From positions 2,170,001 to 2,234,000 of the forward strand of contig OZ218953.1 in the NCBI GenBank assembly GCA_965112735.1: a stretch of 64,000 bases of DNA. Direction: 5' to 3'. This DNA comes from Phaeosaccion multiseriatum. Lineage: Eukaryota; Protista; Ochrophyta, other classes. The notes beneath the pieces are model-generated. The model was not told the DNA's origin and searched no databases. It worked only from the letters and a program-made list of their open reading frames with translations. The position numbers and the translations under genes were made by a program. Shown here piece after piece: positions 1 to 64,000 of this stretch (position 1 is the stretch's first letter; each line of letters begins with the position of its first letter).

Positions 1-1178
1 CTCCTGCAGCACAGTGGCCAAGGGGGGGAGGGAGGGCGGGAGGAAGGATGGAAGGAAGGAAGGAAGGAAGGAAGGAAGGAAGGAAGGAAGGATGGAAGGA
101 AGGAAGGAAGGAAGGAAGGAAGGAAGGAAGGAAGGAAGGAAGGAAGGAAGGAAGGAAGGAAGGAAGGAAGGAAGGAAGGAAGGAAGGAAGGAAGGAAGGA
201 AGGAAGGAAGGAAGGAAGGAAGGAAGGAAGGAAGGAAGGGAGTTAAGGTCTGGAACATAGTTAGGGCCTTGGCTCAAACCTGAACCCGCACAACGAGTGG
301 GGCCGAGATCAGAACAAGTTGGGGCTGCTGTTGGCCCTTCCTTTTCGGCTCTCTCTGCAAGTCCAATGCACTACCAACAAAGATGGAACGAACAGACTCT
401 GTATCTTCTCTCTCCCCCTCTCTCTCTGTGTCTGTCTCTCTCTCCCCCTCTCCCTCTCCCCCTCTATCCCCCTCTCTGCCCCTCTGTCTCTTTCCTCCAT
501 CTCGCTGTCCCTGTCTCCTCCTCCTCCTCCTCCTCCTCCTCCTCCCTCTGTCTCTCATCTCGAAGCCCACCTGCCGTAGAGAGGAGTTCTCCCGGAGTAT
601 GTCCGAGGACTCTGCCTGAAGCTTGTTGAACTTGGAAGTGAGGTGATCGTTTGCCTTGTCCAGTCTAAGCGAGGGTGCAAGAGGGAGAAAAAGGGGGTTG
701 GAGGGTTGGGGCGTTAATAGAGAGCAGGGAGGGAGGGAGGGAGGGAAGGAGGGAGGGGGATGGGAGGGGGGGAGACAGACGGGGAAGGAGACCCATGAGG
801 ACAGCCAGTTGCTCGCTTTAACCAAAAGGGACACTACTCACTCATCGTTTTTCTCCATCAGTCGTTGATGCTGGTCTTTGATGGACACAAGCTTGTTGGA
901 CACTGGTCGCCCCTCCCCGCCCAGCTCGAGACTGGCGTTTTCAATGCGGTCGAGAATGGCTCTGTCTTCTACGGAGGTGGTGTCGATTGCAACTCGAGCT
1001 CCCTAGATTCAAAACGAGATAGCAGAGAGTGAGAGAGAGAGGGACGAGGTTCAGGGGGTTGTCTTGGGTACCCCAAGGGTCATGATGTGGCGGCACAGGT
1101 GGGTTGTTGGCATGGGAGTATTGCCTTGAGTACACCATCTTGATTCTGTATGAAGCACCGCCAGATGGATCTCTGGAG

Positions 1179-1209
<31 letters not shown>

Positions 1210-1701
1210 CCACCTGCTCATCGGCACCCTCTAGAATCTGCTTGAGCAGGAGGGACGTGATGTTGATCAACGTGCCAATCTCCTGGCGCACGTCGGCCTT
1301 GACCACTCTCCCTAAGTCGTCGAGAAGGGCCTCTACGTCGTCTTGGCTATACATGTCCTCGTAAAGCCTATTTTTGGTTTGACGTAGAGCAAGGCAGGAT
1401 TGAAGAGGGGAAAGAAATGGAGAGAGAGAGTGTGTGTGTGTAAGAGAGAGAGATACAGAAGAGAGAGAGGGATATGGAGAGGGGTGTTAGATCAGGAGAC
1501 AAGTGCAAATGGAAAGAGCCACCACTACCACCACTATTCCCCTTTTGACACTCCGTACCTATCGCTCTTGACGTCTCTGAACTCCCCCTCCAGCGCCTCG
1601 CACGCGATATCCCTCTTGGCCCTCATGAACTTCAGATACTTCATCACCACACCCTGGTGCTCCCTCGACAGCCCAGAGAACGTGTCACCCCCGGAAGGCA
1701 T
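1..1701 (-). CDS. LZTFL1: Leucine zipper transcription factor-like 1 (BBS17) homolog; multi-exon, 3' end runs off the window start
   Basis: ATG at 1701. Exons ~1701-1559, 1367-1214, 1002-~842, ~665-~570, ~371-~280 joined at GT-AG sites. Spliced N-terminus MPSGGDTFSGLSREHQGVVMKYLKFMRAKRDIACEALEGEFRDVKSDRLYEDMYSQDDVEALLDDLGRVVKADVRQEIGTLINITSLLLKQILEGADEQ follows the LZTFL1 pattern (L..HHQ..V..Y.RF.R.KR......F.D.K.SRL.ED..T..EV...L..L..VV). Confidence 0.8.
43..239. repeat. (GGAA)n microsatellite in an LZTFL1 intron
   Basis: Near-perfect ggaa tandem run. Confidence 0.95.
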
Positions 1702-1832
1702 GGCGAACGTCCTCCTTTTGTAAAAAAAATGTTCTTACACGGATCTCCACAGAGGGCGCGCTCAACCGTTTTGTTGGCTTATTCTAGTCATAGAGAAGCA
1801 TGATAAGCATGTCCAGCTGTACATAGAGAAGC

Positions 1833-2787
1833 ATGTCCACGATGCTCAAGTCCGCCACAGAGGTTTGTCTCAATCGGCCGTGGTCTGTCAAGCGATGTGG
1901 TGGTCAAGGCGCGAGGTTCCAGTGGGTTCCAGTTTACTTTGTTTGTTTGGTGGTGTTTTTGTAACTGTGACCCTGGCCCCTCCCCATCTGCCACACCTCA
2001 AACAGGTGGTGTTTCGCCTCATCGACAAGACTACTGGTGTAGCACTGGTGAGTGGTAGTGGTCAAGCCCGGAGTGACGGGAGAAGGTTGCATTGAGTAAG
2101 CCTCTATTTTTTTTTTTTTTCGGCTAGGTGAGTGATGAGGTGCAGGCGAATGCCGCCAGAAACAGGGTGCAGCAAGCCGAGCAGATCCGGGAGAAGAAGC
2201 GTGCGACTGCTCTACGGAGAGGCCTAGACGAGGCGGTGAGCGTGTCGCTCGCCAACGACATAGAGTACAGCTCCACGGTCAAGGCCGGGGTTGATGCAGC
2301 AGCAGGTAAGAGGCGAGATGCTGCAGGCTTACCACAGCACAGACTTAATTGCTATGAAAAGCGGATAAAGCAAGGGTCTCAGGGTTGAAAGAAGCTCTGT
2401 TGACCCATTCCTTTTTCACTTGCATGTTAACTTCACAACCGGTCTCCTTAGAGTTCCTGTCTGCCGAAGCATCAGCACGAGGGGATGGTGGAGGGACGGT
2501 CGAAGCTCAATATGCCATGACTGAGCTGGACAGATTCGAGGAGAGACTCAAGGCGCGCAACGAGGTGAGCAGACAGAACGAAATCGGCCAGGGACGCCAG
2601 CCCTGCAGGCAGGCAGGCAGGCAGGCAGGCGAGCAAGCATATGGGCAGTGAGACAGGCCTGTACATGGGGCCACCCACACATACTGCGGGTCACTGAAGC
2701 GCTGGCGACCATCACATGTTGTGTAGACCCTCCTTCTTCCCTTCCACTCAGACCACACCTCACACTGGTGCTCTCTTCTCGCTCTTG

Positions 2788-2822
<35 letters not shown>

Positions 2823-5800
2823 CCCCTCCCCCCATCTCTCTCGCAGAAGCAGGGACAGCAGCAGGCCAACACAGCTACCCGGAAAAAGGGTCCAGCGAAC
2901 GGAACCGCTGCACCGGCATCGTCAGCGGCACCGGCAGCCACGGTGCAGAAAGCGTCGGTGAGTCAAAGAGAGCGAAGTGGAGGATGTCAGCAAGCAACCG
3001 CATCGCTTAGGAAGCTCCGCAGGAGAGCAGAAAAACCAAGCCACCCCTCTCTTTCTGCACCATCTTAAGTCAAGTTGGACACTCGTTCCTGGCGAACTTT
3101 GCTCTCTTGATCTTCGCCTCGTAACCATCTTCCCGTCTACGAACTGAACGTGAAACAGCCATCCCCGCTACTGCCCAATAGAAACTGATCATTCACCATC
3201 ATCATCATCCTGCCCTTCTCCAGGGTGCGAGTACGTGGAGTCCCGACGCGGCAACCCTCAGCGCTGTGGATCGCGACCTGGGTCCTGACGCCGTGTATTT
3301 GGCGCACGCACCTCCTCACTTCGCCACTCTGGACCTCTCTGACCGCAACATTGGGTGGCTTGACCCCACCTTCGAGGTCAGTGGAAGAGAGAGAGGGAGG
3401 GAGGAAAAGAGAGAGAGGGAGGAAGAGGAGGGGGGGGGGTAAAGCGAGAGAGAGGGAGAGGGAGAGGGAGGGAGAGGAGAAGGGAGAGAGAGGGGGAGGG
3501 AGAGACAGAAAGAAAGCAAAGCTTTTCGTCCCCTTCTGCCTGCCTTCTTTGCAACGCACACTCATCGCACGTCCCGTGCAATGGTGCAGCACGTGTGGAT
3601 GGCCAGTACGCAACGGCTTTCCTTCCCAAAACGTTCCTCACCACCCCCTCCTCTGCGTCTGCTCCTCCCCTCGCTTCCCCTTCCCCCTCCCCCTCCCCCC
3701 ACATGACCGCACACACACAGCTGTTCTCCAACCTCACATACCTAGATATTGGTCTCAACTCACTCTCCAGCCTGCAGGGCCTCCCCTCCAGCCCTATCGA
3801 GACCCTCCTCTGCGGCGGTAACCTCATCAGCGGCTCCCCCTTAGCCTCCCTCCCTCTGTCCTGCTGCTCCTCCCTCTCCGTGCTGGACCTCTCGTACAAT
3901 GACGTCGGATCGGTGTCGTCCTGGCCGGAGCAGCAGCAGCAGCAGCACCAGCACCAGCAGACGTGGCGGCGGCAGGCCATGACCAGGCAGCCACAGCAGC
4001 AGCGGGTGTTTCAGAATCTCATGTATCTGGACCTGTCGTACAACCAACTGGTGGACCTCAAGGCGGTGTGTCGTGAGCTTGGAGAGATCAAGTACAGCCT
4101 TCGGCAGCTGCTGCTTCAGGGCAACCCCCTGACGCTGCTGCCCATGTACCGACAAAGGGTGCTGAGGGCGGTGGGAGGTCTCAAGCATCTCGACGACATT
4201 GAGGTGAGTAAGCTTAGCTAAGCATTACGTACGCAGCTGAGCAGCGCGGGCAGAAGCGCATCCAGTCGTCGCCAAGCCAAGGCTTGATCGGATTGAGTCT
4301 ATTCAAATAGCGCATTAGGAATGAAGCGGTACGGCAATCAGTCGAGCATGTCGGTCAGTAAGTAATTCCTTACATCAGCATCTGAATTCAGCAGCGTGGG
4401 GATGGGGGGTAGGAACGGCCTTCCTCGTCTTATCCTAAGAAGTTTCATCGCGTCCGTCTTTCCTTCCTTCCTTCCTTCCTTCCTTCCTTCATTCCTTCCT
4501 TGCCCCCTTCCTCCGCCATTCCCTCCTTCCCTCCCTCCCTCCTTCCCTCCCTCCCTCCCTCCTTCCCTCCCTCCATTCCTACCTTCCTTCCCTTCCCTCC
4601 TTCCTTGCCCTGCTATTGCCAAGGTGGATGCGGACGAGTGGGCAGAGGTAGCTGCGCTGGATTGGCTCCCTCCCGAGAGATACATGGAGGTGAGGATGAG
4701 AGGAGGGAAAGAAGGAGGGAAGGAAGGAAGCAGGCAGCCGAGGAAGAAGGAGAGGAGAGAGGAAGCAAACAAGCAAGCACGCAGGGAGGAAGGCAACCAA
4801 GCAACCTGAAGAGCGCGCGCATTATTCTCACTGCCCTACCTCTCCTGCTTGTACTGCTGCTACTACTATACTTCTGCTTGTGTTGCTGCTGCTGCTTTGC
4901 CTCTCTAGATGCTCGACCGCAGCTGCTGGCAAATGGAGTTGACCGGAGTGAAGGGCCTGCCAGCGATGCGGGACCCCTCAGACCTCATCCAGCCCTCTCC
5001 TTCTCCCGGAGAGCAGGAAGCACAAAGCCAGCACAAGGACAAGGCTGGGCAGAGCAAAGCTGGGCACCCCCCCAAGGGGCAGCAGAAGGAGCACCAGCAG
5101 CAGCATGAAGGAGAGGAAGAGGGCGATGGCAGCAGAAGGGGGGTGGAGCACTGCCATGTGCAGGTTGGCGTACACTCCGAAAGAAAGAGGCAGCAGTTGG
5201 CGATACAGCAGCAGCAGCTGCTGCGTCAGGGGCAGGGGCAGCGGGGAGTGAAGATGGGCCAAGAGGAGGGTGAACTGCTGCTGCTGACCTCCCAGAAGCT
5301 TCCGTGGGGGCTCGGTGTGGAGGGGGCTGCTCCGGCGGCGGTGGAAGGGACGCAGCAACCTGAGGGCGAGTGGCACCAGCAGCTGAAGGAGAAGGAGGAG
5401 GACGGGGAGGAAGAGGAGGAGGAGGAGGAGAAGGAGAGACGCGAAGCACAGGAACAGGTGGAGAGAGGCGCATACGTGGGGCCTTCCGTGCAGCTGCGGG
5501 CAGATTTACGCGCGGGATTGGAAGGTGTCCTGTTCTACACGTTTCGCCGCGGGAAGGAAGGAGGAGGAGGAGAAGGAGAAGGAGGAGGAGGAGGAGGAGG
5601 AGGAGGAGGAGAGGGGGGGGGAGAGGGAGGGGATGGGGAGGGGCATAGAGAGGAGGAGGGGAAGGAAGAGGAAGAGGAGGTCATGGAGGTTGGGCGCTTC
5701 ACTGTTGATGCATGGGCTCTCTTTGACGAGACCATCAAGCCGCACGCCTCTGAGCAAGGCTGCTGTCTCAAAAAGGTCCGGTGTGCCGTGAGAGTGAGTG

Positions 5801-6291
5801 AACCTTTTGCCAAGCGAGTCAATGACACCGCTGCCGCTGTTGCTGCCGCTGCCGCCGCTGCTGCTGCGGCTGCCGCTGCTGCTGCGGACCCCCAGCCCCC
5901 TATAACTACTAATGCTGCGGCTGCTGCTCCTGCCTCGCCTGAGAAGGGTGGGGGGGAGGGTGAGGGCGACCACGAGGGTGATGATGCTGAGGGCGCTCCT
6001 GGAGCGGCCGAGGGAGGAGACGATGAAGACGAGAGTGCGCAACAGTTGGTGGTACAACCGCTCGTGCCCCTGGACGACGTGGCCGTGGAGCTTTCTGTGA
6101 CGCTGAACGCGCCCTTCATGGTCCGGACACTCATGCTGCTCTCGCCCCCCGATGAGCTACTACTCTCCCCCGGGGGGGGGGGGGGCAGCAGCAGCAGCAG
6201 CAGCAGGAGGAGGAGGAGGAGGAGGAGGAGGAGGAGGAGGAGGAGGAGGAGGAGAAGAGGCGCCAGCCAGTGGAGGCAACGGCGGTGTTGA
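1833..6291 (+). CDS. Leucine-rich repeat protein, LRRC43-like (ciliary-type LRR); ~9 exons
   Basis: Exons splice in frame from ATG 1833. LRR exon 3721-4203 reads LTYLDIGLNSLSSL...LSVLDLSYNDV...LMYLDLSYNQLVDL...LRQLLLQGNPLTLLPMYRQRVLRAVGGLKHLDDIE, an LRR plus LRR-cap resembling LRRC43. The C-terminal frame near the poly-G run at ~6171-6185 is uncertain. Confidence 0.7.
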
Positions 6292-6663
6292 GTGCGCAAG
6301 TAAAGGAGCGCAATGTGGCGGCGCTGCTTGACGAGGGGAGCATCGACTCGCTGAGGGTGGAGCGAGAGTTCCAGCTGTGAGTTTCAGTTTTACCATCTCT
6401 TTTTCCCCAGCTGGAGTAAACTTGGTGTAAAAGAGGGGAGACGAGAAAGGAAGAGAAGGGAGGTTCCTACTTCTTTTGCTACGCAGAAGTACCATGCTTT
6501 AATGCTCGCGATTAATGCATTCAATTCCTGGGAAATCACCGTTGTATTGCTTGCTTCTTGCTTCGGCGCCTCCTCATCCAGATCGAGTCACAGATGGCTG
6601 GGGGGAACGAAGCCAATTAACGCGCGACAACAAACACAGCGCAGCGGCAACCCCGCCAAAAAA

Positions 6664-8550
6664 ATGAACCGCGGAAAGGGCAAGAAAGGGTGGAGGATGG
6701 AGGTGGAGGGGGGGGAGAAGGAGAAATGGGACGAGGAGGAGTCGGAGGAGGGAGAGGAGGGAGAGGAGGGAGAGGAGGGAGAGGAGGGAGAGGAGGGAGA
6801 GGAGGAAGAAGAGGAGAAGGGTGACACCCTTTGGTGGGAGTCAGATGAGAGCTCCGAGGAGAGCGACTCTGAGGACGAGGAGAAGAAGACCGCACCTCTT
6901 CTGAAGAAGACTCTTCTGGAAGAGGTGGAGTCTGGGGTAGGGGAGCAGCAGCAGCAGGAGGAGCAGGAGGAAGTATGGGAGGTGGACAGTGGAAGTGATG
7001 ACGACTTTGCGAGAGTATTCGGCCTCAAAGTAGACAAAGGAGAGAAGAAAGTGAAAAAAGGGAAAGTGAATGGACGGAAGGTGATAGAGCCGAAGAAGAA
7101 GGCTAAAGGAACTAAGAAGAAGAAGGAGGGGGCCCCAAACCTCGAGGTAAGAAGAGCGACGACCAGGGCGGGGGCGCTCCGCTCCGTCCCTCCGGCCTCA
7201 GAAAAGATGGCAAGTTGTAGGTGTGCAGTGCTCTAACACTCGTCACGCCCTCTCTATTTATCCTTTTCTGTGCTCTTTCTCATGCTACAGCACCTTGATG
7301 AGGACATAAGGAAGAATGCCTATGCGCTCGCTGAGGACCTCCTCTTGACAAAGAGGAAGCACCGTGTGTTGGAGCGGCGGCAGGTACGCATGACGAGCTG
7401 GTCTCGCCCCTCCCACGTCCACCTTTCTTGCCTTTTCTCGCCCTCCGACGCGTGCGCTTGACCGGTGCTTGCTGTTTCCCTTGCCCTTCCTCGACAACCC
7501 CTCTCCCTCACTGTGGCTTTGTTAGAAAAAGCTGAAGGAACTGCTGAGAGAGGTGGTGATACTAGGGGGCCAATCTCGACAGGCGGCGGAAGACAAGGAT
7601 GCTCAACTGCGCGTGGAGAGAGAGGTGCAGAGAAAGAAGACAGAGGCAGCGAAGCGGGAAGCAGCTCTTTTTAGAGCGCTGTTGGCAGATAGACCAGCAG
7701 TGACGGACAGGCCAGCGGGAGACCAAAGCAGTAATGAGCATGTCATCAGACCAGCAGGAGAGGGCCGAAGCAGTGATAACGCGATCGCCGTGGTGGACGA
7801 TGTGGAAGGACCGAGGGTGTCAGAACAGGGAGCGTCAGGACAGGGAGTGTCAGGACAGGGGGTGTCAGGGGGGGGGGGCGATTCCGAAGTGATCGTTATC
7901 GATGATGACAGCAGTGATGAGAAGGAAGGAAAGCAATACGAGCAGGAGGCGGCAGATGCAAAAGTGTCGGAAGGGGAGGGGAAGGGGAAGGGGGAGGGGG
8001 AGGGCGAGGGGGAGCACAGACTCTCGGAGCGCATTGACCAAGCCGAGGAAAAAGCTCCTGATGGAGATCGAGACTCCGCAGCGAGCCACCCCGAGGAGGA
8101 GCAGAGTGAGAGGCAGAGCCTGCGATTATCGGAGATATCCTCTCTTCCTCGTGCGGACGCCCGGCCATTGTCAAAAGTGTCTACGCCCCCTTATGCGGAA
8201 GTCCTGCAGCAACAAGAGTCCGTGGACGCCTCGGTGCAGCCTCTCTTTAACGAGTATCAAGAGGAATTTCCCTCTCTGCTGGAGGAGGAGGAGGAGGAGG
8301 AGGAGGAGGAGGAAGAGGCGGCGGCGGCGGAGGAGGAGGAGGAGGAGGAGGAGGAGGAGGAGGAGGAGAAGAAGAAGGACGGGAAGGAGGAGGTTGAGGA
8401 GAAGAAGAAGGAGGAGGAGGAGGAGAAAGCAGGGGAACGGAGCGGGGATGGGCACAAGCAGAGGGGTGATGGGAGTACGGAGGAGGAGGGACGGGAGCAT
8501 GAGAGACCGGGGTCACACCCAAGGCCGGACCCCCAGACCCCACGGCCTCA

Positions 8551-8594
<44 letters not shown>

Positions 8595-11500
8595 GCAAGA
8601 CACAGCAGCAGGACCAATCTCAAAGGGAGGTGTCTCTACCGCTGCAACCTACGGCCCTGCTTCAACAGCAGCAGCAGCCACCGCCAACGGATACTGGGAA
8701 AGGCGCGGAGGGTCCTCGGGGTGGAAACGAACAAACCCGGGATAAGGACGAGGAGGAGGAAAAGAAAGATGAGAAGCAAGAGGATGAACGTGGGGCAAAG
8801 TCTTTTGAGATGATGGAGGTCGGGGTCGAGAAGGAGGAGGAGTCGAGGGAAGAAGGGTGCGAACTGATCGTCGATATGGAGGAGGGGGGGGAGGAGGAGA
8901 AGGAGGAGGAGGAGGGGAGGGGAGAGGGGTGTGAAATGGAAACTTCGAGTGACGAGGCGATGGTGCTGCCTAAGGAGGTGGAAGAGCAGCGCAGTGACAT
9001 GGGAGGAGGAGGTAACAATATGGACGTTGACACGGAAGAGGATGGCGAGTGCATCAGTGCGGAGAATGACGGAAAGGGTGTGCCATCTCATCATGCATCA
9101 GAGGTGATGGAGCAGGAGAGCTTGGTCCTAGGGGAGCGGAAGAAGGAGGAGGAGAAGGAGGAGGATGGTATAGTCAGAGTGAGGTTTTCGAACGAAGAAG
9201 ATGAAGCGCGAGGAAGGACGGGCCCCACTATCAGGCAAGAGGGGGCCGCTTCTGTATCCAGAAAGGGGGCTCGCTCGGACGCACTTTCAGATGCCACCGC
9301 CACCGCCACCGCCACCGCCACCGCCCCAATCAAGGACGAGGTCCGAGGTGGCTCCGCTGCTGAGACTCGCCTCACTTGTTTTCAGGGCGGAGATTTGCGG
9401 CCGGAGCATGTGCAGGGATTGCGAATGATTGTGCTAATGGGCGCACCGAGTAGCGGCAAGACGGCACTTTGCAAGCGTGTGCAGGCCTTGCTGCAAGGAG
9501 AGGAGGAGCAGCGGGGAGTGAAGCAGTGGGCGATGGTGGGGGAGACGTGGAAGGCTGGGGTCGAGTATGCGGGCTCCAAGACGGGGGCAAACAAGGCGGA
9601 GGAGGAGGCGAAGGAGGTGAAGGCTGCTCTGCGAGAAAAGAAGGTTGTGGTGATTGACAGGTATGTTTTTTAGATTCTTCTCGCTTCGATTCGACCCAAA
9701 CGAAACAGTATCCATGTCCTTTTTGCACGCGAGAGAACTTCAAACTGGACATCCTTGTACCCTTCTGCCCCCCCCCACCCCCAGAATCAATCCTAATGCT
9801 GCCACGCGAGAGGTTTTCTTGAAGCTTCTTCGACAACGCCTCGCGGAGGAGGACCCTCTTTTTGACACACGCGAGGCTCTACCCGCGCTCGCCATCTACC
9901 TTCGGCCGCCTCTGTGAGTTTTTATTGTCGCAAGATGGGCACGCTGCAAGTGTCGGGGTGGTGGGGGGGGGGAGACTGTCGCTTTTTATGGGTGGGGAGG
10001 AGAAGGGGGGTTGCGAGGGACCAATGCGTTTGCTGCAAGGGCCTTTATTGCTGTCAGCTGTTGATGTGTACTCTGTAAGACTTCGTCTCATGTGCACAAA
10101 TGCTCGTTTGGTGTGACAGGGAGGAGTGTCTCCGTCGTCAAAAAGAGAGGTCCGACTCCTCTCTGGCCGCCAGCGTGGTGTCCACACTCTACTCACGCGT
10201 TGCACCGCCGACGGAGACCGCCACGGAGGGCTTCCGAGCCGTCGTGACAATGTCCAACGACGCACACATGGCGGGCTTTATGGGGGCTTTGTTTGTGGGG
10301 GCTCGAGAGAAGATGGAGCGGCTTGCGGCGGAGGCCATGCAGAGAGTCGAGATGGAGGAGCAGACCCTCGCAGAGCAGGATGGCGGCCTGAAAAAGACGT
10401 GTACGAATGCCTTGCAGACTCAAGACTTGCTCGATGTTCCATCTTCCGATGAGGAGAGTGAGGGAAGGGACGATGAAAGTCGAGGCGGGGGCCAAGCTGC
10501 GAGGCCCAGGGGAGAGGCTCGGCTGAAGGTCGCCAACAGGAGCGGCGCTGGCTCTGGCGCGGGGGGCTCGGCCAAGAGAGAGAGAGAGAGGCTTGAAGGT
10601 ACATCTCGCCGAGTGGTAGATGCCATGCTTATTCAACAGGAGAAAGAGCGGTTGCAGGGTACCTCCAGTGGCGCGATACTGGCGAGCAGTGCGGCGAGCA
10701 GTGCGGCGAGCAGTACGACGAGCAGGGCAGGAAAGCGTGGAAGGGTGGGGGCGCCTGGGGAGGGGGGAAGAGAAGCTCGGCAGGCTCCCATCGTTGGTCG
10801 TGCCACTCTGCTCGGTAAGTTTGTTTTCGATGTGCACACGTGCCGCTCCTGGACACACACACGCAACGCACACGTACGCTCATAGACGCGAGCGCACACG
10901 CACACGCACACGCACATACACAAACATGTCCGGTGGCACCCCACTCGTCGCTTTCTTTCGCTGCTATTGAACTCGAAAACCTCACCTAAGACCCCACCCT
11001 CGTTTGTGTGTGCGTGCGTGCGTGCGTGCGTTCGTGCTTGTGTGCGTGTGTGTGCGTGCTCGTGTCCATATGCGAAGGCTGTGTGCAGACGATCCCCGAG
11101 GTTTTCCTTATACCCTTGTTCAGATTCTGCCGTGTTCCTGACCTGGCCAGGCTCTCTCTGGCGTGTTATGCGCTGAAAGAGGTGAGGGAAGGAGGGAGAG
11201 AGGAGAGGAGGGGGGGGATGCTTTATAAGCGTCTTTTCCGAAATGTTGATTCTTCATTTCCCGCCCTCCTCCTTCTCCTTGGACTCTTGTCTTGGCTTGC
11301 AGGAGTTAGCCAAAGAAGTATATTGGGAAGATTTGCGCGCCTACAGAAGAAAGACTGAGAAGCGGGAGAGGCGCCTCAATGAGGCACGCCTCCGCAACGC
11401 TTTGCCTCCTGCCGTACCACCACCTCACCAGCAGCAGCAGCAGCACCAGCAGCAGCAGCAACAACAGCCCCATATTATGGGAGTGCAGGAGGAGCATGAT

Positions 11501-11771
11501 CTCGTTGTGCCTCAGGCCGAGGGAGGGGCACAAGACATACCACCGCCCAACATGATTGGGGCTGTCCCAGACCACTCTGAGCATCCCCGGGACGAGCTGC
11601 GCAAGAGCATCGTGGACCAGGCCATCAAAGTTGGCTTCCCCTGCAGGATATTTGAACGGGGTGACAAGGGCTGGCGCCAGGTACCTTCGGATGGTAAGTA
11701 CGTGCGCGGGAAGGAAGGAGTGCATCCACCCACCCTTTGGATCTTTCGGTGTGTGTTGTTGTTGCTGTTGG

Positions 11772-11854
<83 letters not shown>

Positions 11855-11941
11855 GCTGTTGTTGTTGTTGTTGGTGGTGGTGTTGGTGGTGGTGGTGGTG
11901 GTGGTGGTGGTTGTTGTTGGTGTTGTTGTTGGTGATGTTGG

Positions 11942-11982
<41 letters not shown>

Positions 11983-12005
11983 GCTGTTGTTGTTGTTGTT
12001 GTTGG

Positions 12006-12051
<46 letters not shown>

Positions 12052-12100
12052 GGTGGTGTTGTTGTTGGTGTTGTTGTTGCTGTTGTTGTTATTGTTGTTG

Positions 12101-12173
<73 letters not shown>

Positions 12174-12181
12174 CGTCGTCG

Positions 12182-12228
<47 letters not shown>

Positions 12229-12334
12229 ACTGTTGTTGCTGTTGTTGTTGCTGTTGTTGGTGGTGGTGGTGGTTGTTGCTGTTGTTGTTGTTGTTGTTGT
12301 TGGTGGTGGTGGTTGTTGTTGTTGTTGTTTTTGT

Positions 12335-12416
<82 letters not shown>

Positions 12417-12418
12417 GG

Positions 12419-12450
<32 letters not shown>

Positions 12451-12452
12451 GC

Positions 12453-12486
<34 letters not shown>

Positions 12487-12496
12487 GTTGTTGTGG

Positions 12497-12537
<41 letters not shown>

Positions 12538-12566
12538 ATTGTTATTGTTGTTGTTGCTGGTGTTGT

Positions 12567-12600
<34 letters not shown>

Positions 12601-12602
12601 GC

Positions 12603-12651
<49 letters not shown>

Positions 12652-12652
12652 G

Positions 12653-12683
<31 letters not shown>

Positions 12684-12696
12684 CTGTTGTTTTTGT

Positions 12697-12745
<49 letters not shown>

Positions 12746-14610
12746 CGTCGTTGTACCCTGTTGTTGTTGTTGTTGTTGTTGGTGGTGGTGGTTGTTGGTG
12801 TTGTTATTGTTGTTTTTGTTTGTTGTTGTTGCTGTTGCTGTTGTTGCTGTTGTTGTCGCCGTTGCTACCCTTTTATCTTCTGTGCGCCCACATCACTTCG
12901 TTTTTAAAAGGGAGGTTCTTGCTCTGGCCTTGCCTTGCTTGGACTGTTTCATGTTCAATTGTCCCTTCACATCACCTCCTTCCTGACTTCTCCTGGGCCT
13001 TTGCCTGTCTGGCTTGTCTTGTGTCGCAGGTACGTGGTTCTCTAAGCTGGCGAGCTTCACTTCTATGGTGAACAACGAGTTGGTAATCCCGCCTGATGGT
13101 ACGGCAAAGAGGTTTATCGTGCAACGGTTGCTGGAGGGTGGGCGTGAAGCGGGCCAAGCTAGAGCGCAGGTCCTGGGAGAGGAGGCTACTAAACAAATGG
13201 CGTTACAGAAGAAATTGAAGGACGGCGTTCAGGTGCAAGTCCTCCCCGGTCGCTATTTCAAGACCGTGGTGCGGGGCCATTCACAACCCCTTCTGGCGAT
13301 GAGCGTAAAACAACTCGACGCACTGGAGGAGGAGCTGGACGTGCAGATATGTGAGAAGCAAGCAAGGACGATGTTGGCCGGTGGAGACAAGGAAGCTAAG
13401 GCGAAGGAGGAGAATAAGAAGGAGAACAACATGACGAAAGAGGAGGAGGAGGACGGCATGGACAGCAATGATGGGAAGAAGCTGAGCGGGGAAGTGGAGG
13501 CGAAGAGGAAGAAGAAGAAGGAGGAGGAGGAGGACGAGGAGGAAGGGCGCGAGGAGAGTGAGGACGACGAAGAGGAGGAGGAGAAGCCGCTTCTCCGGAT
13601 CTCACGCGAGACAACAGAAACGGTTGGAAGTGTGAGGGTTTTTCTTGGCAAGTGGACGGCAAGCGAGACGAAGGATGCTCAGGTGACTTTACACACGGAC
13701 GTGGGGGTTCAAATTGCCAACCTGGAAGACGACATCAGAAAATGCTTCAACGAAGTAGAGCGCAAGAAGCGAATAATAAAGGAGGCGGGTAAGTGGTGGC
13801 GGTGGCTTTGTGCTGTAGCTGTTTCAAGCAAAAGGGGAAAGGAAAGGAAAGGAAAGGAGAAGGGACAAGGAGAAAAGAAACAAATGAGCGGGGGCGGGGA
13901 AGGGGAAGGGTGGTGGTGGTGATTTTAAAATGTTGCTCTCTCCTCTTACTGCTCTTCTCTTCTCTTCTCCTCTCCTCTCCCCCCGCCTTCCTACGACCCT
14001 ACCTACCTACAATGCAGCGATTCGAGATGCCTTTCCCCGAAAACTCAAGGTTTCGACTCTGGATATCACAGGCACGGTCACCGTGACGCCAGGTGGAGAG
14101 CAAACGCGACACAAAACCAAGCTGAACGAGGATGTGTGGGGTAGCCTGGCCGAGTGGAAGCGGGTGTACCTGAAGGAGATTGGCTTAGTGAGCGAGCGGG
14201 CGGGCCAGTTTAAAACCCGACAGGTGAAGGTGAAAACGTCCAAGCCCGGTGCTCACGAGGCGTCCAGCAAAGCCCTTGGTGTGATTGACTTTATGGATGA
14301 TGGCGCTCCCCCGGTCTATACCATCAATAGCTCCCTCGCCATGGACGACCAGACGGGTTTGGCTGCCATCCCTCCTGACGCGCGGTACTCTGGCACGGTA
14401 TGGGGAGGTCCCAAGCCTTCAGAGGAGAGGATCAAGCCGTGGCTGTGGCAGTATGATGAGACGGGCCTGTGGACGGAGGGAGAGTGTGACGGCAAGTGGC
14501 TGATTTTTGAGAATGAGGACATGATCGACAAAGTGTGGGAGGTGGTGCGGTACCACACCAAGATGGGTAAGACACAACACACAAAGCACACACTCACACG
14601 CACAAACACA

Positions 14611-14649
<39 letters not shown>

Positions 14650-15475
14650 ACACACACACAAACCCTCAGCCTTTCCTTCCCCCATGCCTCCCTCACCACA
14701 TGTTTACGCTGTGCCACACAACAACAACAAAGGCCCACTGTGTTGATTGATCGTCGCCTGAGCTCCGAGACGGCTCGCTTTCAACCCCCCTCAAACCCCT
14801 CCTACCCAACCCCTTTCTACCCCCCTCAAACCCCTCCTACCCAACCCCTCAACCCATTGCCTCATGTCGTGTGCAGGCAACTTCCACGCGTTGTCCAAGG
14901 TGAGCACAGCGGGCAACACGTATAAGCCCCCGCCCGGCAGGCAGAGGAAAGGGGGAGGCTCACCGGGCAAGGTGATTTGTGTCTACACCCCCGAGGAGGA
15001 GAAACAGAGAGACCGCGTCCGGCAGTATCTCAGACAGGTCGGCGTGAAGAAGCTCCTAAGTTGGAAGGTAAGAAGAGGGAGAAGGCAAGTGTGTGCTGTT
15101 CATTTACCATTGCCCCGAACCCAACCGTTTATTAATTAAAGCCTTGGAATGCTACGGGAGGGAGCTCAAACGTCCCTGATCAATGAGGGCTTAGAGGGCT
15201 TTGCCTGCTTGTCGTGTCACGTGGGCTTAGGCGCCGCCCAAGAGTAGTCAGCTGTGCTGTTCTCATGCGGTACTTACTGCCCAAGAGTAGTCAGCTGTGC
15301 TGTTCTGTTCTCATGCGGTCCTTACGTACTTACTTGCGATGTGTGTTGTACGCGCGTTGACACACTTTCTACATGCGTATGTGTGTGTGTGTGTGTGTGT
15401 GTGCCCTTTCCTCAGTCCGACGACAACACGGCCGCAGGAGTGTACGGAGCGGGGGCGGCCTCCTATCATGGATAG
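6664..15475 (+). CDS. Large (~2000 aa) acidic multidomain protein: P-loop kinase (AAA_33/PNKP-like) + F-box-like motif + C-terminal Bles03/C11orf68 (DUF1917) domain
   Basis: About 11 exons join in consistent phase (checked by hand). Walker A MIVLMGAPSSGKTALCK (~9425-9475) is followed by VVIDRINPNAATR...EECLRRQKER. F-box-like TIPEVFLIPLFRFCRVPDLARLSLACYALKELAKEVYW (11089-11330). Bles03 motif GKWLIFE..MIDKVWEVVR...SKVSTA...GKVICVYT...RVRQYLRQVGVKKLLSWKSDDNTAAGVY (14490-15475). Confidence 0.7.
11752..12865. repeat. ~1.1-kb imperfect (GTT)n trinucleotide tract inside an intron
   Basis: Continuous gtt repeats with ggt/gct/gtc interruptions, between the donor at ~11694 (G|GTAAGT) and the acceptor at ~13029. 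Confidence 0.95.
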
Positions 15476-15704
15476 GTTATCATGGATAGGAGTGTATAGC
15501 AAGCAATGTACAATATGGAGTGGACAGTAGTGAGACCAAGAATCTAAGGGTAGAGGACAAGAAAGAAAGAGAAAGACGCAGCTGGGGTGACCCCCTACAG
15601 CAGCAGTCATCCTTGTTTTGGTTTTTAAAAATTGAAACGAAGAAGCATTCTTGGAGACCGCTGCTGAGGGGGGCAATCATATCTGTCGTCTTTCTGCCTC
15701 TCCC

Positions 15705-17363
15705 TCAAGAGCCCGTCAAGATCGAGGTCGAGGGCCGCATGGGGAGGAGGAGCTTCCTTACGCAGATGGGCCTCGGCTCGTGTCGGTTCTCCCCCACATC
15801 CACCTCCAACTCTGAAGCCGAGAGTGTCACCGTCCCCGCTGTGGCGGTTGAGGCAGTCATCCTCCTCATTGCCCTCCTTCTTCCCCTCCTGTTGCTTCCC
15901 TTGCTGCAAGTCTGCCGCTCCCCCTCCTCCTCCCCCTGCTGGTCTGAGTGTTGGTCTTGTTGCTGCTGCTGCTCCTGTATCACCAACTGCTGCTGCTGGG
16001 AGGGGGCAACGAGCAAGCCCCTCCGCTGCGCTTTGGAGAGGAAAGAGTCCAAGGCAGACCGCAGCTCATTGGCCAGCAGCACCAGAGCCCCTTCTCTACA
16101 CACACTCGTCAGCGTGTCGAGCAGCGGCTCCACCGAAGCTTGCGAGTAGAGTAAATCTGCACACACCACCAGGCTGAAGCGCCCATCGTCCTCGTCCTCT
16201 TCATTGCCCTCCTCCCGCCATTCGTCAAACTCACCGCTACTCCTCCTCCTCCTCCTCCTGCTGCTGCTACTACTACTGCTACTACTCGCGAGTAGCTCCA
16301 TCTGCTCTGGGGATACAGTCCCCCATTCCAGCGGCAACACTGTCACCTGCCCTACTGCTCCTCCTCCTCCTCCTCCCCCCCCCCCTCCTCCTCCTCCTCC
16401 TTCTGCCGCTACTGCAGATGATGAGGATGAGAAAGGTACCGATCCTTCACCGCTCTTCCCTTGGCCTGCTGCTGTATCCCCAAGCACTGCATCTCCGCTC
16501 GAGCTCGATGTGGGCCCCTGTGTCTTTCCTCCTCTCTCCCTCTGCCGCTGCTGCTGCATCACCAACTGCTCCAGCTGCTGCTGCTGCTGCTGCTGTCTGA
16601 CCTGCGTCAGACAAGCAGTCACGTTCCGCTGCAGGAGAGGCACCACGCTAGGCTTGTCCGTCGTCACGACGTCCCATCCAAGCAGTGCCATGACAATGGA
16701 CACCAGACCCACTCCTGTCGACCCCCAAAGAGACGAGAGGCGTTGGGAGAGGGAGGAGGAGGAAGAGGGATGGAAGGAGGAGGAGGAGGAGGAGGAGGAG
16801 GAGGAGGAGGAGGAGGAGAAGGAGGAGGAGGAGGAGAGAGAGGAGAAGGGATCAGGAGGAGAACACGCACACACAGGCACACCCACGCACACCCACACGC
16901 ACACACACACACACACACACACACCCATCCACACACACACACACACACACCTGCACCTAGCTCCAGAACTCTTGGTCTGATGGGCAAGCCCAGCTCGTGA
17001 GCCCTCGTCACCAGATACCTCGCCACAATGACTCCGGTGGGCCAGAGGTACAGGCCTATGCCTCCCCTCTCGCACAACTGGGGGGAGAGGAGGAGAGGAG
17101 GAGAGGAGATGAGCCCGACTGAGTTAAAACACATCGACAACTGTATGTCTCTCCCCATCCACTGCCATCCCATCCCGTCCCATCTCGGCGTCAGTCCTGA
17201 CACGTACCTGCGCCAGTCTGAGGGTGACGATGGGCTGCAGCTGGGTGGTCTCCTCTTGCCCTCTTCTTCCTCTTTGCGGTAGACGTAGCTTCACCTCCGC
17301 CTCCTCGAATAGCGAGGGCGCCTCTCCGTCTGCGTCTGCTTCCTCTCCCCCCCCCTTCTCCTC

Positions 17364-17400
<37 letters not shown>

Positions 17401-18705
17401 GTACAGTGTACCGCCTGTGCCGGCCTCGCTTCCTTCACGGAGAGCCGTAGGAAGGGCTTCCGATGCCCAACCCGGTCCCCCTGCTCCCGCCCCCCCCCCT
17501 CCTCCTGCTGCTGCTCCTGCCCCCCCCCCTCCTCCTCCTCCTCCTGCTCCTCCTGGCGCTCGTGCTCCCTCCACCCTCCCTGCTGTCCCTGCCCCTTCCT
17601 TCTTCGTACTTCCCAAATCTGCACGTCGCCAGCCGAGTACACGGGGTGATGCTCGGTGCTCGGAATGACCCTCCTCTCCAAGCCCCGCTCCGACAAGAGC
17701 TCTTCAAACCGAGCCCTCGGGTCAAAGCCGGGGAAGTAGCGGTGCTCGTACGATAAGAGGACGGTGGTTTGTGGTCCCGTTAGCTTGTCAATCGCCGCCA
17801 CCAGCGGTTCCAGAGGGTATAGTTTGGGCAGCACGCAATCGGAGATGAGGATCAAGTCCACAGGTGGGTTCAATTGGGTATCTTGACCTCCCCAATCGTA
17901 GCAGCAGACGTGCAGCGATTCCGGTGCGATCCCGCACTCGGTCTGGCAGCGTTGGGCATTCTCTTGCAGGAGGAAGAGAAGCTGCTGCTGGTCGGTGAGG
18001 TACACCCTCGCGGCTCCCAGCACTCCGGCCGCGAGTCCTGTTACCCCCGTACCTAAGAAAGGATAAACGCAAGTCGGGGTTAAAGCTATCAGGGAGGGGG
18101 GGGCGGGCGGAGTAAGGGGAGTGGAGTGCTGTTTAATTAAGGATACGAAAGTCCTCGGCTATGAAATGCTTCGATTAATAACAGACACCTCAGGCTCTTT
18201 GGCAAATCGACGCCCATGCGACATCAGCATGCTTCTGGCTAAGAAACTGGACTCTGTGGACCGATACCCTCCCTCCTGTTTACGTCCCTTACCCACCTGC
18301 GCCAAGGTCGACCACCGACTTTCCTTGCAGCTCCCCATTGCCGAACCTTCGCTCGAGGTACTTGCACAGAATCACGGCCCCGGCCCACACCACTGCGCCC
18401 GTGCCCAGCGCCCTCTCCTCCCCGTTGGGCTCTTGCCGCAGTCGCAACGTACAACCACCTATCTGGAGCTCGAACAACCTGGCTTGGCTCTGGCTTTGAC
18501 GCCACCCCAGGCTCGACGCCATTGATCGTACCATCGGGCCCCTCCTCCTGCCCCTGCTGCTGCAGACACCCTCTCCATCCTGATCGGCTGCTGCTACTCT
18601 AAGAGCCTCTGCCGCCCCTTGCCGTAGCAGTAGGGCCAAAGGTGAGGGCGGAGGGAGTGGAGGGGGTTGGAACACAGATCCCTCGCAGCCATCGTTGGTT
18701 CCCAT
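15705..18705 (-). CDS. SAM-dependent lysine methyltransferase with two tandem METTL21/EEF1AKMT-type (Methyltransf_16) domains
   Basis: Domain 1: GTGAVVWAGAVILCKYL...KSVVDLGAGTG...VYLTDQ...YDWG...DLILISDCV...LLSYEHR. Domain 2: GIGLYLWPTGVIVARYL...RVLELGAGVGLVSI...VTTDK...LEWG...LVVCADLLY...VLLANELR. Four exons. The start codon is uncertain (18705, or downstream near 18520-18535). Confidence 0.8.
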
Positions 18706-18868
18706 GTTCCTTCCCCCCGTAAAGTTTATCCCCCCACGGCGGATGCCTCTTTTTACTTTTAGCCTTCCCCCTGAAATCCCAATCAAATCCCCCTCCTCTC
18801 TCACCCCTGTCCTCTGATATGATAAAGCTTGTAAAGACAGAGGGATCGAAATAAAATTAGCAGGAGGC

Positions 18869-21800
18869 ATGCTGCTCAATGCAGGTGTGCGGGGCAGCAA
18901 GCTCCTTCCCGCGCGGCGAGTGCTTCAACACAATCTGAGCCGGATGTTGCTAGCACCAGGGATTTGGAGCCACAGAGGCCCTCAAGTAGTGCGTGGAGCA
19001 GTCGGAGGCAGCGGAAGGCGTAGACCCCTCTCTACTGCCCCGATTGCTATCGACGGTCCGCTACTGCAAGACCTGAGACTTGCCGCTGTATCCAAAGCGT
19101 GGGAAACCATGCCTCAGACCACCGAGGACAGATTTGCAGAGGTAAGGAAAGCAGAGAAGGCATGAGCGGGAAAATGTGTAGAGAAAGGGAGCTAGTTATA
19201 CTCGCATTGAGAAACTGAGTGGCCTCCATTTCCCTTTGGTTCCCCTCCTCTTCGCCTGCTTCCCGCAGCTGAGCGCAGAAGAAGTCAACGAGATTGTTTA
19301 CCTCCTCGCCCGAGACGCACTACAGAGGGATCAGAAGTGCGACGGTGACAAGGTGCGGTACGGGAAAGGAAAGGAAAGGAAAGCAAAATCAGAGGCCACT
19401 CCCCTGCTAACAGTTGATGCTCCTTGTGCTGTTGCTTGGCGCACTGTTGCTCTGGTGCAACCCATAGCTCCTTCTTCTGCTGGATAAGCTCCGAGAGAAA
19501 GGCTTCTCCCTGGGCACGGCAACCTACAACTCCGTCATGCGGGTGAGAGAAGGAAATGAGTACCTGATGTGGCAAAGAATGAGAAGAGGACACAAATACA
19601 CCGACGCCCCTCTCTCGTCACGCCCCTCTTGCTGCTGCTCCATTCACCCCCCCTCCCCCGCTGCTCGTCTCGCTTCCCCTCTTCCCGTCTTGTGCGTGTG
19701 TGCGTGCGTGCGTGCGCACGTGTGTATGTGCGTGCGTGCTGCTTCTCATGGTGATTGTTGTCAGGCTCTGTCCGCGAAGAAGCTGTGGAGCAACGCCGTC
19801 ACCGTCCTAGAGGCCATGTATGCCGACGAAGGTGCGAAGGGAGGGTATATGGAGTGTATATGGGGGGTATAGAAGAGATGTGTAGGGGGTATATGGGATT
19901 CATGTGGGGGGGTATAGAAGGGGTGCGTAGGGGGTATTTAGAGGGTATAGAAGGGCATACGTACACAGGCACACACACACCAAATACGTCGCTGTACTCC
20001 TTCGTCAGGGGACTCCTTCGTCTGAGCAGCGTCATGGAAGGAGGTTTTCTATAACGCCTTCTCTATCCATGGAGCTCGCGCACAGCTATGCCACTGCTAT
20101 GTGATCACAACCCGAACCAACCAACCAACCAACCAACCGCCCTCCTCCGTCCCTCCCCCCATCTCCCCTCCCTTTCCTACAGACGCGGAGCCTGATGCGC
20201 GCACCTTCACGTACCTGTTCCTCACTCTCTCGTACTCAGTGCAGCAGCAGAAGGAGGCCACGAAGGCGTGGCAGGAGATGAAGGTGGAGGTGAGTTTGCG
20301 TGTGTGTGTGCGCGTGCGTGCGTGTGTGTGTGCGTGCGTGCGTGCGTGTGCGTGCGTGTGTGGGCGTGTGTGTGCAAATGTGTGTGTGTCGAGGGGCCTG
20401 CTTGCTGTGTATCTGCTAGGTGTTGCTGTACCAAGGCGACTCGCACTTGGAAGACAGAGAGCTTGCGCTTCTCTTCCCCTTGTTGTACACCCGCACGCAC
20501 ACACGCACACACACATACACATACGCACGCAAACACGCACCTCTTCCCCCCTCTCGCGGCATGTCCACACACATACACACACACGCACGCACACACGCAC
20601 ACGCAGGGAATCGTTCCGGACGAGGCATGCTACGGAGCGATTCTCTACGTGGTGACGGCGGAAATGTGAGTGGAGCACCAACGGGTGGGCCGAGACAGAA
20701 GGAGAGAAAGAGAGAAAGGGAGGGAGAGAGAGGGAGAGGGGGGGGGGAGAGATCGACAGAGTGGGAGAGATCGAGAGAGAGGGAGAGGGAGACAAGAGAG
20801 GAGACGTGTTTGTGGGGGGTGACGATGGGCACCCTCTCAGGAAGACTTGAAACTCAAATTCTCCTCCTCTACAGCTTTATCGTTGGCTCGCACAGCCGCT
20901 GATTCACCCACCCACCCACTCGTTCCTTTTCTCCTTTGTGGTTAGTTTGTCTTAGTCGGATTAGTTTGTCTTAGTCGGACCCTTCGGCCCGCTAGTCCCC
21001 TGCCGTTTCCCTAGTCACCTGACCTCACCCTGCCGTTACCCTAGTCACCTGACCTCACCCTGGCTGGACTCTTCGTGTCCTCTTCCTCCCTCTCTCTCCC
21101 TCTCTCTCCCCCTGTCTGTCTGTCTGTCTGTCTGTCTGTCTTGTCTGTGTCTTGTCCCTCTCTCCCTCCCCCCCCCCCTCTTCTCCAGGCACCGTCACTT
21201 TCGCGCACAAGTCCTCGACGAGATGGAGGCGTTGGGTATAAGCGAGATTGATGCCAGAAATGCCCTGAGAGCACTACAGAAGCCGAGCCAAGCCTTGCCC
21301 CCTCTTCCTGCCCTTCGGGCCCCTGTGCAGCCCCTGGCGCTACCGCTGGGGAAGAAGATTGGAGGCACCGAACAGCAGAGACAGCAGGAGCGGGAACAGC
21401 TCAAATCAGAGGATTTGCGCAGCTTGGGCTCTTCTGTAAAGGGGGTTGGGGTGAAGGGCAAGAGACCAGCAGCAGTAGCAACAGTAGCACGAAGGGTAGC
21501 AGCAGCAGACGCAGCAGCACGAAGAGCAACAGGAAGAGCAGTGCCCTTTGCCCCCGGTGTGGATGTCGCGACAGCAGCTGCTGCCAAGAACGGTGGAAGA
21601 CGCAGTCAGAGTCCGACGGCGGCGACACGGCAAGTGCGAGAAGAGCAAAAAGAGGAGGAAGAGGAAGAGGAGGTGGACAATGAAGACCTTGCGCTTGCCT
21701 TGGGCATGAGGGAGGAGAGCGAGGTGGGCGGGGCTCTGTGGCAAAGGGCCAGCGCCGGCGAGAGAGGAGAGCGAAAAGAGCGTGGTGGGGAGGTACTATG

Positions 21801-22875
21801 GTCCCCCCGTGTGATTGACATGAAGCGCCAGGGTAAGTAAACCTATTTATTATCCTGTGGGGCACTTCTTGTTCCCCTCCCCCTCTCCCCTCCCTTTCCT
21901 CTCTCTCTCTCTCTCCATCTCTATCTCTGTCTCTCTCTGCCATCTGCCCCCCTTCTCTCTCCCTGTCCCTCTCGCTCTGACCTGTCTTCCTCTCCCTTCT
22001 CCCCCCCCCCCCACCGTCTCTCTCTCTCTCTCTCTTCCCCCAGTGGACCGAGGTGACTTCGACCTCGCACTTGAGTCTTTCGTGCAGCAGGTACATCATC
22101 ATCACGAGCAAGAGGAGCAAGAGGAGCAAGATGGGGGTGGGGTGGCGCTTGAGTCCGCACTGTTCCATCAGGTGGGAGGGAGAGAGAGAGGGGGGGGGAG
22201 AGAGAGAGGAGGAGAGGGAGGGAGAGGGAGGGAGGGAGAGAGAGAGGGAGAAGGAGAGGGAAGGGGTGATAGAGGCAGGGAGAGGCAAGAGAGGCAAGAG
22301 AGGCAGAGAGAAAGGAAAAAGAGCATATTCTTGCGTAGGATCAACAAAAGAGAGATGGCAGTGGACCTCTCTCTCTGACCTCCGAACTCTGACGTGGCAT
22401 GACGGACAACTAGGGGCAAGGGGGGGGGTCCTTTTCTGTCTACTCTCATCTGATCGCTGTTTATCATCCATTGCCATCCGTTGCCATCCATTGTCATCCT
22501 CCCCTCCAGGCGTTGCGAGCCTGCAAGGAAGGCAACCGCCCCGCGCATTGCTTGGCTGTGCTCAACCTGATGGACGACCAATGGTGAGACCAGCGGGCCG
22601 ATATATCGATCATGTCGATATCACTTATCGATACGCTTATGTTTCGATATTCATTGAGGTCAATAAGCTCAAACCTCCTCATCCTTTCCTCATTCCTTCT
22701 CCTGCTCCTCCTCCTCCTCAGTGTCCCAATTACCGCGGAAGAGCAGCTTGATGCTATTGAGCTACTTTCACTCAGCGACAGCGCCACAGCTCTGTCACTT
22801 CTCGAAGAGGTGAGCGTGTGCGGCGATTGGGCAGACAGGAAGATAGAGATGGAGGGGGAGAGAGACAGGGAGAGA

Positions 22876-22909
<34 letters not shown>

Positions 22910-23016
22910 AGGAGAGGGACAGAGAGTGGGCGGGCTAAGGGAGGCTGAGAGAAAGGGAGATAGGAGATAGGGAGTTTTCTTTCTCTCTTGTTGCTTGCTT
23001 GCTTGCTTGCTTTCTC

Positions 23017-23062
<46 letters not shown>

Positions 23063-24540
23063 TTTTTTTCTTCGTTCTTTCTGTCTTTTTCCTCTGCTGC
23101 TGCTCTTGCGAGCGATATCCGATGGACCTCCCTCCGGGCCCTCTGGCGTGATTTTCCTTCCTTCCTTCCTTCCTTCGTTCATTTGCCCTCCGTCAGCCTC
23201 ACTCTCCGTCATCTGTCATGATGTTACCTCAGCGAGCCTGTGGACCTTGCTCGCCCCGTCTGCCTCTCTCCTCCCTCCTTGTGCCTCTAACCTACCTCCA
23301 TCTCTCCCTTCCTCCCTCCCTCCCTCCATCCATCCCTCCATCCCTCCCCACATGCCTCTAATCTGCCGCTCGCGAGTAGTTTCACACCAACCTCGTTGGG
23401 CCGATGCTTGCTCGAGGCGTCCAAAGTGTGAAGGAAGGGCTGACGAGAGATGGCAAGGAGGCTTGGGATTTGGAGAGGGCATACATGAGACGGGCACGCA
23501 GCCCCGGGAGTCAAGATACTGCCAGGGAGGAGAAGGAGAATGAGGAGGAGGAGGAGGAGAAGAAGAAGAGGAAGCAGAAGAAGATGAAGATGGAGGAGGA
23601 GGAGGAGGAGGAAGAAGACGAGGAGGAGGAGGAGCAGGAGGAAGAGGAGGAGAAGGAGGAGGAGGAGGAGGAGGAGAAGCTGAAGGAGGTAAGCATGAAG
23701 GGATGGGACGTGCTTCACTTTTCACCTTTTTGAGCGTTTCCCCTCTTTTTATTAAAGCAGCCCACGCAGCTGCTGCCGCCCACGCCTTGCCGAATACTTG
23801 TCGTTCCCCAGTCTCATGTCTCCTTCACCCTCTCCTTGTTCTCTCTGTGTGCCGCCACCCGCACCTTCCCCTGCCTCGCACAGGAGGGATCGGAGCCTGA
23901 GCTTATATCCTTTGCATCATCATCACCATCATCATCACTATCATCATCATCACCATCATCATCAACATCATCACTATCATCATCATCATCATCATCACCA
24001 TTATCAACAACGTCATCACTATCATCATCACCATCATCAACATCATCACTATCATCATCATCATCATCATCATCATCATTATCCGACAACGTGCCCAAGC
24101 TGCCAGACAGTGTGCTCAAAGAGTTCACTGAGGGCACTCACATGGACGAAAAAGTCCTTCACCTTCTACAACTACTTTCCGACCAGGGCGGCAGTGCGGA
24201 GGGGCTGAAAGGTCGGTGGTCTGAAGAAGAGCTGAATATATATGACAAGGGCATTAGTGCTTCGGTGTGTGACGATTACAACAGGCGCAGCACACTTGGC
24301 GCGAAGATGTGTTTCCTGCTGCAGAGGATTGAGCGGTTGGGAAAAATAGTGGAGAGACGGGAGCGGGTCTACAGGAGTCTGAGTGGAAAGGTGGCGGCTT
24401 TGAACGACGCGCTGAAAGGTAACCGAGAAGCGCGACTCATACTCAAACGGGACATAGGAGACTTGAAGCACGAGCTGAAAGAGATTAAGGATAGGGAGCG
24501 GTCAAGAATACAGCCGCGAGACGGCGGAAAGAGTGAGTGA
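18869..24540 (+). CDS. Pentatricopeptide-repeat (PPR) protein, probably mitochondrial; ~12 exons
   Basis: Arg-rich N-terminus lacking acidic residues (MLLNAGVRGSKLLPARRVLQHNLSRM). PPR-like helix pairs: LDKLREKGFSLGTATYNSVMRALSAKKLWSNAVTVLEAM, AEPDARTFTYLF, KAWQEMKVEGIVPDEACYGAIL. Exons splice in phase. Confidence 0.65.
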
Positions 24541-25098
24541 GTGAGTGAGGGAGGGAGGGAGGGAGGGAGGGAGGTAGGGAAGGAGGGAGGGGAGGGAAGA
24601 GGGAGGGAGGGGGGGAGGGAAGGAGGGAGGGAGGGAGGAAGATAGAGCAGGAGGGGGTAAGAAAGACAAGAGAGAAGAGAGACATAGACGGAGACAAAGA
24701 GAGCGATGGGAGGAGAGAGGGCGAGAGGAAGAGAGAGCAGGGGGGGCGGGGGGAGGAGATGAATTGGCAGACAGACGATCGGATCGGATAGGCTTCTTTT
24801 TTTCTCTCCCCCCTAGCGGCGCACGGCGCGCTGGTATGAGGATAGCGTCTGTGAAACTTTGGCTCCTCTCTAAACACCTCACTTCTCAGTGTACAATTTG
24901 TACGGGGGGGGGGGGCTTTCCCCGGAGTAGTGAGCCCCTCGCGAATGAAAGAGGATTAATTAAAATTATAATTTTTTTTTTGGGGCGCTATGACTAAAGC
25001 CTCGGATAACAAGTGCACACGTCATCACACATCTGTGACTCATTCATCCACTAGCCTCGGATTACAACATGCACACAAAATCAACAACACACCATCTA

Positions 25099-28000
25099 CT
25101 ACATCTGCCTCTTCCGATAGCCCTTTTTCCGAGCCCCCGCCCCCACCACGGCATCATAAATGTCCTGCGCCGACCCCTCCCCCCCTCCTCCTTTGCCCCC
25201 TCCTCCTCTCGCCTTGCCTCCCTTACTCTTCTTGCCCCCCTTACCCGCCTTCTTGGCATTCGCCGCCAGGGTGAGGCTCCTCCCATCTAGAGGTATATAG
25301 GCATAGGGCTCGAGCTTCTGCCCCTTCTTCTTTACATCTCCGCCCGCCCTGTTTGAGCGGTACTCCGCCCCAGACCCCTTGCCCCCCGCTCCTCCTCCTC
25401 CTCCTCCTCCTCCTCCCTCGCCTCTCCTCGCGCGTTTGCTGCTGGGGTGCTGTGCATGCTGATTGCGAGCGTTCTGCCTCTCCCCCGCGTTGCCCCATCC
25501 CGTCGGTGCCGCAGAGGTGGGCGCAGCAGGGGCATTCACAGATCCTGCCCTCACTCCCTTCCTCTTCCCCTTTCCTCCGGTAGCATCAGCAGCATCGTCA
25601 TCGTCATCATCATTCTCATCGTCCATCGCGCTTCGTTTCCTCTTCCTCCGCTGGCCCCCCTTGCTGCCCCCTCCCCCCTTCCCACCACCACCACCACTAC
25701 CATCATCATCATCATCACTCGACGATTCGTCGTCGCCCACCCCGTACCCTCCGGGAATGATGAGCTTCCCATCCTTCCCGACCTCAAGCTCCATCCCATC
25801 GTCCTCACTACCTGAATCGTTGCCCGCCCCATGTCCATCCTTATCCACCACCCTCATGTTACGAATCATAGACCCATCCAGCAGATCTACCATACCCCCT
25901 GCAAGCACCGCCTGCGCCCCCCCTCCCCCTCCTCCTCCTCGCTCCTCCTTCTCCCCTCTCCTCCTCTGCCGCTGCTCCTGCCGCTGCTGTACCACCAACT
26001 GCTGTGGATGCGCATCCCCCTCCTCCCCCCCCCCGTCGTCCGCCATGATGGCATCGAACGACCTCAATGCCTTCACCTCCCCCCCCTGCTGGCCGGTGTG
26101 GCTGTGCCCACCCCTTAGAGCCTCGTTTTGCTCAGCGGCTATGGCCGAGGCCACGCCCTTGTCCTTCTTGGCCTTAAGCTCTCGCGTTGCCATCTTCTAC
26201 TCGGGCAGCAAGTCAGGAGTAAGTCAGTGATATATGGAGCAGGGCAGGGGGCAGGGGCGGGGGTCAGGGTCAGGGTCGGGGCCCGTGGTGGACGCCAACA
26301 ATAGCATCAAGTAGTCTTTCTTCAACGCGTCGCGAAGAACCGACCGTCCGACCGACCCTGGGGTTGCCCCCCTGTTCCTCAACATAACGTACGTGCGTAC
26401 GTACCTGCATGTGAGTGAGAAGTTTGAGGTCGTCGGGCGGCACGAGCGTCTTGATGGCCTCAAAACCGAACTTGCGGCACAGCTTGGACAGCACCACCTT
26501 GATCTTGCCACGGAACTTTTGCCTGTGGTGAGTGAGTTGGTGATTCAGAGGAGGGAGGGAGGGAGAGAAGAGGGGACAAAAACAACAAAAGAGAGGGAAA
26601 GACGACATGAGATAGGAGACACACGTACAGAGGGCCTGTAGAGGAGTTTATAGAGGAGGATGCACACGTCTTCTGTAAGAGGCATGCTCTCTCGCTCACC
26701 TCATGTCCGAGGGGCACTGCACCATCATGCCCTTGATAATGTCGGGCACCAAGGGAGAGAGCATGTTGATATCGCCCCCCCCGACCACCACTCTGAGCAG
26801 GTCCAGACTCGCTTTCACCACCTCTCTGTGAGGCTCTTGAAGCAGCAGCAACACCGTTCTGTGTCGCAAAGGAAGGGTCCAATACAATATCCCCCGAATA
26901 AGCAAAGCAAAGTAAATGAAGAGAGCGAGAGCGCGTGAGAGGGCGGTTAAGCATGTTGGTGATACATCCACCACCACCAGCAGTAGCAGCAGCAGCAGCA
27001 GACAGTGCTATACACACACGTGCGCACACAACACACACGCATGAACACACGTGAAACACACACACACACGCACGCACACACACGCACACGCACACGCACG
27101 CACACACACAAATTTATATACACACAGACTGAGTACGCTCTTTCGCCCACCTGATGAGATCAGGGCCGAGAGCAACGACCGCCGGCGACACATGCGGACT
27201 CCGAAAGTGCGCAAACTCAAAGTGGAGCCTCGCCAGCGCCAGGAGAGTAGCCGATCGCATGTGAGGCGTGGCTCCAGCAAGTCCGGCCACAACCGCAAGC
27301 ACCAAGAGCTCGGGTTTGTTGCCCGGGGGCTGTGCTCGAGCCAGCAAGACGAGTAGGGAGAAAGCCAGAGAACGGGTGCGTCGACTTGGGTCCTTGGTGC
27401 AAAGGACTGCTTCCCCGATTACAGATGGCTTGGCCTGCTCCATGGCGGTTTCAAAGGCCTCGTCTACTTCCACGTAGGCTCCAGCAAAGTCCTTCTGCTC
27501 CTCTGCATCTAAGTCGTCGTCATCTTCGTCGCCCTCCTCCTCCTCTTCCTCCTCCTCCTCGTCCCCCTCCTCCACATCATCATCCTCGTGCAGTTGGCCC
27601 TTCAATGCTCCGCCATTTGTGCGGCCACTCGCTCCTCCTCTCCCGCTAACACCGCCGCTGCTACTCGCGGCGTGCTTCCTCTCCCACGTCCACACAAGAA
27701 TCCTCAGGCAGCGCAGACGAAGGGGCCTGGCGGTGGTGTGGCAGGTGGGCAGGGAGGTAGCCAACAGATCCAGCACATCCTTCGCCCCCCCACCGACGAG
27801 GAGAGCCTTGCCCTGGCTCTGCAGGAGAGAGAGGAGGGCGCGGTAAGCCTTCTTTTGGAGGAGAGCGCTGCTGTCGTCTCGGATGAGTGGCTTGGTCACA
27901 CGGTACAGAAGAGTGGCGCCGTCCTCGTACAGACTATGGCGTCATGCGATGGTGGCGGTGGGGTGGCGGGAGGAGGGAGAGTAGAAGACAGACACTATTA

Positions 28001-30225
28001 CAAAGACTTATCGAGAAGGACGAAGCAAAAAGACGGGAGAGACAGAGTGCGCGTGCTAAAAGCATGTCCGTGAGATCAGCTCGGCCCACCCACCCCAACC
28101 CCACCCTGAGCCCACCCGCACCCCCCATCCCCCCACTCACATCCACTCACTCACCCACCCACCCACCCACCCACCCACCGCACCTTGGCGTGATGCCAGC
28201 AGCGGCCTCTAACAACACCATGACCTTGCCCTCCAAGGCTGCTGCTCGGCCCCTCTCTTCATCCACGGCCGCCTGCCCCTCGGTGTGTGTTGAGGAGCCG
28301 ACGGAGGCGCCGCACTGCTTCAGTGACTTGGTCTTGGTGTTCTTGCTCTGCATGGAGAGCGTGTAGGCTTCTGAGGCCTGGGAGTGAGTGAGTGAGTGAG
28401 TGAGTGAGTGAGTGAATATGCCACATGCAGTGCCATACGGCGATGTTCTTTACCTGAAGAAGCTTCTGCACGAGTTTCTTGAACATCTGTTGCAGAAAGG
28501 GCAGGGGCGCCACAGCCGCGAAGGATGCCACAGCTTTGCACACCGCCTTAGCGGCCTGCCCCCCGGGGCGGTGAGTGGGGGGGGGGGAAGGGGTGCGTGT
28601 GTATTGGGGGGGGGGGGGGGGGGAAAGGTAAGGGAAACAACACCACCAACAAAGCCAAGCGCCCTTCACCCTTGACCCACACACTTCTCCCATCCATCCT
28701 CTCTCATCAGCATCGTGTCAACCAAACGGGCCCCGGCGGTATCAGACAGTCAGTCAGTCAGTCAGTCAGTCAGTCAGGTCAGTCAGCAGTCGGTCAGTCA
28801 GTCAGTTAATCAGTCAGTAAGCCAGCCAGTCAGTTAGGAACGACCACACACCTGTGCCTCCTGCGATTGCGGTGTGGGGCCCGCAGCGTGAGCCTCGAGC
28901 ACTTGCAGAAGCTTGGGAAGGAAGCGGGTTGAGGTGACGCTCACCATCTTAAGGGCAGACGGTGTCGAGGAGGGGGCAGAGGAGGCCTGTGGGCATGGAT
29001 GGTGGTGCAGGGTAGGGTATTGGTGACAAGATGGAGAGAGAGGGTAGGGTATTGGTGACAAGATGGAGAGAGAGGGTCGGGAAAAGGTGACAAGATGGAG
29101 AGAGAGGGTAGGGTATAGGTGACAAGATGGAGAGAGAGGGTAGGGTATTGGTGACAAGATGGAGAGAGAGGGTAGGGTATAGGTGACAAGATGGAGAGAG
29201 AGGGTAGGGTATTGGTGACAAGATGGACAGAGAGGGTAGGGTATTGGTGACAAGATGGAGAGAGAGGGTAGGGTATTGGTGACAAGATGGAGAGAGAGGG
29301 TAGGGTATAGGTGACAAGATGGAGAGAGAGGGTAGGGTATTGGTGACAAGATGGAGAGAGAGAGAGGGTAGGGTATAGGTGACAAGATGGAGAGAGAGGG
29401 TAGGGTATTGGTGACAAGATGGAGAGAGAGGGTAGGGTATTGGTGACAAGATGGAGAGAGAGAGGGTAGGGTATAGGTGACAAGATGGAGAGAGAGGGTA
29501 GGGTATTGGTGACAAGATGGAGAGAGAGGGTAGGGTATTGGTGACAAGATGGAGAGAGAGGGTAGGGTATAGGTGACAAGATGGAGAGAGAGGGTAGGGT
29601 AGAGGTGACAAGATGGAGAGAGAGGGTCGGGTATTGGTGACAAGATGGAGAGAGAGGGTAGGGTATTGGTGACAAGATGGAGAGAGAGAGTGTAGGGTAT
29701 AGGTGACAAGATGGAGAGAGAGGGTAGGGTAGAGGTGACAAGATGGAGAGAGAGGGTAGGGTATTGGTGACAAGATGGAGAGAGAGAGTGTAGGTATAGG
29801 TGACAAGATGGAGAGAGAGGGTAGGGTAGAGGTGACAAGATGGAGAGAGAGGGTAGGGTATTATGTCACAAGATGGAGAGAGAGGGTAGCTTCCTCCCTC
29901 CCTCCCTCCCTCCCTCCCTCCTCCCCCCTCCTCACCTCATCCCCCAGCAGCTCCTCTCCGACGCCCCCTGTGCCGCCCCCCGCCTCCTCCCTTATCCCAT
30001 CCACAAGCACGCTCAGGCCCTCACAAATGACAGCGACGAGCTCCGGATACCTCTCGTCCGCCATGGCGTTGGCCAGCAGAGGCGCTAGCTTGCCGAAGGA
30101 TGTGGCCACGTCTGTCGGGCTGTGGCAAACCGACGGGAAAAGAGCCCAGAGCTGGGCTACTCGGACCTGTGTAGAGGAGGAGGAGGAGGGGGAGGAGGAG
30201 GAGGAGAAGGAGGAGGAGGGAGGGG

Positions 30226-30257
<32 letters not shown>

Positions 30258-30468
30258 GGAGGAGGAGGAGGACGACGAGGAGGAAGAGGAGCAAGGGGCA
30301 GGAGGAGGCGAGGAGGGGGATGAGGAGGAGGGGCACACACACGAGGGGCAGAGAAGAGAATAGAGGGGAGATAAAAGAGGAGAAGAGTTGGGGCCTCTCC
30401 CTCAACCTCTCACCAACCCTGTCTCACGCTCTCTCCCCCCCTCTCCCCCAGCCTCTCTCTCCCTTGCG

Positions 30469-30509
<41 letters not shown>

Positions 30510-33500
30510 ACTCACCTTCTGGTCCTTCGCTTCGTTTGCCGTGCACTTTCCGCTCTTGACGATGGCGTCGCAAGCCCGTGCGGTGCCGAGGATGGATGCC
30601 TGGAAGAAGGCCAGACTCACGGAGCACGCTTTGCTGTGTTGCTGAGCGAGTGTGACGAGAAAGGACAGATACAGATAGGAGGGGTGACATACAGCCTTGT
30701 TATATCCATTACATATCGGAAACAAGATGGACGCTCAGTTCACATATACATACCACACACACACACACACACACACCCCACTCTCCCCATTCACACACAC
30801 GCATGCACGCACGCACACACACATACACACACGCACACACACACGCACCTTCAAGAGCGGCAGCAACCATGCCCGTGAGTCTGCAACCCCCTGTGTGGCC
30901 GGTGTGCCCCTCGGACAGAGAGAGAGTACCTGCAGCACTTTCTCGGGCCCCACCCCCTCGACGGCCAACCCTACTGCCTCGTCAAGGGCAGCCATCACGC
31001 CGGGGAGGGACGCCTGGAGAGGGGGGAGGGGCGAGGGGGGGAGGGGAGAGGGGAGGGGAGAGAGGTGGGAGAGGAGCGGGGGGGGGAGGAATGGGGCGGG
31101 GCGTGTGAGGGGGTGTAGAGGGCGGACATCAGGTACTGACTGACGGACTGACGGACTGACACCAGATACTACCTGACTGCCTGACGGACACCAGATACTG
31201 GCTGACTGACTGACTGACAGACCGACAGACTGACACCAGGCACTGACTGATTCACTGCTTGACACCAGGTTACTGACTTCCTGACTGGCACCATGTACTA
31301 CTGACGGACTGACACCAGGTACTGCTACCTGACTGACTGACTGACCTGCGGCACGCTACTGAGCGCATCGTGGAGGTCTCCAAGGCCCTGCAGAGTGCTT
31401 GCAAGAGCAGGGAAGGCGTTCCCTCGGAGGTGTCTGAACAGACGGCCCAGAAGGGGAAGCGAGCGAGTCCACGACTGCTGGTACCTGGTGTCAGTGAGTC
31501 AGCAGTGCGTCCAAAAAAGAAGGAGTGAGTCAGCAGTCAGTCAGCAGTCAGTCAGCAGTCAGGCACTCAGGACCTGGTGTCAGTCACTCGCTCACTCATT
31601 CACTCCGTCCGTACCTGTACTGCAGCAGACCCTCTAAGCCACACAGCACCGTCTCCAGCACACACGGCTTTCCCACCCCTCCTCCTCCTCCTCCCCCTCC
31701 TCCTCCTTCCGCCCTGGCCTTGTTCTTTGCAAGCTCTTTCACCAGGTCGTCGCCGACACAGGTCTGGAACATGAGGTTGAGAGATCCGACGGCAGCTTGG
31801 TGCACTTGGGTAGAAGAGCTCTCGAGGTACCCAACCAGGCTCTGTGTGCAGGGGGAGAGGAGGCGGGCAGACGCCTGGTGGGAGCGCATGTGCAGAGTAA
31901 CCATGGCACTGGGGAGGAGGAGGAGGAGGAGGAGGAGGAGGGAGAGGAGGGAGGAGGAGGAGGAGAAGGAGAATGAGGAGGGAGGGAGGAGGAGGAGGAG
32001 GAGGAGGAGGAGGGGGGGGAGGCGGGAGGAGCCACGTAAACACACATACACACGCACCTGCCCAGAAGTTGCGAGAAGGAGATGGCACCCGAAACGTTAG
32101 TGCGATTGGGCTGCACATCCATGAGCCCAATGAGGAGCTCACTCTGCGCCTCTGCAGACAGCGCCTGGGAGGGGCTCTGGAGTACCCCACTGAGGCACTG
32201 CATGGTGGCAGAGGTGAGGGCAGGGACGGCCAAGGAGGGCAGGCGTAGCATCTGGCTGGACACGCTGCTCGCTTGGGCCTGGGGAAGCAGAGGTACTGCT
32301 TCTCGCATGAACTGAGTGTGGGGGGTGTGGCCAATGCCATTGAACAAGGCGAGGGGGTTGGGTTGTGTTGAGTTGGGCGGGGTGGGGTGCAGAGGAGAGG
32401 AGAGGAGGGCGGGGGCAGGGGACAGGCAGTGCGGAGGAGACACACGACGCGCAGACGTGGAATGTTGAGCAGCTGTTGCACGACGAGAGATGGGTGGATG
32501 GAGAGAGAGAGAGAGAGAGAGAGAGAAAGGGAGACTGGAGGACGAAGAGACGCTTCAGAGGCAGTCAGGCTAGGTCTTGCCCAGCCAATCTATCCAAGGG
32601 TCGTCTTCCATCCCCTTCTTGCCCTACATATGGGGTTGCTGTCGTACTATCTGCAGCACCCTTAGCTGACTTACTACATACCTGGAGCAGATGCATGGCC
32701 TTCATGCTGTCCTGGCCGGTGCAGTCCTTCATCACCGCGATGCAGAACTCCGCCACATGGGCCGGGGCGTCTTTGGGGGCTCCCTTCCTCGTCTTCTTCG
32801 GCTTCCCAGCCCCCACTGCCCCTCCTCCCCCGCCACCCTGCTTGTTCTTTAACACCTCCAACACCCCCTCGTGTGCCCCCCTGCGCACTTGGGTTCGGCG
32901 GTCATTAAAGAAGTTGAGGAGGGTGTGGAAGACGCGAAGCACGGCAGGGTTGGCCCAGGCCGACGCACTTTGACCCTGAGCCGCGAGGACAAGGCCCAGG
33001 CAGTGCAGCAGTCGGCCCAGTAGAGCGTCGTCGTCGCCGTCGGCATTGGCCTGAGGGAGGGACGGGCAGGAAGAGAAGAGAGATTGTGAGTAGAGGCGCA
33101 CGGCGAGATAGAGAGAGAGAAGCCTTGGAAGAACCTCGCCCCGCGCCCGTATCAATGTGGGGGTCCAGCAGCAGCCGCAAAGCAGGGGCTTCACATCCCA
33201 TCCACCCACACGCCACCTATCAATTGGCAGCGGTGTCCAGGTGTGGCACCTGTCCCCTGCCGATCCTCGGTCGTCAGTTAGGACTTCTACGCTCACTCAT
33301 TGACCCACCTTGAGGACTCGAGCGAGAGCAGACGCCACAGGCACAAAGCTTCCCTGCAGCATTGCGGCCTTGGCGTGGGGCAAAACGTACTCGAGCAGCA
33401 CCAGGCATTGCAGGGTATGCGTCTGGCACTCGCCTCCGAGCATGGACAGTAGCCCCAACGCATATTCCGTCGCTGTGGCGCCTCGCAGCCCCCCCCCGCC

Positions 33501-33671
33501 CCCCGCCTCCTTCTTGCGCTGCGAGATGATGTCCTGCACAGCCTCCAGCACAGGGAGGGCCTCGGTTGCCTTGGCATCGCCGCCGAGAGCTTCCGCCCTC
33601 AGCTGCGCGAAGGAATCGAAGGTGGCCACCGCCGCTGCTCCGGTGGGTCGCCTCCACCCTTCCAGTGCCAT
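25099..33671 (-). CDS. RRP12: Ribosomal RNA-processing protein 12 (HEAT-repeat/NUC173 protein)
   Basis: C-terminal signature GSGAEYRSNRAGGDVKKKGQKLEPYAYIPLD. Internal RRP12-like motifs: AVEGVGPEKVL..L, RAWLLPLLK, QLWALFPSVC..PTD, LQKKAYRAL, EAVLCTKD...RTR..AF.LL, AGLAGATPHMRSAT..ALARL.FEF, REVVKASL, RKFGFE. ATG at 33671 (MALEGWRR); many exons. Confidence 0.9.
29010..29888. repeat. Minisatellite, ~27 copies of a 32-bp unit (GGTAGGGTATTGGTGACAAGATGGAGAGAGAG) in an RRP12 intron
   Basis: Directly visible tandem array. Variation is in TAT(T/A)GG and in the length of the GA run. Confidence 0.95.
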
Positions 33672-33912
33672 GATGGGCGCGATCTCTTCACTTAAAACAC
33701 CCCTAGCCACGATCCGCAAAAAAGAGAAAAAAAAAAAAAGCCAGCCACAACTCTCTCATTGCCTTACTCGTCCCCCACCCCCTGGGGCATATCGAGCCCA
33801 AACAGGCACAAGGAGGTTTGCGCGCTCAAGATTAATGGGGATTGAAGGGAAGGAGAGGAGCAGGCCTTGTATAGTGTAGAGTAGTGCTCTCCAAGGAGCC
33901 CGTAGGATAAGA

Positions 33913-36900
33913 TATGGAGCAGCTTAGCGTAGATATCTCCAGCCATGACATTACCCATCAGCTTGAACAGCAGGAAAGTTCGACACTTGACAAGGCCTCG
34001 GAAGCAGCAGCAGTAGCGCTGGCGACAGCGGTGGTAGCGACTCCTGCAGAGATACCACTGGAGGGTGCGGGGTTTGGCACCACTGAGGACGGGGCAGACG
34101 GGCCATTGAACGGCGCAGTAGGAGGTGCAAACAACGACGACAACGAGGTGGATGGAAAGCTGTTCATCGGGGGGGTATCGTGGCAGACAACTGAGGAGTC
34201 TTTGAGGTGAGCTGTGGTGGGAGGGTGGGGGAAGGAAGGAAGGGAGAGCAGATCTCCAGGGGCAAGAGCGATCCTCTTTTCTCTCTTGCCCTCCGCGTTG
34301 AAGTGGACAGGACAAATCTTTGGGAATGGATTGCTTTTTTCTCCCCCCCCAAACCTACCCAGAGACGAAAGGGACGGGGGGTGTGAGAGATGGCTTTTAA
34401 TCGGGCTCAGAAGGGGCAGCTATCCCATCGCACACGGCTCCTCCTACACATACCCGGGGCCGGGGCCAGCGGCGTGGTCATGGTTGAAGTAAGAGCTCAA
34501 ACAGGAACCGGAACCTGAGAGCGGCTTCACTTCTAAACGCGATGCCCCCCTCCCCCCCCTCCCCCCGCGACCCGCTCTTACGCCTGTGCCTGTAAAACTT
34601 GCCTGCATGGTGTGGTCCCAGGGAATATTTTGAGAAGTTTGGGGCATTAACAGATGTGGCTCTGATGAAGGACAAGTACACCGGGCAGCCGAGAGGCTTT
34701 GGGTTTATCAAATTCCAAGATGCAGAGATCCTGGATACTGTGCTGGAGCTGGAGGTGAGTGATGTGAAGCAGCTGGACACGCAGGGAGGATGAGGTGCTT
34801 GGAGAGTGTGCGCGCGCCGTGTGCAAAAGATGGGGAAGAAGTGACTTGAATAGGGCAAGAGGAACCGAGAGAGAGAGAGAGAGAGAAAGCGCGGGGAGAA
34901 ATCACACAACAGGCGTGAGCGAGAGAGAGAGAAGTAGGAGAGGGAGACCGATTGCTGCGCTGCCCACGCAGAGATACCGAGCCCTACATCAGTGTGCCGC
35001 CTCCGCGTATCCTGCCTCAGCCGTTGTTCCTCCCCTCTGCCCTACCGCTCCCCCCTCCCCCCTCCCCCCTCTGTGTTGCACCTGCAGCATACGATTGACG
35101 GACGTACGGTGGACGTGAAATTGGCGGTTCCGAAGAACGAAGCTCCGGGGCCGCAAAGAGCAGCAAGCAGCAGGCCCCTCGAGAGCAACAAGATCTTTGT
35201 CGGGGGCCTCGCTCCGACTGTCAACGTCTCGGAGTTTCGATCGGTCAGTAACATCAACAGCCTTTGTTTTATCTCGTTTCTTCCTCTGTCCTTCTGCCCC
35301 TCTAAACCATCACGGCACAGCCTATCTCAGAGGGCATGCGCAGAGCGTTTTCGGGTTGGCTTGTCGCTTCGCTGTCTTGTCGTCTACCTGCGGATGTACC
35401 CTTGCCTCCTCTCCTCTCCTGTCTCTCCCTCGCTGACTTCCACTTCACTCACATCCCTCCCCCCCCTATCTGCTCATTCTTCTTCTTCTTCTTCTTCTTC
35501 TTCTTCTTCTTCTTCTTCTTCTTCTTCTTCTTCTTCTTCTTCTTCTTGTTGTTGTTTCCAGTACTTTGAAGGCTTTGGGCATGTGGTGGATGCGGTGGTA
35601 ATGTTCGACCGCCAGACGCAGCGATCGAGGGGCTTCGGCTTTGTCACTTTCGAGTCTGACGCTGTGGTTCACAATGTGCTCATGGGCACGCATGAGGTAT
35701 ACTTGATTGTGAAAAGGCGAGAGAGGGGAGAGAAGGGGAGGGGCCTTCAATGGCGTCGTGGCACGCCGCTCTCCTAACTTTCCCCCCTCTTCAGTGACTC
35801 ATCCCCTCTCTGCTCTATGTTCTGTTGTTTGGCTGCTTGACTGCATCGGTTCTATCGTGCCTTTGATTCAACACAATCAGGTTAGCAGCAAGATGGTGGA
35901 GGTAAAACGAGCAGAGCCCAAGGAGTCTCGGGGGGGGAGGGGAAGTGGAGGCGGGCAGGGACAGGGACAAGGGCAGGGCCGAGCACCCTTTATGGGCCCC
36001 GGGGGGGCGCAGGGCCCGCCTGGCTACGCCAACAACATGCGGCAGCAACATGTGAGGGAGAGGATGGGAGGAGGGAGAGGGAGAGAGGGATCATGTTGTA
36101 GCAACAGGGGAACCAGGGCAGATGGGAAGGGCCCCACCCGTGGAGTAGAAGGCTCTGTGTGCGGCGGCGGCTGTGATTGCTTTGGATGGCTCTCTTGTGC
36201 TTCCTTTGTCGTTCTCTGATGCCCCCCCCGCTCCTTCCTCCGCCGTCAACAGATGTATGGCGTACCCCGGGGGGCAGCAGCAGGGGGAAGGGGGGGCTAC
36301 CCGGGGCTGTACGGGGCGTACAACAACTCGATGGTCGCCTACAACTACGGGGGTAAGTCATTACGTCATTGAGTCATAACTTACTCAAAACATCTGATCT
36401 GGGGGGCTCTTGTGATGTTACGTGATGTTACGTACGGAACTGGTGCCATAGTGCAGTAGAATTTTGTGTGTGCGTGTGTGTGTGTGCGTGCGTGCCGCTG
36501 TGTGTATGTCTCTCTTCTCTTGTCCTAATCGTTCCGTCCTGTCCCTTCGCCTCCCTCGCCTCCCCAAAAAACCCAACAACCACAGCCTACGGCAACTACT
36601 CTCCAAACTACTCCTACCCCAACCCAGCCGGTTCGCCCTACAACCCCGCCGCTGCAGCCGCCTACGCCTACGGAAGCCCACCAACCTATGGGCAGGGACT
36701 GCACTCGCCCGGACAGCCTCCGGCCACACCGCAGCAGCAGCAGCAACAGCAACAGCAGCAGCAACAGCAGCAACAGCAGCAGCAGCACGCTGGGCAGTAT
36801 CTTCCTCCTCTGCCCGGAGGCGTATACGGCAGTGGCGCAACCCCTCCACACCCCCCCGGACCTGGAGATGGCGGTCACGGTGGGGCGCCCCCTCACCCAA

Positions 36901-37067
36901 ACTTAGTGCACGCGTTGGCGGCCGCGGCATATGCCCAACCGGCGGGGGTGGACCCGGCTGCTTTGTACGGTGCTGCGGCGGCGGGACTGCGGACGGGGCA
37001 GCCATCTGGGCCAGCGTCGCAAGGGGTGAGCGAGCGAGGCAGGGAGGCAGGGAGGCACAGGAGTTGA
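33913..37067 (+). CDS. Two-RRM RNA-binding protein (hnRNP A/B, Musashi/DAZAP1-like) with a Gly/Tyr/Gln-rich low-complexity tail
   Basis: RRM1: [24 protein letters not shown]...[17 protein letters not shown]...[16 protein letters not shown]2: KIFVGGLAP...[28 protein letters not shown]...[12 protein letters not shown]. Confidence 0.9.
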
Positions 37068-37199
37068 AACGGTATGCGGTTTGGTTTTAGTTGGCCCTTT
37101 GCTGTGGGAAGGAAGGAAGTGCTTGCGCCTTTTGCACCCTCCTCCTGCACGATCCTCCTCCTCTTCTTCTTCTTCTTCTTCTTCTTCTTCTTCTTCTTC

Positions 37200-37237
<38 letters not shown>

Positions 37238-38233
37238 ATCTCTCATACCCTTCTCTCATACCCTTCTCTCTCCCTTCTCCTCCTCCTCTTTTTCGTGGAT
37301 CTTAGGCGGGGCTGGAGCCACGAAGTGCTCTCCCCTTGCAACCCTATTGAGCTCTTTGAGTTTGGAGAGGAAGCAGCAGCAGCAACAGCAGCAGTTGGTG
37401 ATACACCAGCTGCAGGCAGGATGTTGATGGGTGGGTGGGTGGGTGGGTGGGTCGAAGGTTTCGGTGGGAGTTGTTTTGGGCCGACTCGCAGGAGACGGGC
37501 ATACGGGGAAAACGGGCATAGGCCTTTGAGGAAGCTCTCCCTTTGAGTGGGGAGGGGAGAAGATGTATGGCGGTCGGCCACCAGACAGTCTAAACACGAC
37601 GAGAGAGAGATTTTTGTAGGAGAAACACACAACTCTCACCGCGTGAACAGAGAGACGGAGGGGGCGGGGAGAGAGAGAGGGGGGAAAGGGGGGGGGGGGA
37701 GGAGAGAGGGGAGGCCCTGCGCTGGTATCAACACACGCCGCATGCTTTTGATGATGAGAAAAGGGGAGGGGGATCCCGATAGTTTCATACTTACGCACGG
37801 CGAGAGCACCAGGAGGATAGAATAGTTTTACCTTTTACTTAACTTCACGAAACTACAACAGCTGTAGAAATGTTTACCAGTACAGCAGCAGCAGACTGTA
37901 AGTATAAGCAGGGGAAGGGGAAGGGGAACACATGGGACGAGTTGTTTAGGATGAAGGAAAGGCTGGGATTGTTCTGTTTGCGTAAGTAGCCAAGAACAAG
38001 GAGGGAAGACTAAAACATGTGGATAACATTTGATATTTTACTTACGGTTTTGCTCCAACTCCCCCTCCCCCACTCTCCCAATTCTGTACACCACCACATG
38101 TTCCTTTTGTACATGCTCCTATCGCTTTCCACCGCCCAACGACGGCCTTGATATTTGACTTCTGGCCTTTTGATGCGGCCCAGTCAAGTCGACCGTCGCG
38201 AATCTGGCCTTGCTCACTCACGCACTCACGCAT

Positions 38234-38680
38234 TCACGCGGGGAGGATGACTTGCTTAGTGTCCTGCAGCAGCGAAATGAGCTCCTTTCGATAGTCGGCG
38301 TCTAAGGCATCACCAATACTGCTCGTCTGTCGGAAGTGCTTCTCCAGCCCTCCAAGCACATCTCCTGTTCCGAGCCGCTCCAACGAGTGGGCCGCCCCCC
38401 CCTCCTCTCCCTTCCCTCGGCATAGAGGAGACAGGCCCTGGGCAGCCAAAAGCACTTTCTCCAACCTCGAGCCGGACACAGAGGAAGCCGCCTGCTCCGC
38501 CTCCGCCACAATCATTCCGTGGACCCCCTTGCACCACACGCCCGCCACTTGCGGCTCAGCCAGCGCCTGCCTCAACCTCCCCAGCTCTGCCGAAGCGTCG
38601 GAGGCACCCGCCGCTGTGTATAAGTCACTCACGAGGGTCAAAATCTTTAGGGCGAGAGCGGTGGGTACAGCACCAGTGCT

Positions 38681-38711
<31 letters not shown>

Positions 38712-39036
38712 GGGGCGGGTACATCGTCGCCCCCACTCATCGCCTTGGCCAAGGCTTGTACGCCTCCTCCGGTGCTGAAGCGGGCCTGCAGAGGCGGGTT
38801 GTGCTGCAGGCCTGCCGACAGGGCGTACACGGCCTTGGCCTGGAGCCCCGAACCGGTCGTGGATGGCTCTTGTACCGCCTGTGGGAAGGAAGGACGAGAG
38901 AGTGAGAGATAGATAGAGAGATAGAGAGAGAGAGAGCCCACTGGTCAGGAGAGGATGTCAAGAAGGCAAGGCGTTCGAAGGAAAGGAGAGACTAGTAGTA
39001 GTAGTAGTAGTAGTAGTAGTAGAAGCAGGAGTAGTA

Positions 39037-39114
<78 letters not shown>

Positions 39115-40393
39115 CCTACCCCTCCTACCTGGAGTAGCAGCCCCAGCGCTGGCCCCTCGAGCAGCCACTCCTGGTAGGCAGGCGCGTTTCTGACTACCGT
39201 TCCCACGGCCCATGCAGCGGCCTTCCTGAGCTCTTGTGGGTACCCGGGACCCAAATGCGCCACCAACAGCGGCCAGCCCCCCAGGGTTCCAAAGTCTCGT
39301 GTCATATCGACATCTCCGAGGTGATCCTCAAGGGTCAACAGCACCTCCGAGACTGCGGAGACGGAGGGGGTGGACGAGGAGTCAGAGGAGCCCACCTCCT
39401 GTCGTGCTTCGAAGCTGCTCTTCAACACGTCGATGAGGTCCTTGAGGAGATCGGCGGGCTTGACCATTGCCTCGTACGCCGCAATCAACTCCTTCTGCCG
39501 CGTTTCCCAAAGGGCCTCCTATTGATGTTGATGTTAGAAGGGAGGAGGAGAAGAGAACGGGCAACATATATGAAAAACACCACAGCGAACAGAGAAGAGA
39601 GAGAGAGAGAGAGAGAGAAAGAGATAGAGGGAGAGGGAGAGAGAGAGAAGGAGATATAGGGACAGAGAGTAGGAGCACCTCTCATGCGGGTCTACATACA
39701 GACTACACGATACGGCCTTCTCCCAGTACTCACCAACGCAGCTTGTCTAACGAGGGGGTCCGTAATCGCCGCTACCTTGTCCAGGCCCATTCTGGTGCGC
39801 TCTGCCTCGGGAAGCTCCTGGAAGGCAGCGAACATGCGCTCCAACCTGTCCCCTTTGCTGTCGGGTACGTCGTGATCGTTCAGCCCCACGATGGAGGCCT
39901 TGGCCTGTTCGGACAGACCAGCGAGAAGGTCGTCCTCGGCAGATCCAAGGCTTCCACCAGTCCCATTGCCATTGCCGTCTCCCCCCCCTCCTCCGCCATA
40001 TCCTTCGATGTCCACTGCCGCTGTTGCTGCTGCTGCTGCCTCGCCTTGACCAGCCGCCGCCTCACCCTCCACCCACACGTCCTCCACAACCGGCTTCCTC
40101 TCCAAGCCAAATCCTTGCCCCTCCAAGTCTAAGTGCTCTAAGATCTCTCCCTGTATCTGCTCTAGAATGGCAGTGAGGTTGGAATCCTTAAGCTTCTGCT
40201 GCTGCCCCCCGTCTTCCGTCGGAGCGGACGAGGCAGGGTCAGTGGCTCGCTCAACCTCTCTCGCAGTGCTCCCCACACAGCATCCTAGACAGCAGAAGGC
40301 AAAGAGGGACACCGCGGCGAAAGAGAAGAATGCCACCTTCTTCACTCTCCCTCTTTTGCTGCGGCCCCTTCTTGTACTGCCGCTACTTGTCAT
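38234..40393 (-). CDS. Hsp70 nucleotide-exchange factor, SIL1/HSPBP1 (Fes1 + ARM repeats), with an N-terminal signal/anchor
   Basis: Hydrophobic N-terminal stretch VAFFSFAAVSLFAFCCLGCCVG. Fes1/ARM motifs LLTLEDHLGDVDMTRDFGTLGGWPLLVAHL...LRKAAAWAVGTVVRNAPAYQ and KAVYALSAGLQHNPPLQARF. Three exons. Confidence 0.75.
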
Positions 40394-41284
40394 CGCCAAA
40401 CTATCGGGGTGAGAGAGAAAGCCAAAGACACCAAAGCGAGAGAGAGCGTGTCTCTACGGAAGCACCTCTCCGTACAGAGCCACAGCAAGACTAGACCCTC
40501 TTTTGCTTAGCCGTTTCCCTGTTTCCTCTGCCCCACTACACTCGTCCGCTGCCCGTCTTGCTCGGTTCCCGCCCTATTTCGTCCTCGACAAAAAGGGTTA
40601 CTTGCACCTTGCCTTTGCTGCCGCTGCCCTTGCTTCTCCTGCTTCTACTACTACACGTTCCTTGCTACCGCTGTTTGGTAGACAATACTGCGCCTAAAGG
40701 TGTGGTATGATACTTGTGTGCTGCTTACTGGAGAGTTCCTATGGCCACGCGGCGATGCGGAAAATACATATTATTGACTTAAGAGGAATCACATTTTTCG
40801 CCTGTATGCCCGTATGCTGAGGCGACCCGCTGGCGAGGCCTGGCAGAGCAGCAGCCTTTCGTGGCCCTCATCATTGCCGTGTTACATGGCTTTCCCCCAG
40901 AACCTGGAACATGGCCGGCTGGCGCCGGCCAAAACCAGGAATCTTGGTCGCCTCAGAACCTTGTCAGGGGCCGATATTCAAAACCAACGTATCACCCTAC
41001 AGCAGATGGTACATAAGTTTATATACATGAGGGATGCAGACAGACGGCCCATTTATAGTGAGTTGTCTGATACATGCACCCAGCCCCCCAAACCCAGCCA
41101 TCCTCCTCTGTTGCCACGACAGGGGAAGCCTCTCACCAAGGGCCGCTGCGAGAAAGAGACAAGACATACAGACAGACACCTCCCCCGGCCCCCGTCTGCA
41201 GGTAATCATACCCCGGCCCCTCTAGGTCCCTTCCCCTCATCCTGATCTCCTCGTCATCTCGAACGACTTGGTAAGTAACAAAAC

Positions 41285-42425
41285 CTAAGTCTCCTTGTAA
41301 TCTTCGTCCATGACATCGGCCAAGATCTCCTTGAGCTCTACCCTCAGCTCGCTCACATCGTCCCCTCGCAACGCATCCCTCACGAAATGACAGTCCACCT
41401 TGAGCTGCACCATCTCCAGGGCGCCCCGCACCACCCCACACAGCAGGTTGGAGTAGAGCAGGTTGCTGTACTGAGGGGGAAGCTCAACAAACTCGATGAG
41501 AGGGTTCTCATGCAGCAGCAGGGAGAAGGCCGTGCTGTCTGCGTTCCAGTTGGTAACGTCTGCGGTCACCCCCAGAAACATCTTGAATGCCACCTGTGGG
41601 GTGTGTGTTTGGGTGTTGGTCGGTATATTTTGCGGGTTGGTCGGGTAAGAGTTGTGGCTTTGATTGATGTATGAGGAGGAGGGTGGGTGGTAGGAGGGGT
41701 TGATTGTGTGTCTCTACGCCAATCAACTTCCCTCTCTTCCCATCCCTCAACATGAGCATTGTATCGGAAAGAAAATGGCACACAAGGTAAAAGGTCCAAC
41801 TCATCAGTACCTTCCCAACGACGTCCGCTGTGTCCCTGAACCCCGAGCAGCCCCCGTTGATCATGCCTGACTTAGCCAGGAACTCGTCCACTAACCGAAT
41901 ACCAATGTTGTAGCCCCTGACGACGAGTCCAAGAGAGGAGAGAGAGACAGAAGGAGTACGGGGGAAGGATATGAGTGTGGGAGTACTGCAGATGCAGCGC
42001 GGTACAAACATCTCGCTGAGAGCTGGACTGGAAGGCGTTGGTCCACCTCTTCGGGGGCTCTTCCCTTCCGCTTCCCACTTGACATCACTCCTCACATGGT
42101 CTCTAGCTGCGTGTTGACCGCATCCACGTCCTCGTAGTCTCGGATGAGCTGCATCACCATGGCACCGTAGGTCAGCGTGAAGAGCTCCGCGTTCTGTTCG
42201 AAGCGAGAAGAGAGAGGCCACACGTAAGCTCAGTCTGCAGGTTTCAATTGACAGAGGGGGGAAGAGGGATCCTTCCATTCTTCTTCCCTTCTCCTCCCTC
42301 CCCTCTTCACCCTCCCCCCCTCTCTCTCCTCCTTCCCTCCCTTGAGTTCCCACCCTCACCACTTTGCTCATCTTGCTCCACGCCTGTTCCCCTGTCCGCG
42401 TGTGCTTCGCACCTCCCGACGCCAT
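41285..42425 (-). CDS. BET3: Trafficking protein particle complex subunit 3 (Bet3)
   Basis: Four exons give MASGG...KVNAELFTLTYGAMVMQLIRDYEDVDAVNTQLETMGYNIGIRLVDEFLAKS...FRDTADVVGKVAFKMFLGV...ENPLIEFVELP...LLYSNLLCGVVRGALEMVQLKV, the canonical Bet3/TRAPPC3 sequence. Confidence 0.97.
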
Positions 42426-42600
42426 CCTGCCGCCCGGTGCTGCTTCTGCAGCGAGTACAAATGAATAGCGGGGAGAGGAAAAGTCAACAAAATTGCATGG
42501 GCCCGGGCCGGCTCGTGAGAGACACTTGCTCCCCCTTTTTCTCCCTCTACAGTTGTACTCCTCTTGCAATCGACTGGTGAATTGCTCCTCAACACGCGCC

Positions 42601-44070
42601 ATGAGCTTGGCGCCGACAGCAGCAGCAACAGCCGCTAGAATCTTCTCTCGTGTTGCCGTGAAGTCAGGCACACTTGGCTTTGCAAGAAGGCGAAGCTTGT
42701 CAAGCGTGTGCCGTGCGACCACCCCTGTCGGCTGCGTGGCTCAGTGCACAAGCAGCAGCTATAGCAGAGGAGAAGGTGACAGTGGTAGCGGGAGGAGGAG
42801 AAGAAGAAGCGGCCGTAAAGCAGGCCTCCTTTGGCCCTGGGGAGTGCTCGGGTTACTGGCGTTGCGCGAGGAGGAGGGCCGCAATGCAAAACCTCGGAGT
42901 GATGCTGCCCAAGTGGTGGCTGGGGACAATAGCAGGGAATACGACTCGCTGCTGGGCGGGGAGGAGCAAAACAAAAAAATGAAAAAGCTTGCAGAAAGCA
43001 TCGCGTCGGAGGTGTGTAAAGACGCCACAAAAGAAAAGACACATACACCACGACCCCAAGTAATCCCACGCTCATCATTATTTCCTTTCCTTTCCCCTCT
43101 CGTCCCCACCCACCCACCCACCCACCGTGCATTTCACCCCGGCCCTATCGTGTTTTTACATACGAGGGGCAGAAGTCTGGCGAGGTGCTGGACGTACGGC
43201 AGCTCTTGTCTGTCCACTATAGCGACTTCCAGAAGGGCAACGCCTTTCACGAGACGCTCAACTCAGACGACTCCATTCTGTGCCCCTACGTCGTGAAGGC
43301 GAGTGAGAACTTTACTAATTGAATGTTCAGACCCGCGTTCCTTTGTGTCCCCTCGCTCTCGATAGGTTCGGGGCGAATGCTCTTCTCCCAAGCCAAGCGG
43401 CCGTTCCACCCCTCCCTTTACATTTTCTGTCCTCCCTTCCTCCCTTTCACCCTCAATATTATCCTCAACCTCTATGTAGGAAAGAAGCGACAACGGGAGC
43501 ATCGCAGCTGTAGTGCGAATGGGGCCTGCCACAGTAGGGCACCCCGGCGTGGTGCATGGTGGAGTAACCGCATTAACCTTTGATACTCTCATGGGGTGGG
43601 TGCTCTTTCTGGAAGGGGAAACAAAGGTTGTGACTGCGTACCTGCACGTGGACTATCGCAACTTGTTGCCAGCGGGCACCACAGTCGTCGTGAGGGCTCA
43701 CGTGGACAGAGTGGAGGGAAAGAAGATGTTTCTCACGGTGAGGTACAATGGGGGGCGGCGGAGGAGGAGGGAAGAGGAGGAGGAGGAGGAGGAGGAGGAG
43801 GAGAGGGAGGAGAAGGAAGGAAAAGCAGGCCTATTTCCTCCACATTCATGCCCAGTGCATACACTAATGGTATCTCCGAAACCCCACCTCAATTCTCGTC
43901 GTGTGTGTGTTTCCTCTCCTCAGGGCACGCTCTCCAGCGTCTCTGGCGACGTTTTGTATGCCGAGTGCGAGTCACTCTTCCTCACCCCCAAGCCCAAGGC
44001 AAAGGTGGAGCTGCCTTCCAAGGAGAGTGCGCACGAAGTGGCGGCCAGAGTAGTGGCCAACCGCCTGTAA
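42601..44070 (+). CDS. Hotdog-fold acyl-CoA thioesterase (THEM4/PaaI-like), probably mitochondrial
   Basis: Motif GHPGVVHGGVTALTFDTLMG...VVTAYLHVDYRNLLPAG...RVEGKKMF...LYAECESLF. N-terminus is Arg/Ala/Ser-rich and presequence-like. Four exons; the second intron has a probable GC donor. Confidence 0.85.
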
Positions 44071-44871
44071 TGTCGTTAGTTGCGTACAACTGTAGTGTAG
44101 CAGAGGCTCACACGGGACGAGACGCATGATATGATGGATAGAAGGAGAAGAGGGAATGCGATTGAGTGTGTGGGAAGTACAGTATCAGCAGGAGGAGCGG
44201 CAGGAGGAGCAGCAGGAGCAGCACCAGGAACCGCCGCAGGAGGAGGAGGCAGAAGGCTCTCAACGAAACTTAGTCAGGTCTTGTTCCGTGGAGAAAGCAC
44301 ACGCTTGAGCGCTACTGTGCTGCAAACGAACATGAGTGGATCGTGTCCTGCCGTCTTTTCCCCCACTTCCAACCCCAAGTGGGAATTTTGTAATCAATTG
44401 GATGGCCGCTGCGGGTGCCCCCCCTCCCCTAAACACCCTGCAAAGGTACTATGTATATTGTATGTACCTACTCTTGGCTCATTGAATCGCCGCTTCTCTG
44501 TTGCGTTTTAATGCCATCAAAGAAGTGCTTCTAAACACACGACCCCTCCCCCCCCCGTCTCTCTTTCTCTCTCTCTCGCTCCCGTTGGCTGTATTCTGTG
44601 CCCTCTGATGGGGCTTTGTGGCTGCTCTCAGCACTCCTCTTTGGCCCTCACTCAAACAATAGAGAGAGGCTTTGTGGTCGGACCCTCGACTCGACCATCG
44701 CAGACTGACACGCACAGGACACGAGGAAAGGATACGCCTCCCATCCCACGACCAGACGCTTGCGCCCCCTGCTCGCCCTACCCTACGCCGGCGCTGTCAA
44801 TGGGGTGTCCATCCTCGTCAGCACCGCGGCGGGCATATGGGTGGACCAAGGGCCTTCCCCCAGCAGGGACA

Positions 44872-47138
44872 TTAGAGCAGGGCCGCCTTGACTGTCCACA
44901 GCACTCCAATCACAATGGCCACAACTGAAGCCGCCATAGACAGCTTGCGGGGGATATCTGGCTGGTCCAGAGCCTTGCCCACGCGCACGCTTCCCTCCCC
45001 GATGACTGAGGTGGTGGCACTCATGGCAAGCATGGTTCCTGCACACGTCACAAAGCGGAAACCACAGTACGGGAAAAGGGGCGGCGGATTGAGTCTATGA
45101 TCGGACGTGTAAGCGGGCAGGAGGGCAAGACGCAAGCCGCAAGGGGCGTCGAGGCGCCGCAGCAAACGAGCAGCCAGGGAGAGGAGGTAGGGCAGGCACC
45201 AACTGTAAACCCCACATCGCGTTGGAGCTAAAATTCGTTTTGATGGAGAAGGCCAAGGGAGGAGCTGCAGAAGGGCTCAAATTGCACTGCGTAGCTTACG
45301 GCAGTCACAGGGCGTACAAACCACCACCACAGCAACCAAACGAAACGACACGCACGCACGCACCTCCACAGTAGGACAAGAGGAAGAACAGGCAGCCCCG
45401 CCACGAGGGAAGAGACAAGGCCGGGGCGAGGGAGGGTGCGCCATCCCATGAGAAGCCGTGCAGCAGCCCATTCAGGAAGATGGCCCTCTGAGGAGAGGCA
45501 AGCAAGGCGCCGCAGAGCAGGGCAGGGTAGAGAGCGGTAGGAGGAGGAGGCAGGGGTTAGGGTTAGCAGTCCTGAATCAAAACTGCAGAAGTGATCCCAA
45601 CGTCAAAAGCATCCAATGCGACTGGAAAGAGGCAAGCTCAAGGCATGGGGCAACACACAAGCACCCACTCCTCCATTGCTATTGAAAATGTAACGGCAGA
45701 GCCAAATGAAGGGAGCACCACAAACGCACACATCCACACCTACTCCTATTCCCCCCGTGCTTGGACTCTGCTGCCGTACAAAGAACAACAAGGCCCAACT
45801 GCACGACTGACCTTGGCCCCTCCCTGCGACTTTCGCAGGCTGAGCTCCACCTGCTCCCCCCCCGCCTCCCCTTCCTCCTCCGGGTGGTAGTCTAGTACGG
45901 ACTCCTGTGTGTTGTTCGCAATGTGATGATGATGATGATGATGGTGCAAATCAAACGCGTTTGTGGGGATTAAGCGCGGGACGGAGCGCAAATTGAGCGA
46001 ACCCCCCCCCCCCCCCCCTTTTCCAAAGAAGAGAGACAAAGGAGGCAAAGGAGGACAGAGAACAGGACGAGCGACAAGGACAGTTTTGCTCTCTGCACAT
46101 TGAAATTGAGTGAGTGAGGCGCGAAACAGGCCCTAAGTCACCAGCCAGGATATACACTGGCTATGCGTACGTAGTCCAACCATCCCCCCCCCTGACTCAT
46201 CTCCTCATCTGACCTTGAGTCCCAGCAACCCGATGAGAATGAGGGATATCCCGATAAAGCCTTCGGTCCAAGGACCGACCTTGGCCATGAACGCTGCATT
46301 CCTCCCTTCAGCGCCCAGCCTTTCCTTGAAGAAGAAGGCCACTAGGCCGATGAGTGTGGCACTGCAGCAAAAAGCGGGGGGGGGGGCGGAAGCAGCAGAC
46401 GCGGCAACGTCACATTGGGTGGCCCCTGTGTGAGCGGGAGAGGGTATGCCTGGCCGCTACCGTCAATCCTAGTCGGTGCGCTAGTCAATCATTCAGTCAG
46501 TGAGATCATCCATGCATTCACCTGAATCCATGGCCAAGCCCCCACAGGGCTCCGATCCGAGCAGAGGCAAAGGCCCCCCTCCCCATGATGCGAGGCAAGA
46601 GGGCGGCCACGTGATCTGGCCCCGACACCGCATGCAGGCCTCCTGACAACACTCCTCCCGTGATAGCAGTCAGGATTCCGGGCTGAAACTTGGGGAGGAC
46701 AGCCACTGAAAAGGCCAGACCCAATCTACGGCCAACAGTAGCAGCTGCTGATGCTTTCCCTACTGTTGCTCTTGCTGCTCCTTCTGCGGCTGCCACTGCT
46801 GCCGCCGCTGTACTTTGTACTGCTGCTAAAGGTCTTGCTGGCCTTCCGCCCGGCGCTACTCGTCGGGATACTGTCCATGGTGAAGGAAGTGAGGGTGATG
46901 TGACATGAGGGAAGCCTTCCCTGTGCAGGCAACTTGCTCCTGCTCCTGCTGCTCGTGCTGCTGGCACTCTACATGAGCCGCGGCCCAGTGAGGTCGTAAA
47001 GGCAGCGGCAGGGCTAACAAGTGCCGTAAAAGAAGCTACAGCTAGCAGGCTTCGCACGCAGTTCCAGCCGACCTTTTCCCGTTGAAGGCTTCTCCTCCTC
47101 CTATGTCTTGGCATCGGGGATTGCCCCGGACCCTCCAT
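44872..47138 (-). CDS. Plastid-targeted Ni/Co-transporter-like membrane protein (NiCoT/UreH, plant CGF1-like)
   Basis: Motifs GGLHAVSGPDHVAALLP, ARIGALWGLGHGFS, TEGFIGISLILIGLLG, NGLLHGFSWDG, GTMLAMS. Bipartite presequence SLLAVASFTALVSPAAAF|TT. Five exons in phase. Start is 47138 or 47114. Confidence 0.8.
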
Positions 47139-47419
47139 TCCCTGCTGCTCTGCCTTGAGCTCTGAAGACCGCAATATGCACCCACTCAGAGTGGCCTTTG
47201 TTCTGCTGCACCCGCAGCAGGTGAGATTATTATATCAAATTATATTATTGAGTAATGAAGCCAGGGTTAGAGTGAAGAGTGAAGGGTAGAGAGAGAGGGG
47301 AGTGAGAAGGTCTATTTTGTTTCGGAAGCTTCTATTTTCCCTGACATACTTTTTATTTCATAGTTTTGTTTTTGTTTTGTTTCGACTCTTTCCTCCGTTT
47401 CCCCATTCTTCTCTTTTTT

Positions 47420-48970
47420 CTTAGAGTGTCGTGGATGCGAGCAAAAAAGAACGGATTGCCCGACAACGACTTGGAGCAGTAGCTGGGGGCCACGGCCCTG
47501 TGTGGCGCTGTTGTCGGACTAGGCGGCGCATGTTCCGCAGGCCCAAATCTTCGACAGAGACGAGGCTGTATCCCCAGCACATTTCATAATCTCGACGTCG
47601 TAGTGTGCATGCCCTGGGCTTGGTCCTGGCTGCGTGTTGCCTCAGTACTGTTACTACTTCCAGGGGAGGGATGTACTCATTTTTAAGCGTTGGTCCTCCG
47701 GATATCTCCTCCGCGAAGTCTTCATCTCCTGGCACGAGACCGGACGAGAACAAAGTGCTGCGGACCATGAGAAAACCTGCCTGGAGAAAGTAACTCAGAG
47801 AGTGGCCTAATGTGGCAGATTTGACACGTGAGCATCTTCTTCAGCTTCCGCATGGAAGAAACAGAGAGCTTTCTTGATTGTATGCAAGCCGTGGGAGGAG
47901 ACGACACCTGGCGCAGCTGTGCATTCACATAAGATGTACCACCAACGTCCAGTGCCTCTTTTCTTAACGTCGGATGGAGGGGAGAGTCTGGAGCAGCATT
48001 TCTTCCTCTGCGAGGCACGCGCATGCGCCATGATGAACGCCCCTCCCTACTACTCTCCTGGTTTCGGGTGGACAGTATATTGGCTACATCGTATCTACAG
48101 CTCTTGAGGGGCCGACCGTCGCGAACATGCGAGATGAGGAAGCTTTGACAGCGTAGCAGTGGAGTGCGCGCGTGCAGACCGAGACCGGTGGAGACTTGCC
48201 GATGTGAACAATTTCGGCGAGAGTTTTCGGACGTTGGCCGCACGCCCTCAGGAATAGGGAGGGGAGGACAAGCCCATCTTTAAGGCCCTGTTTTTCTATT
48301 CACTTGCCCTGTTTTTTTATGGCAGCCAAGCGTTTTCTTCTGCCTGCAGCACTTCACAGCAGTGGCTGGCAGCACCCATGGCAAATAAATGATAACATCC
48401 CTCCTCTTGGAGAACAGAGGTCGATAATTTGACTGAGAGAAAAGCTGGAAGGTACTGTGAGCTGACGCCGGCTTGCGGAATTTCAGCTCAACGGTGACCG
48501 TCCAAGGTCAAGCAACGGAGGAGCTTCGTTTGTTGCCGCAAGTGCTTGGTTGTTGCTTTGTCGGGCCGACATGGCGGAAGCTACCATCGTATCTAGGTTC
48601 GCGCGAAAAGGCCTAGGAGCGTGGGCCCACCCATGGCAGCTCCTCGCAGGGCAATGCCCAGGCGAGGTGGAAAGAGACAACACAGACCTGTGCACGCTGC
48701 GTGCGTGGATACTCCGGGCTGGACGGCTTCAAAGCGCTGCAGGTCGACGACGATGACGCCGAGTTGCTTTCGTCGTGTGGTCTCTCGGCACTCAAGTCAC
48801 TGGCCTGCTACGAGCGGGTTAGGTAATCAGCCAGTACATGTCGAGATTATTGGAGAGGGATCTGCTCGAGCGGGAGAGCTTCTTGTACTTCCACTCATAA
48901 GTGAGCATAAATACCCCCTGGGAAGTCGGGACCGTCGGGACGGGATAGTAGGGGAGCGGCGTAGTTTACA
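47420..48970 (-). pseudogene. Possible decayed gene with a remnant MYND-like zinc finger at its 3' end
   Basis: Microsatellite-free, coding-like composition, but all frames are broken. Fragments MCWGY..., TCAA*, RAVAPSYCSKS(C) in shifting frames at ~47455-47585 resemble MYND C-x2-C...C-x2-C...YCS..C. Confidence 0.25.
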
Positions 48971-49954
48971 ATAGGCCGACACAGTTGACGTGTGTCAGTC
49001 GCGAAAACTATGGGCCTCTTCTGAAGTGGCGCGTAGGCATGTGTGTGTGGGTACAAGTATCCGTGATATCCGTGATATCCGTGATATAATTTTGTAATAC
49101 CGTGACGGATCGAATTCGGTGACAGGTGTGAGTAAAGAGTGATCGAGCGTGTGGGAGGAGTGAGGAGATGAGGAGAGACTGTGCGAGTGAGTGAGTAGGT
49201 GAGTGAATGGAGTGAGTGTGTGAGTGTGTGAATGAGTGAGAGTGAGAAGGTTCGGCGCGACATGGGAAAGTCATCCACTGCCGTCCTCTGCCTTCCCCGC
49301 CTTCCCCCTTCTGTTGGCATCCTCTTTTTCTCTCACTCCGTTGGGGCCCTGAGCTTTATAACTCCGATGGTGTTGGAAGTAATGTGGAAACACGGCCGGA
49401 AGGAAAGGGATAAAGGGATAATTGTCGGAAGTAATTGGGATGGTGGTTGTCCATAAAAAACGGGATGCAAAAGTTTTTGGATCAATAAAATTTGAAATCA
49501 GTTTCTTAGGAGTTCTTGTTCTTCGCCACGGTGGGCGGATTGTCAAGTGAATCCCCGTGTCGCGTGTCGCTGACTCCTTGTGAGCGGGCCACACCAGACA
49601 CACACACACGTTGGACACTGCTTCAGCATGTGAAGTTCCCGTGCGTACGAGACAGGACGAGGGAAGAGGGACCGAAGTGAGTACATTTCAACCGAGGGGG
49701 TTAAGGCTTGGTTTGTTAGGGAAGCAGTAGCACACAGCGAAATGAAAAGGTGTCGCGCAATTGTGCACAAGGACGGGAAGGGGGGGGGCGGGCTTGAAAG
49801 AAAGGGCATGGAGAGTGTCCTTTCGTGGCAAAAGAACTGGGACAGCCAAGGTTTTCGTATCTCATTCCTTGATTACAATGCCCAAGCACTTGCCTCTTAC
49901 CACGAGTATCGACCTTCTTCCCACGCTCAAAGCAGGCCTGCTGTTCTCTGAAGC

Positions 49955-50141
49955 ATGGATGCGGACGACCTTGGGAGAGGACCAACCCCACCTGCGCGAC
50001 AAGAGCAAGAGGATGATGACATGGATACACAGCACCGCAATCAGGAGGAGCGGCAATACCATCCAGGCCTTCTCCCGCCTCCAGCGAGCAGTGGGTTCGG
50101 GGCCGCACAGCAAGAACCACAGCAAGGAGCAATAACATCAT

Positions 50142-50173
<32 letters not shown>

Positions 50174-50183
50174 GTAGCATCAT

Positions 50184-50224
<41 letters not shown>

Positions 50225-52066
50225 CCAGCAGCAGCAGCGGGGCCAGCAAGCGCCTCGCCATCTGGCGCAACTATTTCCCAATCAGCAGAAACCCAAGACG
50301 CATCCGAGTCTCCCTCAATAGCATCGCCCACAGCAGCAGGACGAGTGAGGAACTCTCGTATCTGTACCGTTCGGGGCTGCGGGAGATACGCTGTCAGGTA
50401 AGAGCTGATGTGGGCAGAGCACTGTTGCCTCTCCTCTGCTGCTCAACATGCCCTGGACTGTGAACCAGTCAGTCTCGAGCTCACCCAGCCTCTCCTGTGA
50501 ACTCACCCTGCTCTCTCTCCACCCTGCTGTCTCTCTCCACCCGTTGGTCGTCCATTGCCAACAAACGCACACAGGGTAAGTGCTCCCAAGTGGGTGGGGT
50601 GGAGCGTTGCCTTTTTTGTGTCTGAACCGCTCAGTCTTCCCTCAGTACAACCTCACTGTCCTTTCGGCCTTTGGCGTCGCTTTATCTTGCCGGCATGCCC
50701 CCATATCCCACACTGTGCGCCGATACCCCCCCCTCCAACCACCACCACCACCACCACCACCACCACCACCACCACCACCACCTTTATCTTCCCTCACGCC
50801 CGGCTTTTGTGCCCCTTGCTGTTGGCGTGTTGCCCGTCTCGAACAAATCACTGGTCGGCCATCCCCCTACAGGGTAAGTACCATCGCTTGTGCAAACATC
50901 ATTCCACCAGAGTTTGTATTGTGCTGTGTTGTGTTGTGTGATGCTCCTTTGGGATCAAGAAAAAAACGGAAACATTTAACCCCTGCTTGCTTGCTGCGCC
51001 CCTTCCCTTTCCGCGCCCTTCCCCCTCGCCAACATCTTCTTCTTGTCTCTTCATCAAGGGTAAGTAGCGCGAAGATGGAAGGAGCAAGCTATTGTCCCGC
51101 CCTTTTCCCCACATCGTCCCATTTGCTTTGCTTGTGTGTGCGTAGAGCCACCCTGCGCCCTTACCCTCTTTTGTGTGCTGCCCTCCCTCCACTCCGCTCT
51201 CTGGGCTTACCTGGTGGCCATTTACCCTCCCCAATCCTCCTTCCATCTGCGCCAACCTACGTGCCCACCTGCCCACCTGCCCACCTACCTACCTACCTAC
51301 CTACCTACCTACCTCCCACCTACCTACCTACCTCCTACCTACCTACCTACCTACCTACCTACCTACCTACCTACCTACCTACCTACCTACCTACCTACCT
51401 ACCTCCCTCCCTCCCTCCCTCCCTCCCTCCCTCCCTCCCTCCCTCCCTCCCTCCCTCCCTCCCTCCCTCCCTCCCTCCCTCCCTCCCTCCCTCCCTCCCT
51501 CCCTCCCTCCCTCCCTCCCTCCCTCCCTCCCTCCCTCCCTCCCTCCCACCCACCTACCTACCTACCTCCCACCTACCTGCCTGACGATTCCATCGCTTCC
51601 CTTTTGTCCGCTGCATCTCTTCTCCTTCTTGCCTTTCCGTGCTACGACACTCCCCTTCTCCAACACACGCTGCAACGCATGACTACTCAGGGTAAGTAGA
51701 GAGAGTAGCGTACATTACGCTTACCATTTGTGCATCCAACCCTGTCTGCAGCGTCAGGTTTGGGACCGCCCTCCGTTCTCGGCGGTCGGGCAGCTACGGT
51801 GGAGATCCGCGGACCTTCCCTGACCTGATTTGACTGGCCTGACTGACTGATGGTTAAATGACTGACTGAGACTCACTGAGACTGACTGACTGATTGCTTG
51901 ACGGACTGACAGACTGATTGGTTGGCTGACTCTCCCTCTACAAGTTTCTCTCTCCAAAGCGGAAGGTGATTCTCTTCTCTGTTGAAGAGGGAAGATATAG
52001 AAACCAAACTTTAGTCTCACCACATACATCCCTCCGTACTCGTGCCCGCTGCTGCTGCTGCTCCCA

Positions 52067-52100
<34 letters not shown>

Positions 52101-54641
52101 TACACATACACACACACACGCAAAGGGAATATGTATTAGTCATGGAGGTGTCGGGAAGCGCTGCCGCATAGACGGCTGCGGCAAGCAGGCCAAGCAGGCA
52201 GGCTTGTGTGTCCGGCATGGGGCCCGCGTCACGCACAAGCGCTGTCGAGAGCCCGACTGCCGCCGGATTGCCAAGCAGGCAGGGGTCTGTGTGCGGCACG
52301 GCGCGGTCGTCGTTTCGAGCAGGTGCGATGCGACTGGAGATCGGTCTCTCCTCGCCCCCCTCTCCCCCCTCCCCCTCTCCACCCCCAGCCCACATGCTCA
52401 CCCCCCATCGACACCAAACCCAGACAAGGCGCCTGAGCATTCAGTTGCATGTGGGCCGTGATGATTGGGACCCAAATCTTGATTGTGCTCAGTGTGCTCA
52501 GCGGGCATGCTGTGTTTGTCTCTTCTCTTACTGATTGATGACACCTTCCAACATGTAGAGTCTCCAATACCCGACATCGCGCCCGTCCTCCTCTCTTCTC
52601 ATCTTCATTTTCATTTTAGTTTTATCCGTTTGATCATGTTTCCTCCGTACGTGTCCTCCTCCTCGTGCACCCCCCCCCCCCCCCCTTCCCTGTGTACCCA
52701 CACCCCACTCCCTCAACAGGTGCCGCAAAGAGGGCTGTGTCAAGTACCCAGTTAAAGGCGGCTTCTGCATCGGCCACGGCGGTATCCGCAGCGGCTGTCG
52801 CGTGGAGGGGTGTGGCAAATACGCCGTATCCAAGGGGCTTTGCGCAGGGCACGGAGGGGGGCGCAAGGGCAAGAAGAAGGAGGAGGGCATGACGAAGACA
52901 TTCTGTACGGTGGACGGCTGCGAACGGACGCTGACAGAGGCAGACGAAGACGCGGGCTTAACGCGCTGTGCTGTGCACTCGGAGCTGTCCCTGCCTTCTT
53001 CTTCCAGTGGAGGGGCCGGAGGAGGCGGGAGAGGGAGCGTGTCTGCTCTTTCTGCTGCCTCCAATGCCGATGGTGCTGGTGCCCAAAAACTCCTGTCCAC
53101 GATGGAGATACGGCATCCCGATCAGCAGCAGCAGCACTCTTCGGGAAAGCATATGCTGGACGAAGTGATATCACGCCGCCCGCGGGGGGCGGCCAGGGGG
53201 CTAGGGGAAGGGGAAGGACGAGGGGGGGAGGGGGGACTCGCACCACGGCGTCCTTCGCTTCTAGGTCTGCTCTCGACGGGGAGCGGGGGGCGGGCATCAT
53301 CACCCTCTTCCTTATCGTCGTCGACCGCCGTTGCAGGACATGGGGGGAAGGGGAAGAGGAGGATGTTGTCACGTTCGATGCTCGGATCTACTGCTGGCAT
53401 GCAGCAGGGGCGGCAAGGGGCAGGGGGGGGCTATGGGATGATCAGTGGTGGTGGTGGTGGTGTTGGGAATGACATGCAGGAAGATGGAGGAGGAGGAGGA
53501 GGAGGAGGAGGAGGAGGAGGAGGAGGAAGAGGAGGAGGAGGAGGAGGAGGAGGAAGAGGAGGAGAGGGAGGAGGAGGAAGAGGAGGAGGAGGAGGAGGAG
53601 GAGGAGGAGGAGGAGGAGGAGGAGGAGGAGGAGGAGAAGAAGAAGAAGGAGGAGAGGGCAAATGGCAGTACGTCGGGGCCACAGCAGTTGGAGCAACAGC
53701 AGGGAGGATGGCCAAGAGTGTGAGAGACGAGTCAACGGCATCAGCAGGGGGAGAGAGAGAAAGGAAGGTTGGGAGGGGTGGGCGGTCGTCACGGGGGGGA
53801 GAAGGAGGGGCCGTGGCCAGTCTGTGGCCAGATGCATCACCAACGTTTGCTCCTCCTTCCACGGCGGCTGACCGCTTGGGAAGCCCAGCGGCCGGGCACC
53901 ATCCGGAGTGGGCGGAGACGGGCCGTGGAGAAGTGTGGCAAGGCGAGACCAGCGGGGGCGGCGGTAGTGGTGGTGGTGGTGGGGGTGGTGGGGGTAGTGG
54001 TGGTGGTAGTGGTGGAGTTGGGGTCGTCAGTAGTGGCAATGTCAACGCCAGCAACAGGAGGACTCTCTCCCCAAGAGCAATGCGAGAGGGATTGCAGGTG
54101 CCAGCAGTGCAGGGAGGGGACATGAGGGGATTCGGACGCAGCACCGGAGTAGCAGGCATGTCCGGAGTGGTTGGAGTGGTTGCTTCCTCCTCTGGCGCTA
54201 CGCTTGGGGCCGCGGCTCCGGACAGTGGCACCGTCACATATGGCGGCGGGGGAGGATCGACAAACGCAGCAGCATCAGCGGCGGCGACAGCAGCAGCAGT
54301 AGCAGTAGGGAGGGGTGCGTCGTTCAATGTACCAGGAGGATCGAGCTTTGACTACCCGACGACGAGTGGCTCGGCGGATATGAAGCGCTGTTCCATCCCC
54401 AGCTGTCATCTCTGGGCCTTTAGAGGCCACCTCTGTGTCAATCACGCTGTCCTGTTTGGCATGCAGCTTGGGCGAGAGGCGGACCCGAACAGCAGCAGCA
54501 GCGGCAGCGGCGGCGGCAGTCTTAGGGTGGACGTGGCTTCTGGGGGTGCTGCTGCTCGAGGGCGAGAACAGATGCGGACGGGCTTTGATGTGATTGCAAT
54601 GAATGAGGACACCATCACGTCCAATTCTCAACCGATGGGGG

Positions 54642-54672
<31 letters not shown>

Positions 54673-54717
54673 CCACCACCACCAGCAGCAGCAGCAGCAG
54701 CAACAACAGCAGCGGCA

Positions 54718-54753
<36 letters not shown>

Positions 54754-56011
54754 CCACCACCACCACCACCACCACCACCACCAGCAGCACCAGCACCAGC
54801 ACCAGCAGCACCAGCACCAGCAGCACCAGCAGCAGCAGCAGCAGAACCACCACCACCACCACCACCAGCAGCAGCAGCAGCAGCAGTCACCGCCGCCACG
54901 ATTTAACGACCACTTCCTCAGCGGGCCGTTTCAGGACAATAGTCGAGGAGGCAACAGTCGTTATAGGGGCAACTTGGGTGACCTTGCCGCCCAGGAGCGC
55001 TACCGGGTCGAACAGCAGCGTCACGAACATCGCTTACAGCAGATGGAGCTGCATCGATTGGAGATTGAGCTGGAGCAAGATCACCAACGCCACCACGTGG
55101 AGCTGTGGGGACGGGAGCCGGAGGCCGGCGCAGAGCATCATTGCTCCCGCGACGACTGCAGCGCTCGGCATCCTCCGACGCTGGAGACAGTGTCACAAGG
55201 GACGCGAGGGGGAGGAGGAGAAGGAGGAGGAGGAGGAGGAGGAGGAGGAGGAGGAGGATTAGCAGGAGGAGGAAGAGGAGATGGGGCGAGCAGTGCAGTC
55301 TATGACATGCATGCTCAGCCTGCTGCTCCGGTTACCCCTGCCTCGGCGGCTGCCTCGGCTGCTGCGGCTGCTGCGGCTGCCATGCGAGAGATTGCCACGG
55401 ACCTTGGAATGCTCGTGCCCATGGAGGAGGAAGATGACCACTTCCACGACGGAGGAGGAGGGGGAGGAGCAATAAAACTAGAAGGGGCGGTGGATTTCGG
55501 GGCGCAGGGGGGAGGAGGAATGACTGGAATGGCGGGGGATTCCAAAGATGGTGGTCCGGAAGGTGGAGGAGGAGGGCATATTCCGTGGCAGCAGCACGGG
55601 TCACCTCTGTACGCGGCTCAGCAGCATCCTACTCCCCCGCCGGGGGATGGGAGTGGGCTTGGTCGGAGCATTGCTGTTGACCCGAGCAACTTGTCAGCGA
55701 CAGGCTTCTTGCTGCGACAGGAGCAGAGAACAGCCTCGTTGGGGTTGCCCATGGGGGTGCCGATGGCAACTAACGACGTGCTGGTGACACGGCAGCAGCA
55801 GCAGCAGCAGCAGCAAGAGGCAAGGCGACGAAGGGAGGATGGAGGAGTTGATATGGTTATGGATCCGTCGGACCAAGGTTTCGGGGCGTTGTCCGCCTCC
55901 GGAGCGAGGGTCGGAGGGTTCGATGGGCCGTCTGCAGGGAACAAGAATAATGGGGAAGGTGAAGCGGGAGGGGAGTGGATGGGAGACTCACACGAGAGGC
56001 GGAGGGGTTAG
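49955..56011 (+). CDS. WRKY19-like tandem C-x4-C-x9-C-x2-H zinc-finger protein with long Gly/Gln/His low-complexity regions (putative transcription regulator)
   Basis: Repeats CTVRGCGRYAVRGGICISHG, CRIDGCGKQAKQAGLCVRHG, CREPDCRRIAKQAGVCVRHG, CRKEGCVKYPVKGGFCIGHG, CRVEGCGKYAVSKGLCAGHG, plus a later CSIPSCHLWAFRGHLCVNH. Exons 49955-50397, [four 1-nt exons], 52126-52322, 52720-56011. Confidence 0.85.
50575..51691 (+). other. Four putative single-nucleotide (G) micro-exons at 50575, 50873, 51059 and 51691
   Basis: Each is AG|G|GTAAGT preceded by pyrimidine/CA-rich sequence. Four G's exactly restore the frame and finger spacing between exon end 50397 (phase 2) and exon start 52126 (phase 0). Confidence 0.7.
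51285..51580. repeat. Compound (CCTA)n/(CCCT)n microsatellite
   Basis: Directly visible, between putative micro-exons 3 and 4. Confidence 0.95.
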
Positions 56012-56547
56012 ACAAGGAACAAGTTACCGGGCTCGGGGGTCGGGGTGGGGGATGAAGATTCTATCCCAAATAAAAGAGGAGGGCTTAGGCGTAAGGGTTT
56101 ACACCTACCGAGAGGGGCGTCAGTGGTAGAGCAGGGCACAGGAGACACGTGCCGAGCACTGGGGGGGGGTGATGGGGTACTATTTATTGACTTAATAGGA
56201 ATCACTGTGGGTTTTTTTTTTTGTCTCTGGGGCCCACTGGGGGCCTTTTGCTCCCCCGCCTGATCGGGGGGGCGGAGTGCCGGTCCGGCGCCGCGGTTGA
56301 GCCGTCCAAGGAAGGCGCGTTCTCACTCTCTCTGTCTCTCTCTCTTTACGCCAAACTATTGATTGATTGCCGGTGGCTCAAGAGAACTTTTTGTGCCATA
56401 GCTAGGCACACACACAAGGTCGAACCAACTTGGTCGAACAAGGGGAGGAAGGAAAGAGAAAAAGGAAAAAAATATGTCAATAAATTACTTTCAGCCGATC
56501 CTGATGAGAGAGAGAGAGAGAGAGAAAAAGAGAAAAGAAAGGGAAAG

Positions 56548-57321
56548 ATGGAAGTGGGTGTCATCGATCTGCTGTCTGTGTTGGACTGCGGAGCTGACTA
56601 CGTCATCTTGATATGGACACCATCCCCGCACGCTACTCGGTACGAGGTGGCAATCGCCCCCACCCCCGCTGATCCCTCCCTCCCCCTCTCTTGGACAAGC
56701 CTCTCCAGTTCATTGAAGAACTGCATTGTGAAGAAGAAGAACTTGGAGAAGAACACCGGTTACCACTTCAGAGTACGCGGCTTGGATTCTCTCGGCGAGG
56801 GTGGACCTTTCTCCGACGTCACTGCCGTTTGCACCCTCAGCCAATCGGAGGCGACCTCGAACCGACGTATCCAGCAGCCGCCGACCATGATTGCAAGGGA
56901 GACAGGGGCACTTTCCATCAGCTGGACGCCGCAAGGGGATGTAGCACGTAGCGAGGGGGGGGCAGAGCTGGAGTACGAGCTTCAGATGCTGGAGGCGAGC
57001 AGCCCAGCATGGAGCACAGTAGCCAAGAACCTTAAGGTGGGCTTCTTCCTTAGTTGCACACACCCAACATACAGAGACAGAGAGACAACAAATGGTAGAG
57101 GTAAAAGAGAGAACTAGGTGGAGGTAGATGGAAAGGAGCGACGGTGTGGTGGTGGAGATGGTACCACTGCACTCTGACACACGGCCCGTCTCCCCTTGCC
57201 TGGTCTCTGACGTTGGTGCCCTCTACCAGACGACGGTCGTGAGAAAAAAAGGGCTTGAGAAGGACAAGACGTACTACTTCAGAGTAAGACCACTCAGCTC
57301 GCCGACAGCTGCAGCCGCAGA

Positions 57322-57357
<36 letters not shown>

Positions 57358-58498
57358 GGCAGGAGAAGCAGCAGGAGAAGGAGGGCAGGGGACGGGAACA
57401 CCAGGAGCGCACCACTCCTCACCAAGCACAGCACAGTCAGCAAATCCTCCCCCCCCACCACCCACAGATGACGACGGAGTAGGGAATGACATCATCAACA
57501 TCGCCTTCTCTCCTCCTTCTCTTCCCCTGAGCCCTGCTCCTGCCCTGCACCCCTCTATTCAGAACATGCTCCCCTCCACGCTCACCACCGCGAGAGGAGA
57601 GAGCCTCTCTTGTGCCGACACTCTGGGCGGGAAGATGCTGCTGCTTTACTTCTCAGCGCACTGGTGTGGGTGAGTCGGAGGAAGTTGCCGGCAGAGGATC
57701 CTTGCATGGGGGCACTCACTGCTCGGCCCAGCGCAGGAAGATCGGTGATAGCCCTACTGTCTGCTATTTGCTTTGCTGCCCACACACGTTCCTCACACAA
57801 GTTTATGTTCCACATCCCCTCATTTATATGATGGCCAGTGAAGCTCGACGACATCAGCCAATGAGCTTTCTCTGGGACCATCCACCTCGGCTGGTCTTTC
57901 TTCAATTCAAGCCTTCCTCCCTCCCCTCCCCTCCCCTCCCCTCGCCCCTCGTCCATCGAGTAGGCCGTGTCGCAAATTTACGCCCCAGCTGGCGTCACTG
58001 CATCAGTCCTTCGCATGGGACAAGTCCAAAGCAGAGGTCGTATTTGTGTCTCTCGATGGGGACGAGGACTCGTTTCAAAAGTAAGACCAATCAATCCATT
58101 AGTTAAACAATCGATAAATGGATCGGCCCAGACTTGCTCAAGTGCATCTTCCCCTTACCTTCAAGACGTCCTTCTTCCTGCCACCAGGTACCTATTACAC
58201 ATGCCCTGGCCTGCGGTGCCCTTCGACACGGACGAGAGAGAGGCCATCCGCAGCCGCTTTGAAGTTACTGGCATTCCGCGGCTGGTGAGTGAGTGTGTGT
58301 GTATGTGTGTGTGCGCGCGCGCGTGTGTGTATGTGAATGAAAGTGTGTGTGCTTTCAATTTCAATGACTCAATCTCTCTATCCTCCCGCCGTGATACCTC
58401 CAACTGCATCGCAGGTTGTCCTGAGCCCGAGCGGGGCCGTGTTGGCCGAGAATGCTGTCGGAATGAGTGGCCCGCAAATCCAAGCCTTGATCTCTTAA
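56548..58498 (+). CDS. Two fibronectin type III domains fused to a nucleoredoxin/tryparedoxin-type thioredoxin domain (WCGPC)
   Basis: FN3-1: VILIWTP...YEVA...W...VKKKNLEKNTGYHFRVRG...GPFS. FN3-2: LSISWTP...YELQM...W...VRKKGLEKDKTYYFRVRP. Trx: [23 protein letters not shown]...EVVFVSLDGDEDSF..YLLHMPWPAVPF...FEVTGIPRLVVLSPSG. The active site is split by an intron. Confidence 0.9.
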
Positions 58499-59312
58499 AG
58501 CGACGCCGTTACGAATGGATGAATCATTTTCCTCGACCTCACCTCAACTCCCCTTCGCGGCAGCAGTAGGAGGGGGGGCATTTGGAGGATTGATTCCCCT
58601 GACAATTAAAGGGGAAAAATTTGAAAGATACGCACGGGAGAGTGAAGGTGGGAGTTCTTCACGGGGCTTTTTCTTTGTATGTAGTACTTACTAAATACCC
58701 TTTTTTGCTTCTTAGTACTTCTTAGTACTAATTACCATATGCCTTCTGAATGATCGTGAAGTGACAAGACGCAATACGTAACCCATCCATTACCGTGTGC
58801 CTTCTCTTGAGGGCCCCCTTCCTCACACCCACCCCCCCGCCACCCTAAGAGCGAAGGAGTGAAGAGTCACACTCACACCCACATCCTCTCGTAGCTCGGA
58901 GACGATAAGATCCTCCCTCCTCCAATGAGCGAGCGAGCGACCGACCGGGGGGGTGGGTGAATACACGGGGGGGGGCTCTGCGAACAAAGGAGCGGGCGGG
59001 GATTGGGGAGCTGACAATGAAGCGCAGCCCCGTAACTGTCCGCGTCTCCCTCTTCAGCAAAAAGCAATAGTCAATATATAAATACCTATATAAAGCCAGA
59101 CGTGTGGGTAGGTGGTGAGGAAGACCTTGTGGCGAACCTTCTTTCCCCGCATGTTTCCTCCCCTCCAAACTTGCAACGTCTGTCTTCATTCGATGAATCG
59201 TCTTCGCCTCCTCGTCCTCCTCCTCCTCCTGCTGCTGCCGCTGCTGCCGCTGCTGCTGCTGCTCCTGCTCCCTTAGTTTCAGATCCACTCACCTCGGCCT
59301 GAGGTTGTGGCC

Positions 59313-60970
59313 TCAGATCAAGGTCAAGTCTTTTAGCTTTTGCTCAAATAGGTCGGTCTAAGGGAGGGGGGGGGGGGGGGGAGCAAGGGGGAATGGCACG
59401 GCACGGTGCGTTGGTCAGGCAGAGTCCCCGGACAGGAAAAACAGCAAGCGGCAAGCACCAGGAGCAGGAGCAGTAGCAGCAGAAGGATGAGGAAGAAGAA
59501 GAAGAAGAAGAAGAAGAAGAAGAAGAAGAAGAAGAAATCATGACCCTGCATTTCGCAAATGACTTTTGCCTTTGGCTTCTCACAGCCGCCCTGCCTGCCG
59601 CCGCCGCCTTGCTCACCTCGAAGGTGACTCTCCGGAAAGCCGCCTCCAGAAGGGCCTGGAGGGCACAGAGCAGGGCAGGGGAGGGCAGGGGAGGGGACGG
59701 GAGGGGAGGGGAGGGGCAGGGGTGAGGGGATACCGGGCAGAGCGTGAAGTTCAGTTAGAGGGCACACAATTACAGCTCCTATTCCTCCTCCTCCTCCTCC
59801 TCCTCCTCCTTCCTCCTCGTCCTCCTCCACAAAAAGGCTGCCCTGCCCGCCTCTTTGCAAATCTTACCTGAAGTCTATCATCCCCCCCTACTTCCTGGGA
59901 GTCAACCTTGCCTACTTTCTCGAGGTTGAACGCGGCGGCGCTTAGCCGTTTCACCATCAGGTTGGCAGCGGCGCCTTTGATACCATGGCCAATGCGTCCG
60001 CAAGCCACGGTCTCGCCCTGCAAGAGCAGAGAGGGATCGCGAAGGAGATGGAGAGGACAGTGGCCGTGAGTATCACAACGGATGGTGTGCGGGGGTTGGG
60101 AAGCAGAAGCCCGAGAAACAAAAAAAGTCAGGGACGCGGTGAGGGAGGACGGGAAGGCAGGCCATACGCTGCAACGCCACGAATTGCACACCACAAAGGC
60201 GGCCCACGGCCGACAGGCTGTCACACGGCCTCCACCAAAACTGCACTGCACTGCACTGCACTGCACAGATATTGCACTGAGGCAGCTCCTCTCACCTTGG
60301 GCACCTTCTCCTTCAGTTCGGTCATGTGCTCCTGCGTCTCGTTCCACAAGTCTACAAGCAGCTCTCTTAGGAAGTCCTCGTCCCCCGAGCACTGCTCCAC
60401 CGCGTCGGCCCATGACACAACCTGTCACCAGCAGCAAGTTAGGGACATGAGAGAGGAGGGAGGAGAATATGGATGAGATGGAGTGCGCATGGAATGGCAC
60501 ACAAGGAGGGAACAGAAAAGAAAGGTACGAAGCACTTCACTAGACCATCACCACGTTGAAAAAGCAAAGTCTCCGCGTCTTCTCACCTCGTCCTCAGGCT
60601 GAGGAAGAGGGGGACTTCCCTCCAAGGTAGGCTCGAAGTCGTCACCCGGTCGTGGTCCCTCCGGACCTTCTACCTCGCCCCCTGTTGCCCCCCCTTCTTG
60701 CTGCTGCTCCTGCTGCTGCTGCTGCTCTGGCGGAGTATCCGCTGGAGGCTCTACCGCCGCTGCCGGCCCCGCTTCTACAACGAGTGGAGAAACTCCAGAG
60801 ATGTCTGCTGTTGCTAAGGCTGCTGCTTCTACGGGCGTCTTCTGCGTCGCGTCTGCAGTTGGTTGGGTGTCGGCTTCGTGCTGAAAGCTTTCTCTCCCTT
60901 CACTCGGGATTTTAGACATGTCCTGGGGGCTCTGCTTCGCGCTCGAGTTAGGGCTCAGGCAATTACCCAT
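59313..60970 (-). CDS. Stand-alone histidine phosphotransfer (HPt) protein with an N-terminal myristoylation/palmitoylation motif
   Basis: N-terminus MGNCLS. HPt domain VSWADAVEQCSGDEDFLRELLVDL...RIGHGIKGAAANLMVKRLSAAAFNLEK carries the conserved H-x-x-K-G-x-x-x-N-L. Five exons; predicted end TDLFEQKLKDLTLI*. Confidence 0.85.
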
Positions 60971-61320
60971 ACCCTCATGTGCAGCAGCCTTATCTCTCAG
61001 CGCGTGGTGGTTGAGGTTGGGTTTCGTTCGTCCGCGTTGATTTCACACAAGTCAATAAGATGCCCCCCCCCCCCCCCCCCCCCCCCCCCCGGGGGTTGGT
61101 TTTCTGTTTTCTTCCCATATGGCTCCTGCCCCTCAGTCTCTGCTTTACACATGCTATATTCGACCCTGACGCACTATCCGCTATCCGCTCGGCGCCAGCC
61201 GGCGCGCTATCCGCTATCGCCGGCGCCAGCCGATCCGCTATCCGCTTATCGAGAATGTGGGCGATAGTGCGTCAGTGCGTCAGGGGTCAGGGGTGATCTC
61301 CACTGTATCTTCGAATATCT

Positions 61321-61846
61321 TCGGCCCCGTGCACGCCTAGCGGCCTAGGCTCTAGGCCGCTAGTCCGCTCGGCCTTCGGCCAAAATAGACCTAGGCCGGC
61401 GGCCTCCGGCCGCTCTAGGCCGCTCACTTTTCAGCCCTAGGCGGCCTATAGCCCACCTCTAGGCAGCCTCCCAGTGACCGTGGGCGCGTGCGTGGTGCCG
61501 CCCAGCCAGTGGGTAGCAGCACACCTGTAGGCCTGCACTCCTCGTAGGGCCAGCGAGGCGGAAAGAGACAACCCGAATCAAGTCTAGCTACTCCTCACTT
61601 ATCCCATGCAATACATTTGCTTAAAACTGACGACACTTGGGCGGGTTCCGGGCCAGCCCAGGGGCATATGAGCATATTCCCGCCCTGGACCGGCGCCTAG
61701 TTGGCGTCTGCCCTAGGCCGCGGGCCTCCGGCCCCCGCCTAGGCCGCTGCCTAGGCGGCCTATAAATAGGCCGAGGGCCTACGGCCCTCGCTAGGCCGGG
61801 CAATTTTCCAAAATAGGCCTAGGCCGCTAGGCGTGCACGGGGCCGA
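61321..61846. mobile_element. Non-autonomous DNA transposon (MITE), 526 bp, 30-bp perfect TIRs, 7-bp TSD
   Basis: TIR TCGGCCCCGTGCACGCCTAGCGGCCTAGGC at 61321-61350 with its exact reverse complement at 61817-61846. Direct repeat AATATCT at 61314-61320 and 61847-61853. Subterminal CTAGGCCG-type motifs; no transposase ORF. Confidence 0.9.
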
Positions 61847-61862
61847 AATATCTCCCTTGCTC

Positions 61863-62767
61863 TCAGTCAGAGCCTTCGCTATGGAAGCCGCAGTCGTTGC
61901 GATGCCCGATGTTTCCATCACCATCGCTGCTGCCCCACCCCCCGAAGCACTCACACACCCCGGTGGCGGAGTCGCAGAGCCCGTGGTCCGAGCAAGGCAG
62001 GTCCAGTTTGCTGCCACGAGTTGTCTCCGTCACAACCACGGAGGGACTACTGTCACCGCCTTCGGAAAGAACCTGTGGGTGCGTGCAGCCGAGCGGGTGG
62101 GTGGGTAGGCGAGTACGTGAGCTAGTTAGTAAGTCCCTCTCTCCGTCCGTCCGTCCATCCCTCCCTCCCTCCCTCCCTCCCTCCCTCCCTCCCTCCCTCC
62201 CTCCCTCCCTCTCTCCGTCCCTCCCCCCGTCCCTCCCTCTCTCCCCCCGTCCCTCCCTCTCTCCCCCCCTCCCTCCCCCCTCCCCCTCCCTCCCCCCCTC
62301 CCTCCCTCCCTCCCACCCTCCCTCCCACCCACCCTCCCTCCCCCCCTCCCTCCCTCCCCCCCTCCCTCCCTTCCCCCCTCTCTCCCTCCCTCCCTCCCTC
62401 CCTCCCTCCCTCCCTCCCTCCCTCACTCCCTCCCTCTCTCTCACCCGAAGCAGGGGCACGTCTCCAAGCTCTGTCTTGAAGGTGATGGCAATCGGTCCGG
62501 AGCCGTCCACCGTGCACACAGGCCCCTCCTCGTCCTCCCCCGCCAGGTCGACAGCCCCCAGCGTCCACATACCCTCCAGGGCCTCCTTCAGATCACCAAC
62601 TGTGCCGTTGGCGTCAATCGATCCTGTGGTTGCTTGTCGGAAACCTAGCTCGAAGGAGCCGTTCTGCCCGGTGCAGGTCAGGTTCTGCTTCTCCCACAAT
62701 GGCGGCTCTAGAACGCCTGTGTGTACACGCAATGTACGCATTGGTGGTGGACAGAGAGGGGTGTGGG

Positions 62768-62813
<46 letters not shown>

Positions 62814-64000
62814 TGCGTGTGTGTGTGAGAGAGTGTGGGTGTGTACGTGTGGGTGCGCACGTGCGTGCTTGAGGAAAAAAAGAAGAGGGAACCAAGGCGA
62901 GGGGCAGAGAGAGAGGGAGAGAGCGAGAGAGCGGCGGAGAGATGATTTCACCGCCACATCTTCGAAAACCCTTCACGCACTCACTCACTCACTCACTCAC
63001 TTACCGCTCTCATTGGCGTAGTACAGCTGATTGAGAACGAAAGAAGGGAGAGACACGCACGCATACACGGACATACACGAAGCTTAAAGTGAGGGAAAAC
63101 AGCACACATTCGACGGTTAAGAGGTAAAGGGCAATCGTAGGGGCATGCGCAGCTTTGTGTGTGTATCTACACTTGCATCGTGCGTGGATGGAGCCCTGGT
63201 ACTCTCTCCAAGTGTTCAGACTAGCTGACTGATACATGACATAGCGAGACGTCGGTACAGGCATATAGGTGTGGGTAGGCATTGGTTCAGATGGGCGGCG
63301 CTGCTTGAGCTCCTGAGCTTCCCTGCTTCGTCCCTTCACTTTCCTTTCTTCCTTCCTTCCGTTCTTCCTTGTTCCTTCATTCCTTCGCTCCCTACTTCTC
63401 CCTTTCCTTCCCTTTCCTCTCTCTCGCCCTCCCTCCCCCCCTCTCTGTATCACCAACTCCTCACCTTGGGATCATCTCCAGTGGGGCAAGACCTGAGGCT
63501 GCAGTCATATCCCGTCCAGTCTGACGCGTTGTGGTAGGAAGGCGCCCCACTCGTGTAGCCAGAAGTGGCACAGTGACAGCCCATCATCTGAAAGACACAC
63601 CAAGAGTGGAGTTTAGAGTGGGTGGGTGGAGACCAATAGAAACGTCAGTCCAGAAGACAAGGGCAGGGGAAGAGAGAGAGAGGGGAGGGAGTCAGTAGCA
63701 TGTGGTGTGCAAAACTGGACCAACCCACCGACCGACTGACCGACTGACCGACTGACCGACTGACCTGGTCAGCATCCCACGTGGCAGAAGCGTTGGCCGT
63801 CGACCCGTACGACACAGGCGCGGGGTTCAAATCCGAATCGGTGGCAAGGAGGGCAAGCTGACGCATGGTCAAGCATTGGCCATGGCCCGAGCAGTAGGAG
63901 CCTGTTTCTGTAAAGCCGGGGCATGTATGACGCTCGCAAGCACCGCCTTCGTGACCAGTGTGGCACACGCATTCCCCGGTGGAGCGGTCGCATTTACCCT
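61863..64000 (-). CDS. Cys-rich EGF-repeat protein of the stramenopile mastigoneme (Sig1/Ocm-like) type; 5' part outside the window
   Basis: CDRSTGECVCHTGHEGGACERHTCP...CSGHGQCLTMRQLA...TWDADQMMGCHC...WTGYDCSLRSCPTGDDPK and C-terminal PCSDHGLCDSATGVCECFGGWGSSDGDGNIGHRNDCG. The WDA...GC.C...W.GYDCS.R.CP.GDDP pattern is typical of this family. Confidence 0.75.

Follow-up and report, generated by a model that had tools for sequence, protein, structure and literature searches.

A 1,728-nt gap between the end of exon 1 (50397) and the start of exon 2 (52126) splits one WRKY19-type zinc finger of a gene on the + strand of a 64,000-nt window, the whole stretch of DNA analysed, from Phaeosaccion multiseriatum. 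The host genome is that of a GC-rich protist. Exon 1 codes for an N-terminus of low complexity, followed by the first half of finger 1 (C-TVRG-C-GRYAV-R...), and its open reading frame (ORF) ends with ...CTVRGCGRYAVR, after which a TAA stop follows within gTAAga. In exon 2 the rest of finger 1 (G-I-C-I-S-H-G-G) precedes fingers 2 and 3. Both exons beside the gap are open and finger-like. A neighbouring gene encodes a methyltransferase, the best relatives of which (Logan proteins) are 53% identical. The features are as follows, with slashes at splice boundaries.

49955..50397, + strand: exon 1, from the ATG to ...GTC AG, phase 2 (ORF 49955-50401; donor cag/GTAAGA)
50398..50574, + strand: proposed intron 1, 177 nt, gtaaga...cacag, with CCAAC at 50558-50562
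50575, + strand: proposed 1-nt exon 1 (G), within cacAG/G/GTAAGTgc
50576..50872, + strand: proposed intron 2, 297 nt, gtaagt...ctacag, with CGAAC at 50840-50844 and a (CCA)n repeat inside
50873, + strand: proposed 1-nt exon 2 (G), within tacAG/G/GTAAGTac
50874..51058, + strand: proposed intron 3, 185 nt, gtaagt...atcaag, with CCAAC at 51029-51033
51059, + strand: proposed 1-nt exon 3 (G), within tcaAG/G/GTAAGTag
51060..51690, + strand: proposed intron 4, 631 nt, gtaagt...actcag, with CCAAC at 51660-51664
51691, + strand: proposed 1-nt exon 4 (G), within tcAG/G/GTAAGTag
51692..52125, + strand: proposed intron 5, 434 nt, gtaagt...gcaaag, with CTCAC at -44
52126..52325, + strand: exon 2, from aag/GGA ATA TGT to AGC AG/gtgcga (PF24906, E = 3e-14)
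52138..52139, + strand: alternative TAG acceptor, which keeps the frame of exon 1 with no micro-exon included, at the cost of the third Cys of finger 1
52326..52719, + strand: ordinary intron, 394 nt, gtgcga...caacag, phase 2 in an AG/G Arg codon
52720..56011, + strand: exon 3, fingers 4, 5 and 6, then about 1,000 aa of poly-G/Q/H/S low complexity, to the stop codon

The exon ends, the four G's, their AG-G-GTAAGT motifs and the lengths of the five segments had been proposed in an earlier sequence-only reading of this DNA, and all of them were confirmed. When exon 1 was joined straight to exon 2, the frame shifted, as that reading had stated, and a stop was reached 15 codons past the junction. 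Insertion of 0, 2 or 3 G led to a stop about 5 to 16 codons from the junction, and the frame was kept by 1 or 4 G only, remaining open for about 1,312 codons. The prediction that skipping one, two or four of the exons would shift the frame, while skipping three would keep it, was thus borne out. An enumeration of splice paths, based on canonical sites and strong donors, was in agreement with this, since the only stop-free joins that placed no junk in the finger were those with one G or with all four. Longer exons of the cassette type, with these four donors as their ends, were rejected because each would put at least 29 junk residues into the finger, and a single 4-nt exon was discarded because its required position lacks an AG. 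The flanking exons are out of phase by a length that the single nucleotides match, and AG/GT bounds with intron signals on both sides were found at the four sites. The acceptor before 52126 had been described as the only one nearby, which proved incorrect: an in-frame tattag/ lies at 52139, and its use would remove G-I-C-I, including the third zinc ligand.

The composite motif AGGGTAAGT starts at 50573, 50871, 51057 and 51689, on the sense strand and always within the gap. The window contains five copies, all on the + strand, where chance would give 0.32 over both strands; in 100 shuffles that count was never reached. The fifth copy, at 21830, is the end of an ordinary coding exon, so that four of the five fall within 1.7 kb. 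By arithmetic from the window figure, about 0.004 copies would be expected in the gap, which puts the probability of finding four by chance at about 1e-11. For its part, AGGTAAGT, the zero-nucleotide ratchet form in which AG abuts GT, had no copies in the window. At all four composite sites a pyrimidine-rich tract is followed by AG/G/GTAAGT, with a perfect GTAAGT donor, whereas donors elsewhere in the window are weaker (GTGGGT, GTGTGT, GTGCGA and GTAAGA). The YAG of the motif YAG-N-GTRAG, put forward in the earlier reading for a genome scan, is present at sites 1, 2 and 4, whereas the triplet at site 3 is AAG. The branch-point-like motif C[CG]AAC precedes every one of the four composite AGs, at a distance of 14 to 30 nt. 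With a background of only 1.8 per kb for this motif, such placement points to acceptor signals at these sites besides the donors. Pyrimidine content in the five segments ranged from 0.55 to 0.77 and their lengths from 177 to 631 nt, other introns here being about 230 to 390 nt long.

No similarity beyond the splice signals was detected among the five segments or among the site flanks, which argues that the 9-mer is a conserved signal and not a copied repeat. A recent tandem duplication or a repeat element was rejected on the same dissimilarity. Proposed intron 4 contains a 328-nt (ACCT/CCCT)n microsatellite (51255-51582) and a single internal 16-nt inverted repeat (51069-84 / 51237-52). Local RNA structure was discarded as a common feature, since better folding than in shuffled sequence was confined to site 4 (hairpin z = -3.07).

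The zinc-finger family provided an independent measure of the missing length. Inclusion of four G's yields R-G-G and a C-x9-C spacing, which scored 30.6 bits against Pfam PF24906 (gathering cut-off, 27 bits), with 23 residues aligned on 23 profile positions. A single G yields R-G and C-x8-C, which scored 17.6 bits with a deletion. Exon 2 and exon 3 matched the same profile with E values of 3.2e-14 and 2.6e-11, respectively. All five other fingers of the gene are C-x9-C, and among 150 homologues 964 fingers with x4/x9 spacing were counted versus 3 with x4/x8, in concordance with the earlier statement that four G's, and not one, reproduce the spacing of the sister repeats. Gly occupies spacer positions 7 and 8, those restored by the four G's, in 64% and 93% of the family, respectively, so that both the family spacing and the Gly-Gly pair call for the extra nucleotides. 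The reconstructed finger 1 shows the WRKY19-type pattern C-x4-C-x9-C-x2-H, with G-C and G-x-C, above the threshold. Among named members of the finger family, the nearest is from the diatom Skeletonema.

The DNA itself shows what the motifs are and where they lie, which numbers of G keep the frame, and how the finger fits the family. From this we infer the use of all four sites in splicing, and its order. We consider it probable, at about 0.6, that the gap consists of four 1-nt exons set among five introns, and that these introns are removed step by step, in the manner of recursive splicing, with one G kept each time. Under this model each composite site, C[CG]AAC plus a pyrimidine-rich tract plus (Y/A)AG/G/GTAAGT, would serve first as a 3' splice site. 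After ligation, the exon end (...CAGG/GTAAGT and later ...GGG/GTAAGT) would become the 5' splice site for the next intron; because a perfect donor follows the G immediately, the freshly ligated end would at once be competent. The five introns would leave one by one, as at recursive ratchet points, and since the donor is offset by +1, one G would be retained at each step. The predicted mRNA reads GTC AGG GGG GGA ATA TGT (V-R-G-G-I-C) and would encode a 1,312-aa protein with a finger 1 of C-x4-C-x9-C-x2-H, like its five sisters. The structure may have arisen through repeated one-base losses in a slippage-prone G7 run beside a splice site, each loss being offset by recruitment of an intronic AGGGT as an exon; alternatively, introns may have been gained repeatedly at one hot spot. 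Whether all four exons are constitutive, through serial re-splicing in which each ligation adds a G and recreates a consensus donor, with G7 slippage as a possible origin, we judge to be an even bet. The proposal of the sequence-only reading that a chain of four G's rebuilds the finger is thus partly supported, all the sequence tests run (frame, paths, Pfam, spacing and branch-point-like motifs) being in agreement with it.

Several observations stand against the chain. The last acceptor is a weak one, with aag following a CA repeat; a single added G is likewise compatible with the frame, and x8 fingers do occur, if rarely (3 of about 1,000); and the in-frame TAG at 52139 permits an mRNA without micro-exons. 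No earlier report of a chain of 1-nt exons was found in the literature searched, in line with what had been asserted before, single ones being known; this lack of precedent for four in series sets a low prior.

Among the alternatives, the one that survives best, although we consider it unlikely, is that each transcript retains a single G from any one of the sites, the remainder being removed as one intron and the sites being redundant. The product would be V-R-G-I-C with C-x8-C. Such splicing restores the frame, has the three x8 fingers among the homologues on its side and needs just the documented case of a lone 1-nt exon. However, its finger falls below the Pfam cut-off that the x9 version exceeds, the family ratio is 964:3 against it, and the Gly-Gly register is lost. 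Moreover, the regenerated donor would have to bypass as many as three acceptor and branch-point sites of equal strength.

The early stops obtained with 0, 2 or 3 G are also compatible with a mixed or regulated output, in which transcripts would carry 0 to 4 G and only the 1-G and 4-G forms would be productive, the others being degraded, so that the chain would gate expression. At recursive sites U1 and 3'-splice-site factors must compete for overlapping nucleotides (PMC8605326), which also speaks for it. We regard such regulation as improbable, since four near-identical strong sites argue for constitutive use; the earlier idea of a splicing switch is pure speculation.

Very unlikely, in our assessment, is a productive mRNA without micro-exons, in which exon 1 would be spliced to the TAG at 52139 and finger 1 would lack its third Cys. 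The AGGGTAAGT sites would then be decoys, U1-binding sites or points of unproductive splicing, and an mRNA with GGAATATGTATTAG joined to exon 1 through G's would be incompatible with it. The path from the exon 1 donor to an exon starting at 52140 is open for 1,306 codons, and as an acceptor triplet TAG is better than AAG. Nevertheless, the in-frame G-I-C-I-S codons (52126-52140) would be non-coding despite their exact match to the consensus G-[VLI]-C-x-x-H, and past the CT/CA-rich tract the first AG encountered is that of the AAG at 52125. This path also leaves unexplained why there are exactly four branch-point-equipped sites, the number that gives the canonical finger.

Transcripts and relatives were sought in several collections. 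No spliced junction with 0 to 12 inserted bases was matched in the metagenome and metatranscriptome contigs scanned, and no near-identical protein was present among 1.84 billion representatives. An exhaustive HMMER search with exon 2 gave a best identity of 53% and no self match, word-index protein searches with exon 3 returned no transcript or orthologue, and exact ORF look-ups gave no match. A metagenome locus search rendered one match, at 33% identity, and no orthologue; an Rfam search yielded no match. No orthologue with an intronless V-R-G-G-I-C was found in the collections searched. The least probable explanation is an artefact or decay, either a homopolymer error that hides a single 1.7-kb intron (e.g., GGG at 52125-52127 being GGGG) or a frameshifted relic of finger 1 with functionless motifs, for although short G-run counts rest on the assembly as given and the databases searched held no match for the organism, the error-corrected intron would still give an atypical x8 finger, four perfect 9-mers with positioned branch-point-like motifs would go unexplained, and both flanking exons are open and finger-like.

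If confirmed by cDNA, the chain would represent a new extreme of exon-intron architecture, with four consecutive one-base exons. It would be the first consecutive run of 1-nt exons in any genome and a case of recursive-type splicing outside animals, and would join 1-nt exons and recursive splicing, two phenomena treated apart so far. The spliceosome would have to define introns separated by virtually no exon, and to do so repeatedly in one series, offering a natural test bed for the order in which 3' and 5' splice-site signals that overlap are read. Structures of this kind escape aligners and gene finders, and thus out-of-phase intron boundaries beside homopolymers may hide further cases now annotated as frameshifts or pseudogenes.

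Five groups of known systems were compared with the locus. Introners and transposon-derived introns have family members that resemble each other and carry target-site duplications or terminal inverted repeats (PMC9860276; bioRxiv 10.1101/2020.10.14.339549). Several introns at AG/G-type sites in a marine-protist-like genome recall them, but the five segments share splice signals only, and an introner origin was rejected. The [D1,2] stwintrons of fungi, in which the donor of the outer intron is interrupted, between its G and its T, by an inner one (PMC12403724), are similar in their nested or serial U2-type introns, ordered removal and G/GTAAGT at the junction. They add nothing to the mRNA, and their geometry was rejected because excision of any inner segment here would join G to G plus GTAAGT, not G to T.

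Closer in its signals is the recursive splicing of Drosophila at zero-nucleotide ratchet points (Duff et al., bioRxiv 10.1101/006163; Joseph et al. 2021, PMC8605326), where a polypyrimidine tract and AG likewise stand beside GTAAGT, an acceptor becomes a regenerated donor, and removal proceeds 5' to 3'. At ratchet points AG and GT abut and nothing is left in the mRNA, whereas at all four sites here one G lies between them and would be kept. Moreover, the host introns in this animal reach tens of kb, and ratchet points are expected in very long introns that typically exceed 10 kb, in contrast to the 1,728 nt of the gap in this protist.

As for single 1-nt exons, that of Arabidopsis APC11 is efficiently spliced (Guo and Liu 2015, PMC4674806), and a 1-bp micro-exon of Vps55 is conserved in plants (PMC11096116). 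Both lie between two ordinary GT-AG introns and are missed by gene finders, as the proposed exons here would be, and both are constitutive. They differ in being single and experimentally verified, with no chain, and the APC11 nucleotide is an A. The Fusarium CYP621A gene has a validated 1-nt exon, AG/G/GT (Nelson and Syed 2026, PMC12940212), with a core identical to that described here. There the G also falls in a Gly codon of a length-constrained motif, and the exon was likewise inferred from out-of-phase flanking exons and fixed motif spacing. CYP621A has one micro-exon and very short introns, and is backed by SRA reads, 20 orthologues and an intronless relative, whereas the present structure is proposed from the DNA sequence. 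Single 1-nt exons, including the AG/G/GT of Fusarium, are thus already known, and what is new is the proposed chain of four in series.

The window consists of nuclear eukaryote DNA (∼57% G+C, microsatellite rich, with GT-AG introns), and the proteins encoded in it are full of homopolymer runs. The gene under study carries zinc fingers of the WRKY19 type in tandem (Pfam PF24906, with E = 3e-14 in exon 2 and 3e-11 where exon 3 begins). Its parts are listed here together with the copies of AGGGTAAGT in the 1,728-nt gap between its first two exons, each copy being a composite site in which an acceptor AG and a donor GTAAGT flank a single G.

49955-50397, + strand: exon 1
50573, + strand: AGGGTAAGT, composite site 1 (single G at 50575)
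50871, + strand: AGGGTAAGT, composite site 2 (single G at 50873)
51057, + strand: AGGGTAAGT, composite site 3 (single G at 51059)
51689, + strand: AGGGTAAGT, composite site 4 (single G at 51691)
52126-52325, + strand: exon 2
Between exons 2 and 3, + strand: ordinary intron of 394 nt
52720-56011, + strand: exon 3 (3.3 kb)

All five complete fingers of the gene follow the pattern C-x4-C-x9-C-x2-H. The gap interrupts a sixth finger, which comes first in the protein: exon 1 ends with C-TVRG-C-GRYAV and then two bases, AG, and exon 2 starts with GGA ATA TGT ATT AGT CAT GGA GGT (G-I-C-I-S-H-G-G). In exon 3, ∼1,000 residues, mainly poly-G, poly-Q/H, poly-S, and poly-A runs, separate fingers 4-5 from a divergent sixth finger at 54389-54445. 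Word-index protein searches were swamped by these low-complexity runs.

Five copies of the 9-mer AGGGTAAGT are present in the 64 kb, all on the + strand, compared with 0.32 expected on both strands, and none of 100 shuffled sequences contained as many. The copy outside the gap (21830) is the normal end of a different coding exon. From the whole-window expectation, ∼0.004 copies would be expected in the gap, and the chance of four there is estimated to be near 1e-11. The gap is divided into segments of 177, 297, 185, 631, and 434 nt, the 631-nt segment carrying a 328-nt (ACCT/CCCT)n array. The sequence-only reading, which had proposed four consecutive 1-nt G exons here, proved correct in all its coordinates; its YAG before each G is absent at site 3, which is preceded by AAG.

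When exon 1, a number n of single G's, exon 2, and exon 3 were joined and translated, a stop appeared ∼5 to 16 codons past the junction with n = 0, 2, or 3, in agreement with the frame loss already predicted, and the frame remained open for ∼1,312 codons with n = 1 or 4. Every canonical GT-AG route across the gap was then enumerated, with use of the strong donors and any AG. The only stop-free joins adding no foreign residues to the finger took in either a single G, from whichever of the sites, or all four G's; a 4-nt exon was ruled out, none being possible.

Inclusion of one G per transcript, from a single composite site, would thus keep the frame. However, the resulting R-G-I-C requires a deletion against PF24906 and scores 17.6 bits, below the cut-off of 27, whereas the R-G-G-I-C obtained with four G's aligns ungapped at 30.6 bits. 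Spacing was also counted in the top 150 homologues of an exhaustive search covering 1.84 billion representatives, and x4/x9 was found in 964 fingers versus x4/x8 in 3. Both results favor the proposed 9-residue C-to-C spacing with four G's over the 8 residues given by one. In the same homologues, Gly is found at spacer position 7 in 64% of fingers and at position 8 in 93%, and it is these two residues that the additional G's generate or bring into register. The four sites are therefore the exact number restoring both the frame and a canonical finger, and on this sequence evidence we favor the inclusion of four single-G exons between exons 1 and 2, with a probability of roughly 0.6.

The acceptor at 52125 had been considered the only one nearby, wrongly, since a TAG at 52138-52139, 14 nt inside exon 2, is also usable. 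Joined to exon 1 without micro-exons, it is in frame at zero G (as it is at three), but finger 1 would lose G-I-C-I and with it its third Cys, the third zinc ligand, and the perfectly finger-like in-frame codons 52126-52140 would become noncoding. Inclusion of the G's might also vary, serving as a regulatory gate. A homopolymer assembly error or a decayed finger would leave four signal-complete sites unexplained.

A C[CG]AAC pentamer lies 14 to 30 nt upstream of each composite AG (50558, 50840, 51029, and 51660); its frequency in the window is only 1.8 per kb, and the chance of four such placements out of four is estimated at a few in a million. Given that CCAAC or TTAAC is found ∼30 nt upstream of the acceptors in two homology-supported introns of the neighboring methyltransferase gene, this type of motif is plausibly the branch-point motif of the organism. 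The tracts upstream of the composite sites are pyrimidine rich (Y, 0.55 to 0.77), and their donors are all perfect (G/GTAAGT), the other supportable donors in the window being looser (GTGGGT, GTGTGT, GTGCGA, and GTAAGA). Beyond splice signals, no significant similarity was detected among the five gap segments or the flanks of the four sites, which argues that the 9-mers are maintained signals rather than repeat copies or products of a recent duplication.

Several potential structures were observed. Site 4 (51682-51746) forms a local hairpin (−19.7 kcal/mol; z = −3.07 versus shuffled sequence) in which CAGGGU pairs with ACCCUG ∼45 nt downstream, and is the only composite site folding better than shuffled sequence. 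Within the proposed intron 4 (631 nt), an inverted repeat of nonsimple sequence (51069-51084/51237-51252; 16 nt, 94% complementary) begins 10 nt past the donor and may represent either a structural element or the termini of a small insertion. In addition, 51121-51144 (TG rich, intron 4) could pair over 24 nt, with 83% complementarity, with 52107-52130 (CA rich, spanning acceptor 52125). Such pairing could keep this acceptor masked up to the removal of intron 4, or it may simply reflect complementary microsatellites.

Elsewhere in the window, a 32-nt unit (AGGGTAGGGTATTGGTGACAAGATGGAGAGAG) is repeated 27 times in tandem at 29009-29889 (93% matches), and the outlier in composition and skew at 12 to 14 kb is explained by a 1.1-kb (TGT)n microsatellite (11754-12856; 364 copies). 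The lysine methyltransferase (Methyltransf_16) gene (16600-18550, − strand) has introns of ∼230 to 240 nt and long low-complexity inserts. The closest relatives of its product, from one Logan run (SRR23274482), are only 53% identical; the organism is thus apparently not represented in protein collections. For the zinc-finger locus, no transcript, orthologue, or second copy was found in the protein, metagenome, and assembly collections searched.

Five of the six introns of the gene fall inside the would-be G7 run of the mRNA. Speculatively, the cluster may derive from an insertion hot spot, or from repeated one-base losses by homopolymer slippage, each rescued by an intronic AGGGT turned exon, an extension of the proposal made by the authors of the Fusarium study cited below. 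Introner, tandem-duplication, and stwintron models were rejected because they misfit the sequence.

With four single-G exons, each composite site would be used as a 3′ splice site resembling a ratchet point. Once ligated, the exon end (...CAGG, then ...GGG) and the GTAAGT that follows it would at once serve the next intron as a consensus 5′ splice site; since a single base separates AG from GT, one G would stay in the message per cycle. At a composite site, the acceptor AG is overlapped by the U1 footprint (−3 to +6), so that acceptor and donor uses of one site could not be simultaneous. From the principles of splice-site recognition, this suggests an ordered removal of introns, probably cotranscriptional and 5′ to 3′.

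No run of 1-nt exons is described in the literature searched, where 1-nt exons are always isolated, adjacent micro-exons measure at least 5 nt, and recursive sites are zero-nt, in accordance with the earlier claim that no run of four was known. Single 1-nt exons, also cited in that reading, have been proven spliceable in Arabidopsis APC11 (PMC4674806) and Fusarium CYP621A (PMC12940212), and the core of the latter, AG-G-GT, is the same as that of the composite sites. These sites also share their logic with Drosophila recursive splicing (10.1101/006163; PMC8605326), from which they differ by the one base between AG and GT, which would be kept as one G per cycle.
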